Virus record (IMG/VR): IMGVR_UViG_3300023178_000035
Source of the DNA: a virus
Reading direction: 5' to 3' (one strand)
Length of the DNA: 64,000 bases
Below the pieces are notes generated by a model that was not told the origin of the DNA, ran no database searches, and was given only the letters and a program-made list of their open reading frames with translations. Below are positions 1-64,000 of this stretch, piece by piece. Both the position numbers and the translations under genes were made by a program. Within the stretch, counting starts at the first letter, position 1, and the number at the start of each line of letters is the position of its first letter.

Positions 1-1
1 T

Positions 2-181
2 ATCTACTTCTTTAAAAATAACCTTATCGAACACTTCTGCACCAACAAAATCTGTAGCGTCAGTAACAATACTTACTGGTAAGTGCATGTATTCTTTTAC
101 ACGTTTTGCGCAGAAAACTGCTTGTGCTACATAGTCAACAACATTGTTATTATGGGCAAATAATAAAACACCGTTAGACAC
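2..181 (-). CDS. 5' part of a putative glycosyltransferase (GT-A-like), runs off the window edge
   Basis: Not in the ORF track. Manual translation from GTG at 181-179, overlapping the upstream stop, gives MSNGVLLFAHNNNVVDYVAQAVFCAKRVKEYMHLPVSIVTD. This resembles the N-terminus of nucleotide-sugar transferases (xGxLLFA..N...DY...A...P(V/I)SIVTD). Confidence 0.5.
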   Translation of the reverse strand, partial: MSNGVLLFAHNNNVVDYVAQAVFCAKRVKEYMHLPVSIVTDATDFVGAEVFDKVIFKEVD

Positions 182-497
182 TGTTATCCCTTATAGTTTT
201 AGATATTTCTGTATATCGCGAGTGATACTTAGCAATTGCAGTTTGATATTGCGAAATAATCTTGGTTATAAAGTCTTCTGTATCGGTAATCTCTATAGGA
301 ATGTTATTTTGGTCAAGTATAAGCTTTGGATCACTTCCTGTAATAAAACTAATTAATTGAGCATCTGCAACAAACCGACCGCCATTGTAGTATAGAGTAG
401 AATCTTCTATGTACTGATCATATAAAAGTTTTTTGTGCCTGTTAACAGTATCTAGTAATTTACCTACTTCTAGGGCATTCAAAAGTTTTTCGTCCAT
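174..497 (-). CDS. Small hypothetical protein, possibly a tail-fibre assembly chaperone
   Basis: 107-aa ORF directly downstream of the fibre-like genes on the same strand. Function is inferred from position only. Confidence 0.45.
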   Translation of the reverse strand: MDEKLLNALEVGKLLDTVNRHKKLLYDQYIEDSTLYYNGGRFVADAQLISFITGSDPKLILDQNNIPIEITDTEDFITKIISQYQTAIAKYHSRYTEISKTIRDNSV

Positions 498-536
498 ACT
501 ATTAATTATACAGACTTTTACTGTAGTGTCAAGAAA

Positions 537-1484
537 TTATGTCCAGCCTCCCGAAGTAAATGTAGGCACTGCTACACTAACAACGTTACTGTTGGGTGTA
601 AGCACTGTTAAAGTACCTGTAACATCTACTGTAACATCCTCGTCTTCTGCTGGTCCTGTGCCTGTTTGGTCACCTGTGTCCGCATCAACAACTTGTAACT
701 GAAATGTCATTTGTGTGTCACTTACGTGATATGCTCTTACTCTTATATAGTTTTCGTCATACTGCGAATAAGCTGGATTAACATCCGCTAAATCCATTTT
801 AATTATTGTACGAATAGTGCTAGCATCAGAATTGCCAAGCAAGTAATAAAAGTCTCTAGTATCATACACTGTTGAAGCAGGACCATCTGTACTAACAATA
901 TAACCTGTTAAGTTAGCAGTGCCAAATCCGTTAAGAGCACCTAACCAGTCTTGATCCTTGTTTCCAGCGCCTGCGTTTGCTCCGCCAAACGAGAATCTAA
1001 ATATTCCGCCTGCGTTCCAAAATTGGAGCTTATGTGTTTTGCTAGTCCAAGCTGCTGTTATTGACAGTGTCTTTGTGCCGTTCCACGTTGGCGTTAGCGT
1101 TGCTGTTAATCCTGTTGAGCTTGACAAATGTGTGCTGTGAGCGTTGAATCTATTAATATAATTAAAATCACTAATAGTTTCCATGTTATTATACTGACTT
1201 GCTGTAATATCATCACCAGCTGACAAAACAGCTATAGCAGGAGATGTTGAAGTAGAATTTGTAATATGATCGTGAGCATTTATAATGTCAGTTCTTATAT
1301 TATTCCAATCAGCAGCAGTGACTTTATCACCTACTACACGAGATAAAGCAGAACCAGTAATGTTCCAGCCATACGCTGTTGTATCATCTGTAACATCGGC
1401 AGGAGCACCTCTTACTTGTGTAACTTTTACATATAAAGCGTTGTATTCCGCTTGTCCAATTTTATCACCTGCACTTTTAGCCAT
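537..1484 (-). CDS. Virion structural protein (fibre/baseplate-associated), paralog of 1494..2453
   Basis: 315 aa, T/S/G-rich. Three N-terminal G-x-x-(I/V)-x-A-x-x-(Y/W)-N repeats. The C-terminal YSxYDENY..(I/V) motif is shared with the neighbouring gene. Confidence 0.7.
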   Translation of the reverse strand: MAKSAGDKIGQAEYNALYVKVTQVRGAPADVTDDTTAYGWNITGSALSRVVGDKVTAADWNNIRTDIINAHDHITNSTSTSPAIAVLSAGDDITASQYNNMETISDFNYINRFNAHSTHLSSSTGLTATLTPTWNGTKTLSITAAWTSKTHKLQFWNAGGIFRFSFGGANAGAGNKDQDWLGALNGFGTANLTGYIVSTDGPASTVYDTRDFYYLLGNSDASTIRTIIKMDLADVNPAYSQYDENYIRVRAYHVSDTQMTFQLQVVDADTGDQTGTGPAEDEDVTVDVTGTLTVLTPNSNVVSVAVPTFTSGGWT

Positions 1485-1493
1485 TTTGAATCC

Positions 1494-2453
1494 TTATGTA
1501 TAGTTAAATGTGTTAGTAGGTGTTTTCTCCGCAAAAGTTGGAATATCTAGTGCTACATTGGATCCAGATGCCGTAAACACTTGTACAGTACTTGTAATAT
1601 CAGTTTGTACATCAGAATCAATGCCAGGAAGTCCGTCATCAAGATCATTTACTACAACTTGGAATTCATATTGTGTGGTTGATCTTTTAATCACCTTAAT
1701 TTCATAAAAGTTTTCGTCATAACCACTGTAATCGTAATGATCTGCACCGCTAGTTGTATATACAGTTTGTGCTGTGTTCAAACTAAGTCCATCTATATAC
1801 CACCAGCCGTTATATGACGGACCGCTTTGCGATATAGATAAAGAACCACTACCGGTTTCTGTCATACTCAAGTTGTTTATTTCTATTACACCAACATTGT
1901 TTATGATAGTTTTCCAGTCGTTGCTTTTTCTATCTGATCCTGTGTAAGAAGCCGAAGCGCTAAACCGCAAAGTACCTCCGGCATTGATCCAGCCTTTTTT
2001 ATGATTTTCGTTATCCCATGTCATGGTAAATGCATGAACTTGTCCACCATTCCAGGCTGTTGTTAATGAACCAGTAGTTGCGTTAGACAAACTTCTTTGT
2101 GTAGCAGCTACAGTATTTCTGTTATTAATATTGATGTCTGCAATATTTTCAAAAGCATTGTAAGTTGCTGCATCAATAGTTTCGCCTACTGCTATTTCAT
2201 CTAAAGACGGTGCACTTCCAAAAATATGGAAATACGACTTTACTATGTCACTGCGAAGTTTATTCCAATCTGCTGCGGTAATATTTTCATTAGGTAGTCT
2301 AACAGGTGCCTCTGATGATTGGTTATAACCTGCTGTAGTGCCAATTGATCCTGTTGTCCATGATCCAGACGGTTCACCAAAAACCCTATCGGCTTTTGCT
2401 CGCAACGCTTCGTAGTCAGCTGCGGTAATATTTGATCCTGCTGTAACTGCCAT
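1494..2453 (-). CDS. Virion structural protein (fibre/baseplate-associated), paralog of 537..1484
   Basis: 319 aa. ITAADY/ITAADW repeats, W.NAGG.(L/F)RFS and YDEN(F/Y) motifs shared with 537..1484. Confidence 0.7.
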   Translation of the reverse strand: MAVTAGSNITAADYEALRAKADRVFGEPSGSWTTGSIGTTAGYNQSSEAPVRLPNENITAADWNKLRSDIVKSYFHIFGSAPSLDEIAVGETIDAATYNAFENIADININNRNTVAATQRSLSNATTGSLTTAWNGGQVHAFTMTWDNENHKKGWINAGGTLRFSASASYTGSDRKSNDWKTIINNVGVIEINNLSMTETGSGSLSISQSGPSYNGWWYIDGLSLNTAQTVYTTSGADHYDYSGYDENFYEIKVIKRSTTQYEFQVVVNDLDDGLPGIDSDVQTDITSTVQVFTASGSNVALDIPTFAEKTPTNTFNYT

Positions 2454-2459
2454 GTTTTA

Positions 2460-3953
2460 TTACACCATTAAGAAGCATTCAACGTACTTCTCGCCAGTAT
2501 TTAGTTCCGTTTCTAATGCTATGCCTACTAAATGATCTGCTTCGTCTGTAGATCCAGTTCCGTCTTCATGCGCATAAATCTTTTCGCCTTTTCTAACAGG
2601 ACCATCAACTAGCACAGGAACTCTTCCTTTAAGGGCAATAGCTTGACCATTTTCTAAATCACTGTTCATTAAATATGCTGGACTTTCTGATATCACACCC
2701 ATTGCCACAGGAGCACCTGGTTGATATGCTGTTGTCTCTGCATCGCCATGCGTTGCGATAGTCATTATTGTGCCTACTCTGTAATCGCCGTCTAAATCAG
2801 TAGTATACATTTCAGCTAAATCTGCATACCTAGCTTTAGTAGCTGTGCCTTGGAAAAGTGTAGCATTTAAGTTACCACTTGAATCTCTTACTGCAACAGT
2901 ATTTGCAGTGCCTGCTCCAGAACTATCAACACTAGCAACTCTGTCGTTGCCGCCTACTCTCATTGCACTTGCAACTTCTGACAATCCGTAAAAGTTTGCT
3001 GCATGCATATTTACAAATGCTCTTGATGCAGATCCGATATCAACACTTTCACCCGAGCCAGGTAAAATTTCTCCTGCTTTTACTTCTAATACATCTGTAC
3101 TACCAATTCTATGTACAGTTTTATCACCTTGATCGTTAGATATTACAGCTTCGTTACCGTTTTCTACAAGTAACTTTAAATCTTGTCCTGCACCTACAAA
3201 TAAACCTGTATCATTGCCTATAGACACAGGTTGGGTAAGTGCTGTAGTTTGCCCTTCTACTTCGCGAATAAATGCTGATGCTAAAAATCCACCTAGCATT
3301 TCTGAATTTCTAGCAGTACCAAAGAATCTATGATCGCTTGTAGTTACACCATTTGTACTTGATTGCGTGTTTCTTTGTGTAACTCCTGGTTTTACAACAT
3401 CAAAGTTTGGAATTGCATTGTTTTCTGCTGTTTGATCAATTGTATATTCTGCATCATCGCTGAATATATAAACAATAACATCATTAATGATTGCAACAAT
3501 AGCTTTATGTAGTGTACCACCTGTATCTTTAATCAAACGACTTTGCATTTGTGTTACACCACTACCTGCATCCTGCGGACCTACAAGTATAAATTCACTA
3601 CCAGTATATACATGTAATTGCAGATCGTCGCTATCCCACCATAAATCACCTTCGCTAAGACCAGCTGGCGCAGTGGTTGCTACTTCAGTGCCGCCTGTAT
3701 TGCGCCAACGTGTACCGTTCCAATACTTAATTTTACCGTTACTAGAATCATACCAAATTTGTCCAGTAAGCGCTCTAGGTGGCTGATTACTACCTGCAAA
3801 ATTTTCTAATAAAAATACAAAGTTTTCATTTTGTATCTCACCATAGCCTGCATAGTTTCTACCTACTAGTTTCAAATCAGTTGACTGATCAATAGTACCG
3901 TCTTCAACTACGGTTAATACATTGGTGTTATAATTGTTAATTGTATATGCCAT
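2460..3953 (-). CDS. Tail fibre protein with C-terminal intramolecular-chaperone (Peptidase_G2-like) domain
   Basis: N-terminal domain MAYTIN...GRNYAGYGE..NENF..LLENFA...P....GQIWYD is shared with the next two genes. The C-terminal ATKARYADLAEMY...GVISESPAYLMN...ALKGRVPV.V.G.V.KG matches autocleaving chaperone domains of phage fibres. Confidence 0.75.
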   Translation of the reverse strand: MAYTINNYNTNVLTVVEDGTIDQSTDLKLVGRNYAGYGEIQNENFVFLLENFAGSNQPPRALTGQIWYDSSNGKIKYWNGTRWRNTGGTEVATTAPAGLSEGDLWWDSDDLQLHVYTGSEFILVGPQDAGSGVTQMQSRLIKDTGGTLHKAIVAIINDVIVYIFSDDAEYTIDQTAENNAIPNFDVVKPGVTQRNTQSSTNGVTTSDHRFFGTARNSEMLGGFLASAFIREVEGQTTALTQPVSIGNDTGLFVGAGQDLKLLVENGNEAVISNDQGDKTVHRIGSTDVLEVKAGEILPGSGESVDIGSASRAFVNMHAANFYGLSEVASAMRVGGNDRVASVDSSGAGTANTVAVRDSSGNLNATLFQGTATKARYADLAEMYTTDLDGDYRVGTIMTIATHGDAETTAYQPGAPVAMGVISESPAYLMNSDLENGQAIALKGRVPVLVDGPVRKGEKIYAHEDGTGSTDEADHLVGIALETELNTGEKYVECFLMV

Positions 3954-3978
3954 TATTGCTTAACCTCTCAAGTACTAG

Positions 3979-3985
3979 TATTTAT
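3979..3985 (-). promoter_or_regulatory. T4-type late promoter (ATAAATA)
   Basis: ATAAATA on the minus strand about 25 nt upstream of 3953, with a GAGG ribosome-binding site between. Confidence 0.6.
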
Positions 3986-4004
3986 CCGTATGGCTTAATT
4001 ATCT

Positions 4005-5336
4005 TTACCAGGTGCTAATAGCAACTCTTTTCCACGTGTCTGTAGCTATGCAAACATAAATGTAATTGCTATCCCATCTAATCTCACCTGTCTGCCCGGG
4101 ATCAGTAGCACTTCCTGGCGTTGAAGTATTGGTAATTCGAATACTTCCAGCTACAGATCCATTTTCTACAGTTAAATCGGATAGTAGTTTTACAGGTGGG
4201 TCAATAGTAATTTCAGAACTATCTTCTGAATCTATGTTAGTCACGCTTAGTGTACCAGCTACTGCTGCACTAGAGTACATTCTTACAAAAGGATTTATAA
4301 CTACTTCTGTACTGTCAGTAGTATCAATTTGATTTGCATATACTGTTCCACTAACTGTAACATCGCCGGTTACATCTAAAGCTGTACTAGGAGTATCTGT
4401 GAATATACCTATTCGTCTTTCACTAGAGTCGATTTTTATTGCATTTATTTTAGAACTACCTTCTGTAGTTCTTATAGCAAAATCACTATTTTGACGTTCT
4501 ATATCTATCACAGATATTTCTGTACCAGATGAGTCAACACGTAAAGTTGCATACGTAGCGTCTTGATATCCTACGCTAAGTCCTGATGTTCCTTTTACAA
4601 ATAAGCCAGACTCGATACGTTGATCTACTAAGGCATTTAATGAATTACGTTCTTCTACTTTTACAAAAGAACTAGGAGTAAAGCTATTTCCTAAACTGTC
4701 TGTTAAACTATTAGTGCCATTTGATGTACCTCTGTAGTTGTAATTTACAGTATCAACTGGATTAAAACCTATTTTAATTACAGTGCCGGCAGTCCATCCT
4801 GTGGGTGTTGTAGCTGTATTTGGTGTGAATTCAACACTACTCCAAATACCTTTCAAAACTCCTGCTATATATTGGCCTAATACTGTCCTTTGAACTCCTA
4901 CAGTATCTACTATATCAATACCTTCGGTGCCTGTTTTTCCTTGTGTCTTAGTATATGTAGGCCCAACTACAACATAACTTGTGCCATTATAAAATTTTAG
5001 CTGATCAGTGCCTGTATCAATAAAGATATCACCAGTATCTACGTTGGTTGCTACAGTTCCAACTATAGTACCGTTGGCGCTTACAAATGTTTCGCCATCA
5101 TAAACTTTTAGCCTATTTTGAGCAGCATCATACCAGAGTTGACCTTTTAGAGCATTTTCAGGCGCTGATGTTGACGAAAAGTTTTCTAGCATTTTTACTA
5201 GATTTTCGTTTAATGCCTCGCCGAACCCGGAGTAGTTTTTTCCTATAAGTGTGATATCAGTTGTAGTTGTATCCACTACTCCGTCATTTAAGTCAGTAAG
5301 TATACTACCGTCTGTTTTGTTAATTCTATAGGCCAT
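4005..5336 (-). CDS. Tail fibre-like protein
   Basis: Same N-terminal anchor domain as its neighbours. Two ~30-aa repeats (IDTTDSTEVVINP / IDSEDSSEITIDP). C-terminal GEIRWDSNYIYVCIATDTWKRVAISTW motif typical of phage fibre tips. Confidence 0.7.
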   Translation of the reverse strand: MAYRINKTDGSILTDLNDGVVDTTTTDITLIGKNYSGFGEALNENLVKMLENFSSTSAPENALKGQLWYDAAQNRLKVYDGETFVSANGTIVGTVATNVDTGDIFIDTGTDQLKFYNGTSYVVVGPTYTKTQGKTGTEGIDIVDTVGVQRTVLGQYIAGVLKGIWSSVEFTPNTATTPTGWTAGTVIKIGFNPVDTVNYNYRGTSNGTNSLTDSLGNSFTPSSFVKVEERNSLNALVDQRIESGLFVKGTSGLSVGYQDATYATLRVDSSGTEISVIDIERQNSDFAIRTTEGSSKINAIKIDSSERRIGIFTDTPSTALDVTGDVTVSGTVYANQIDTTDSTEVVINPFVRMYSSAAVAGTLSVTNIDSEDSSEITIDPPVKLLSDLTVENGSVAGSIRITNTSTPGSATDPGQTGEIRWDSNYIYVCIATDTWKRVAISTW

Positions 5337-7393
5337 TAATTAACTCCTGTGTAGATGATATAATTCATTGCAAGATATGGATTAGTAACATCAAGAGCTG
5401 CACCTAATGTTGTGCTGTTTACACCACCACTCGTAGGTATTTTTTCACTTGTAGCAGATCCTATTGTAAAGTCTGCTGACAATACCCCAGACGGTAATGA
5501 CGCTTCTTTTGTTTCTCTATGAGCAAAAAACTGTTGTCCTGTTTCTGATCTCATATCATGTTCGTGTTCTGGAAGATTAGTAACATCGATTGTTACTTCT
5601 TTTTCTCCTGCGACTTGTGCTAAAGTTGTAGCACCTGTAACTCTATTATCTGTAGATGACGGAGTAGTACTTCCCATGTTATATAAACCTAGTGGCAACC
5701 TACCACGCAAATCCGGTAGTGCAAATTTACCACTTGACGGTGTTGGATTATATGTATAACCTAAAATTGCAAATAGTGCACTATATACAGATGTTTCTAG
5801 TTCTTGCCCGTTACAAAACTTCCAGCCAGTTGGTTCAGTTGCGCCTGGCCAAATCATCATTCCGCCTACCGGGCTTAATCCGGGTATTGCGTTAAACAGG
5901 GTTGATCTAGAAATTTTTCTTAAACCAGTGTCTGTGCCGCTGTTTCTATCTATTATAAACGTATCACTATCTAGACTGTCTGACGCTAGTGTTTTTGTAG
6001 AAATTACTGTAGGAGAAATCGTTAGATCAAAAGTTTTTGTGCCGCCTTGGCCATCAAATGTATCCGATACTGTCTCTACGTCACCTGTATATGAAAATGT
6101 TGTAGAATTTACAAGTTTACTAGCAGAAGTTGCTGTGCCTGATACAGAGCCCGACACATTACCTTCTAAGTTACCTATAAATTTACTTGCATAAACATTT
6201 GCAAATCTTTTTACGCTATTCCCTATGTTACGTGTATTATCGCTGTCAGGTAAAATAATATCACTTTCTGAATCACCACTGGCTCTTGCATGAGTAGCAG
6301 GTAATGCTGCTAGATATTGATTACCAAATGTTGCAGATTCTTCAATAGTTGCTTTTCCACCAACATTAATATTTTGATTTATCCCAACACCGCCTGATGT
6401 GACTATAGCCCCTGTAGAAATACTTGTGCTAGATGTGGTATCTGTAATAGTTAATGCACCAGATGCTTTCACAGTGCCTACTACTTCTAATGCACTATCA
6501 GGCGCTACTGTGTTAACACCTACTCTTTTGTTACTACCTACTGATAACACTGTATTTGTATCACCGCTAGACTTTGTTTGCAAGTATATGTTACTTCCGT
6601 CAGTAGTATGCCTAAGTACACCGTTACCGCTTGCTAACGAAAGTGATACTTCTCTATTTCCGCCTAGTGTGATACCGTCATTATTCTGAATATTGAGTGG
6701 ACTAAAAGAAGTAGATTCTGTATCTCCTCTTAAAAAATTATTTGCAGTAACAGACTTATTTGACACAATAAGTGATTCTGCTTTTTCTGCGATTCCATAA
6801 TATTTTACTGTATCAGCTAAATTATATCCCGGCTTTAGAGTTTGTCCAGCAAACCCATTTATAAAAGTTTTTGGTACAAACGTGTCAAACGCAATTATTG
6901 CAACTACTTTTGCATTTACTTCCATCTGAATTACATTATAGCTTGCATCATCTGTACCTGTAATTTGTGTAACTTTTACACCTGTGGTCAATCCACTACT
7001 GTATTCAGGTCCAACTAACAGCCACTCAGATCCTGAAAACAAATAAAGCTGTTGTTTTGCTTTATCTACCCACAGGTCCCCTGTTACACTATTTGCAACA
7101 GCTGGTATAGTATCTGACTTTTGTAAGCCGCCTGCACTTGTAAATTTAGTACCATCGTAAACTTGTAACTGTTCATTTACATTATCATACCATAATTGCC
7201 CTTCGACAGGATTGTCTGGTTCTAATACATTTGCAAAATTTTCTAATAATTTGATTAAATCTTCAGCAATAACCTGTCCGTATCCTAGGGAATTTTTTCC
7301 AGGAATTTTAAGGCTAGTTTCGTTATTAATTGTATTATCTTCAACAGTTAATGCATTTTTTCCGCTATCTGAAAAGTTAATAGTATATGCCAT
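5336..7393 (-). CDS. Tail fibre with phage tail-collar domain (gp12-like short fibre)
   Basis: Shared N-terminal anchor domain. Tail-collar signature PVGGMMIWPG...PTGWKFCNGQ...LFAILG..Y....FALPDLRGR near the C-terminus, and H-x-H (EHEH) tip motif. Confidence 0.8.
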   Translation of the reverse strand: MAYTINFSDSGKNALTVEDNTINNETSLKIPGKNSLGYGQVIAEDLIKLLENFANVLEPDNPVEGQLWYDNVNEQLQVYDGTKFTSAGGLQKSDTIPAVANSVTGDLWVDKAKQQLYLFSGSEWLLVGPEYSSGLTTGVKVTQITGTDDASYNVIQMEVNAKVVAIIAFDTFVPKTFINGFAGQTLKPGYNLADTVKYYGIAEKAESLIVSNKSVTANNFLRGDTESTSFSPLNIQNNDGITLGGNREVSLSLASGNGVLRHTTDGSNIYLQTKSSGDTNTVLSVGSNKRVGVNTVAPDSALEVVGTVKASGALTITDTTSSTSISTGAIVTSGGVGINQNINVGGKATIEESATFGNQYLAALPATHARASGDSESDIILPDSDNTRNIGNSVKRFANVYASKFIGNLEGNVSGSVSGTATSASKLVNSTTFSYTGDVETVSDTFDGQGGTKTFDLTISPTVISTKTLASDSLDSDTFIIDRNSGTDTGLRKISRSTLFNAIPGLSPVGGMMIWPGATEPTGWKFCNGQELETSVYSALFAILGYTYNPTPSSGKFALPDLRGRLPLGLYNMGSTTPSSTDNRVTGATTLAQVAGEKEVTIDVTNLPEHEHDMRSETGQQFFAHRETKEASLPSGVLSADFTIGSATSEKIPTSGGVNSTTLGAALDVTNPYLAMNYIIYTGVN

Positions 7394-7395
7394 TT

Positions 7396-8007
7396 CTATT
7401 CCTCGTTAAATCCTGTTAAGCTTTGCACACGCACAGTATAATCAACTTGAATAAGTCTGTTTAAGCTTTTTTGTACTGGATGAAAAATAACATGTGTTAG
7501 CAATCTACCATTACCATCAGGGTCGTATGATCTAAGTCCTAGCTCATCAAAAATAAACGTGCCTTCTGTATTTGCAGAATTATCAAATGCGTCTTGCCCA
7601 GACGGTTCGCCGTAGTCTAATAAACATGATACTAGTACGTCGGTATAATTTGTTCCACTTACATGACGTGTTTCTATTTTGTTTCTAAATGGATCTGTGT
7701 TATTCGCACTGCGATCATCAACAATTTTTGCATACGTTTGATTATATAAACTTGCGTTTGTTCCTGTACTATTAGGAGTAAGATATGTAATAATACCAGT
7801 TGGATCGACACTAGTGCCGCCGTTACCAAATGCCATTTGATATATAAACCCACTGCCATTATTACCCAAACTCTCAGCTAAAGAAATACTCATGTTTTCA
7901 TAGTGAATTGCATTTCTTTTATTGATTATAACGTCGCCTGTATCAGGGTCACTTATTTTGATATGACCTTCAATAAGCACTCCGTTTAGATCGTTAAATG
8001 TGTTCAT
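7396..8007 (-). CDS. Conserved baseplate-region structural protein
   Basis: 203-aa beta-rich ORF between the giant wedge gene and the fibre genes, with its own late promoter and AGGA RBS. Confidence 0.6.
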   Translation of the reverse strand: MNTFNDLNGVLIEGHIKISDPDTGDVIINKRNAIHYENMSISLAESLGNNGSGFIYQMAFGNGGTSVDPTGIITYLTPNSTGTNASLYNQTYAKIVDDRSANNTDPFRNKIETRHVSGTNYTDVLVSCLLDYGEPSGQDAFDNSANTEGTFIFDELGLRSYDPDGNGRLLTHVIFHPVQKSLNRLIQVDYTVRVQSLTGFNEE

Positions 8008-8028
8008 TTTTTATATTCCTGTTAACTA

Positions 8029-8035
8029 TATTTAT
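8029..8035 (-). promoter_or_regulatory. T4-type late promoter (ATAAATA)
   Basis: Overlaps the stop codon of the giant gene, about 22 nt upstream of 8007, with AGGA RBS at 8017-8020. Confidence 0.55.
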
Positions 8036-11000
8036 CTGGGTAAATCAACTGTTGTCGATCGAAGGAACTTAGCAATATCAGTTTGGCTTTCTGACAATGT
8101 TTTACCTGCGTCACTCCAGGTCAAACCTTTCTTTCTAATTACTACTACTTTTACACTGTCAGCAGGCACGCTTGCTAATGTTAATGTTGTACCACTGTAA
8201 GAAAACTCTGCAGGCAATGTTACATCACCTTCTGGAGAATCCATTGCAATACTATCTACTACAGTTCCATTACCGTCAGTGTATTCAAATCTATAAGAGG
8301 ATATACTATTTTTGCGGAGTCTTTTACCACCAACAAATACTTCAAATTCGTTACTACTACTTGGAGTAAAGTCAAGCACAAACTCGTCAGCTGTTCCGTC
8401 GCCAGTATATACAGTAGTATACAACTCGTCTTTATAAGGAACATTATTTGCTCCCGAAACTTCAATACCAGATGTGCCTGCACTGTATATATCTTTAACT
8501 CCAGTACCCAAAGTGCCACGTCTCAACTGCGATAATTCGTTATCTGCTTTCACAAAATACTCAATTCGTTCGCCGTCTATCCAAATAACGCCTGGTGTCC
8601 CATCTGCGTCTGGCTCAGACAAAGCACTTGCATCATCTAGCACAATCTTTTTGTCGTACCACTTTAAATCATTACTTAATTTAAAAGCTTTGCTAGAATC
8701 TAAACTTTGATAATGAGTTCTATTCAAAATATCTTTAAATTGCTGCCAGCCAAAAGTATCACGCAAAGGGTCTGCTGCAAAATGCACCACTAAAAACTCA
8801 TCATTTAAACTAGGCTGACTTGCAAGTTCGATACTACTTCCGGTAGCATTGATGCTGTAGTCACCATTAGGAGTAAGTAGCTGCCCGTTTTTGCTAACCC
8901 AAACATACTGTGCATCTACAACTGCGGTATCTAGCAGTATACGGCCACGTTGTATATTTGTTAAAACATTATAGTCATTCGAAGTAGTATCAACACCGCT
9001 TCTATCCTTGACTGTAATACGCTGTCTATTGATGTTTCTATGATCGTGATTCGCAAATGTAATAACTTTTAACAATGTGCTTTCACTATACGTAGACGTA
9101 AATGTAATTGTATCTGAATCAATACCAAAATCGTTTCCAGTGTCAAAAGTTCCAAATGTATAATCTGCATTATGTCTTGTATATACTTCTAGTGTCTGCT
9201 TACCTGTTAGATCAAACACAGCACTTAAATGTATAGTACCAGTTTCTGGTGTCCATGTATAATCTTTATTAAATTCCAATACAGAATCATCAGCTACTAC
9301 ATAAAGACTATATCCAGGAATATTGTTTAAATCTATTTGTGAGTTGTTTAACACAAATGATCTTGTTGAATCGTCCATTGTAAACTTTTGTGCATAGCCT
9401 GGGTCAAGTAAAGTGTTGCCTGCTATGACTACTGTATTCCATTCTAAAGGATTTTTTACAGCAGGTTTATTTGATAGATCATAGCTTACAGAACTACCAT
9501 CTGCTGTAATGTTCTCTATGATTATCTTACTGTAATTGCTTGTATCTGCAGGCTTAAAGATAGCATACTGTACTACGTCATTGAACACAGCAGCTTCTGC
9601 TAAACTAATTACTGCACGACCGTCTTGGTTAACAATCTCATGATCTATGTCTGCGCCGTCTACTCTAGCAACACTCTGAAGATCGTCCTCATGACTTACT
9701 CCAGTTAATATATTGAGCGTACTTCCGTCGCTTGTAAATGTATCACTTTCTATTATGTTAGATCCTGCAAGTCCAAAGTCGTTAATTCTAATTACACTTC
9801 TAGCCGCGGGCGCAGTTACAAATTGTACAGTCTTTGTATCTACATCAACAGTGTAATCAGATGTTAAACGCTGTAAATTACCGTCAACACTCACTATAAC
9901 TTGAGTAATTTCATACAAATTAGCATCAATTGTAAAATCTGTTGTTGTACCGTTGCCGTAAAAAATATTGCTAGTAATATTGCTGTTACTACCCGATGGT
10001 CTTTCATACACTTTGATGTTAAGTGTGTCTAGTACTTGTCCCGGAACGTGTTCTTCTACACTTCCGCTTGTTATGTGTGATACAAAATTATCACCATCTA
10101 TAGTTATATCTTCAGACGAAATACCTCTAGCATTTCCATAAGCAAGATTACCGCCTGACAATTGTGTATCAATTGTGTTTGGATTTAATGCATAAGTGCC
10201 ATCACTAGAACTCTTTCTTATGATTAGTTTATCACTTGTATCATAATTTATTACTGCACCAGTATTGTTTCCATCACTTTGTATTGTCTGAAGCTTAAAA
10301 TCATCTAGGTACATTGTGGTTGTTACACCGTCGCCGACTAGTGTGCGCATGATAGCATTAGGATTGTCAATTGCAGTACTTCCATCGTAATTAGGATCAT
10401 CAATTCTAACTTGATTTAAGTATACATTATAGCTGGTGCCTAACTCTAATGGCTTTGACAGATTAATTTCTACCGTTGATTCATCAAACTGGAAAACTTC
10501 GTCTTCGTTAGTATCTGTATATGCATCCCATTCTGAAGTATACCAAGCATCGTTGTCCCATCCTTGTATTGTTTCAAAGCCTACTCCTTTTACTTCTACT
10601 CCGCCGTAGTCTACACCAACCATAAGTTGTGTTAAGTCTTTGCCTAATTGACCAGTAGCAGGAGTATAGTATGCATTAATTCGATCTGCTGCATTTAAAA
10701 TATCCAAAGACTTTTCGTATGCTATGGTAACTATTGTACCGTTAGATAATGCACTTGTAGTTGTAATTCTACCCTTAGATCTTTTATAAGATTTAGAAGT
10801 GTCAACAACATTTGAAAAACTATATTCACTTTTGCCTAGTTCAATACCATTTGCTTTAACACTAATTTTATCTCTAGTTAGTACAATTGGCCACTTTAAA
10901 TCGTACTCAAACTTACTACCGCTACTAGTAAATGTTTCCTCTACATTTATATCTGTAATTGTAAATGATCCTGCTGTTCTATCAAACTTCATAGCAGTTT

Positions 11001-14000
11001 TTGTCGAACGAACTAATCCATTGCCGATTTCTAAACTTATTTCTCCATTTGTACCACCTTCTTCGATATTGTGAAGTAATTCTATGCTAGGTGCACTGGT
11101 ATATCCACTACCAGGGTTAACAATTTCTACCTTGGTTATCTTTCCGCTTGTTCCGACATATGTTTTGATTTCTGCGCCTGTGCCTCCGCCTCCGGACAAC
11201 TTAACAACAGGTGCAGTTCTGTACTTAGATCCTGCATTATTAATATGTACAGCGGTTACTTCATAACCATTGTTATTAGCCCAATGCTTATTTGGATAAT
11301 TTTCAATTATTTCATCTAAAACTGTTATTTCATTATCAACAATTTTAGTATCTGCATGAATTAATTTTCCATCTTGGGCGTCGTACACAGGTGTCAAGTC
11401 AAAATCTGTCACAAAGCTATTTGTAGGTTCTAATCTTTCATATGAACTTAAATATTCCCTTATTTTACTTTTGAACGGCTTAACTTCTTTTATGTATTCT
11501 TCATAGTCTGCAAGATTATCGTTGTTAAATGTGATGTCTTGTCGTAGCTGTCCTACATTGTGTTTTGCTTTAACAAAACTTGTTTTGAAAAGCCAGTCGG
11601 TATTTGTTTGTTCACTTAACACATATCTAAGGCTAGCAAAGAATAATCTGTTAAACTCCAGTAATAAATCATTAACAAATATATTATCTTTAATTGCACT
11701 TAGAATTGTTCTTAATTCGTATACTGGTAAAAAGTCATAAAACTTAATATCAAAACTATTACTATCGAAACCAAACGAAGGTGGTTCATAAAGATTAGAA
11801 CCAAATTCAATTGTTCCTTTTTCACGGCCGATTGTATCATAATCAATAGTGTAATCTAAGCTGTTGGTAACATCTTTTCTCTTCAATAAAAGCCAGCCGC
11901 CTGAGCCTACATTTTGTATTTTAACTATTTCATTTCTGTTTATGTTGGCATTTATAAGACCATGACTATTACTTACAATATGATCTATCCTAGTGTTCGC
12001 ATTAAATCCTGCAGCATACCAATCGATATAATTCCAGTAAAGAGTTGTATCATATTTTTGTTTGCTTTTTCTTATCCAAGATTCGCCATCTCTTTCATAA
12101 ATTGCCCATTTATTACTAATAGTGGAATCATTTTTTACAAGAACTGCGTATTTTCTAATTGTTAGTATTGTATCACTTAGATAATTTGTTCCTTGTTTTA
12201 CCACTGTTGCAGTTCTAACACGTCCTAGCGAATCAACTGTAACATTTACTTCTGCATCGCTGCCTTTACCATACACAATAACCGGCGGTGCATTTTTGTA
12301 TCCACGCCCTGGATTGGTGATTTCTACTTTTGTAATTTTACCGTTTTCTACTACCGGTGTTAAAATTGCAGGGATAAGTTTTTCTGTTTGTATATCAGCT
12401 AAATCTTCTAAATCATCTACAGACTCGTCATACAAATTAGATGATGCAGCTGGCGCTGGATCAGTATCAAACAACGGAGTTAAAGTTTTACTATCAACAA
12501 TTAGTGTATCTTTGAGTACAAGGTTTATTCTTTCTACAACTTGCTTCAAAGCTTCGAGTCTGTTAACAAACCAAGACTGACGTGGCTTTGACAAGTTACC
12601 ATATCTATATTTTGTTGGTATAGAAGTATCAGGCACAGGTAGTAAGTTACTATCATAACCTATTAAACTGTCAAACCATTTAGTAATTACATCATCAGTT
12701 GGTTGACTTGTTTCTAAATTTTCTGATATAATTTTATATTGAGTATGTACATTTACATCAGTATTCTCTTGGTTATAAAATTGTACATTCAGAGATACGT
12801 CTTTTGCGCTGAGATATTTGTTAACGTTATTAAGAACAAATCTGTCAGCTGATAAAAATGATATAGATTCTACACCATTGTTGTTTGGATCAGCAATGTA
12901 ACTACTAATAGCTTTTACACTGAAGTTTCTATCAGACTGAACTGGAATTGTTGTCTTATCTTTTACCCAGTAATAGTACTTGTTAGAAAATGTTTTTGCT
13001 ATTGTATCATAAACTTTTCTCGATACGTAAGTAGATTCTGTTTTAGCTGTTCCTGTAATTCCATTTCTAATAGCTTCTGCATTCCCAGCTTTTGATAATT
13101 CGTTGTATTTAGATGGAAGATATGGACTTTCAATCCATTCATAAACATCTACACTACTAGAACCAAACGCTGTGTTCCATGTTTGTGCACTGTAAATAAT
13201 TTCTGATTGATAAGGATTATAAAACTTTGCATTTGTCAGATCCCACCAGACCTGTCCTACTTGTTCAGAACCCCAAGTATTGTTTACGTCTACGTTGTCC
13301 GTATCTAATCCTACAGAATACACAGCCGGATCATCATTAGTTTTATAATTAATTTCTTGATCAGCAAGTCCTGATATTTTTCCTTGATTAATATCAATAT
13401 AATCAAGATTTGCTATTCGTGTATTTGTTTTTGTGTTATATAGATAAACTTCTTTGATTTTTTCTAGATCTACAGTAGATTGTATTTCACGAAGTGTACG
13501 CCACATGTTTTTGCTAGAATCTGTAATTTTAAAGTTATACACTTCGCCAATATTTGTACCAGTATAAGTTTGTGGTTTTATTGGTATGCCTATAAAAATA
13601 TCATTGTTTTTAAGCAAAACATGCTTGCCAAAATCACGCAAATTTTGATCTTTTGCATTAAGCTTTTGAGCTAGCAAATATTCATTATCAACATTTTCAT
13701 ACACATACACAATTCCTTGGAATTCATTTGTGTATGAAAAATTAGTAAACCCAGAATCAAAATATGTTTGACTATTATCGAAAATTGTTGGAGTAACTGC
13801 GTCGCTGTTTTTTGCACTGACTAATAATCTATTGCCATCAAAGTCGATGTTATACCCAAACTGCTCACCATTTTTATAATTAGAATTTTCTAAAGTATGA
13901 TCTAAAGTAAACTCTCCATTTACTTGCTTATATATAAACACTTGGCCTTCGTTGGACTGATATATGTCTTCAAGCGGCTTACTGATAGCTATAAACATAC

Positions 14001-17000
14001 CATCGCTACTTATTGCAGTTTTCCACTCATTAATCGCACTAGACTCGTCACCTGCAATCACAATCTGGCTGTGTTGATAATTTTCATCAACATTTCTATA
14101 CACCACAACAGTAGACGGCTTGTTTTCATAAGTAACTTTAGAAACAACTACTGCGCCATCTTTTGAAACATCAAACTCATCTCCAAAAGTTTCTACATTA
14201 TCATTATCTAACACGCTTGAAAAATCTGTACTGTCATTTATAACAACAATATTTGTGTTGTTAGGAATAAATCCTACATAATCCACGTAATCAGATTTTT
14301 TAGTCCAGTTGTCTAAACTAAATGCAGTACCAGCAACTATGTTTAGTCTTGCTTCGTATAACGCATCTCTATCTTCACTTACAAATACAATATCTCCCTG
14401 TCTGTATGCTAATGATTCATCGAATGGTCCTTTATAAGATTTAAACTTAGATGATTCCCAATCATAACTAACAGTCTCATATATGCCTTTGTTAAAGAAG
14501 TAAATTTTACCAGGCAGTGCGGCTGTGCCATTTCCAGCAGCTTGAACAAAAGCTTTATAAGTGTCACCTTTTTTACGTATTTTTACATTGGCGCCTAAAT
14601 TTGAATCTGTCTGTGCATCTTGCACTATATAAGATCCATATTCACTAAATGCAGTTCCGTCATTTTTATAAACAGAATACACACCTTGATTAGTGAATGA
14701 ACTTGCAGTTCCGGCAGTGTCAACAGGTATATTATACACTACTTCCCAATCGCTATTACTAATGCTAGGTGCTTCTTGTGCTCTAGGATCACCTAGAACT
14801 TGTCTGTTGGTGTAGAACCAATATTCAGCACCTTCTAAAATTTGCTGAGTAGGAAGACTTATGTCAGTTCCAGTATCTACAACTATTAATTTACCTATAG
14901 TAGCACTGCCTACAGATACATGCTGTATATCGCCTATTTCTCTATCCACTTGATAGATACCAGAGCCTCCGGATATTGCTAAAAATTCAATTTCAGATAA
15001 ATCACTATAACTTTCGCCTTTACTCCACGCACCAGTCACATCACTAACAAAAAGTGTAGCATCTAGATAATTTCTTTGAATGAATTGAACTTTTGCAGTA
15101 GCGCCAGTTCTTTTATCCCTTACAGTCTGGCCAACTTGTGGTATATATGGCTGTCCGTTAGTTTGGAATTTAGTAAATCTTAGTCCAATATAACCGTCCC
15201 AAAGTCCTGCAACAGATACTTCTTTGTTAGTATCAGCTGTAGTTAACCCTATATCAGTAATGTCTTTTTGCAAACCTGCAGAGTAATTTGGTAATTGATT
15301 TACATATAAATTAACTGTATCAGAAACACTTAACGTATCTGTAAGTGCTTTTGGAGCACGCACTACATACCTACTGTCTAATATTGTGCCGTTAGCATTA
15401 TTTGCGTTAGGGAAGCCCTCACTTGTTAAAACCCTGATGTAGCTATTTTTGTTGTTTTCGCTATCTATAACAGTAGTATTATTATCTAGAATGTTGTGAT
15501 ATGTATTACCAAAAGTACTATCATTTGCCATGTCAACATATACAAGACCTCGGCCTTGGTCGGATAATGTACTAGAATATGCTGGTGTATAATCGGGTGT
15601 ATCTATCCACCAAAACCCACCGTACACAGTGCCGTCAGCATCAGCTTGTTTTTCAAAGTCACCAATATACTCTCCTGATACTCTGTATAGTGAATCAGTT
15701 GAGTTAAATGATCCAGTTTTACTACGCAGATATACTACATATTTTCCGTCAGTGTTACTATGTACATAATCAATCTCAGCTGTGCCTGTATCAGTTTGTA
15801 CAGTTTCGCCTAATTCTGGTACTACTGTTAATGAGTCAAAGTAAATTACTGTATCTATGCTTCTACGTATTGCATGAGTACCATCAAAAAATGATTCATT
15901 TAAAACACTATAGTTGCCATTAAATGGCTGAGTAGCCGTTGGAAGTAAAACATCTTGGTAGCCGTAAGATAGAGTATTCCAGTCTAGTTTAATTTCCCAA
16001 TTGCCGGTGCTATCTTCTGTAATTGTGTTATCGTAAAGTGTTTTAGGTGCCCTAACCAGTATATGATTTACAGTGTCTGTAAACGGTGCTGTAGCAGTGC
16101 CGGATGGAATAGAATAATTACCTACATATATTACAGGCACATCGGCATTGGAATTGGTTTGGTTTTCTAGAGCGTATATATTTTGTACAGTGCTCGAGAA
16201 AGTATTAAAATTTACTCCAGCTGAACTGTACAACAGATCAAACTTTGCTCTCCATAGCCTATTTTTATAGGATACAATTTCATTTTTTGCATAGGTTGTG
16301 GTGTTAGAGAAAGCATTTTTAAATTTAGATTTTACATTAGATGCTTTTGGAGAACCTACAATTAACCATTGCCCATCTTCAGATAGTTCTATAGAAGAAC
16401 CAAAAGCTTGGCCGTCGGCAGCATAATCAGCAGGAGTAAGATACTGGTTGAAAACCCATTTTTTATTTTTGCCTGCTCTTCTATAAACATAAACTATACC
16501 GTTTAGACTGTTAGGATCTCCAACACATAAAACATTTCCAGAATTATTAGCGGTTATTGCTGTAGCAAATGTTGAAGACTTTGTAAATGAACTATCGTCT
16601 GCCGTACTAGGACCATCAAAAATCTCAGCTTCGGTGTATAAATTATCGTTTGTTAACACTTTCCATTCTGAATTTGTACCAATTTTATCAATCCATAATT
16701 TAGTATTAGGTTGAAAATAATTTTGCATTGCTGTGTTAGCATCGGCTGTATTTGCAAATCTAGCAGGTTCAAATCTTGTTAACTCTGCGTTAGATATAGC
16801 TCCAGTAAGAGAACCCACTGCATCTCTTGATGCTTCGGGTATTTCTAATTCTAATATAGCGTTTTCAACAGATACAACTTTTGCAAAAAAATCAAACTCA
16901 GAAAACTTTTTAATAGTAGTTTGAAGTTTGCTGCTGTCTTCTAATAATTCTGCTTGTGAACTTATACCATATACTGAGTGAATACCTACAATATCATCTT

Positions 17001-20000
17001 TTTCAATATCTTTTATTAAGTTATTTGTAGTAATTTTTATTGTACTTCCGACATTTATACTAGCAATATCAACGTCTGCTCTTATATGGCGATTTACACT
17101 CCATGATAAACCTTCTTTTCCTGCCCATACAAATTCATTGCGGCGTACAGTTTTGATTTTTGTTCCTACAAGATCGTCCATAGTATCTACAATTTTAACC
17201 ACATCTTCTTTGTGAACATAACCTGGTGAATTTGTAAATGTATCTACAACTACCTTTGTAGGGAAAGGATTGTTATCGTAATTTTTTGTAGGAACACTAA
17301 CTTCAAACGGCTTGAGTCTATATACAACATCACTTGTAAATTCAGAACTTTGATTTGTTAATAAAATAGGCTGCGGATTTGCAAGTATTTTTGATTCGTC
17401 AATAGGAGCTTCAAATTCGTCGAAAATGTCTACTCCACCATATTGTCCGTCTCGTATGGCCCATTCTTCATAAAATTCTAAACTATCTTTGTCGCTGCTT
17501 GCAAGAACATCAAACAATTTAGAAAGAGCGTTAGACGTGCCTTTTTCTAAAATCATACCTTGATAAAATTTGTACTGACTAACACTATTATTAATAATAT
17601 TTTCTAAATAGTCTCTTTTTTGATATCCGATTAAATGCTGTGCAAATCTTTGTTGTTCAGTATCAAGATTGTCACTATCTAAATCATAAAAATCAGTAAA
17701 CTGATTTGTTTTATATTCAAAGTTAGGGAAAAGTCCCTGTCTAGGTTGTTCTGATAATTTAATCCATTCTGCATCGTTAAACACAGTTGACGGTGCAACT
17801 TTTACATCTGCTACATAATAAAACTGTTTATGCTTTACAAGAGTGCCAATATCATAAGGCACATTTTGTTTCCATTCAGCAGCAGTAGCATCACTGTAAA
17901 TAAAGCCAGGAATGTTTGTACTACCTGTCCATTCTTCTGTTCTATAACCTAATAATTTTATTCTTTCTTGTCTATAACCTGGTGTTTTATCATAGATAAT
18001 ATCATTAAACACTGTTTCATTATCTAATAACACAACATGTTCAGTTTGAGTCATAGGCAGCTCAACATAAAACACACCCTGACCTGTAACGTCTGGATTT
18101 ATAAACATTACAAAGTCGTTATCAAGTCTACTCAATGTAGTGTTTTCTATGTCTAAATATGATCCGTCTGCTTGCAATAATGTATAATCGTTAGGACCTG
18201 TTAATATGTTACTTACAATAGTGCTATTACTTGCTAGCTGTAGATAAGATGCACTAGGGCTTAACGAAATAGCTGCACCCGAATCTAGATTGTATAATGT
18301 CCAAAACAAAAATTCTTGTATAGAATGTTTCCAATCTAAAACTTTGTTAATTGTATTATCAAAAAAGTCAAAAACAAATCCTTTAGACAACAAATATGCT
18401 TCATAACCTAGTAAGAAATCTACTACATCTTGTATTTCTGTAAACAGTGTACCGTAAGGAACTTCAACTACTTTGCTTTTGTTAAACTGAGTTGAAATTA
18501 TTGCATCACGCCCTCCTTCTATAGGAAGCTCTGCAAGTGGTGAAAAGTTTACTTCAGAAAATTCTGTTTCTTTATTATCTTTTGAACACCTATAAAATGC
18601 ACTGTTGTTTCTTACTATTGTGCCAGCAGTGTAAAAGTTTCCACTTACCCATTCTACAAAAGGTTCGCTTACTCCGCCTACATTTATTGCAAAGTCACTT
18701 TTTCTTGAAAGTATAGGATAAGTTAAAAAGTAGCTTCTATTAGAGCTATAACCTTTTATTAGAAAGCCTTCTGCAATTTTTTCTATAATAACGCCGCTGT
18801 AATTTAAAAGTTCTACTGGCGAACTTTCGTTTATTATAATTTTGTAATTTTCTTCAGGCACAAAGACATTGCCTTTGTTAAGTGGCGTTCTGCTATCTAA
18901 AATTAATTTTAACTTGGTCTTATCAGTAAATCCAGCTAACTTGAAACCAAGTTGATTTGTTAAAGACTGTACATTATTTTTATAATCTGTATATGTAGAT
19001 TCAACGTTGCTTTTTACATATTCAGCAATATAATTTATTACACCACTTGTAAATACATCAGTTGTATCTGATTTACTCATAGGAAATACAATATCTTCTA
19101 GTCTTATACGTTGTCCAGTAGGCTTGTATATTAAATTTCCTGCTAAGTTTCTAACTTGATTTATCTTATCAAACCCAGTGCCGAAAAGTTTACACGGTTT
19201 GTTTAACGCAAATGCAACTAGCGCAGCAAATGGATATTCACTTGATCTTCGCCATGCTGCTTCAACAGGTGCACCGTCACCGAACACCCAAGGCCTTTCT
19301 ATTAAATTAAAATTATAGTTAGACACAAGACCTATTTCTAGAGGCGACACTAAGTCACCATGTTCGTCCACAGGAATAATATTTGAAAGACCTGATCTTT
19401 TGTAATTTGATCTGTATTCTATTCTTTGTCCTGGTGTTTTCACAATACCTGCTTCGATATCTTCCCACATCAACAAGTTATCACTTGTATAAGGTGCTGC
19501 CCCATACGTATCCTGCCACCAAGTTGGTTCAATTGTTTCGCCTAGCATTTCCCAAGGATGTGTGTGCGGTCTATCAGTATCGTAATAATACTTGTATATT
19601 TCACGCCAAAAACCAGGTAATGAATTATTCTTACTGTCAAAACTTTCTGAATAATTGTAACTAAATCTATTTTCTCTTGAAAATGTCTGCGATGTATAGT
19701 CTATTGTTACAAACTTTGTCCATTGGAAAAAATCTCCTAATAAAGATTTGTCAATACTTTCACGTGATAAGCTTGTAGATCTGTAATAGCTTGGCTTTAC
19801 TTCTAAAATATTAAATTCAGATTCGTTGTATGATACTTTTAAATTATTATAGATTCTTTTTTCTAATTCAAGTAATAAATCATCTCGATAATCATCATAT
19901 GCTACTATAATAGAGCCGTCGTGTCCTTGTATTACTTTTGTATCAGTTTGATATGTTGTATCTACAAATATTTTAGGTTCATAGGCAGGATACAGTCCTA

Positions 20001-22989
20001 GTTTTGTAGGCGTAGGTGCAATGCTATTTCCTTTTGTACTATCATATTCGTATATTGTAATTGTATCATCAGGAGCCTTTGTTGCAGTAACAACAGCATA
20101 ACCTTCACTGTTAAATGTATAATCTTTTCCATGAACTAACTGGGTATCATTTAAGTATACTGTTACTGCACGATAACTAGGCACTGATTTGTCAAAGGTT
20201 TCACCTAAAGGAAAATATATCTCGTCGCTATCTTCAATCGGATGATCAGTTTTTATAAAGCCTCCGTACGGCACCATATCACTAAAATAAAATAAATCAG
20301 TATCAGCTTGTGATTTTGAAATTTCTTGTAATATTCTATCTACGTGGGTTTTTGTATCGCTTTGAAAACCTAATGTTTCAGCAACACTGATAAATTCCCT
20401 TTTAAATTTACTGTAACTATTTTTTGCAAATTTAATACTTTTGATTATATTTGATTCGTCATTAGTGATATGATATAATGGAAGATTTAAAGGTGCACTA
20501 TGTTGTAAAAAACGTCGACCGTTTATACTCACATTGCCAAGGTCACGCAGATTGTTTGTGCCAGGATTTATACCGGTAAAACCTGTAGTGTTTTCTATAA
20601 TTGTAGCAACATGATCATTTACTTCGCCTAGGGTAAATTCGTCTAACTGATTGTTACTTGGATTTCTTTCTAAAGAGTAAGGAATCTCGTAGTAACCATT
20701 TTGATTTTTAACTTGAGAACTTTTTGTTTTTAACACAACTACATCGTCTTTGACCAGTTTTTTTACAAAAACTATTTTTGCAAAATTTGTAGCGTCTTGT
20801 TCTACAGTATAATCTACATCACGAATTTGAAAGCTGTTGTTACGGTAAACAATAAGTTGCATATCGTTTACATAATCCCAACTGTTATCATATTGATCAA
20901 TTAGTATATTTTTAAAAGTGTTATCAAATACAAATTGTCTTATAACATATTGATCACTACTTGTAACTTTAATCCATCCTGTTTTGTTACTAAATGTAGA
21001 TCTGTCGGTGTGATGATGTAAAAAGCCAGATACAGCTTTTTCTGTAATTACGTTTTCATTAGAAACATATGTGAATGTATCTGTTGTAAGTTTTGATTCA
21101 AATACAATGTCGCCTACATTTGTAATATTTCTATATGCTAAAGGAAAACCTAATTCAGTATCGTTTAAACCTGTGCCTTGTTTATAAGCAAATATACTAT
21201 TTCCCACAAATGTTGTTGACGGATAAATTGCAGTGTCAGAAAAACTATAACCGTTAGTGTCAAACAAATCAAACAAAGGACTTTGATTGACTTTGGTTTT
21301 TTCCTGTCCTAAAATCCACTTGTTTGTTTTATAATGAAGTGTTTTTCCGCCATATGTAGTGCCTTGCTTTACTAAAACTGTTTCGTCAGCTAGTGATATA
21401 CTGTCAGATTCTTCAATAAGAGTTATTTGCCTTTGGCCGCTTACATTAGCATCATCTATTACTGTGCCATCATAAGTGATAAATTTTACTTTGAATATTC
21501 TATTTTTTACTAAAGAGTCACTGTCATTAGTAAACAAAATTCTATGGCCATCTCTTAAGTCTACGCCATCTATGTTATAACCTAAACTTCCTTCGATAGT
21601 ACTAAAAACATCTTTTGTTATAGTATCTACTAGATCAATTGGTGTTTTAGCTTCAGTACCGTAATTGTATAATCTAACACCCGCTTCAAATTCAAGTATC
21701 GGTCTAGTTGCTTGTTGTGTTGCATCTAACGATGCAGTCAAGTTGTTTGCCAGCGCACTGGCTTCTATTACACTTTTATGAAACCATTTGTTATATCTAG
21801 CCCACAGATTCCCGTCAGTTGCACTTCTATTAATAACAATATAGTCTTTGTCTTTTGCATATCCCAAAGCTTTACTAAACGGCAAGCTATCAAATTCTTC
21901 ACTATCAAATTCATCAATAACTTCACTTGTAAAAGCACTTGCTACATCTAAACTGTTTGCATCTATTAGTTTGATAGCAGTGCCTACTCCTTCAACATAG
22001 TATTCTTTATTACTATAAGAAGCAGGCAATACGTTTCCTGCAAAGGAAATCTTTATTCCGTTGCTTAAAGCAATACCGTTTCCTGATGTATAAGTCTTTT
22101 TTCCTACAATTTCTGCATCTACGTCAATTTCAGTTGCGTCTGAAATATCTTTTACTTCTATTCTGCCATGCATATTGATGTCATTAGCAGCAACATACCA
22201 TAGACTATCTGGTGCTGCTGTGCTTAGTTCAAGAGTTACTGTTCCAGTCTCTAAACCTTGAATATCTACCCCGTCGTACAATAGTATAGTAGAACTGTCT
22301 AGGTCAAATTCTGACGAATCGCTTAATTTTGTTCTAAAAGTAATAGGAAAATTAGGTACATTTACATCAAACTTATACTTTACGCCTCTGTATAAAGTAA
22401 GGGTAGGATTAGCAGTTTGTCCATCGGGTGTGAAAATATAACTATACGAATCTAAATTATCTGATAATTCAACGGTATATGTGCTTTCTACATCAAAACT
22501 ATTTCCAGTAATACTAACTGTGCTAGGCCCGGAAGGTAGCCAATAGTACTCTCTAAAATTAGTAAATTTATCCCAATCAATAAACGGATTCCATGCATAA
22601 AATTCCTGTTCATTAACTGTACTATGATCTTGTATTGATCTATTGTAATTACTCAAACTATTCATATAGTCATTGTAATCTTTATAAAAAGAAACATTAC
22701 CTAAATCGTCTGTAATGACACTTGCAGGCTCAAGTTGATAATTTTCTCTATCTTGACTTACATCACCTATATAGATATCAGAGCTTTGATACGCTTTCGA
22801 TGTTTTACGTCCAACATAACCGTTTAGTTTTCCAACTACTCCTGGCTGTATTAGCTGGTCAAGAGTAGAACCTAAAAATTTAGAATTAGATGGTGTTCTA
22901 AAAATTCTCGGTAAGTGGTTTTCGCTTTTGCGTTTAGACTTGCCTCTGTTAGGAAGATTAGGTTCATTTTGAAAATTATCGTAAGCCAT
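8032..22989 (-). CDS. Giant (4985 aa) baseplate wedge / receptor-binding structural protein (gp7-like position)
   Basis: Uninterrupted 14.96-kb ORF translationally coupled to the gp6-like gene. Contains FG-GAP-like propeller blades (FGSSIELSEDGQWLIVGSP), W/F....Y..G.(I/V)V CBM5/12-like repeats, I..V.I.N.G.GY..AP repeats and G(D/N)G.T..F repeats. Confidence 0.8.
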   Translation of the reverse strand: MAYDNFQNEPNLPNRGKSKRKSENHLPRIFRTPSNSKFLGSTLDQLIQPGVVGKLNGYVGRKTSKAYQSSDIYIGDVSQDRENYQLEPASVITDDLGNVSFYKDYNDYMNSLSNYNRSIQDHSTVNEQEFYAWNPFIDWDKFTNFREYYWLPSGPSTVSITGNSFDVESTYTVELSDNLDSYSYIFTPDGQTANPTLTLYRGVKYKFDVNVPNFPITFRTKLSDSSEFDLDSSTILLYDGVDIQGLETGTVTLELSTAAPDSLWYVAANDINMHGRIEVKDISDATEIDVDAEIVGKKTYTSGNGIALSNGIKISFAGNVLPASYSNKEYYVEGVGTAIKLIDANSLDVASAFTSEVIDEFDSEEFDSLPFSKALGYAKDKDYIVINRSATDGNLWARYNKWFHKSVIEASALANNLTASLDATQQATRPILEFEAGVRLYNYGTEAKTPIDLVDTITKDVFSTIEGSLGYNIDGVDLRDGHRILFTNDSDSLVKNRIFKVKFITYDGTVIDDANVSGQRQITLIEESDSISLADETVLVKQGTTYGGKTLHYKTNKWILGQEKTKVNQSPLFDLFDTNGYSFSDTAIYPSTTFVGNSIFAYKQGTGLNDTELGFPLAYRNITNVGDIVFESKLTTDTFTYVSNENVITEKAVSGFLHHHTDRSTFSNKTGWIKVTSSDQYVIRQFVFDNTFKNILIDQYDNSWDYVNDMQLIVYRNNSFQIRDVDYTVEQDATNFAKIVFVKKLVKDDVVVLKTKSSQVKNQNGYYEIPYSLERNPSNNQLDEFTLGEVNDHVATIIENTTGFTGINPGTNNLRDLGNVSINGRRFLQHSAPLNLPLYHITNDESNIIKSIKFAKNSYSKFKREFISVAETLGFQSDTKTHVDRILQEISKSQADTDLFYFSDMVPYGGFIKTDHPIEDSDEIYFPLGETFDKSVPSYRAVTVYLNDTQLVHGKDYTFNSEGYAVVTATKAPDDTITIYEYDSTKGNSIAPTPTKLGLYPAYEPKIFVDTTYQTDTKVIQGHDGSIIVAYDDYRDDLLLELEKRIYNNLKVSYNESEFNILEVKPSYYRSTSLSRESIDKSLLGDFFQWTKFVTIDYTSQTFSRENRFSYNYSESFDSKNNSLPGFWREIYKYYYDTDRPHTHPWEMLGETIEPTWWQDTYGAAPYTSDNLLMWEDIEAGIVKTPGQRIEYRSNYKRSGLSNIIPVDEHGDLVSPLEIGLVSNYNFNLIERPWVFGDGAPVEAAWRRSSEYPFAALVAFALNKPCKLFGTGFDKINQVRNLAGNLIYKPTGQRIRLEDIVFPMSKSDTTDVFTSGVINYIAEYVKSNVESTYTDYKNNVQSLTNQLGFKLAGFTDKTKLKLILDSRTPLNKGNVFVPEENYKIIINESSPVELLNYSGVIIEKIAEGFLIKGYSSNRSYFLTYPILSRKSDFAINVGGVSEPFVEWVSGNFYTAGTIVRNNSAFYRCSKDNKETEFSEVNFSPLAELPIEGGRDAIISTQFNKSKVVEVPYGTLFTEIQDVVDFLLGYEAYLLSKGFVFDFFDNTINKVLDWKHSIQEFLFWTLYNLDSGAAISLSPSASYLQLASNSTIVSNILTGPNDYTLLQADGSYLDIENTTLSRLDNDFVMFINPDVTGQGVFYVELPMTQTEHVVLLDNETVFNDIIYDKTPGYRQERIKLLGYRTEEWTGSTNIPGFIYSDATAAEWKQNVPYDIGTLVKHKQFYYVADVKVAPSTVFNDAEWIKLSEQPRQGLFPNFEYKTNQFTDFYDLDSDNLDTEQQRFAQHLIGYQKRDYLENIINNSVSQYKFYQGMILEKGTSNALSKLFDVLASSDKDSLEFYEEWAIRDGQYGGVDIFDEFEAPIDESKILANPQPILLTNQSSEFTSDVVYRLKPFEVSVPTKNYDNNPFPTKVVVDTFTNSPGYVHKEDVVKIVDTMDDLVGTKIKTVRRNEFVWAGKEGLSWSVNRHIRADVDIASINVGSTIKITTNNLIKDIEKDDIVGIHSVYGISSQAELLEDSSKLQTTIKKFSEFDFFAKVVSVENAILELEIPEASRDAVGSLTGAISNAELTRFEPARFANTADANTAMQNYFQPNTKLWIDKIGTNSEWKVLTNDNLYTEAEIFDGPSTADDSSFTKSSTFATAITANNSGNVLCVGDPNSLNGIVYVYRRAGKNKKWVFNQYLTPADYAADGQAFGSSIELSEDGQWLIVGSPKASNVKSKFKNAFSNTTTYAKNEIVSYKNRLWRAKFDLLYSSAGVNFNTFSSTVQNIYALENQTNSNADVPVIYVGNYSIPSGTATAPFTDTVNHILVRAPKTLYDNTITEDSTGNWEIKLDWNTLSYGYQDVLLPTATQPFNGNYSVLNESFFDGTHAIRRSIDTVIYFDSLTVVPELGETVQTDTGTAEIDYVHSNTDGKYVVYLRSKTGSFNSTDSLYRVSGEYIGDFEKQADADGTVYGGFWWIDTPDYTPAYSSTLSDQGRGLVYVDMANDSTFGNTYHNILDNNTTVIDSENNKNSYIRVLTSEGFPNANNANGTILDSRYVVRAPKALTDTLSVSDTVNLYVNQLPNYSAGLQKDITDIGLTTADTNKEVSVAGLWDGYIGLRFTKFQTNGQPYIPQVGQTVRDKRTGATAKVQFIQRNYLDATLFVSDVTGAWSKGESYSDLSEIEFLAISGGSGIYQVDREIGDIQHVSVGSATIGKLIVVDTGTDISLPTQQILEGAEYWFYTNRQVLGDPRAQEAPSISNSDWEVVYNIPVDTAGTASSFTNQGVYSVYKNDGTAFSEYGSYIVQDAQTDSNLGANVKIRKKGDTYKAFVQAAGNGTAALPGKIYFFNKGIYETVSYDWESSKFKSYKGPFDESLAYRQGDIVFVSEDRDALYEARLNIVAGTAFSLDNWTKKSDYVDYVGFIPNNTNIVVINDSTDFSSVLDNDNVETFGDEFDVSKDGAVVVSKVTYENKPSTVVVYRNVDENYQHSQIVIAGDESSAINEWKTAISSDGMFIAISKPLEDIYQSNEGQVFIYKQVNGEFTLDHTLENSNYKNGEQFGYNIDFDGNRLLVSAKNSDAVTPTIFDNSQTYFDSGFTNFSYTNEFQGIVYVYENVDNEYLLAQKLNAKDQNLRDFGKHVLLKNNDIFIGIPIKPQTYTGTNIGEVYNFKITDSSKNMWRTLREIQSTVDLEKIKEVYLYNTKTNTRIANLDYIDINQGKISGLADQEINYKTNDDPAVYSVGLDTDNVDVNNTWGSEQVGQVWWDLTNAKFYNPYQSEIIYSAQTWNTAFGSSSVDVYEWIESPYLPSKYNELSKAGNAEAIRNGITGTAKTESTYVSRKVYDTIAKTFSNKYYYWVKDKTTIPVQSDRNFSVKAISSYIADPNNNGVESISFLSADRFVLNNVNKYLSAKDVSLNVQFYNQENTDVNVHTQYKIISENLETSQPTDDVITKWFDSLIGYDSNLLPVPDTSIPTKYRYGNLSKPRQSWFVNRLEALKQVVERINLVLKDTLIVDSKTLTPLFDTDPAPAASSNLYDESVDDLEDLADIQTEKLIPAILTPVVENGKITKVEITNPGRGYKNAPPVIVYGKGSDAEVNVTVDSLGRVRTATVVKQGTNYLSDTILTIRKYAVLVKNDSTISNKWAIYERDGESWIRKSKQKYDTTLYWNYIDWYAAGFNANTRIDHIVSNSHGLINANINRNEIVKIQNVGSGGWLLLKRKDVTNSLDYTIDYDTIGREKGTIEFGSNLYEPPSFGFDSNSFDIKFYDFLPVYELRTILSAIKDNIFVNDLLLEFNRLFFASLRYVLSEQTNTDWLFKTSFVKAKHNVGQLRQDITFNNDNLADYEEYIKEVKPFKSKIREYLSSYERLEPTNSFVTDFDLTPVYDAQDGKLIHADTKIVDNEITVLDEIIENYPNKHWANNNGYEVTAVHINNAGSKYRTAPVVKLSGGGGTGAEIKTYVGTSGKITKVEIVNPGSGYTSAPSIELLHNIEEGGTNGEISLEIGNGLVRSTKTAMKFDRTAGSFTITDINVEETFTSSGSKFEYDLKWPIVLTRDKISVKANGIELGKSEYSFSNVVDTSKSYKRSKGRITTTSALSNGTIVTIAYEKSLDILNAADRINAYYTPATGQLGKDLTQLMVGVDYGGVEVKGVGFETIQGWDNDAWYTSEWDAYTDTNEDEVFQFDESTVEINLSKPLELGTSYNVYLNQVRIDDPNYDGSTAIDNPNAIMRTLVGDGVTTTMYLDDFKLQTIQSDGNNTGAVINYDTSDKLIIRKSSSDGTYALNPNTIDTQLSGGNLAYGNARGISSEDITIDGDNFVSHITSGSVEEHVPGQVLDTLNIKVYERPSGSNSNITSNIFYGNGTTTDFTIDANLYEITQVIVSVDGNLQRLTSDYTVDVDTKTVQFVTAPAARSVIRINDFGLAGSNIIESDTFTSDGSTLNILTGVSHEDDLQSVARVDGADIDHEIVNQDGRAVISLAEAAVFNDVVQYAIFKPADTSNYSKIIIENITADGSSVSYDLSNKPAVKNPLEWNTVVIAGNTLLDPGYAQKFTMDDSTRSFVLNNSQIDLNNIPGYSLYVVADDSVLEFNKDYTWTPETGTIHLSAVFDLTGKQTLEVYTRHNADYTFGTFDTGNDFGIDSDTITFTSTYSESTLLKVITFANHDHRNINRQRITVKDRSGVDTTSNDYNVLTNIQRGRILLDTAVVDAQYVWVSKNGQLLTPNGDYSINATGSSIELASQPSLNDEFLVVHFAADPLRDTFGWQQFKDILNRTHYQSLDSSKAFKLSNDLKWYDKKIVLDDASALSEPDADGTPGVIWIDGERIEYFVKADNELSQLRRGTLGTGVKDIYSAGTSGIEVSGANNVPYKDELYTTVYTGDGTADEFVLDFTPSSSNEFEVFVGGKRLRKNSISSYRFEYTDGNGTVVDSIAMDSPEGDVTLPAEFSYSGTTLTLASVPADSVKVVVIRKKGLTWSDAGKTLSESQTDIAKFLRSTTVDLPR

Positions 22990-25900
22990 TAGTAACTGCT
23001 TCCTCCGCCGCTTGAGCTTGAACTACTAGAACTAGTGCTACTTGAAGTTGTATTAGTTGAACTAGTATATGTGGTGCCGGTTGTACTTAATGCAGAGCTT
23101 TGTACTCCTGCATTTACACTTGTGGTACTAGTAGTAATCGAACCGCTTGCTTTGAGTTTAGATGCTGTTACAGCATCTATAATAGCTATGTCGTTTACTC
23201 TTGCACCGCTTATAAAGATTTCGTCTGATTCTGCTTTTACTTCAAATAAGCTTCCAAACACATCTGTTTCATTATTTGGTACCACTACAAATGTAACTAA
23301 GTTAGGACTAAGTTCTTGTAAAATATATGCAGATAATTCTGAGAAATAGAATGTATCTCCAAAATCCCAATTTTCTAAAGCAAAAAATCTGTTTATAGCA
23401 GATAACACTTCAGTTTTTAAATCATTGTCATTAATTACAGCTTCTGGATTTTTAACAATTTTAAATGTTGCTTGCAAGTTACTGTCAGCTTTACTTCCAA
23501 ATAATATTTTATACTTAACAGGATGGTATATTATTTCATCACTAATTGATTTGATTTTATTAAGTTCTGAACTATAGTTAATGTATAATTGATCGCTACT
23601 CGGCGGCTTAGGAAAAGTCACTTGATCTTGCAAATACAATCTAAATTGCGTATCATAATTTGCTGTAAGCATATACACATCAATAATGTTACTTACACTA
23701 GGATCTAATCTTCTATCTTTATCAGCTGCGTGCACATAGTGGAATTTTAGGTTATCCCTTCCTTTGTTTCCAGCATAATCAGCAGTTGTAATTAAATTAC
23801 CGCTTGCTTTGTTTAACACTTGGAAAAGATTTTCTTGTATAAAGTAAAACACCTGGCCGTCATCATACACACTAGTCACTTGTAAATCTGCTTTTTTATC
23901 AAAAACTCTAATTGTGTTGTCAGTGTTATCATAATAAACATAAGTTTCAGTGCCGTCTATGTTAACTTGTTTTTTTCTAAACACTAATTTGTCTGACGCA
24001 TTTGTGTCCTCAGCAACAATTATGTCAAATAATTCAGGATCATCAACTACAGCATCTTCATCTTTATCGAAAAATGTTATTTCAATCTTACTACTGTCTA
24101 CATAGCCATCAGAATCTCTCACATTAGCAATTATTTCCCAGTCATAATCAACAGTGAAAGGTGATAAACTATCAGGTTGGGTGTTAATGCTTAAAACTGA
24201 TATCTTATCTTTCACTACTTTGCCAGATACGTTTTCGAAAACCTTATCAGTTGAATCAAAGAAAAATCTTATCTCGTTGGGACTTTCAAAAACAAATTTG
24301 CTTGCTCTATACGTAATAGTATATTTGTTGCCGTCAGCTTCGAACAGTAACAACCAACTAGAATCTGCTTGCTCGCTTGAAGTGTTACCTGCACGAGATA
24401 AAGAGAAATTAGACACAGTGTTAAGATTATCAAGTGTAATTAATTTCCAAGATTGGCTTGTTTGATCATATCTTAATCCAAAAGTATTCTTAGCAAAACA
24501 CTGATCTATTATTTGTGTTTCTAAATCCGTTGAAATATTAGTAGCTAACTTTGTAATAACTCTATCTAATTTTGCAGTAGAAGGAATTTTATCAGTAAGT
24601 TTTACTGCACCTTCGCCTGTTGCTGTAGCATCAGTACCGTCATTAGCTACACTGATAATTTTTGACCAAATATAACTTTTTGAACCTGAATGATCAGCTG
24701 CACCTGCCATGAGTGTGTTATCTGGCATAAAGTGATATCCAGCAGGAGCTACAAATTTTACTAATGAATTAGGCACAAGTAAACTTAAAGAAGAATCACT
24801 ATAGGATCCTAAAGTAACGTTTTCTCCACTTGTGTCTTGTACATAACCTGTATTTTGATTAGTAACATTAGTAACACTAGACCACATGTAATTGTTTCCT
24901 GCTACTGTTGTCACAGGATACTCATTGTAATAAAAATTGCGTAAATTGTAATCTCTTAATATAGGAATAATTGTATTTTGTACAGCGCCTTCTATATCAG
25001 TTTTTGTTGCAAAAGTAAAGTTAGTTTTCTTTGTATAGTCTTGCTTGTAAATTATTCCATCAGCACCAAATAAGTTTGTTTTGCTGTATTTTCCTGTGCT
25101 ATCTATTAAATCAAAATATCTACTGATTCCGCTGCTTACTCGATTTACACTTTTTACTTTTACTACTTCTTGATTGCGAACTAAAGGCGCAATCTGATAA
25201 TCTTCTGCTGTTATCATTCTGTTTTGAGTGTAATAGTTACTCGGAGCATTATTTTTTATGTTTTCATTTGTCTCAGATACAGCACCATTTTCAATTGTAT
25301 TTTGGAGTTTAAAAGTAAGTGTTAATGTTTCAGCTGTATTTGTATGACTAAGGTATGGCAACGAAACAACCACAGTCCCTAAAGCATTAGGCTGAACTAA
25401 AGTTGTAGCTGATTCACTTATTCTATAGTAAATTTTAAAACTACCTTGTGGTAGATTTCCGAATACGCCATCCCCAAACACTAGACTAATCCTATCTTCA
25501 ATACGTGTTAAAATACTGTAGATATTTTTTTCGCCTTTTTCTAAACTATTGTAAATTACATTATTGCCCTCAGTAGCACTCACTTTGGTCCAAAGTTCAT
25601 TTTCTATGTTATTTTCATCAAGGGAATATAGCCATACGTCTGTTTCGTTAATGTTTATTTCATCAATTGCGACTACTTGATTGGTTGTAGGATTTGTAAG
25701 ATTAAATGTACCATCTACAAGCTGGCCTTGTCTAAAATGCACAAAATAACCTGAGTTATCACTAGCTTTTCCTTTACCATCATCTTTATAAATGATACTA
25801 AACTTGTTTCCTGGGTATGGATCTTCTTCTGTTACTGCACTATTTTCTATTTTTGTGCTTACAACTTCAAATTTAGTGTTTACACCATTTACATTTCTTG

Positions 25901-26507
25901 TAAAAGGAAATAATGCTAATCCGTCATTGTTTGAATTAAACCTATATTGTTCTGTATATACACCGCCAATTGTATCTTTTGCAATAGGGTTGCCTATGCC
26001 TACATTTACAGGAAGTGCAGCATTTAAAATTTTTGTTATTTGCTCGTCTGAATTAGTGTTTGTAAGGTCGTTCCATGTTACATTAACACCTGACAAATTT
26101 AACCCACTAGAATCTAATATATTTTCAGTTGTTGCAACGCTTTGTAATTTAAGTAAACCGTTTAATGCTTGATTACGCTTTGCGTGATAACTTAGCAATC
26201 TTGCTAACCTAAGTACACTTTCTCTTCTTTCTGCTGTTTCAAGAAAGTTTTCTCTAGCATTAAGATCTGTTCTGAAAGAGAATGCTTGCCCAAGATACGC
26301 AATTAAATCTACCAGTGCAATATATTCACTAGATTCAATATAATCGTTAAAGTCTTCTGGATAATTTGTTCTTAGATAAGTTATCATTGTTCGACGTAAG
26401 TTGTCGAAGTCATAAGACAAAAAGTCTGCATTTCTAAAGCTTTGATAGATACGTTTCCAGTCTTCTGCAACTAGTAATCTATTCTGTCTATCAGTTGTTG
26501 ACATCAC
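22989..26507 (-). CDS. gp6: Baseplate wedge subunit, gp6-like
   Basis: N-terminal DF.SYDFDNLR..MI.YLR.NYPE.FNDYIESSE..AL.DL.AY...ARENFLETA.RRESVLRLA is characteristic of T4 gp6. Also GAVSET.E.IK.NAP..Y.TQNRM.TAEDY. The likely start is ATG at 26504. Confidence 0.85.
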   Translation of the reverse strand: MMSTTDRQNRLLVAEDWKRIYQSFRNADFLSYDFDNLRRTMITYLRTNYPEDFNDYIESSEYIALVDLIAYLGQAFSFRTDLNARENFLETAERRESVLRLARLLSYHAKRNQALNGLLKLQSVATTENILDSSGLNLSGVNVTWNDLTNTNSDEQITKILNAALPVNVGIGNPIAKDTIGGVYTEQYRFNSNNDGLALFPFTRNVNGVNTKFEVVSTKIENSAVTEEDPYPGNKFSIIYKDDGKGKASDNSGYFVHFRQGQLVDGTFNLTNPTTNQVVAIDEININETDVWLYSLDENNIENELWTKVSATEGNNVIYNSLEKGEKNIYSILTRIEDRISLVFGDGVFGNLPQGSFKIYYRISESATTLVQPNALGTVVVSLPYLSHTNTAETLTLTFKLQNTIENGAVSETNENIKNNAPSNYYTQNRMITAEDYQIAPLVRNQEVVKVKSVNRVSSGISRYFDLIDSTGKYSKTNLFGADGIIYKQDYTKKTNFTFATKTDIEGAVQNTIIPILRDYNLRNFYYNEYPVTTVAGNNYMWSSVTNVTNQNTGYVQDTSGENVTLGSYSDSSLSLLVPNSLVKFVAPAGYHFMPDNTLMAGAADHSGSKSYIWSKIISVANDGTDATATGEGAVKLTDKIPSTAKLDRVITKLATNISTDLETQIIDQCFAKNTFGLRYDQTSQSWKLITLDNLNTVSNFSLSRAGNTSSEQADSSWLLLFEADGNKYTITYRASKFVFESPNEIRFFFDSTDKVFENVSGKVVKDKISVLSINTQPDSLSPFTVDYDWEIIANVRDSDGYVDSSKIEITFFDKDEDAVVDDPELFDIIVAEDTNASDKLVFRKKQVNIDGTETYVYYDNTDNTIRVFDKKADLQVTSVYDDGQVFYFIQENLFQVLNKASGNLITTADYAGNKGRDNLKFHYVHAADKDRRLDPSVSNIIDVYMLTANYDTQFRLYLQDQVTFPKPPSSDQLYINYSSELNKIKSISDEIIYHPVKYKILFGSKADSNLQATFKIVKNPEAVINDNDLKTEVLSAINRFFALENWDFGDTFYFSELSAYILQELSPNLVTFVVVPNNETDVFGSLFEVKAESDEIFISGARVNDIAIIDAVTASKLKASGSITTSTTSVNAGVQSSALSTTGTTYTSSTNTTSSSTSSSSSSSSGGGSSY

Positions 26508-26525
26508 TAGGTCCTCATAATATAA

Positions 26526-26532
26526 TATTTAT
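26526..26532 (-). promoter_or_regulatory. T4-type late promoter (ATAAATA)
   Basis: About 20 nt upstream of the gp6 start, with a GAGG RBS at 26513-26516. Confidence 0.6.
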
Positions 26533-26552
26533 CCTGTATAAAACTACTGGTT

Positions 26553-27053
26553 TTAAACTAAGTCACTACCGTTTGGAATAGAATCTCGTTGGATATTTTG
26601 TGTTGTAGGTATTAAGAAACCAGCTCTGTTATCAAATCTTAACTGCATAAATTCAGTCAAGTTATAAGGCTTATAAAGAATATTTGCTTCTATTTGTATT
26701 CCGTGTTCATATTGATCAACAATGATTTTATCAGCTGATACTCTTGGATCGAAATTAATAATATCCGAAACGTCTTTTGTGATTGCTTCTTTTAAGACAT
26801 CTGTTAACGGTTCAAATAAGATATCCCATATAATAGTACCAAACGAAGGATCTGATAATTTCTCTCCTTGCCTAATATGAAAATGATTTATTATATCTTG
26901 TTTTATACATTCAAAATCATAAATTGCTACTGTTTTTCGTGTAGGATCTGTGGTAGAGAATCCTACATATGTTCTTCCTGGTAGTCCATAATTTGTAGAT
27001 CTAGTAGAAGGAACTACTACTTCTTTGTATAACTTTTTTTCCAGTTTTGGCAT
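26553..27053 (-). CDS. gp25: Baseplate wedge subunit, gp25-like
   Basis: D...IKQDI.NHF..RQGEK...P.FG..IWD.LFEP......I..D...II..DPRV motif of the gp25/GPW family. Confidence 0.85.
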   Translation of the reverse strand: MPKLEKKLYKEVVVPSTRSTNYGLPGRTYVGFSTTDPTRKTVAIYDFECIKQDIINHFHIRQGEKLSDPSFGTIIWDILFEPLTDVLKEAITKDVSDIINFDPRVSADKIIVDQYEHGIQIEANILYKPYNLTEFMQLRFDNRAGFLIPTTQNIQRDSIPNGSDLV

Positions 27054-28834
27054 TAGTAACCTCCTCTTTCTTCATGTATTTTCTTAGCTGCTATACCTGT
27101 GTCACTTATTGTGGATTTTGCATATACTGGTTCGGAATCTTCAACCTTTTCAATACCATACAATATCTTCTCAGGCATATATTTTGTAGGATCTAAGTTT
27201 TCTGTATGTCGCCAAGGCTGCTTACGTGGTACACGACCTAACGGAGTTTTAAGTGTATCATGATCGCTGTATTTGGTTTTTTCTTCATCAATTTTAGTAA
27301 AGCTTGCAGGCATATCATGCATCATTGTAGGCATTTCTTCAAACTGAAATGTTCCGTGTGGCGAAGATTGAGCACTTCCGTTTACCAGTGCTGTTGTAGC
27401 ATCTGTAATTTTGCTTTCTAAACGTGCCTTAGGAGCATTTATTTCAAATTTTTCTTCAGCGTGATCGTATGCAAATGCCACAAACTTATTGTCAGATGAA
27501 ACTTCTGCAGGAATGTCGCCTGCTAATAACTCTAGAGACTTAATATCATAATTATGTTTTAATTTGAAGGTAGCATCGTCGGTGACACTTGTACCATCAT
27601 GTATTCTATTTTCAATATCTAAACCTGTGGTAGACAGAATATCCAGTTTTCCCTCTTTTACTTTAAGTGCAAAGTTAGGCTCAGCTTCGGGGTTGCTTCT
27701 TTGTTCAATGTTTATTGCTGTTTTGGCTGATATATTCAGTTCATCTACATCTATATTCAATTGATGTGCGTGGAAATTAATACCCGCTTTTTCATCTTTT
27801 TCGGTGGCCATACTGATGCCTCCCCGTGAATAAACATCAATTTTTCCGTTTGCTGTAAACTCCATCCAGCTATCGCCGTTTGAATGTATTATTGTTATAA
27901 AGTCTTCACTATTGTGCATTATAATTTTATGACCAGTCCTAGTTTCTATTCTAAACTGTTCACTGTGAGGAATTGTTCTTTCGCCACTAGGAGCAGGCAC
28001 ATATTCACGTTTACCATCCTTAGCTAAGGTAGTTCGATACAAACCTGGATTACCGTCGTCCATTATTAAATTAGTACCGCCTAAACGAGAGAATGGGAGT
28101 TCGTTGCGAACTTCGCCTACTGGTTCTGGTGTTTTAGCAAGTTTTGGTCCATCGTACTTGTAAGGTCCCGGAGAGCTCCAACCTTGTACCATACTCACAG
28201 GATCTCGTCTTGGCCCATAAGTTTGCGGTCCACGATCAGGATCTGCCCAGTACCCGTTTACTTTTTCTAGCTTAATTCTGTTGTCATACAACCCAGCACT
28301 AGGTGAACTATTTCCTTTAAACGGTCCTTTTTCATTAAGCTGTCTTTCATTAGTGTCGGGATCGTTTTTATATCCAGGCGGCGTTTTTTTATTGTACTCT
28401 GCTTCAAAATTATTAAATGTGTTAGCATTCATAAACTCGTCAGGCACATAGCCGATAATGTAGCCACGGCCGTCGCCGCCTTCAGTAAAAGCAACAAGGC
28501 ACATTGTTCCTATATCTGGTGGCCTTGCTACAAAACCGTAACTTTGTTGATTGTAGTCATATTGATCATTTTTTGTCAATCCAGAGTAGGGCAGTTGTCC
28601 AGAATACATAACCGCTGGTCTTACATTAACTGTTTGCTCTTGATCGCCCGGAGTCGACCCTGACTTTCCCGAACTTAAAATAGATACTGCAACTTGACCC
28701 ATTCTTCCTGGATCAATATTGTTTGTAACCCTTGCAAAATATATTCCAGGATTGACACGTACACCACTTGCTGCCGAGGTCTGTTTTGATTCATTTTGAA
28801 AGTCTGTTTGTACTTGTGGTTTACCGTATCCCAT
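27053..28834 (-). CDS. gp5: Baseplate hub / central spike, gp5-like, no lysozyme domain seen
   Basis: N-terminal OB-fold pattern (GIY.ARV.N..DP.RMG.V.V...P.IGT..LVAF..G....GY.IG). C-terminal beta-helix-type segment (RIETRTGH.I.MH.SED.I.I....G.SW.E....GKIDVY). Confidence 0.7.
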   Translation of the reverse strand: MGYGKPQVQTDFQNESKQTSAASGVRVNPGIYFARVTNNIDPGRMGQVAVSILSSGKSGSTPGDQEQTVNVRPAVMYSGQLPYSGLTKNDQYDYNQQSYGFVARPPDIGTMCLVAFTEGGDGRGYIIGYVPDEFMNANTFNNFEAEYNKKTPPGYKNDPDTNERQLNEKGPFKGNSSPSAGLYDNRIKLEKVNGYWADPDRGPQTYGPRRDPVSMVQGWSSPGPYKYDGPKLAKTPEPVGEVRNELPFSRLGGTNLIMDDGNPGLYRTTLAKDGKREYVPAPSGERTIPHSEQFRIETRTGHKIIMHNSEDFITIIHSNGDSWMEFTANGKIDVYSRGGISMATEKDEKAGINFHAHQLNIDVDELNISAKTAINIEQRSNPEAEPNFALKVKEGKLDILSTTGLDIENRIHDGTSVTDDATFKLKHNYDIKSLELLAGDIPAEVSSDNKFVAFAYDHAEEKFEINAPKARLESKITDATTALVNGSAQSSPHGTFQFEEMPTMMHDMPASFTKIDEEKTKYSDHDTLKTPLGRVPRKQPWRHTENLDPTKYMPEKILYGIEKVEDSEPVYAKSTISDTGIAAKKIHEERGGY

Positions 28835-31077
28835 TAACCTGCATTCCTTAGATCTGTTCCTGTTTCCATCTCTACTAATGAATTAGAATTATCACCAATC
28901 TCTACCATAGGTTTACTTGTGCCGCCACCTTGTTGTCTATGTCGCAAACAGTTTAGTGTTTGTGTAAATCCTTCACGAGAAAATACAGTATCTACAGTCA
29001 ACACTTGATACATTCCTGTAAATTGATACTTGGACATTTTATACCACGGTACTCCTAAATCAATTGGTGTTTCAAAATTAATTCTTATGTCAGCTTCGCT
29101 TCTAATATACTCGATTTGCCCAGTAGATGTTTCATTTTTACCACCATCAATAAAGTTTCCACAACCGTTGCTTGTTAAAAAATACGGATCTCCGTGAATC
29201 TTCATTTTGATATTAAGCAAGTCTACAGGTGAATTCATAAGTGTTTCGTGCCAATACCTATTAATTTGCGATTCAGGATGCTGGGGCAGTTGTGCACCAG
29301 TGCCTCTGCTTTGTGTAGAACCTTTTTTATGCGCATTTGCTACCTGATCTGCATTAGCACCCGCTGAGCCAGATGCAATTTTTGGTACTAAATCAGGAGC
29401 AGCATCTGATTGTGCTCCGGGAACACCTTCTAATCGTGTCCTTTCATTTTGTCCTACATCTTGTCCTATTGGCACATAAAAGGAGTAGTTGAAGTCTAAG
29501 TCCAAGTCTAATATATCATGATTCTTACCTGTATAAATGTAATCGTATATTCTTGCAGGTGACCCGCCACCTTTTCCTGTAGTGCCAGGAGCGCTAAATC
29601 TATTTAAAGCCGCTTTGTAAGGAATAACCCTTATGATATAAATCTTACCTGTACGCCCTGCTTCAGACTCTTTTGGACCTTTGGTTGCAAGAACATAGGA
29701 AGAAAATCTAAACCAATCAATTTTGTTATCACCGTCTGCATCTTTGTTTGCTCCATATTCTCTACCGTACTCGCTTGCTATAATAACTTCTTCAATTATA
29801 TTAATCACTCGTGTACCTGCGTTTACCTGCATAGTTTGAGAATCTCCCGGAAGTCTACAGTTTTTATTATCCAGTACCATGCGATCTTGATCGGACAATG
29901 CATTGTCAAAACCAGTTTGTGTATAAGTTTGATTATCTTCAGGCTGTTTCATTATAGGGGACTTACCTATGACACTACAATTATCTTTATAAAAACCATA
30001 AATTTTTGCACCAATATCGTGTGCAGATTTTGCAGATCCTAGCTTATATTTTTTAAATTGATCAGGCCATTGATCAAAACTATATTGTCCTTCGTCGCCG
30101 GAGGAGCTTGAGCCTTTTGCGCTCTCCCATATTTCTGTAAGGTCTATCGGATTGTCTACAAGCCCAGCCGACGCGGCTCCTAAAACAGGTTGCTCTTCTG
30201 CAGATGTTTGTGTTTCCGGAAATACAATATAATACTGATCAGCTTCTTTTTGTACACCATTTTCAACTTGTGCATTTTCAATTTTGTTTAACAATGCTTG
30301 TAAACTGTTTTGACCTGTTGAAAGTATTTCCTGTACAGTTCTGCCTGAAATTGTACCGTTGGTTTTTGTGGTAGCTACTTCCTCATTAAATGCTTGATCG
30401 TTCCATGCTACAGCTAGGCATTTATATACTGTGCCTGCTTCTGTGACTGTAAATTTTGCTTGTATAAGTTTTACGATAAAGTTGTAAGGACCTACAGTAT
30501 CGTGTGATCCTGAGTCAGTAAATCCGTCAAACTTACAGGCAAGCATTATACCACAATCAGCATAGTTGTTAAACCCTTGCCTGCGTGCAGCGTCGTCTAG
30601 GTCTTCTAAAAAGCCGCCCATACTATAAGGTTCTACAATGTCAAATGCAAATGTTAAAGCGTTTGCACCTCTTGTACCTTGGTTTGCAGATATAACACTT
30701 TTTATTCTCATATTGTCAAAATGATAGTCTGAACTGCCCATATCTTCTGCCACAGTGATACCTGCTCTAAATTTACGGCCTTTGATTAAGCTTTCTGGAT
30801 TATTTGTTTGTGCATGATTAAGTACATTTAAACTCCACATCCAACTATAAGTTGCAAACTTATGTAGAGGATTTACACTAGGACTTCCGCCTCCTCCGCC
30901 GCCGCTAGAATTAGTAAGACCTTTGCCTGAAAACTGTCTATTTTCTCGTAAATAGAAAAATTCATCAGGACTTTCTCCTCGCCATGTGCGCCAGCTATCA
31001 TCAGCAGACGGTCTACCTATGTCTTGTACACTTTCACCGCCGTCTGATAAAGAAGCATCTGTTCTTATAATTGCCAT
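28834..31077 (-). CDS. Baseplate hub protein (gp27/gp44-like position)
   Basis: 747 aa between the gp53-like and gp5-like genes. C-terminal L.I.GDPY(F/W)L...I.F..P.D....FTG.Y.V..V...FS..GFTQ.L...R pattern of contractile-tail hub proteins. Confidence 0.6.
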   Translation of the reverse strand: MAIIRTDASLSDGGESVQDIGRPSADDSWRTWRGESPDEFFYLRENRQFSGKGLTNSSGGGGGGSPSVNPLHKFATYSWMWSLNVLNHAQTNNPESLIKGRKFRAGITVAEDMGSSDYHFDNMRIKSVISANQGTRGANALTFAFDIVEPYSMGGFLEDLDDAARRQGFNNYADCGIMLACKFDGFTDSGSHDTVGPYNFIVKLIQAKFTVTEAGTVYKCLAVAWNDQAFNEEVATTKTNGTISGRTVQEILSTGQNSLQALLNKIENAQVENGVQKEADQYYIVFPETQTSAEEQPVLGAASAGLVDNPIDLTEIWESAKGSSSSGDEGQYSFDQWPDQFKKYKLGSAKSAHDIGAKIYGFYKDNCSVIGKSPIMKQPEDNQTYTQTGFDNALSDQDRMVLDNKNCRLPGDSQTMQVNAGTRVINIIEEVIIASEYGREYGANKDADGDNKIDWFRFSSYVLATKGPKESEAGRTGKIYIIRVIPYKAALNRFSAPGTTGKGGGSPARIYDYIYTGKNHDILDLDLDFNYSFYVPIGQDVGQNERTRLEGVPGAQSDAAPDLVPKIASGSAGANADQVANAHKKGSTQSRGTGAQLPQHPESQINRYWHETLMNSPVDLLNIKMKIHGDPYFLTSNGCGNFIDGGKNETSTGQIEYIRSEADIRINFETPIDLGVPWYKMSKYQFTGMYQVLTVDTVFSREGFTQTLNCLRHRQQGGGTSKPMVEIGDNSNSLVEMETGTDLRNAG

Positions 31078-31078
31078 T

Positions 31079-31399
31079 TTATACTCCTAAGGTATCTCGT
31101 AAAAATTTACTTTGCGGCAAATAAATTTCTGTTCCAGCTTCAAAGTCATAAATTGGATCTCTTATAACATTCATGTTGCGCTGTGCAAAAACCCACCATA
31201 GATCAGAACTTCCGTAAAGATCATAAGCTAGCAAATCTGGTCTATGTGTATATTGGGGTTCTATTGTGTAAAGAACATCATTCGCTCTTGCAGGAACAGC
31301 CCTAATTGTAAGATAACTTAAAAATTGATCATTCTTTACTTCTGTTGCAAAATAGGGACTTGCATTGTTATAAAAAACTTTTTGATATTCAGTTGTCAT
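31079..31399 (-). CDS. gp53: Baseplate wedge protein, gp53/LysM-like
   Basis: Y.I...Y..RPDLLAYDLYG...LWWVFA.RN...I.DP..DF..G..I..P is the gp53/tail-X LysM-like signature. Confidence 0.8.
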   Translation of the reverse strand: MTTEYQKVFYNNASPYFATEVKNDQFLSYLTIRAVPARANDVLYTIEPQYTHRPDLLAYDLYGSSDLWWVFAQRNMNVIRDPIYDFEAGTEIYLPQSKFLRDTLGV

Positions 31400-32217
31400 A
31401 CAAAACCTCCTCCACCACTAGCAGCAAAGCTCTGTAAGCTAAACGATTGTGTTTTGCTTCTGCTGTATGCAACCTTAAGACTACATGTTATTTCACATTT
31501 AGTAGGTGCATATGTGCCTGTATTTGATTGTATATAATCAACATCAGATGGAAGAGAAATATTCCAGCCTGAGACAACTACTGGCACACTTTGGAACATA
31601 AATTGGCCATATCCATTTAAAAATACAACCGGCGGTGGCGAACCTTGATACGCACTGTTAGCATATGCACTTTTTGTCATTGTTTTTAAATAATGTTGTG
31701 CCGCAATAACATATGTAGCTTCTTGTTGATTTTGTGCAGTAAAAGTACCACTAATAGATATTTGCTCTACTTGACTGTTTTGATAAACCACATACGGGTA
31801 TAGCGCATGAGTAGGCGTCATTTCAGAATATGTTGCACCTGTGCCAAATGTAATACTAGGTGTATATGGCCACATACAACCATTTGTTCTTGCTAAACTT
31901 CCGTGCAAAGGTCCAAAGTTAACTCCAGACGGAATACTTAGCCTTACTCTCCAGTCAGCTGCTCCTGTAGCTTTCCAAGCCGCAGTGTTAAACGGCAGCG
32001 GGGTAGGATCTGCGCCTGCAGGTATATTCCTTTTACGTAAATTACTCACATAATCTTTAGAATCATATGTTTCAGTTGCAGCAGTTTCGGCGTAGTTACT
32101 GGTATTGTCTCCATATGTTACAGAACTACCAGTTAAATTGTCAACAGTCGCTTGTGGATTTTGACTGCTACGTCGTTGTGCTTCAGCTGATGGATTTTCT
32201 ACAAAGTCAACTGCCAT
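31396..32217 (-). CDS. Baseplate tail-tube initiator (gp48/gp54-like, tube fold)
   Basis: PYTP.I......Y......H..Y....Y.NS....I.I.G.F......A....A..H.L...TK..Y.....G.PPP...L.GYG...F..VPVV pattern; first gene of the baseplate operon. Confidence 0.65.
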   Translation of the reverse strand: MAVDFVENPSAEAQRRSSQNPQATVDNLTGSSVTYGDNTSNYAETAATETYDSKDYVSNLRKRNIPAGADPTPLPFNTAAWKATGAADWRVRLSIPSGVNFGPLHGSLARTNGCMWPYTPSITFGTGATYSEMTPTHALYPYVVYQNSQVEQISISGTFTAQNQQEATYVIAAQHYLKTMTKSAYANSAYQGSPPPVVFLNGYGQFMFQSVPVVVSGWNISLPSDVDYIQSNTGTYAPTKCEITCSLKVAYSRSKTQSFSLQSFAASGGGGFV

Positions 32218-32237
32218 TTTTCATGTCCTCTTTGTTG

Positions 32238-32243
32238 TATTTA
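32238..32243 (-). promoter_or_regulatory. Late promoter (TAAATA) of the leftward baseplate operon
   Basis: TAAATA on the minus strand 20 nt upstream of 32217, with a GAGGA RBS between. Confidence 0.65.
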
Positions 32244-32244
32244 G

Positions 32245-32273
32245 TTGACAAAATTATATACATATTTTATAAT
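32245..32273 (+). promoter_or_regulatory. Perfect-consensus sigma70 promoter for gp55
   Basis: TTGACA (32245-32250), 17-nt spacer, TATAAT (32268-32273). ATAAATA (32272-32278) overlaps the -10 element. Confidence 0.85.
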
Positions 32274-32300
32274 AAATATATTATTAGGAATCAACAATTA

Positions 32301-33146
32301 ATGAGAAAACACAATTACCTAAACAACAAAGACATTTTATCCGAAATTCATAAATCTAAAAGCAGTTTTTGTAGTTACACTGAGAACGAATACAATCAAT
32401 ATGATTTAATTATACCACTACAAGGTCCTTACGGTACGTTAGAAGAAGGACTAGCTAAAATAAACATTAGAACTATAGCAGAAGCAAAAAGAAATCAAGC
32501 AAAACGTTTGCAAACTCAAGCTTTTGATGCTGCTAAAGCCGAAGGTCAAAAAGTAAAACTAGCCGAATTTGAAGTAAACTGGAAAAAGATCAAAAAAGAA
32601 GACCTAGTGTTTAGAGTTATGTCTTATGATCATGTACCTGAAGAAGTAGGCAGAAAGAAAACTCCAAAAACTGTAGCAGATACAAAAACTAAACTTAATT
32701 TTCCTCCGTTCCAACACTTTAAATTTGACGCTGACGGAAATTTATTCTGTGTAGGCAAATCACATTGGGTAGGAGGAATGGATAATGGTTATTTTGATAA
32801 ACAACACGGCAAGGTAACAAACAAACTTGCTCACATGTGGATGAAACTATGCGAACGTTATGCAACTAGAGGCAATGTAAGAGGTTATACCTATAACGAC
32901 GAAATGCGTGGTCAAGCTATACTTCAGTTAACACAAATAGGCTTACAGTTTGATGAATCTAAATCGCAAAATCCATTTGCTTATTATACTGCCGCAGTGA
33001 CAAATTCTTTTGTGCGTGTAATTAATTTGGAAAAACGCAATCAAAATATAAGAGACGATATTTTAGAAATGAACGACATGTCTCCTAGCTATACAAGACA
33101 AGCGGCACGTGAATGGGAAGCAAATAATCCAGCTACTAGCAAATAA
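32301..33146 (+). CDS. gp55: Late-transcription sigma factor, gp55-like (281 aa; true start 32301, not 32067)
   Basis: NYLNNKDIL, RGYTYNDEM and FDESKSQNPFAYYT match T4 gp55 (NYVNNKELL, SGYT..WKQEM, FDETKYKNPHAYIT). AGGA RBS at 32286. T4 gene order 55-47-46 is conserved. Confidence 0.85.
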   Translation: MRKHNYLNNKDILSEIHKSKSSFCSYTENEYNQYDLIIPLQGPYGTLEEGLAKINIRTIAEAKRNQAKRLQTQAFDAAKAEGQKVKLAEFEVNWKKIKKEDLVFRVMSYDHVPEEVGRKKTPKTVADTKTKLNFPPFQHFKFDADGNLFCVGKSHWVGGMDNGYFDKQHGKVTNKLAHMWMKLCERYATRGNVRGYTYNDEMRGQAILQLTQIGLQFDESKSQNPFAYYTAAVTNSFVRVINLEKRNQNIRDDILEMNDMSPSYTRQAAREWEANNPATSK

Positions 33147-33151
33147 TTTTA

Positions 33152-33180
33152 TTGACTTGTATAGTATTTTACGTTATAGT
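33152..33180 (+). promoter_or_regulatory. Sigma70-type promoter for gp47 / SDR / gp46
   Basis: TTGACT, 17-nt spacer, TATAGT. GAGG RBS precedes the TTG start at 33211. Confidence 0.7.
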
Positions 33181-33210
33181 ATTATAAATTAGTTTTATAT
33201 TGAGGTAACT

Positions 33211-34221
33211 TTGTTTAAAAGAGCTGCTGTATTTACAGACATCCATCTTGGTTTAAAAAGCAATAGCAAAACACATAACACAGACTGTGAAGAGTTTGTG
33301 GATTGGTATATAGAACAAGCTAAAGAAAACAACTGCGAAACAGGAATCTTTTGTGGCGATTGGCATCACAATCGCAGTAGCGTGAATATTTCTACGCTAG
33401 ACTACACTGTCAGATGTTTAGAAAAACTAGGAAAAAGTTTTGATAACTTCTACATGTTTGTAGGCAATCATGACTTGTACTATAAAGACCGCCGAGACAT
33501 TAGTAGTACTAATTTTGCTCGACACATTCCAGGTGTAACTGTGCTAGATGAATTTACAGAAATAGAAGATGTTGCACTAGTACCTTGGTTAGTTGACAAT
33601 GAATGGCAAAAAATTGAGCGTTCACAAACAAAATACATGTTTGGACATTTCGAACTCCCTACATTTTTAATGAATGCTCATGTGCAAATGCCTGAACATG
33701 GCGATCTAAGAGCTACTCACTTCCAAAATCAAAAATATGTGTTTTCAGGACACTTTCATAAACGTCAGATAAAAGGAAACATTCATTATATTGGTAATGC
33801 GTTTCCGCACAACTATGCTGATGCATGGGATGACGAACGAGGAATGGTAATTGTTGACAGGGAAAATGATCTAGAACCTCAATATATCAACTGGGATACG
33901 TGTCCTAAGTATCGAACAGTAACGTTGTCACAGCTTCTTGATCCCGAAAATGATATTATTAAAGATAAAATGTATTTGCGAGTGTCAATTGATATTCCAA
34001 TTTCATATGAAGAAGCTAGTTTTATTAAAGAAACATATGTAAAACAATACAACTGTAGAGAAATTACACTTATTCCTCAAAAACAAATTGACGAAATTAC
34101 AACAGAACTAGATATTAGCAAGTTTGAAAGTGTAGATGAAATTGTGTCACGTGAAATTGTAGAAATTGATTCCGAATCTTTTGACAAAAAGATGCTATTA
34201 GACATTTATAGGGATTTATAA
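33211..34221 (+). CDS. gp47: Recombination endonuclease subunit gp47 (Mre11/SbcD-like)
   Basis: Metallophosphoesterase motifs FTDIHLG, GDWHH, GNHD, GHFE and SGHFH. Confidence 0.9.
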   Translation: MFKRAAVFTDIHLGLKSNSKTHNTDCEEFVDWYIEQAKENNCETGIFCGDWHHNRSSVNISTLDYTVRCLEKLGKSFDNFYMFVGNHDLYYKDRRDISSTNFARHIPGVTVLDEFTEIEDVALVPWLVDNEWQKIERSQTKYMFGHFELPTFLMNAHVQMPEHGDLRATHFQNQKYVFSGHFHKRQIKGNIHYIGNAFPHNYADAWDDERGMVIVDRENDLEPQYINWDTCPKYRTVTLSQLLDPENDIIKDKMYLRVSIDIPISYEEASFIKETYVKQYNCREITLIPQKQIDEITTELDISKFESVDEIVSREIVEIDSESFDKKMLLDIYRDL

Positions 34222-34760
34222 TGATTATTTCAGGTAACAAAGACTTTGGAGTTGCACAAGCATTATATAAAATATATCCTGATGCGGTTTATTGTAGTCG
34301 TGCAACTGGTTATGACTTGTGTTCTTACGATGGAGCTTTTCGATTTGCAACAGAATCTCTTGATCATGATCGAATAATCATATGTGCTGCACTATATAAG
34401 TTTCATCAAACAAACTTATTAGACGAAGTTTATAGAATGTGTGTTAAAAACAAACATACTCCACACATCATCACTGTCGGAAGCACAACGGATAGAGTAA
34501 AAAGCGGTAAAGTTTGGCGCTATAATGCCGAAAAGAAAGCGTTGAGAGACTATTCTAACAGTATGTCTATTGGCGGAGTATGGTCAAATGGTCCTAAAGT
34601 GTCATATATCAGTTTTGGTACCATGTCAAATAATCAAGAAAAGCATCCTGATCGTAAATGTCTTGACATTGACAAAGCAGCAAGTTATATTAAATGGATA
34701 TTCGAGCAGCCTGAAGACATTTGTATAAACGAAATCAGTATCGATCCTAAACAAAACTAA
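34221..34760 (+). CDS. Short-chain dehydrogenase/reductase-like protein
   Basis: N-terminal glycine motif ISGNKDFGVA, (T)VGS, catalytic-type YxxxK (YNAEK), and C-terminal ...I.EISIDP typical of SDRs. Short (179 aa). Confidence 0.6.
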   Translation: MIISGNKDFGVAQALYKIYPDAVYCSRATGYDLCSYDGAFRFATESLDHDRIIICAALYKFHQTNLLDEVYRMCVKNKHTPHIITVGSTTDRVKSGKVWRYNAEKKALRDYSNSMSIGGVWSNGPKVSYISFGTMSNNQEKHPDRKCLDIDKAASYIKWIFEQPEDICINEISIDPKQN

Positions 34761-34763
34761 ATT

Positions 34764-36539
34764 ATGACAATTTTAATTAAAGACTTAACAGTAAAAAACT
34801 TTATGAGCGTTGGTAATCAAACTCAAGGTGTGAGATTTGATCAAGAACAGCTCACTCTAGTGCTTGGTGAAAACTTAGATCAAGGAGGTGATGACTCAGG
34901 CTCACGAAACGGGACGGGCAAAACTACAATTATTAATGCATTGTCTTATGCTCTCTACGGCCAAGCACTTACTAATATCAAAAGAAACAATCTCATTAAC
35001 AAAACAAACTCAAAACACATGTTAGTGACATTGAATTTTGAAAAAAACAATGTACAATATAGAATCGAACGTGGTAGATCGCCTACTTTTACTAAGTTCT
35101 ATGTGAATAACGAAGAACAAGAGCTTACTGACGAGTCACAAGGCGATAGTCGTAAGACTCAAGAGTACATAAACAACCTTTTGGGCATGAGTCACGACAT
35201 GTTTAAGCATGTTGTAGCTCTTAATACATACTCTGAACCGTTTTTGGCTATGAGAACCAATGATCAACGTGCAATTATTGAACAATTGCTCGGCATAACC
35301 ATACTTTCTGAGAAGGCAGAAGCCCTAAAAGAGAAAATACGTGAATCAAAAGACAAAATTAACCAAGAAACAACAAAAATTCAAGCAATTCAGTCAGCAA
35401 ATGAGAAGATTGAGGAGACAATTGGTAGTTTAGGTCGCACTCAAAAGGCATGGCAGGCAAAAAAGAAGCAAGATTGTGACCATTTAGAAGCTGCTATTGC
35501 TGAATTAGATAAATTAGACATCGAAAAAGAGATCGAGTCACATGAAAAACTACAAAACTGGCAAAAAATTACTGACGAACTAGCAAATTTAACCAAAGAA
35601 CTTGGCAATTTTGAGATTGCACAAGAAAGATCTAAGAAAAGTGTAGAAAAAATACAAAAAGACATTAGTGATCTCGAAGATGCGGTGTGTTACGCATGTA
35701 ATCAACCATTACATGAAGACAAAAAACAAGAAATACTAGATAAAAAGTCTCAAGAACTAGCTGATTCTAAGAAATACTTGCAAGAAATTACAGATAATCT
35801 CAACAATACCAAGGTAGCAATCGAAAATATTGGTGATATAGATGCAAAGCCTACGGTATTTTATGAATCGATGAAGGAAGCATACGATCACAGGCAAAAT
35901 ATTGATAGTTTACGCAGCAGCTTAGAAGCAAAACAGCAAGAAACTGATCCTTACCAGGCACAGATTGACGAGTTATCATTAACTGCGTTGCAAGAGATCA
36001 ACTGGGACACGGTAAATAATCTTACCAACTTTCAAGAACATCAAGAATTTTTGTTAAAACTTCTTACTAATAAAGACAGCTTTATTAGAAAGAAAATTAT
36101 TGATCAAAATTTAAGTTATCTAAACAATAGGCTTACAAATTACTTAAACAAACTAGGCTTGCCACATCAGGTACTATTCCAAAATGATCTTGCAGTAGAA
36201 ATTACTCAGCTGGGCCAAGATTTAGATTTTGATAATCTAAGTCGAGGCGAAAGAAACAGACTTATACTCGGAATGAGTTTTGCATTTAGAGACGTTTGGG
36301 AAAACCTATATCAAAATGTAAACCTGTTGTTTATCGATGAGCTCATCGACAGCGGCATGGATTCTGCAGGAGTTGAAAATGCTTTAGGGGTTATTAAACA
36401 AATGGGTAGAGAACGTCATAAAAATGTATTTCTTATTTCTCACAAAGATGAATTAATTGGCAGAGTGAACCATGTTCTAAAAGTAATCAAAGAATCTGGC
36501 TTTACTTCCTACTCAACAGACTTGGATGTAGTGATATGA
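34764..36539 (+). CDS. gp46: Recombination ATPase subunit gp46 (Rad50/SbcC-like)
   Basis: Walker A (NGTGKTT), coiled coils, zinc-hook CYAC, signature LSRGE, Walker B LLFIDE, H-loop ISH. Confidence 0.92.
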   Translation: MTILIKDLTVKNFMSVGNQTQGVRFDQEQLTLVLGENLDQGGDDSGSRNGTGKTTIINALSYALYGQALTNIKRNNLINKTNSKHMLVTLNFEKNNVQYRIERGRSPTFTKFYVNNEEQELTDESQGDSRKTQEYINNLLGMSHDMFKHVVALNTYSEPFLAMRTNDQRAIIEQLLGITILSEKAEALKEKIRESKDKINQETTKIQAIQSANEKIEETIGSLGRTQKAWQAKKKQDCDHLEAAIAELDKLDIEKEIESHEKLQNWQKITDELANLTKELGNFEIAQERSKKSVEKIQKDISDLEDAVCYACNQPLHEDKKQEILDKKSQELADSKKYLQEITDNLNNTKVAIENIGDIDAKPTVFYESMKEAYDHRQNIDSLRSSLEAKQQETDPYQAQIDELSLTALQEINWDTVNNLTNFQEHQEFLLKLLTNKDSFIRKKIIDQNLSYLNNRLTNYLNKLGLPHQVLFQNDLAVEITQLGQDLDFDNLSRGERNRLILGMSFAFRDVWENLYQNVNLLFIDELIDSGMDSAGVENALGVIKQMGRERHKNVFLISHKDELIGRVNHVLKVIKESGFTSYSTDLDVVI

Positions 36540-43697: not shown

Positions 43698-45425
43698 ATG
43701 AGTTGGAAAAAATATTTTACACCCTATGACGGTTCTGCTAGTCCTATAAGCGGCGCATCTACAAATGCAAGCGGACCGGCTAGTGCAAACTACAGTAGCT
43801 ATTTGCCAGACGTGTACGTCGGTTCACCTAACCGTGTTGAACGTTATGGTCAGTACAATACCATGGACATGGACAGTGAGGTAAATGCTGCACTAGACAT
43901 CCTAGCAGAATTTTGTACACAAAAAAATCATCAAGGTAATCATTTTGATTTTGAATTTAACAAACCTGCTACTAGTTCAGAAGTACAAATACTTACGCAG
44001 TACATGAGGCAGTGGTGCAAACTAAATGACTTCGACACTAGAATGTTTAGAATTTTTAGAAACGTGTTTAAGTACGGTGACGAAATATTCTTAAGAGATC
44101 CAGAAACTAAAAAACTGTATCATATAGATCCAGCTAAAGTTTCGAGAATTATTGTAAACGAGAGTCAGGGCAAAACACCTGAACAATATGTTATTAGAGA
44201 TATTAACTTTAATTTTGTAGAAGGTATTGCAACTACACCTCATCAAACCAGCGGAAACATACAGGGCGGTAATCCTGCATACGCTACTGGCGGAGCACGA
44301 GGTATGGTAGGCAATGCTGCTCAACAAGCTGGTTCTAGATTTTACAGAGAACAACAAGAACTTGGCGTAGGTGCTGAACATGTTTTACATCTAAGTTTGA
44401 GCGAAGGACTAGACAACAACTTCCCGTTTGGTAATAGTTTGTTAGAAACTGTATTCAAAGTTTACAAGCAGAAAGAATTGCTAGAAGACGCAATTATTAT
44501 CTATAGAGTACAGCGTGCGCCAGAACGTAGAGTATTTTACGTTGACGTTGGTAACATGCCTGCACACTTGGCTATGCAGTTTGTAGAAAGAGTAAAAACA
44601 GAAATTCATCAACGTAGAATACCAAGTGCTACAGGTGGCGGCACTAATGTTATTGATTCAAGCTACAACCCACTTAGCATAAACGAAGACTACTTCTTCC
44701 CGCAAACAGCAGAAGGTAGAGGTTCTAAAGTAGAAACACTACCCGGCGGTACTAACCTTGGTGAGATCGACGACTTACGCTATTTTACTAACAAACTTGT
44801 GCGTGGACTACGTATTCCTTCGAGCTATTTGCCAACCGGCGCAGATGACGGTGCAAATAATTTTCAAGACGGTAGAGTTGGAACAGCATACATTCAAGAA
44901 CTGCGTTTCAACACTTACTGTGAAAGACTACAAGGCTTACTTGTAGAAACATTCAACAGAGAGTTCAAAAGATATCTATTAGAAAAAGGTGTCAACATTG
45001 ACACTGAAATGTTTGACTTGACATTTGTAAAGCCACAAAACTTTGCAAGTTATAGACAAGCAGAACTAGATAATGCAAGAGTTCCAACATTCGGACAAAT
45101 GGCTGCTCTACCATATATTTCAAATAGATTTGCAATGAGTCGTTTCTTAGGCCTTACTGAAGAAGAAATCAAAGAAAACGAAATATTGTGGCAAGAAGAA
45201 AACGGTGAAGACGCTAATGCTGCTGCTATGGACCCTAGTGCAGAAATGAGATCAGCTGGCATCAGTGGCGCTGGCATCGGTGCTGATTTAGGAGCACTAG
45301 ATACTGAAGCACCGGGAGATGATCTAGGAGATGCAGTACCACAAGAAGGCACTGCACCAGAAACAGCAACATCTCCGCCAGAAGCAGGGGAAACTCCTCC
45401 AGCAGGCGGCGCAGGCGGAATTTAG
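43698..45425 (+). CDS. gp20: Portal protein
   Basis: Y..M....EV..ALDI, LEDA.IIYR..RAPERRVFYVDVGNMP, EDYFFP...GRG.KVETLPGG.NLGEIDD..YF..KL..GL..P.S: T4 gp20 signatures. Confidence 0.95.
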   Translation: MSWKKYFTPYDGSASPISGASTNASGPASANYSSYLPDVYVGSPNRVERYGQYNTMDMDSEVNAALDILAEFCTQKNHQGNHFDFEFNKPATSSEVQILTQYMRQWCKLNDFDTRMFRIFRNVFKYGDEIFLRDPETKKLYHIDPAKVSRIIVNESQGKTPEQYVIRDINFNFVEGIATTPHQTSGNIQGGNPAYATGGARGMVGNAAQQAGSRFYREQQELGVGAEHVLHLSLSEGLDNNFPFGNSLLETVFKVYKQKELLEDAIIIYRVQRAPERRVFYVDVGNMPAHLAMQFVERVKTEIHQRRIPSATGGGTNVIDSSYNPLSINEDYFFPQTAEGRGSKVETLPGGTNLGEIDDLRYFTNKLVRGLRIPSSYLPTGADDGANNFQDGRVGTAYIQELRFNTYCERLQGLLVETFNREFKRYLLEKGVNIDTEMFDLTFVKPQNFASYRQAELDNARVPTFGQMAALPYISNRFAMSRFLGLTEEEIKENEILWQEENGEDANAAAMDPSAEMRSAGISGAGIGADLGALDTEAPGDDLGDAVPQEGTAPETATSPPEAGETPPAGGAGGI

Positions 45426-45427
45426 GA

Positions 45428-45434
45428 ATAAATA
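45428..45434 (+). promoter_or_regulatory. Late promoter (ATAAATA), 5 nt before ATG
   Basis: TAAATA 45429-45434, then AAGTT, then ATG at 45440. Confidence 0.55.
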
Positions 45435-45439
45435 AAGTT

Positions 45440-45676
45440 ATGTTTTTAAGAGAATTTTTCTATTTTGATGATAACCTAGAGAATGTAGAAGATCCTAGCT
45501 ATGACAACAGCTACGATCAGTCTGTTGTTGATCCGTCGGATACACGAGTAACTAGGCTATGTCTTAAAGACATAAATCGTGCACGTCTTGCTAGCGATTT
45601 CCATAATTCTGAAAAGCAAGAAGAACTTTCTAGAATACGTGATATGTATAAGGTGCCTGATCAAGCATCTATCTAA
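45440..45676 (+). CDS. Small head-module protein
   Basis: 78 aa directly after the portal gene. N-terminal MFLREFF. Function unknown. Confidence 0.55.
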   Translation: MFLREFFYFDDNLENVEDPSYDNSYDQSVVDPSDTRVTRLCLKDINRARLASDFHNSEKQEELSRIRDMYKVPDQASI

Positions 45677-45681
45677 ATACC

Positions 45682-46413
45682 ATGGGCAAAATTGATAAAA
45701 GCAAGTATACCAAAGAAGAGTATAGATCTCTTAAGCGTAAAATACAACAGAAAAAACTCAAAAGAGAACGCAAAAATAATCCAATACCCCAGCCTAATAT
45801 AATAGAAAAACCTGTTGAACTTCCTAAAACTTCCGGAGTAACAGCATTTGTAATAGGCAACGGAACAAGCAGGCGTGGTATTGATATAGACGCATTAATG
45901 AATCACGGGATTGTGTATGGGTGTAATGCTCTTTATCGCAATCACAGGCCCCATCATTTAATAGCTGTTGACGTTAAAATGGTAATGGAAATAAACAGAG
46001 AAGGGTACAATGTACACAACTCTGTATGGACAAATTATAACAAAGCTTACGAAAAATTTAAAAATTTAAACTATTTTAAGCCTAGTAAAGGTTGGAGTAG
46101 TGGGCCTACGGCCTTGAATTTAGCAATAGAAAACGGCGCTAAAACCATCTATATCTTAGGTTTTGACTACAAAGGTTTGAACAATGGCTCAAAATTTAAT
46201 AACATGTATGCAGATACAAACAATTATAAAAAGTCAACTGACGGTGCAACTTATCACGGAAATTGGCTTAAACAAACTAAAACTGTAATACAGCAACATA
46301 CAAAAGTTCAATTTGTTAGAGTAGTAGAGCCTGATACATTCGTGCCAGAAGATTTAAAATTTAGCAATTTACAAACACTACACAAAGAAACATTTATAAA
46401 TTTATTTAATTAA
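45682..46413 (+). CDS. CstII/Maf(DUF115)-like glycosyltransferase-fold protein
   Basis: AFVIGNGTSR…YGCNALY…SSGPTALNLA…GAKTIYILGFDY parallels CstII (IIAGNGPSL…FRCNQFY…TSG…A..LGYKEIYLSGIDF). Lys-rich N-terminal extension. Confidence 0.6.
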   Translation: MGKIDKSKYTKEEYRSLKRKIQQKKLKRERKNNPIPQPNIIEKPVELPKTSGVTAFVIGNGTSRRGIDIDALMNHGIVYGCNALYRNHRPHHLIAVDVKMVMEINREGYNVHNSVWTNYNKAYEKFKNLNYFKPSKGWSSGPTALNLAIENGAKTIYILGFDYKGLNNGSKFNNMYADTNNYKKSTDGATYHGNWLKQTKTVIQQHTKVQFVRVVEPDTFVPEDLKFSNLQTLHKETFINLFN

Positions 46414-46488
46414 CGTTTTAACATACCAGAGTAATAAAAAAATATACCAAAAAAGTACGTATAAACACTACTTTTTTAATAAAATACG

Positions 46489-46494
46489 TAAATA
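46489..46494 (+). promoter_or_regulatory. Late promoter (TAAATA) for the prohead core / protease / scaffold / capsid operon
   Basis: Lies in the 194-nt AT-rich gap about 113 nt before 46608. GAAAGGA RBS. Confidence 0.5.
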
Positions 46495-46607
46495 ACATGA
46501 CAGTTTACAATCATTCACTCGAAATTCCTTTTGTAAAATTTTTTTTATAAAAGTATTTTTTCCTGTGTATAATAGTAGGCATTTTATGCATTAGAAAGGA
46601 TATAGCA

Positions 46608-47501
46608 ATGGCTAAAACTAATAAGTTTGAAGAAATGCTTGAGCGTCTTGTTAACGAAGACGTGCAGGGCGCAAAAGATCTTTTTCATGAAATTGTTGTG
46701 GAAAAGTCGAGAAACATTTACGAGTCTTTACTCGAAAATGACATGTACGATGAAGAAATCGAAGAAGATGTTGATGCAGAACTAGAAGAAGATGCTGACG
46801 AAGATCTTGAAGAAGATTTTGATATCGAAGAAGATTTTGATATCGAAGAAGATTTCGACGTAGAAGAAGATTTTGATATCGAAGAAGCCGACGACGACAT
46901 GGAAGGTCCTGACATGGAAATGGGCATGGACGACATGGACGACGACATGGAAGGCGGCGACATGCAAGATCAAATAGATAGCTTAGAAGCACAGCTAGAC
47001 GATCTCAAATCTGAACTTGAAGCTGCAATTGACGCAATGGATGACGACGAAGATATGGGCATGGACGACGAAGATATGGACATGGATGACGAAGACATGG
47101 ACATGGAAGACGAAGACATGGGCGGTGATCCAGCAGACGATTTAGCAGACGATGTTGAAGACGACGACATGGAAGAGTCTGCTGAAGAAGACGAAGATCC
47201 TGTTAGTGAGTCAGACATGATGAAGCGCTACATGAAAAAGCTAGACGAATATAGCACACCTGCTCCAAAGCCGGAAAACCCAACTGCTGACAATTCTAAA
47301 TCAGCTGTTGCAAGCAAAAATGACATGGGCGGCGAAGCTAACGAAAGCTATGGCGGCGACGAAAAAGGTCGTGCAGCACCAACTGCTAAAGACATGGGCG
47401 TAGATGCTGAAAATGCTCCTGGCAACAACGGCAAAAAAATGAGTGCAGCTCCGAAAGCTAAACACGAAGACAACAAAGCTAGCTCACCAATCGGTAGCTA
47501 A
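46608..47501 (+). CDS. Highly acidic prohead core protein (gp67/gp68-like position)
   Basis: D/E/M-rich low-complexity centre, many x-x-E protease-type sites, immediately upstream of the prohead protease. Confidence 0.65.
   Translation: MAKTNKFEEMLERLVNEDVQGAKDLFHEIVVEKSRNIYESLLENDMYDEEIEEDVDAELEEDADEDLEEDFDIEEDFDIEEDFDVEEDFDIEEADDDMEGPDMEMGMDDMDDDMEGGDMQDQIDSLEAQLDDLKSELEAAIDAMDDDEDMGMDDEDMDMDDEDMDMEDEDMGGDPADDLADDVEDDDMEESAEEDEDPVSESDMMKRYMKKLDEYSTPAPKPENPTADNSKSAVASKNDMGGEANESYGGDEKGRAAPTAKDMGVDAENAPGNNGKKMSAAPKAKHEDNKASSPIGS
46809..46880 (+). repeat. 4 x 18-bp coding tandem repeat (EEDFDI)
   Basis: GAAGAAGATTTTGATATC x3 exact plus one variant (GAAGAAGATTTCGACGTA). Confidence 0.9.
47043..47126 (+). 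repeat. 4 x 21-bp coding tandem repeat (DDEDM(G/D)M)
   Basis: GACGACGAAGATATGGGCATG and three near-identical units. Confidence 0.85.
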
Positions 47502-47515
47502 ACAAAGGAATCGGG

Positions 47516-48139
47516 ATGATCAACTTAGTAGAAAACCTTACATATGACGAGGCCAAAATAGTTGTCGAGTCTGCTAATGAAGGCAAGAATTTGTTCATGA
47601 AAGGAATTTTCATCGAAGGTGGCGTCAAAAACGCTAACCAACGAGTTTATCCTGTGAATGAAATTCAGAAAGCTGTCGAAACTGTTAATGAACAAATTAA
47701 AGGCGGCTATTCGGTTCTCGGTGAAGTTGATCATCCCGACGGTCTTAACATTAACCTTGATCGTGTTTCACACATGATCGAAGGTATGTGGTGTGAAGAC
47801 TCAAAAGGTTTCGGTAAACTAAAGATTTTAGAAACACCAATGGGACAACTAGTAAAAACATTGCTCGAAGGCGGTGTAAAGCTAGGCGTTTCCAGCAGAG
47901 GTTCAGGTAACGTAAAAGAAGACGGATCAGGGCAAGTAAGCGATTTTGAAATTGTAACAGTTGATATTGTTGCACAACCAAGTGCTCCTAGTGCTTATCC
48001 AAGTCCAATTTATGAACATTTACTGAATACTAAAGGCGGATACAAGGCATTACAATTAGGCAGAGAAGTTCAAGACGATGCAAAGGCACAAAAATATCTA
48101 AAAGAATCGCTGGTTAATATAATCAGTGGTCTCCAATAA
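47516..48139 (+). CDS. gp21: Prohead protease
   Basis: GIFI...VKNANQRVYP, LGEVDHP....INLDRVSH.I, LGVSSRG.G, DIVAQPSAP.A: T4 gp21 family. Confidence 0.93.
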   Translation: MINLVENLTYDEAKIVVESANEGKNLFMKGIFIEGGVKNANQRVYPVNEIQKAVETVNEQIKGGYSVLGEVDHPDGLNINLDRVSHMIEGMWCEDSKGFGKLKILETPMGQLVKTLLEGGVKLGVSSRGSGNVKEDGSGQVSDFEIVTVDIVAQPSAPSAYPSPIYEHLLNTKGGYKALQLGREVQDDAKAQKYLKESLVNIISGLQ

Positions 48140-48151
48140 CAGGAGAATAAT

Positions 48152-49258
48152 ATGTTGGATGCACTAAAAACATTATTTGAAAATAATGTAGTATCGGAAG
48201 AAATTCGTGCCGACATAGAAGATGCGTGGAATAATAAAATTGACGAAAACAAAAAGCAGGTAACTGCTGAGCTTCGTGAAGAATTTGCACGTAAATATGA
48301 GCACGATAAGCAGACAATGGTTGAATCTATTGACAAGATGCTTGAAGAATCACTAGCTGGTGAAATTGCAGAATTCCAAGAAGATCGTAAGCAATTAGCA
48401 GAAGCAAAGGCAAAGTATGCTGTAGCAATGCGTGACCACTCTGAAAAGCTTGAAGGCTTTATCATGGAACAGCTAAGTGCAGAAGTTTCTGAACTACATG
48501 AAGATCAAAAACAAGTTGCAGCAAAGTTTGAAAAATTAGAAGAATTTGTAATTGAAGCTCTTACTAAAGAGATTTCAGAATTCTATACAGATAAGAAAGA
48601 CTTAGCTGAAACAAAAGTTAAGTTGATGCGTGAATCAAGAAACGCATTTGATGAAGTAAAGAAAGACTTTATCAAGACAAGTGCTAAACTAGTTAACAAA
48701 ACTGTAAGTGAATCATTAAAGACTGAACTTTCTCAGTTGAAAGAAGATATCACAGTAGCACGTCAAAATGATTTTGGACGCAGATTGTTTGAATCATTCC
48801 AGCAAGAATATGTTGGTAGTCATTTAAATAAAAAGTCCGAAACTGCAAGACTTCTTAATGTTGTGGCTGAAAAAGAGACACAACTGAAAGAAGCTGAAGA
48901 GAAAATAGCTGAAGCTAACAAATTGTCAGAAAGCAAGAATACTGAAATCAAGCTTCTGAAAGAGAGTGCAGTGCGCACAGAAAAAGTAAATGAGTTGCTA
49001 TCACCTTTGAGCAGAAAGCAAAAAGAAATAATGACTGATCTACTAGAAAGTGTCCAAACTGCTAAGTTAGAAACAGCGTTTAACAAGTACTTACCTGCGG
49101 TTATTGATGGAGATGCTCCTAAAGCAGCAGCTAGTAATAAGGCAAAATTAACAGAAGGCAAAGAAGTAACAGGCAACAAAGAAACAAATAATAACATTAG
49201 TTCTACAGCAGACGATAATAATGTCGTTGACATCAAGCGTCTTGCAGGCTTAAAATAA
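48152..49258 (+). CDS. gp22: Prohead core scaffold protein
   Basis: Coiled-coil, E/K-rich, located between protease and major capsid genes. Confidence 0.8.
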   Translation: MLDALKTLFENNVVSEEIRADIEDAWNNKIDENKKQVTAELREEFARKYEHDKQTMVESIDKMLEESLAGEIAEFQEDRKQLAEAKAKYAVAMRDHSEKLEGFIMEQLSAEVSELHEDQKQVAAKFEKLEEFVIEALTKEISEFYTDKKDLAETKVKLMRESRNAFDEVKKDFIKTSAKLVNKTVSESLKTELSQLKEDITVARQNDFGRRLFESFQQEYVGSHLNKKSETARLLNVVAEKETQLKEAEEKIAEANKLSESKNTEIKLLKESAVRTEKVNELLSPLSRKQKEIMTDLLESVQTAKLETAFNKYLPAVIDGDAPKAAASNKAKLTEGKEVTGNKETNNNISSTADDNNVVDIKRLAGLK

Positions 49259-49271
49259 GGAGAGATTAATT

Positions 49272-50444
49272 ATGTCAGAACTACTAGAAGGTCGCTGGCA
49301 CGACACTAAAAGTGCTTTGCTTGAAGGCCTAAACGGTAACAAAAAATCCGTAATGGAAGCAACTCTCGAAAACACTCGTAAGCACTTGATGGAAACCGCG
49401 ACTGCTGGTGCAACTGGTGCAGGTAACGTTGCTACCCTTAACCGTGTGATCCTACCAGTGATCAGACGTGTAATGCCGACTGTAATTGCAAACGAAATTG
49501 TTGGTGTACAGCCAATGACAGGTCCAGTTGGTCAGATCCACACTCTACGTGTTCGCTACAGCGACACAGCTGGTTCTGGTGCAAGTGGTGCAGTTGCAGG
49601 TGAAGAAGCACTTTCACCATTCAAGATTGCAGAAGCTTACTCCGGTAACACTTCTACAGGTAAAGGTGCTAACACAGCTAACCTAGAAGGTTCCGCTGGT
49701 AACCGTCTAAGCATTCAGATCCTAAAGCAAACTGTTGAAGCTAAGTCACGTAAGCTATCCGCTCGCTGGACTTTTGAAGCTGCACAGGATGCACAGTCAC
49801 AGCATGGTATTGATGTTGAAGCTGAGATCATGGCTGCTCTAGCACAAGAAATAACAGCTGAAATCGACCAAGAGATCCTAGCTAGCCTAGGTACACTTGC
49901 TGGTACAGTTGAAACATACGATCAGGCAGCAGTGTCTGGTACAGCTACATTCGTTGGTGATGAGCACGCAGCACTTGCAGTTCAAATTAACCGTGCAGCT
50001 AACCTAATTGCACAGCGTACACGTCGTGGCGCAGGTAACTGGGCAGTTGTAAGTCCATTCGCTCTTACAATTCTTCAGTCTGCAACTACTTCTGCGTTCG
50101 CTCGTACAACTGAAGGTACTTTCGAAGCACCAACTAACACAAAGATGGTTGGTACTCTAAACAACGCTATGAAGATCTACGTAAACACCTATGCAGGTGA
50201 CGGCCAAGCTGTACTTGTTGGTTACAAAGGTTCTTCCGAGTCTGATGCAGCAGCGTTCTATTGCCCATACATCCCGCTAATGTCAAGTGGTGTGGTACTA
50301 GATCCTAGCACATTCGAACCAGTAGTTAGCTTCTTAACACGCTACGGCTATGTTGAGCTTTCTAACACTGCTTCGTCGCTAGGTAACGCTGGTGACTACC
50401 TAGCTGAGGTTGCTATTACTAACGGTAACGTATCCTTTAGCTAA
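49272..50444 (+). CDS. gp23: Major capsid protein
   Basis: LIRR-like VIRRVMPT.IA.E.VGVQPMTGP.GQI..LR, RKL.A.WT.EAAQD....HG.D.E, YCPYIP…F.TRYG. Probable maturation cut after LME41. Confidence 0.95.
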   Translation: MSELLEGRWHDTKSALLEGLNGNKKSVMEATLENTRKHLMETATAGATGAGNVATLNRVILPVIRRVMPTVIANEIVGVQPMTGPVGQIHTLRVRYSDTAGSGASGAVAGEEALSPFKIAEAYSGNTSTGKGANTANLEGSAGNRLSIQILKQTVEAKSRKLSARWTFEAAQDAQSQHGIDVEAEIMAALAQEITAEIDQEILASLGTLAGTVETYDQAAVSGTATFVGDEHAALAVQINRAANLIAQRTRRGAGNWAVVSPFALTILQSATTSAFARTTEGTFEAPTNTKMVGTLNNAMKIYVNTYAGDGQAVLVGYKGSSESDAAAFYCPYIPLMSSGVVLDPSTFEPVVSFLTRYGYVELSNTASSLGNAGDYLAEVAITNGNVSFS

Positions 50445-50460
50445 GTTAAGTTTATTTTAT

Positions 50461-50489
50461 AAAATAGGGCCTACGGGCCCTATTTTTTT
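50461..50489 (+). terminator. Rho-independent terminator after the capsid gene
   Basis: AAAATAGGGCC-TACG-GGCCCTATTTT stem with a C(UACG)G tetraloop, followed by a T-run. Confidence 0.9.
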
Positions 50490-50501
50490 GACTTTTTTTG
50501 G

Positions 50502-50529
50502 TTGACTTTATAAACAAAGACTGTATATT
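50502..50529 (+). promoter_or_regulatory. Sigma70-type promoter driving a non-coding unit
   Basis: TTGACT (50502-50507), 16-nt spacer, TATATT (50524-50529). No ORF follows before the next terminator. Confidence 0.55.
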
Positions 50530-50534
50530 AAACA

Positions 50535-50712
50535 CTGTAACAAGACGTTGTTACAATATAGGTTGACTGAATAATCCGTGGCAGATGCGGATAAAGTAAT
50601 ACCGAAGGGGATAGCTTCCCGTCTTAGCAGATGCAGGTAAGTTTGGGTCGAGTAGACAGGAGTCTGCCAAAGACCCATTGAAGGTAATCCTTAATCCTTC
50701 ACCTATTTTTTT
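50535..50712 (+). ncRNA. Candidate ~170-nt structured small RNA (family not recognised)
   Basis: 5' hairpin TGTAACAA/TTGTTACA. Multibranch closed by ATAGGT(50558)/ACCTAT(50706) with four internal stems, then a T-run. Flanked by a promoter and a terminator. Confidence 0.65.
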
Positions 50713-50714
50713 AT

Positions 50715-50750
50715 AGAAAAAGGCATGTTGTTTTGCAGCATGCCTTTTCT
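50715..50750. terminator. Probable (bidirectional) terminator
   Basis: AGAAAAAGGCATGTTG…CAGCATGCCTTTTCT inverted repeat. Confidence 0.75.
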
Positions 50751-50759
50751 CTTATGTTG

Positions 50760-50848
50760 ATAAATACAATGTCATAGAGAGAACCTCAATGATGAGGACT
50801 TATGCTGTACCCACAGCGTAGACCTAGAACGTCACAAAGGAGAAAAAA
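50760..50848 (+). promoter_or_regulatory. Late promoter plus ~80-nt structured 5' leader
   Basis: ATAAATA 50760-50766. Hairpins CCTCA/TGAGG, TATGCTGT/ACAGCGTA and GAC/GTC, then AAGGAG RBS. Confidence 0.55.
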
Positions 50849-51214
50849 ATGGGACGTCCAGTAAATAAAAGAAATTTTGGCGCAACAGGTGTTGACGCTA
50901 CACCAACTATTCCAATTAGATTCCACGATGGCTCTAGTTTAATTGAAGGTAAAATACTTTCACAAAGAGGCACAAACAAATTTAACTGTTCAAACGACGG
51001 TGATACAATCACAAGAATTTGTAGACTAACATCAGACGGTTCTGCACCTAATGCTAACTTTGAATGTCAACTTATTGGCATTGGCGCTGGTGGCGGAGCA
51101 ATTGCAATTGCAAAGCTTTTTAACAGAACTGCTATAGACTATGATGGCAATCGTTATACATGGGCTACTGAAGATGACTCAACAGAGTCTATTCTAAGAC
51201 TTACTGCAATTTAA
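50849..51214 (+). CDS. Small virion structural protein (hypothetical)
   Basis: 121 aa, strong RBS, late promoter, first gene after the capsid gene. Confidence 0.6.
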   Translation: MGRPVNKRNFGATGVDATPTIPIRFHDGSSLIEGKILSQRGTNKFNCSNDGDTITRICRLTSDGSAPNANFECQLIGIGAGGGAIAIAKLFNRTAIDYDGNRYTWATEDDSTESILRLTAI

Positions 51215-51223
51215 GGGTAAAAC

Positions 51224-52261
51224 ATGTCAAGGATTGTTAGAGTACATAACGACGATTATAGTATAGTTGTAGATAACGGTTCTTCAGGAACCATTACCCT
51301 TGACACCACAGGTGACAGTGGTTCTATACAAGGAACCACTGTCATTAAAGGAAACCTACAAGTTCTTGGTACAACTACTACTGTTGAATCAGAAACTGTT
51401 ACAATAGACGATAATATAATTGTTTTAAACGATGGCGAAACTGGTGCTGGTATAAACGCATCTGTTAATTATAAGTCAGGAGTTGAATTAGACCGAGGTA
51501 GTCTTAATAATGCACGTATTGTTTTTGATGAACAAACAGCATTTTACACTGCTGGCTCGTCAGGCACTGGTAGTTTTAAACTAGAAGACTCTACAGGTGC
51601 ACACTTGCCATTAAGCACAAACAGTATTCATGCACAAGGCACGTTATATTTAACTACACCTGGTAGTCATATTTCTGTAGCTGGCGAAGCAAATTATGAA
51701 GAAAACGTTTATCGTTATGCAAGCGGAATAATTGTAGATCTTGGCGGCGGCTATATCATAGATGATGATGCTATACCAAACGCTAAAGCAGTAAATGATC
51801 TAGTTACATATAGACTTACAGTCACAGGGGCTAATCAAATTGTCAGTGCTGATACGAAAGTAAGAGCGCTAGACGAAGATGTAACTTTGCAAGAAAGTAG
51901 AGTAGCAGTAGAAGTAGATGGATTAAATCCATTTAATTTTTATTCTAATCGTACAGAGCTTCATAATATAAGAATACAAGATAATCAAATTTCAACGCTT
52001 AATGCGGACAGTACAAGTGCAGATCTTATTCTTAGTGCCGGCGGTACAGGAAGTATTAGAGCAGATGATGCAATTATTATCACAAACACCACATTCCAAG
52101 CAGAAGATGCATCAGCTCCAACTGCGCCTAGCGAAGGTGTAAAAATTTATGGTGATACAGTCGGAGCAGGCAACACCGGTTTACACTTCATTAACAGTGC
52201 TAGCACATCAAGTGAACTTATAAGTAAAGATAAAGCATTGCTTTTTGCAATGTTATTTTAA
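51224..52261 (+). CDS. Virion structural protein (fibre/decoration-like)
   Basis: GNLQVLGTTTTVES….DN.I.LN.GE.G.G…G.E.DRG repeat-type motif of phage fibre shafts. T/S/D/G-rich. Confidence 0.6.
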   Translation: MSRIVRVHNDDYSIVVDNGSSGTITLDTTGDSGSIQGTTVIKGNLQVLGTTTTVESETVTIDDNIIVLNDGETGAGINASVNYKSGVELDRGSLNNARIVFDEQTAFYTAGSSGTGSFKLEDSTGAHLPLSTNSIHAQGTLYLTTPGSHISVAGEANYEENVYRYASGIIVDLGGGYIIDDDAIPNAKAVNDLVTYRLTVTGANQIVSADTKVRALDEDVTLQESRVAVEVDGLNPFNFYSNRTELHNIRIQDNQISTLNADSTSADLILSAGGTGSIRADDAIIITNTTFQAEDASAPTAPSEGVKIYGDTVGAGNTGLHFINSASTSSELISKDKALLFAMLF

Positions 52262-52272
52262 GGATTTAAAAA

Positions 52273-52584
52273 ATGGCAATAGCAAACGCAACATTAGCAG
52301 CAGGTAACACTGACATATTGACTGTGCCAGCAAGTACAAAGTATGCAATTTTGAATATAATTGTTTGTAACAACTCAGGTTCTTCGCAATCATTTGATCT
52401 GCATTTTAGGCCAGATGGCGAATCAGTTGATAACGAAAACAGAGTTGCAAATTCTGTTACTGTAGATGCAGGCGATACTTTTGTATGGGATTTTTCTAGA
52501 ATTATAATAGAAGAAACCGATGTAGTTACGTTTAACAATGCAAGCACAAGTTTGTCTGCTACAATTAGTTATATGGTGGCATAA
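52273..52584 (+). CDS. Small beta-sandwich virion protein (hypothetical)
   Basis: 103 aa, beta-rich, in the same late operon. Confidence 0.55.
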   Translation: MAIANATLAAGNTDILTVPASTKYAILNIIVCNNSGSSQSFDLHFRPDGESVDNENRVANSVTVDAGDTFVWDFSRIIIEETDVVTFNNASTSLSATISYMVA

Positions 52585-53378
52585 TGAGATACTTAAAACG
52601 TCAAACTACAAACAGGGCTGCTGTTGAAGGCAAGGGTGTAATCTACGATATCAACGGTCAAGTTGTATTAGATAGTACAGATATGATGTTAGTGCCTAAA
52701 GGTACAACAGCAGATGCTACTACAAGCTATACTGAAGGTCATATACGTTACAACACAACAAGTAATGAGTTTGAATGTTATCAAAATGGCGCTTTACGTA
52801 AAATGCGCTTTAAAGAGCCTACCACTATCACACAGCAAACAGTAGGATACGGTGATGCTGTTGAAACTATTTTTGGTCCATTAGCAAGTGGTGACAGTGA
52901 TTACCCAAATCCAGCAGCGGCGCAAAATATTATAGTGCTTGTTGAAAATGTTTTTCAATTAGCAACTACTAACTACACAATAGTTCAAAATCCAGGTAAT
53001 AGAATCGAAATTGACTCTATTATTAGTGTTGGCACTACAACTGTAATACAAACAGCTACTACTCATGGATTATCGCAAGGCGATCTAGTGTATGTAAGTC
53101 AGGTTGAAAGTAGCACTGACGATAACCTAGAACTGTTAAACACTGACGATTCGTCGTCCCCGGGAAGTCATAATATTGAAAGCGTTCCTGCAGCAAATAG
53201 ACTCGAACTAGGAGTTGATACATCAGGCGCAAACATTGCAAACTATGTAGCAGGCACTGGATTTATTTTAAAAGCAGGATCTAGCACCGGTCCTTATTTA
53301 GATGGTTATTATTTGCAATTTACCTCTGCACCAGATTTAGGAAAACCTATTACTGTGCTTCATAACTTCGACAAGTGA
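52584..53378 (+). CDS. Virion structural protein (hypothetical)
   Basis: P.GT…G.IRYNT….FE.Y motif common in fibre/neck-associated proteins, with an inserted TTHGL..GD.V beta-domain. Confidence 0.55.
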   Translation: MRYLKRQTTNRAAVEGKGVIYDINGQVVLDSTDMMLVPKGTTADATTSYTEGHIRYNTTSNEFECYQNGALRKMRFKEPTTITQQTVGYGDAVETIFGPLASGDSDYPNPAAAQNIIVLVENVFQLATTNYTIVQNPGNRIEIDSIISVGTTTVIQTATTHGLSQGDLVYVSQVESSTDDNLELLNTDDSSSPGSHNIESVPAANRLELGVDTSGANIANYVAGTGFILKAGSSTGPYLDGYYLQFTSAPDLGKPITVLHNFDK

Positions 53379-53385
53379 GAACTTT

Positions 53386-53628
53386 ATGACATTTGGAATG
53401 AATACTACTCATGGTAATCAAGTGGTTTTTGATTTACTTAATCGTATCAAGCTAAGTGGAAAACAGGATAGAGATGCTATAAAAATGTTATATGATCATT
53501 TAGATCACTTGAGTGATAGCAGTAAATTTAGCGAAAGCAGTGATAATAATGTAAAAAAACTTGCTGTTGAGTGGCTAGAACAAAACGAAATTATTAAACC
53601 TAAGTTGTATAATTACATTGACATTTAA
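53386..53628 (+). CDS. Hypothetical protein (80 aa)
   Basis: ORF ends the plus-strand run and overlaps the convergent NUDIX stop. No motif recognised. Confidence 0.4.
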   Translation: MTFGMNTTHGNQVVFDLLNRIKLSGKQDRDAIKMLYDHLDHLSDSSKFSESSDNNVKKLAVEWLEQNEIIKPKLYNYIDI

Positions 53629-54047
53629 TGAAGCACTGAAAAAATTGTCTCAAACTTATTTTTAATTACTTTACTTTTCAATGTTTTTACTATACCTTGA
53701 TGCAAAGGCTGAGGCCAGTCGTTATAACTTGCCCATGCATAACCAGAGTGTTCGTCATTTAGTTTAGGTATAAACTCGTTTTCAACTGTGCAAACGTAAG
53801 TATAATATTTAAAACGTTTGTCTCTACTTGTGAAAGTTTCGATAGGTATTGTTTTAAGTATGTTTACTTTACCTATTTCTTCGTCAATTTCTCTATATAA
53901 TGCTTCGCCCGGAGACTCTTCATATTCGTTAGTGCCGCCAACTAATCCCCACACATTGCTGTTTTTACTTTGTTTTCTATATAAAAATAAAAATCGTCTA
54001 GTAGCAAGAGAATAAATCATTGCTCCGCTACACCTAATATTGCTCAT
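53625..54047 (-). CDS. NUDIX hydrolase
   Basis: Nudix box GG....ESP.EAL.REI.EE (WGLVGGTNEYEESPGEALYREIDEEIG) and L..EH..Y.W. Confidence 0.85.
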   Translation of the reverse strand: MSNIRCSGAMIYSLATRRFLFLYRKQSKNSNVWGLVGGTNEYEESPGEALYREIDEEIGKVNILKTIPIETFTSRDKRFKYYTYVCTVENEFIPKLNDEHSGYAWASYNDWPQPLHQGIVKTLKSKVIKNKFETIFSVLH

Positions 54048-54060
54048 ATAATATATATTA

Positions 54061-55578
54061 TCAATTGTAGTCTAGACGCCATGTTCCCGGATGGTAAATT
54101 CCGTCAAATGCCTTGTACCATTCGCCTTCGTCGGGGTCAAATTTATATTGTATATTGGTGTTTATATTTGTTGTATATATTATTGTACTATCTAAACTTG
54201 CAACACTTGCATCGAATACTACATTCCATTTCGTGCCCGTCCATTCTACTATATCATTAGCACCTGCAATGAAATCACTCCCGTCTGCATTCTTCCATGC
54301 GTCTGGTCCGTCGTACACGTAATTGTTCGGAGTAGAACCTACATCCTGGCCTACATTAACACTTGTATTGATAGCTTCTAGTAGTAAAATACGGGGGCTT
54401 TCACTACTCACGTTTCTTGGATCAAAATTCCTAGGATTTACAATATAATCTACTGTGCCTCTAGTGCCATTTTCACCTTCTAAAAGTGTATCGCTCGGAG
54501 TGCTATCAGTATCAAAATTAATATCAAGCTCTCTGGGATCATTCGAACTTAATGACACAGTGCCGCTTATTTCATATCCTGTATCTGCTCTACGTAATTT
54601 TATAGTAGTAACATAGTCTGTGAAGTGGAAAGGTAATGCGTTTATGTAACCTTCCCATGTTACGTCAGGTAATCCTTCGCCACGTTGTAGAGTTGCTGTA
54701 TTATTCAAAACAACGATACTAGCAGCTTGATAATTTATACCTATTACAGCATCAGCTTCACCAATAGAAATTCCTTCGTTTGTTCTTTCTTCTACTATAC
54801 CGCTATTACCATCGGATTTAATCACTGTATTTGTATTTGTGTTTAATGTGTCGCTATCTTTGTATTGATTTATTTCTGGTTTTGTTAAACCATTTACTAC
54901 ATTTCCTGTATCTTCTGTGAAAACACTTGCAATAATATTTGTAATAACCCCTAGTCTCTTTACTTTTGCAGGAGGGTTAATAAAAATAGGAGTTTCAAAA
55001 GTTAGAGTAGAAATATCAATTGCATCATCTGTACCTGACGGAATAGATCTACTACTCCAATTTACATTTGTTAGTCTTACCGTTGTTAAACTAGTCCAAT
55101 CAACATAGTTGTCTGTAGTTTGTAATTCTAAACTAGGATTAAACAAAACAAGTATCTGTTCTAAAATTTGTAATTTTTGATCTGTGTTACTACTCCATAT
55201 ATCAACATTCATAGTTAAAGTGTACGGAGTAGGCATAAGTCTTTCAACAGTGTAGTTTTTACCTTCTTGCTCAAGGTACTCATTACCTGCAGAATCATAA
55301 CGTCTCTCTCGTATATGGAGTTTATTCACATAGGAGCTATCACCACGTCGACTATCGTCTATAGCTAGTCCTGTAACATATACAGCCATTCTAGGAATAC
55401 TTGGCATTGATGCTTCACTATTTTGCGATATTAAATTAGCAACCTGCCGTGACATGTCTCCGTATGCTACGGGTATCTGTCTTTCATTACTGCTACCGTC
55501 AGTCCAATAAAAGTTACTCATCATCCTAACCATTTGAAGTAAATATCTTCTTATTTGATTATCGTAAAAGTGCTGCAT
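54061..55578 (-). CDS. gp15: Tail completion / sheath terminator, gp15-like, with C-terminal extension
   Basis: FYD.QIRRY..Q….F…IPV.YG…PRM…P.PY…..D(I)W..NTDQKLQ.LEQI..LFNP. 505 aa, against 272 aa in T4. Confidence 0.75.
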   Translation of the reverse strand: MQHFYDNQIRRYLLQMVRMMSNFYWTDGSSNERQIPVAYGDMSRQVANLISQNSEASMPSIPRMAVYVTGLAIDDSRRGDSSYVNKLHIRERRYDSAGNEYLEQEGKNYTVERLMPTPYTLTMNVDIWSSNTDQKLQILEQILVLFNPSLELQTTDNYVDWTSLTTVRLTNVNWSSRSIPSGTDDAIDISTLTFETPIFINPPAKVKRLGVITNIIASVFTEDTGNVVNGLTKPEINQYKDSDTLNTNTNTVIKSDGNSGIVEERTNEGISIGEADAVIGINYQAASIVVLNNTATLQRGEGLPDVTWEGYINALPFHFTDYVTTIKLRRADTGYEISGTVSLSSNDPRELDINFDTDSTPSDTLLEGENGTRGTVDYIVNPRNFDPRNVSSESPRILLLEAINTSVNVGQDVGSTPNNYVYDGPDAWKNADGSDFIAGANDIVEWTGTKWNVVFDASVASLDSTIIYTTNINTNIQYKFDPDEGEWYKAFDGIYHPGTWRLDYN

Positions 55579-55588
55579 TGTTTATCTC

Positions 55589-56698
55589 TCAATCTTCTGT
55601 TGGACGTAGAGCTTTGCTTAGACTTTGTCTCTCTTCAACAGTATCGCCGGCAATAACATCAGTTTTTGTATTATTGATAAAGGATGTCTTTTGAGTATTA
55701 CGTGTATTTGTATTTGTTAGTGTAAGTCTTACGTTGTCTTCCATAACATTCCATCTATCAGTTGTGTATCTAAATAATCTATTAGGCAAATAATCTGTTC
55801 GTAGAAAATAATCACCGTCTTCTGCATTTGTTGGAAAATAAATTCCAGTGCCAAACGGGGTTCCATTTGGTGGTAATCCGTCACCTAACAAGTAACCTTT
55901 ATATCCAGACTTTACTGGCTTTCGCATATCATCTAAAATATCATCATTATTTGTTTCTAACAGTTCTATGTCGCCATTTTCGTCAGTTTGAATAGTAAAG
56001 AAATGTGCAGTATCGTAACCACTTAGTAAGGCATTTAATTCTGCTTCTTCTACAATTTTATTGTTGATAAAAACTTCTGCATCAAAAACGCTGTTATCAT
56101 CACGAACTGAAGTTCCATCTTCGTTTTCGATATCAAGTATGTCTTTAAATTCTTGACTATCTGTCAATCTTTTAAGTTTAAGTCTATATAAGTGTGGATA
56201 CCAAGTTTGTGTATAACCCTGTGAAGCACGACTTACATCCTCAACTACAAAATATCTTTTTAATGCATAGTTTGAATCGTTTAAAGCATACTCGTCTCGC
56301 AATGCTGGAAGTTCAATTACATCTCCTGCGATAATTTTTCTTTCTAAAGTTTTTACTGTGCTTCTTATATGGACTGTTAGAAACAGTGTGTCATTAGCTA
56401 AAAACATTCCAAACTGACTTAAATCAAAATCTAAATCAGCTACATTGTAAACACATCTAATTGTGTAGACATCTTTTTCGTAACTTCGGTCTCTATTTTC
56501 TAGAAACAACATGTCTTGAACAGACAATGCATCTAAATTTGTTACCCCGTCTTCTATCTGTGCTTCAGATAAGCTATGACCCATAAGTTTATGTAGATGC
56601 ATATCTACTCCACCTACAGTAAACATTTCTAAGATTTGATTATCTAAGAATTCGTAATCTGGGCCCTTTTCGGGTTTATATAAACTAAGTCTCGGCAT
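55589..56698 (-). CDS. gp14: Neck (head-closure) protein, gp14-like
   Basis: QD.LFLENRDR.Y, DL.QFG.F…D.L, GDVIELP…WYPHL..LK pattern; divergent from gp13. Confidence 0.7.
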   Translation of the reverse strand: MPRLSLYKPEKGPDYEFLDNQILEMFTVGGVDMHLHKLMGHSLSEAQIEDGVTNLDALSVQDMLFLENRDRSYEKDVYTIRCVYNVADLDFDLSQFGMFLANDTLFLTVHIRSTVKTLERKIIAGDVIELPALRDEYALNDSNYALKRYFVVEDVSRASQGYTQTWYPHLYRLKLKRLTDSQEFKDILDIENEDGTSVRDDNSVFDAEVFINNKIVEEAELNALLSGYDTAHFFTIQTDENGDIELLETNNDDILDDMRKPVKSGYKGYLLGDGLPPNGTPFGTGIYFPTNAEDGDYFLRTDYLPNRLFRYTTDRWNVMEDNVRLTLTNTNTRNTQKTSFINNTKTDVIAGDTVEERQSLSKALRPTED

Positions 56699-56702
56699 AC
56701 TG

Positions 56703-56720
56703 TATTTAGTAACATAAATA
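56703..56720. promoter_or_regulatory. Back-to-back divergent late promoters for gp14 and gp13
   Basis: TAAATA on - (56708-56703) and TAAATA on + (56715-56720). Confidence 0.65.
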
Positions 56721-56735
56721 GTATGGAGAAACCCA

Positions 56736-57488
56736 ATGGCGACTACTACAAAACAAGAAATTTATGATTATGTGCATACCTTACTAGGCGGAGGTATGGT
56801 TGATATAGAACTTGACCCTATCCATTATGAAACTGCTTTAGAAAAAGCTTTCATAAAGTTTAGACAAAGATCTGACAATAGTGTTGAAGAAGCTTATTTT
56901 TTCATGCCTACAGTGGAAGACCAAAATGAGTATACACTTCCTAGTGAAATTGTAGAAGTACGTCAAATATTTAGAAGATCTATCGGTTCTAGATCAGGTG
57001 GTGGCGACGGCGGCACACTATTTGAACCTTTCAATCTTGCATATACAAATACATATTTGCTTAGTGGTTCTAATTTAGGCGGACTAGCTACATATAACTT
57101 TTTCACACAATATCAAGAATTAGTAGGACGAATGTTCGGTTCATTTATAGAATTCAAATGGAATACCACAACAAAAAAATTAACTTTGTTACAACGTCCA
57201 CGTACTAAAGAAAACTTGCTTTTGATGTGTTATAATTACAGACCAGATGACCAATTGCTAGACGATTATCTTGCAAAACAATGGATTAAAGATTATACAT
57301 TAGCAACTGCAAAATTTATGCTAGGCGAAGCAAGAGAAAAATTTGCTACTATTGCAGGTCCTCAAGGCGGTACAAGTTTAAACGGTAGCCAACTTAAATC
57401 AGAAGCAACTGTTGAATTAGAAAAATTAGAAAAAGAAGTTTCAACAGCAGTATCTGGTGGAGTGGGATATGGATTTGCTATAGGCTAA
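56736..57488 (+). CDS. gp13: Neck (adaptor) protein, gp13-like
   Basis: LG...VD(I/V)EL…H…A…W.KDY..A..K..LG.AR.KF…GP.GG..LNG…EA..E…LE.E signature. Confidence 0.85.
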   Translation: MATTTKQEIYDYVHTLLGGGMVDIELDPIHYETALEKAFIKFRQRSDNSVEEAYFFMPTVEDQNEYTLPSEIVEVRQIFRRSIGSRSGGGDGGTLFEPFNLAYTNTYLLSGSNLGGLATYNFFTQYQELVGRMFGSFIEFKWNTTTKKLTLLQRPRTKENLLLMCYNYRPDDQLLDDYLAKQWIKDYTLATAKFMLGEAREKFATIAGPQGGTSLNGSQLKSEATVELEKLEKEVSTAVSGGVGYGFAIG

Positions 57489-57494
57489 TTTATA

Positions 57495-57523
57495 TTGACA
57501 CAAGTAATAAATTCATATATATT
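57495..57523 (+). promoter_or_regulatory. Sigma70 promoter, predicted start at the ATG
   Basis: TTGACA (57495-57500), 17-nt spacer, TATATT (57518-57523), 6 nt, ATG 57530. Confidence 0.75.
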
Positions 57524-57529
57524 ATAAGA

Positions 57530-58033
57530 ATGAAATTACTTGTTATTGGTCATGGTCGCCACGGTAAAGATACAGTCTGTGACATTTTAAAAGAAAATTA
57601 TGGTTATAATTTTATAAGCAGTAGTGAGTTTTGTGCACAACTGTTTATCTATGATCAACTTAAAAAAAAATATAATTACAAAAACTATGAAGAATGCTAT
57701 GTAGATAGGCATAATCACAGGGCCGAATGGTATGATTTAATTAGTGGATATAATAAAGATAATCCTGCAAAGTTAGGCACTGAAATTTTTAAAGCATATG
57801 ACATTTATTGCGGTCTTAGAAACGCTAAAGAGTTTCATGCTATGAAAGAACAAAAAGTTTTTGACTTTGCGCTTTGGGTTGATAGATCAAAAGTTTTACC
57901 ACAAGAACAAAGTAATAGTATGACTCTAGATATATCGATGGCCGACTTTGTAATTGACAATAATAAAGATATAATTTATCTTAGAGAGCAAATAGATTCT
58001 GTAGTTCAATTCATAGCAGATCACCGTAAATAG
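57530..58033 (+). CDS. Deoxynucleoside monophosphate kinase-like P-loop protein (gp1-like)
   Basis: LLVIGHGRHGKDTV P-loop, R…R.EW, G.R…E, D.V(I)DNN. Confidence 0.7.
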   Translation: MKLLVIGHGRHGKDTVCDILKENYGYNFISSSEFCAQLFIYDQLKKKYNYKNYEECYVDRHNHRAEWYDLISGYNKDNPAKLGTEIFKAYDIYCGLRNAKEFHAMKEQKVFDFALWVDRSKVLPQEQSNSMTLDISMADFVIDNNKDIIYLREQIDSVVQFIADHRK

Positions 58034-58055
58034 TACAACTTTTTCTCTCAAAATG

Positions 58056-58063
58056 TATAAATA
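58056..58063 (+). promoter_or_regulatory. Full T4 late promoter consensus TATAAATA
   Basis: Exact match upstream of the sheath gene. AGGAG RBS. Confidence 0.8.
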
Positions 58064-58089
58064 CTAAAAACCCATTAGGAGAGAAAAAC

Positions 58090-61000
58090 ATGGCAGGATT
58101 AGTTTCACCAGGCGTTCAGGTCACAGTAATAGACGAAAGTTTTTACACCCCAGCTGAACCTGGTACAATTCCAATGATATTTGTTGCAAGTCGCGAAAAC
58201 AAGGCAAATGCTTCAGCAACAGGTATTGCACAAGGGACTACTAGCGCAAACGCTGGAAAGCCTTACTTAATAAGCTCGCAGCGTGAACTTGCAGATTTCT
58301 TTGGTGATCCTGTTTTCGAAACAGACGAAAACAATAATGCAATTCACGGCGGTGAACTGAATGAATATGGATTGCAAGCAGCATATTCTTACTTAGGCGT
58401 AAGCAACCGTGCTTATGTAGTGAGAGCAGACGTAGATCTTGCAGAGCTAGCACCAACCAACGAAGCGCCGGATGCATTTCCGCCAAACGGTACAGCTTGG
58501 CTAGACGCAGATGACACAAAATGGGGAATTCAAGTTTGGAACGGCGCTGCTAAGACTGTAACAAATGGGCAAACTTTTTCTAACGCAGTACCTATATACA
58601 TTACAAAACAAAATCAGGTTGTAGATTATGCAGGTGCAGATTATACTCCTAAGGGTTCTGTAGGTGCAATTGGCGAATATGCTGTAGTAACTTTGACTAA
58701 TGTTGTAAAGTATTGGTACAAAAACATAAGTGGTACTTGGGTAGAAGTAGGTTCAAGCGCATGGACAAAAAGTTGGCCTACAATTAAAGCTAGTTCAGCA
58801 AACCCTACACTAACTGCCGGCAGTGCAAACATTACAATTAATGGCACTGTGCTTGCTGTTGACCAAGAAACTGTGACTACAATAGCAAGTAATATTAATA
58901 CACTAGCTATTGATGGCATAACTGCTGCAAACGTAGACGGTTTTTTAGAAATATACAGCGATGGTACAAGTTCGGGTGCAGACGATAGTACACTAGGCGG
59001 CCCTATTATATTAGGCGGCGACAGCAGTAAGTTGACACAAATGGGTCTTACTGCTGGCACATATTATCCACCTGCTTTACAAGTATCAAGACATACTTCT
59101 GTGCCTGAATGGAAAACTGGTGATACATATTCACGTCCGACAGGCAGTGTATGGCTTAAAACTTCTACACCTAACTTAGGGCTAAACATAGGTTTATATT
59201 TCTGGAATAGTTCCACACTACTCTGGGATGAAAGAGAAGTCACAGCATATGATACTAACGCAGCAGCTTTGAAAGCATTAGATCCAACTGGCGGCGGAGT
59301 AAATATTGCAATAGGCACAACTTATGCTAAAGTAAATGTAGATGCAGTTACACCTCCGAGAGCTAACTTTAGAATATATGAAAGAGTAGCGTCGGGCGCA
59401 ACAGTGATTACAACCGATGCAATTTCTGATACAAATCCAGGTGCAGGTACAAATACCTTTACAATGACATCTACAGAAAAGAATCAAGAAACTTACGATG
59501 CTGCAACTACAGTAAGTGTTACTACAACAGGTAGTAAGAGTGCAGACGCAGACGCTATTGCAAATGCTATTAATGCTGCAAATGTTGACCATGTAAGTGC
59601 AGAAGTAACAGACTTATTCCAAATTAGAATTACACACGCTTTAGGCGGTGAAATAAAGTTTGTAGATACTGACGGATTACTAAACACAATAGGATTCCTT
59701 CCGTACTCAGCTACTAATCCAGTAAGCATGGTAAACTTAGACTATGTAGACGGCACAGGCGCTTCTACAAGTCCTAGACAGTTCCAAGCTACAAACTGGC
59801 GTCCTTTAACATACACAGCATCAACAGCAGCTCCACTTGCTCTTGCTGATCAAGGACAGCGTTGGTATAGCAGTGTAATTGACGAAGTTGATATTCTTTA
59901 TCACAACGGTACAACTTGGAAAGGTTACAAAAATGCATTTGCAGATACTGATCCAAATGGTCCGCAGGTTAGATTTACAATGCCAGAAACACAAAGCGAC
60001 GGTAGTGCTCTTGTAGATGGCGATATTTGGGTAAGCACAGCTGACCTAGATAACTATCCTTTGATTTATGTATATGATAGTACAATTCCAGGACCAATAG
60101 AGGCTAAATGGGGCTCGGCAAAAGACATAACAGATCAAAGCACAGAAGACGGAGTGCTATTTGATGATGCTCGCTTTGGAACATCCGGCGGTACAGGCGG
60201 TGACTCACCAGTTGCACCTAGCGGAACAATAAAAGAACTCCTAGAGTCAGATTTCTTAGATCCAGATGCTCCAGACCCAGCACTATATCCAAAAGGTATG
60301 CTACTATGGAACTTACGTAGAAGTGGTTACAATGTAAGACGTTTCGAAAGAAATTACATTGACTTAAACGCAGATAATCTACGTATGGGCGTAGAAGGTG
60401 CAGTGCCGATGACTAACTACTATCCACATCGTTGGGTAACCGATAGTGCAAATAAAGAAAACGGTGCTGGTAACTTTGGACGTTTTGCACAGCGTAAAGT
60501 AGTTGTTACTGCTATACAGTCTGCAATGAACAGCAGCGAAGAAATTAGAGACGACGAAAGCTATGACTTTAACTTGCTAGCAACTCCTGGATATCCAGAG
60601 CTACATAACGAAATGATTAGTTTGAACTTTGATAGAAACTTAACTGCATTTATTGTAGCTGACACGCCGTTTAGATTAACAAGTGATACTCCATCGTTAC
60701 AAGCTTATGCACTTAACTCCGCAAATAGCCCACAAGATGACGAAAACGGAATTGTTAGCAGAGATGAATATATGGGCGTTTACTATCCAAGTGGTTTCTC
60801 AAGTGATAACTTTGGAAACGATATTGTTGTTCCGCCAAGTCACATGATGCTTAGAACTATTAGTTTAAGTGACCAAGTTTCGTTCCCATGGTTTGCACCA
60901 GCAGGCACAAGACGTGGCGGTATTACAAACGCTAGTTCTACAGGATTTGTAAATAGTGAAGGTGAATATACACCTATATCTCTTAACAATGGTCAAAGAG

Positions 61001-61419
61001 ATACGCTTTATGAAAATGCAATAAATCCTATAACTTTCATAAGTGGTTCAGGCTTAGTAGCATTCGGACAAAAAACAAGAGCAAGAAATGCAAGCGCACT
61101 TGACCGTATAAATGTTGCAAGACTTATCATTTATATGAGAAAGCAGTTAAAGAAACTTGCAAAGCCGTATCTATTTGAGCCAAATGATAAAATCACTAGA
61201 GATGAAATCAAAGCAGCTTGTGAAAGTTTATTACTAGAGCTTGTTGGTAACAGAGCACTTTATGACTTCTTAGTTGTATGTGATGAAACAAATAATACAC
61301 CAGCTAGAATCGATCGTAACGAACTTTATATTGATATTGCAATTGAACCAGTTAAAGCAATTGAATTTATTTACATTCCATTGCGTATTAAAAATACCGG
61401 TGAGATAGCAAATCTCTAA
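58090..61419 (+). CDS. gp18: Tail sheath protein (1109 aa, large central insertions)
   Basis: L.SPGV.V..IDES, C-terminal VPPSH…PWFAPAG.RRG, RD.LY…INPI, G.KT…SALDRINV.RL, FEPND..TR, VVCDE.NNT…ID.N.L. Confidence 0.95.
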   Translation: MAGLVSPGVQVTVIDESFYTPAEPGTIPMIFVASRENKANASATGIAQGTTSANAGKPYLISSQRELADFFGDPVFETDENNNAIHGGELNEYGLQAAYSYLGVSNRAYVVRADVDLAELAPTNEAPDAFPPNGTAWLDADDTKWGIQVWNGAAKTVTNGQTFSNAVPIYITKQNQVVDYAGADYTPKGSVGAIGEYAVVTLTNVVKYWYKNISGTWVEVGSSAWTKSWPTIKASSANPTLTAGSANITINGTVLAVDQETVTTIASNINTLAIDGITAANVDGFLEIYSDGTSSGADDSTLGGPIILGGDSSKLTQMGLTAGTYYPPALQVSRHTSVPEWKTGDTYSRPTGSVWLKTSTPNLGLNIGLYFWNSSTLLWDEREVTAYDTNAAALKALDPTGGGVNIAIGTTYAKVNVDAVTPPRANFRIYERVASGATVITTDAISDTNPGAGTNTFTMTSTEKNQETYDAATTVSVTTTGSKSADADAIANAINAANVDHVSAEVTDLFQIRITHALGGEIKFVDTDGLLNTIGFLPYSATNPVSMVNLDYVDGTGASTSPRQFQATNWRPLTYTASTAAPLALADQGQRWYSSVIDEVDILYHNGTTWKGYKNAFADTDPNGPQVRFTMPETQSDGSALVDGDIWVSTADLDNYPLIYVYDSTIPGPIEAKWGSAKDITDQSTEDGVLFDDARFGTSGGTGGDSPVAPSGTIKELLESDFLDPDAPDPALYPKGMLLWNLRRSGYNVRRFERNYIDLNADNLRMGVEGAVPMTNYYPHRWVTDSANKENGAGNFGRFAQRKVVVTAIQSAMNSSEEIRDDESYDFNLLATPGYPELHNEMISLNFDRNLTAFIVADTPFRLTSDTPSLQAYALNSANSPQDDENGIVSRDEYMGVYYPSGFSSDNFGNDIVVPPSHMMLRTISLSDQVSFPWFAPAGTRRGGITNASSTGFVNSEGEYTPISLNNGQRDTLYENAINPITFISGSGLVAFGQKTRARNASALDRINVARLIIYMRKQLKKLAKPYLFEPNDKITRDEIKAACESLLLELVGNRALYDFLVVCDETNNTPARIDRNELYIDIAIEPVKAIEFIYIPLRIKNTGEIANL

Positions 61420-61425
61420 AACGGC

Positions 61426-61431
61426 TAAATA
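61426..61431 (+). promoter_or_regulatory. Late promoter (TAAATA) for the tube gene
   Basis: 25 nt upstream of 61457, GAGGAG RBS. Confidence 0.65.
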
Positions 61432-61456
61432 CTAGTAACAAAGAGGAGCAAAAAAT

Positions 61457-62083
61457 ATGGCAGTAGGTACGCTTAACAAAATGACAGTGCCGCTTTCCAA
61501 TAATCAGAGCGCAAATAACCAAGCACTGTTGATGCCAAAGTTACAGTACAGATTCCGAGTGTCATTTATTAACTTCGGAGTAAGTACACCTACTACTGAA
61601 TTAACTAAGCAAGTTATTGACGTGACAAGGCCAACTGTAAACTTTGATCAAATAGAACTACATTCGTACAATAGTAGAATATATTTGGCTGGTAAGCACG
61701 AATGGCAAAATATAAGTATTAACTTACGTGAAGATGTTAATAATAATGTTCAGTTACTAGTAGGCGAACAGTTACAAAAACAGTTTGATTTTTATGAGCA
61801 AGCAAGTGCAGCATCTGGGTTAGATTACAAATTCCAGACTCATATAGAAATTTTAGACGGCGGTAATGGCATAAATGAACCTGCGGTACTAGAAACATTT
61901 GAATTAGTAGGGTGTTATTTGTCAAGTGCAAATTATAATCAGCTTAACTATTCAACATCAGACGCAATGACTATAAGTTTAGACATACGTTATGACAACG
62001 CAATTCAAACACCACAAGGTGCTGGAATAGGTGCAGCAGTAGATCGTACTACAAACACTTTAAGCACAGGCGCTGGTGTGTAA
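61457..62083 (+). CDS. gp19: Tail tube protein
   Basis: Follows the sheath gene. PKLQYRFRV.F, V..V.RP…F, AGK..W…..LR.D, E.W/F.L.GC….Y..L.Y…I.YDNA. Confidence 0.85.
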   Translation: MAVGTLNKMTVPLSNNQSANNQALLMPKLQYRFRVSFINFGVSTPTTELTKQVIDVTRPTVNFDQIELHSYNSRIYLAGKHEWQNISINLREDVNNNVQLLVGEQLQKQFDFYEQASAASGLDYKFQTHIEILDGGNGINEPAVLETFELVGCYLSSANYNQLNYSTSDAMTISLDIRYDNAIQTPQGAGIGAAVDRTTNTLSTGAGV

Positions 62084-62104
62084 TACACTTAGAGTTTAAT
62101 ATAC

Positions 62105-62133
62105 AAAGAGGGGGTTTTGTGCCCCCTTTTTTT
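62105..62133 (+). terminator. Rho-independent terminator after the tube gene
   Basis: AAAGAGGGGG…GCCCCCTTTTTT stem followed by a T-run. Confidence 0.7.
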
Positions 62134-62149
62134 ATGGATAAATATTATT

Positions 62150-64000: not shown

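Follow-up and report, generated by a model that had tools for sequence, protein, structure and literature searches.

The manA RNA (Rfam RF01745) was introduced by Weinberg et al. in 2010 as a riboswitch candidate located in potential 5' UTRs, and no ligand is known for it (PMC2864571). In the searchable literature, manA is still described as a putative cis-regulatory element. According to a cryo-EM preprint of 2026, manA RNAs form decamers as well as a 60-subunit cage built from pentamers in vitro, the reported contacts being either L5-L7' and L8-L9', or L6-P6' (GNRA), L5-L7' and L3-L8' (10.64898/2026.07.01.735769). The same preprint reports that the peripheral helices vary within the family and still calls manA a putative leader (10.64898/2026.07.01.735769). 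RNA-only nanocages are also formed by ROOL and GOLLD, which are RNAs of phages and prophages (10.1101/2024.12.08.627333).

The locus considered here lies in a stretch of 64,000 nucleotides (the window), which comes from a 72-kb IMG/VR virus record (IMGVR_UViG_3300023178_000035) judged 19% complete. The window is a piece of a coastal-marine jumbo phage and encodes a gp23-type capsid protein as well as a gp55-type late sigma factor; near-identical DNA is present in seawater and salt-marsh metagenome runs. The capsid gene is assigned to Pfam Gp23 (PF07068, E 5.4e-98) and to the PHROG major head protein (E 1e-99), and at the DNA level is about 70% identical to its counterparts in Rak2-like jumbo phages; the late sigma factor is encoded by the ORF at 32067-33146 (PHROG 12791, E 4e-75). 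An original prediction, made from the letters of the sequence, had placed an insulated gene for a small structured RNA directly behind the capsid terminator. The features of this region are collected in Table 1. We consider the locus to be a free-standing, trans-acting manA RNA gene whose product probably self-assembles, and give this reading as a whole a probability of roughly 0.7.

Table 1. Features of the manA locus in the window, from the capsid gene to the next ORF.
Feature	Position	Strand	Basis or detail
Major capsid protein gene (gp23 family), upstream neighbour of the RNA	49272..50444	+	Pfam, PHROG
Intrinsic terminator of the capsid gene	50461..50494	+	hairpin 50461-86, 11-bp stem, then T run
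Sigma70-type promoter	50502..50529	+	TTGACT 50502-07, 16-nt spacer, TATATT 50524-29
manA RNA (Rfam RF01745), reduced 175-nt form	50536..50710	+	Rfam covariance model
5' hairpin, 8 bp	50536-55	+	TGTAACAA / GACG loop / TTGTTACA
Closing helix	50558-63 with 50701-06	+	ATAGGT / ACCTAT
Helix ATCCGT/GCGGAT	50574-79 with 50587-92	+	sequence
P3 hairpin loop UGGCAGAU	50579..50586	+	8-bp complement to 50662-69; mapped to L3 by inference
Helix TACC/GGTA	50600-03 with 50636-39	+	encloses GGGA 50608-11 / TCCC 50617-20
Helix TGGGTC/GACCCA	50644-49 with 50672-77	+	encloses GTAGAC 50652-57 / GTCTGC 50662-67
Docking strand AGGA + GUCUGCCA inside P8 hairpin	50658..50669	+	partner tests
Helix TGAAGG/CCTTCA	50679-84 with 50696-701	+	sequence
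UCCU in conserved 3' hairpin loop (GGUAAUCCUUAAUCC)	50688..50691	+	complement of AGGA 50658-61
T7 run, directly 3' of the closing helix	50706..50712	+	sequence
Intrinsic terminator of the RNA gene	50718..50757	+	hairpin 50718-48, 14-bp stem, then TTTTCTCTT
ATAAATA, resembles T4-type late promoter of the next gene	50760..50766	+	sequence
Freshwater-2 RNA motif (RF02980), leader of the next gene	50783..50851	+	51.0 bits vs gathering score 49.9
121-aa ORF downstream of the RNA gene	50849..51214	+	ORF list

The RNA is almost certainly a member of the manA family. A scan of the whole window with Rfam gave two matches at gathering scores, namely manA and freshwater-2 (RF02980), and the manA match spans model positions 1-192 of 192 with 62.5 bits against a gathering score of 55.2 (E 1.5e-13). 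Consensus positions of the family are aligned (UGACUGAAUAA, UAAAGU, the GACG loop, and the GGUAAUCC..AAUCC loop of the 3' hairpin), and the core helices are present with few non-standard pairs: the 5' hairpin, the closing helix, the P3 hairpin with its internal loop, the multi-branch central domain, P8, and the 3' hairpin. These core helices covary in homologues. The central domain keeps two of its three hairpins: the GNRA-capped one, at model positions 79-98, is deleted, which makes the window copy a short, 175-nt form of manA; we treat the missing hairpin as a variable and non-defining part of the family. What is new here is the shortened manA form in a new phage lineage, the family itself being already catalogued. 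The original prediction regarded the RNA as unknown and named a match to a known family as evidence against that view; manA, above its gathering score, is such a match. Its suggestion of a tRNA- or 6S-like mimic or a ribozyme also failed to find support in Rfam or ARAGORN, as tRNA, tmRNA, 6S and ribozyme families had no Rfam match at E up to 1 on 50400-50900, and ARAGORN detected no tRNA or tmRNA genes in the window.

The sequence features that had been listed for the locus (hexamers, helices and terminators) are all in place, and the transcript region is structured beyond chance, with a folding z-score of -4.75, none of 200 shuffles equally stable, and the Rfam match extending over the full model. 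The predicted duplicate of GCAGATGC, at 50581 and 50627, is likewise present in the sequence. The second copy forms the 3' strand of a central hairpin and has GUCUGC as a possible alternative partner (6 bp); conservation of the repeat was looked for and none was found. No reading frame across the RNA is conserved among 22 homologues, the longest frames differing in strand, frame and length, which agrees with the earlier statement that there is no meaningful ORF.

The distribution of the RNA was followed in 80 viral contigs retrieved with the capsid protein of the window. Rfam manA matches, many of them below the cut-off, were found in 19 of these 80 capsid-linked contigs. A clade covariance model, built from 17 syntenic relatives and including neither the window nor the cyanophages, matches 25 of the 80 contigs as well as the window (31 bits, E 2.5e-07). 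This model also recognises all nine of the cyanophage manA RNAs that were fetched (E 7e-8 to 3e-16), and the jumbo-phage RNAs and classical manA therefore belong to one family. In all 25 contigs manA lies on the capsid strand, 110-1000 nt after the capsid stop codon. The covariation that the original prediction proposed to seek in gp23-downstream regions of relatives is extensive: in the clade alignment 94.5% of the cells pair, and for 36 of the 43 pairs both partners have changed, figures that are somewhat favoured by the fitting of the alignment to the structure, and the support for pairs is far above both controls (shuffled and slid). Covariance-model alignments were used because MAFFT misaligned the window and one relative (L007).

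When only the 65 contigs with at least 400 nt downstream of the capsid gene are counted, a cassette of about 260 nt, consisting of a sigma70-type promoter, the manA RNA, and a terminator or tRNA-Gly, is present in 25. The self-contained unit that had been proposed behind gp23 in the late region is thus an architecture conserved in related phages. It is absent from the other 40 contigs, which keep the leader of the next gene; in many of these, GATAAATAC and the freshwater-2 leader come within about 20-100 nt after the capsid terminator. The hairpin of the capsid terminator is also found 3' of the capsid gene in relatives without the cassette, and in the window the cassette sits exactly between this terminator and the late-promoter motif with the freshwater-2 leader. 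As the leader is kept in the 40 contigs, the cassette is a clean insertion that the next gene does not need, and this dispensability points to a free-standing accessory RNA gene and not a leader.

The manA copies of the clade are 200-213 nt long and mostly score 30-56 bits, which is below the Rfam cut-off. They share the cassette, insertion site, promoter type, terminator and overall helix plan with the window, and differ at the junction, which reads UAGUGCAAGGAA in the clade copies and UGACUGAAUAA in the window copy. The window copy is a different allele in the same cassette, nearer to classical manA than the clade variant is. The glutamine riboswitch (RF01739) adjoins manA in some relatives. 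Among cultured jumbo phages, manA is absent from XbC2, A4 and PA5oct, and blastn of the cassette against cultured phages returned nothing beyond chance matches of about 22 nt. Two pattern scans of viral contigs gave mostly chance matches, and after filtering and an Rfam check only two were real: L262, which differs from the window at 2 of 420 nt and belongs to the same phage, and the environmental contig L130, where manA is followed by tRNA-Gly.

The host-type promoter described earlier after the gp23 terminator was also recovered by a separate promoter scan of the window. Taken alone, this match occurs at chance frequency and is not significant, since a census of the AT-rich window found 47 sites with at least 10 of 12 consensus positions against 43.6 expected. 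The weight of the promoter therefore rests on its conserved position in homologues: in each of the 26 cassettes, a promoter that agrees with the consensus at 9-11 of 12 positions is found at a constant distance from the RNA. In 25 of the 26, the first five bases of the -35 hexamer are TTGAC; GG and an A-rich tract stand in front of this hexamer, TGn stands before most -10 hexamers, and the hexamers are conserved while the spacers vary freely. At the other end, a terminator lies within about 12 nt of the RNA in 20 of the 23 cassettes with downstream sequence, tRNA-Gly takes its place in two, and one has neither. Measured over 19 loci, the terminator hairpin starts 5-12 nt after the RNA; in the two tRNA cassettes, tRNA-Gly(UCC) starts 5 nt after manA.

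Beyond the cassette, the next gene has signals of its own. The ATAAATA motif would be its late promoter, and TTGATAAATAC is conserved at this site in relatives with and without the cassette. The freshwater-2 leader, found in relatives with and without manA alike, has the next gene's ribosome-binding site and ATG at its 3' end and is separate from the manA gene. The 121-aa ORF that follows has no Pfam or PHROG family match. The catalogued role of manA as a cis-regulatory 5' UTR element does not fit at this locus, because promoter and terminator belong to the RNA gene itself, and the insertion lies 5' of a late-promoter motif and leader that are the next gene's own.

A comparable organization is seen in cultured cyanophages, for nine of which manA coordinates were taken from Table S7 of PMC9964418. 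In seven of the nine, manA is preceded by a consensus-like promoter whose end lies about 5 nt away; it reads TTGACA-17-TATAAT in P-HM1, P-SSM2, P-SSM4, S-SSM5 and MbCM1, and variants have TATAGT as the -10 hexamer (P-RSM4) or TTGTCA as the -35 hexamer (P-HM2). Four of the nine (P-HM1, P-RSM4, S-SSM5 and MbCM1) carry manA 60-67 nt after gp23, with the -35 hexamer embedded in the hairpin of the gp23 terminator. The RNA lies between two tRNA genes with spacers of 0-1 nt in S-CREM1 and ACG-2014f, and its other positions are after regA or pstS, before gp32, and in tRNA arrays. A T run directly follows manA in P-RSM4, as it does in the window. A literature search for cyanophage transcript maps covering the manA RNA found nothing usable.

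The loops of the RNA carry two further sets of complementary strands. The original prediction had noted that GGCAGA (50580-85) is complementary to TCTGCC (50663-68) and might form a pseudoknot or switch. With G-U pairs this complement extends to 8 bp in the window (50579-86 with 50662-69), and the pairing between the P3 loop and the P8 interior proves to be a covarying property of the whole family. Since the loops are out of register, a column-by-column pseudoknot search gave no information, and it was replaced by tests in which each sequence was paired with its own and with swapped partners. For the P3 loop and the 3' interior of P8, none of 5000 permutations reached the observed value over 19 distinct jumbo-phage sequences, whose partners differ (ACAGA/UCUGU, GUAAG/CUUAC, GUAGU/GCUAC and GCAAC/GUUGC). 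A second pairing, between the P8 loop and the 3' hairpin loop, is AGGA/UCCU in the window and AAUGAUC/GAUCAUU, CAGAA/UUCUG or CUCGGU/ACCGAG elsewhere (permutation p = 0.0014, 19 sequences). Both pairings also covary among the nine cyanophage members, as GGCAU/AUGCC vs GGUC/GACC for the first, and CUGUA/UACAG vs UUGUCA/UGACAG vs UCUU/AAGA for the second. The two docking targets are adjacent in the window, AGGA being followed by GUCUGCCA, and by our reading of the partner strings other manA members appear to have the same arrangement. The central loops L5 and L7 gave a non-significant result when tested in relatives (p = 0.37); they are complementary in most members and vary too little, and the window keeps only 3 bp.

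The GNRA loop was the sole anchor for mapping our loops onto the numbering of the preprint. Provided that this loop, as placed in the Rfam model, is L6, the two covarying pairings would be L3-L8 and L8-L9. Both would fit the kissing loops of the manA cages in the preprint, and pairing within and between molecules would look alike in sequence. Whether the window copy itself self-assembles we regard as an even bet: the covarying loops are what such contacts would use, and against it stand the missing GNRA hairpin (P6) and the mere 3 bp of canonical complementarity between L5 and L7.

Put together, these features suggest the following course of events. Transcription would start at the sigma70-type promoter, about 7 nt before the 5' hairpin and probably near 50535-37, and the transcript would fold into the manA core. 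Termination at 50718-57 would yield a discrete RNA of about 180-220 nt that exerts no control over the next gene. This RNA would most likely act in trans as a stable folded particle, and UGGCAGAU/GUCUGCCA together with AGGA/UCCU probably join copies into closed oligomers, as other manA RNAs do in vitro. The timing of expression, which the original prediction had given as early, is inferred; the position behind a very highly expressed capsid gene may add late expression by read-through. Among the sequencing runs listed for the locus, no RNA run contains the manA stretch. Of four runs compared with the window, three of RNA and one probably of DNA, the RNA contigs cover the capsid gene and a bit of the next gene and leave out 50549-50761, a gap that weighs neither for nor against expression, as RNAs of this short, structured kind tend to be lost.

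That the RNA is an independent gene and not a leader we hold to be likely, and the contrary reading, although improbable, deserves a careful hearing. Under it, manA would be the aptamer of a riboswitch and the hairpin at 50718-48 its expression platform, so that ligand-dependent read-through would allow early expression of the late gene or genes downstream. The classification of manA as a riboswitch candidate in potential 5' UTRs speaks for it (PMC2864571), as does the order of promoter, aptamer, terminator and gene, which is the usual layout of a transcriptional riboswitch and in which a promoter directly upstream is equally expected. In P-SSM2 and P-HM2, moreover, only 16-45 nt separate manA from the start of a protein gene (purL, at 16 nt, in P-SSM2), and no clear terminator stands between them; some genomes may therefore use manA as a leader. 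But the genes downstream of manA are unrelated across genomes, copies that are flanked or followed by tRNAs have no gene to regulate, and the next gene in the window has its own late-promoter motif and freshwater-2 leader, which are kept in relatives without manA. Antiterminator pairing between the 3' part of manA and the terminator arms gives no signal in the window (z -0.35 for the 5' arm and -0.5 for the 3' arm), and averages -0.69 and -0.85, respectively, across 19 loci. Above-chance pairing of the manA 3' end with the 3' arm is seen in three relatives (L002, L043 and L028; z down to -4), where an antiterminator is possible. Across the cassettes the terminator stems vary and the manA 3' end stays constant. 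The overlap of a terminator or antiterminator with the aptamer, by which transcriptional riboswitches are recognised, is not found in the window.

It is more doubtful still that the RNA serves as a 3' element of the capsid mRNA, appended by read-through of a weak capsid terminator and protecting the gp23 message from 3' exonucleases or marking it for processing. The spacing of 60-91 nt between gp23 and manA in the window and four cyanophages would suit this role. So would one exact-match RNA-library contig that begins inside the capsid gene and crosses its terminator to 50533, bearing in mind that contigs cannot show transcript ends and that DNA carry-over is possible. However, manA has a conserved promoter to itself, is missing from 40 relatives that share the capsid gene and its terminator, and in other phages lies after regA or pstS, before gp32, or in tRNA arrays. 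Being compact, rich in helices, made from a host-type promoter, and present or absent among relatives like many counter-defence genes, the RNA could also be an anti-defence RNA, a decoy resembling tRNA or 6S, or a self-cleaving ribozyme. We think this group of readings very unlikely, as the stretch matches no tRNA, 6S, tmRNA or ribozyme family; a sponge or anti-defence role may still apply. The absence of manA from most relatives and from XbC2, A4 and PA5oct might even suggest a non-functional remnant or a chance fold, but the folding z-score, the Rfam E-value, the many compensatory changes, and the conserved promoter hexamers beside variable spacers leave this idea a negligible chance.

The free-standing manA RNA gene thus accounts best for the locus, and one further thought concerns its place in the genome. 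Directly behind the major capsid gene, manA is found in two distant gp23-type lineages, the marine Rak2-like jumbo phages and the Kyanoviridae. It is conceivable, and at present a long shot, that manA is linked to head biology, with RNA rings or shells built from pentamers in infected cells and taking part in head assembly or DNA packaging, in the manner of phi29 pRNA, or enclosing or decoying a host factor that senses the capsid.

Having been an orphan riboswitch candidate since 2010, manA gains from this locus and its relatives the genetic context that structural work on it lacks: a strong, conserved promoter of its own, its own terminator or a tRNA, an insertion that the neighbouring gene can dispense with, a place behind the capsid gene in unrelated phages, and loop pairs, probably those of the reported kissing contacts, that covary family-wide. 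This context moves manA towards the free-standing phage RNAs, including ROOL and GOLLD. The cultured cyanophages P-HM1, P-RSM4 and S-SSM5 are systems in which the biology of manA can be tested.

Compared with classical manA, the window RNA shares the junction (UGACUGAAUAA ... UAAAGU), the 5' hairpin with its GACG loop, the closing helix, P3, P8, the 3' hairpin with the GGUAAUCC..AAUCC loop, the marine phage setting, and the two loop-loop complements that covary in the cyanophage members as well. It differs in its carrier, which is a Rak2-like jumbo phage and not a T4-like cyanophage or Photobacterium, and in its shorter length of 175 nt, the GNRA hairpin being missing and the central loops changed. 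Transcriptional riboswitches such as the glutamine riboswitch (RF01739) resemble the locus in the succession of promoter, folded RNA, terminator and gene; unlike them, the window has no conserved overlap of terminator and antiterminator, and its next gene has an independent promoter and leader.

The prohead RNA of phi29 (pRNA) is a phage RNA of about 174 nt whose copies, joined by intermolecular loop-loop pairs, make up a ring on the prohead. It is like manA in being of similar size, phage-encoded with its own promoter, and oligomerising through short loop-loop pairs, which for the window copy are predicted. A pentameric building block has been described for manA (10.64898/2026.07.01.735769). 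The phi29 RNA sits on the prohead, whereas a contact between manA and the capsid is drawn here purely by analogy, and T4-type packaging motors are not known to use RNA. Neither phi29 pRNA nor ROOL or GOLLD has an Rfam match in the window at gathering scores, or near manA at E up to 1, and what likeness there is would be one of function. ROOL and GOLLD are three to five times longer than manA and have no sequence or structure homology to it, yet they are likewise phage-encoded, are not leaders, often lie beside tRNA genes, and form closed homo-oligomers through loop contacts; by analogy, the manA RNA of the window may work as they do.

The spacer downstream of the gp23-family capsid gene contains more than the manA RNA and its promoter and terminator. 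In four related capsid-linked viral contigs, an aptamer of the glutamine riboswitch (RF01739) follows the capsid gene and precedes the manA cassette, which makes the spacer behind the capsid gene a small island of RNA elements. The coordinates of these and the other features are summarized in the table.

Upstream of manA in the cyanophages P-HM1, P-RSM4, S-SSM5 and MbCM1 (L227-L230), the gp23 terminator hairpin contains the -35 element of the manA promoter, TTGACA, in its loop and 3' arm, so that the two elements make up a single compact unit. The window has two copies of TTGACT (50489-94 and 50502-07), spaced 13 nt apart and each preceded by a T run; this pair may represent a duplicated -35 region or a scar of cassette insertion.

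Features in the window and in other viral sequences
Feature	Sequence	Position	Remarks
Late sigma factor ORF	window	32067-33146	PHROG 12791 'sigma factor for late transcription', E 4e-75
freshwater-2 RNA motif (RF02980)	window	50783-50851	leader of the gene next after the capsid gene; Rfam match
RF01739 aptamer	L002	4234-4281	
RF01739 aptamer	L007	4233-4280	
RF01739 aptamer	L020	3972-4021	
RF01739 aptamer	L063	4666-4713	
manA-like junction motifs	L156	1934-2267	between tRNA-Ser and tRNA-Tyr
manA-like junction motifs	L205	3342-3542	between tRNA-Ser and tRNA-Tyr
PSSM4_169.1	L226 (P-SSM4)	885-1058	overlaps manA
PHM1_121	L227 (P-HM1)	706-882	overlaps manA
SSSM5_127	L229 (S-SSM5)	818-1024	overlaps manA
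PHM2_011/012	L231 (P-HM2)	850-1024	overlaps manA

Within the window manA, the octamer GCAGATGC is present twice, in the P3 hairpin loop (50581-88) and as the 3' strand of a central hairpin (50627-34). GUCUGC at 50662-67 is complementary to either copy, so that it could pair alternatively with the two; the repeat is not conserved in the window's relatives. The core of this allele (50564-50610) is matched by a contig in a marine sequencing run that diverges on either side; this contig carries a sister allele of window-type manA that belongs to another phage. The tRNA-flanked segments of two viral contigs found by pattern scans (L156 and L205) do not reach the Rfam cut-off for manA, and may be divergent manA-like RNAs within tRNA arrays. 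A viral contig captured by chance (L117) carries, at 2722-3144, a permuted (two-piece, alpha-type) tmRNA adjoining tRNA genes.

In GenBank records of cyanophages, small 'hypothetical protein' genes overlap the manA RNA, and these are probably spurious ORF calls.

Beyond the cassette, a T4-late-like GATAAATAC is located at 50759-67 of the window, upstream of the freshwater-2 motif. The PHROG match of the sigma factor ORF supports the presence of putative T4-type late promoters in this phage. The freshwater-2 motif occupies the same position in many related contigs, whether manA is present or absent, and a motif named after freshwater is now given a marine jumbo-phage late-gene context.
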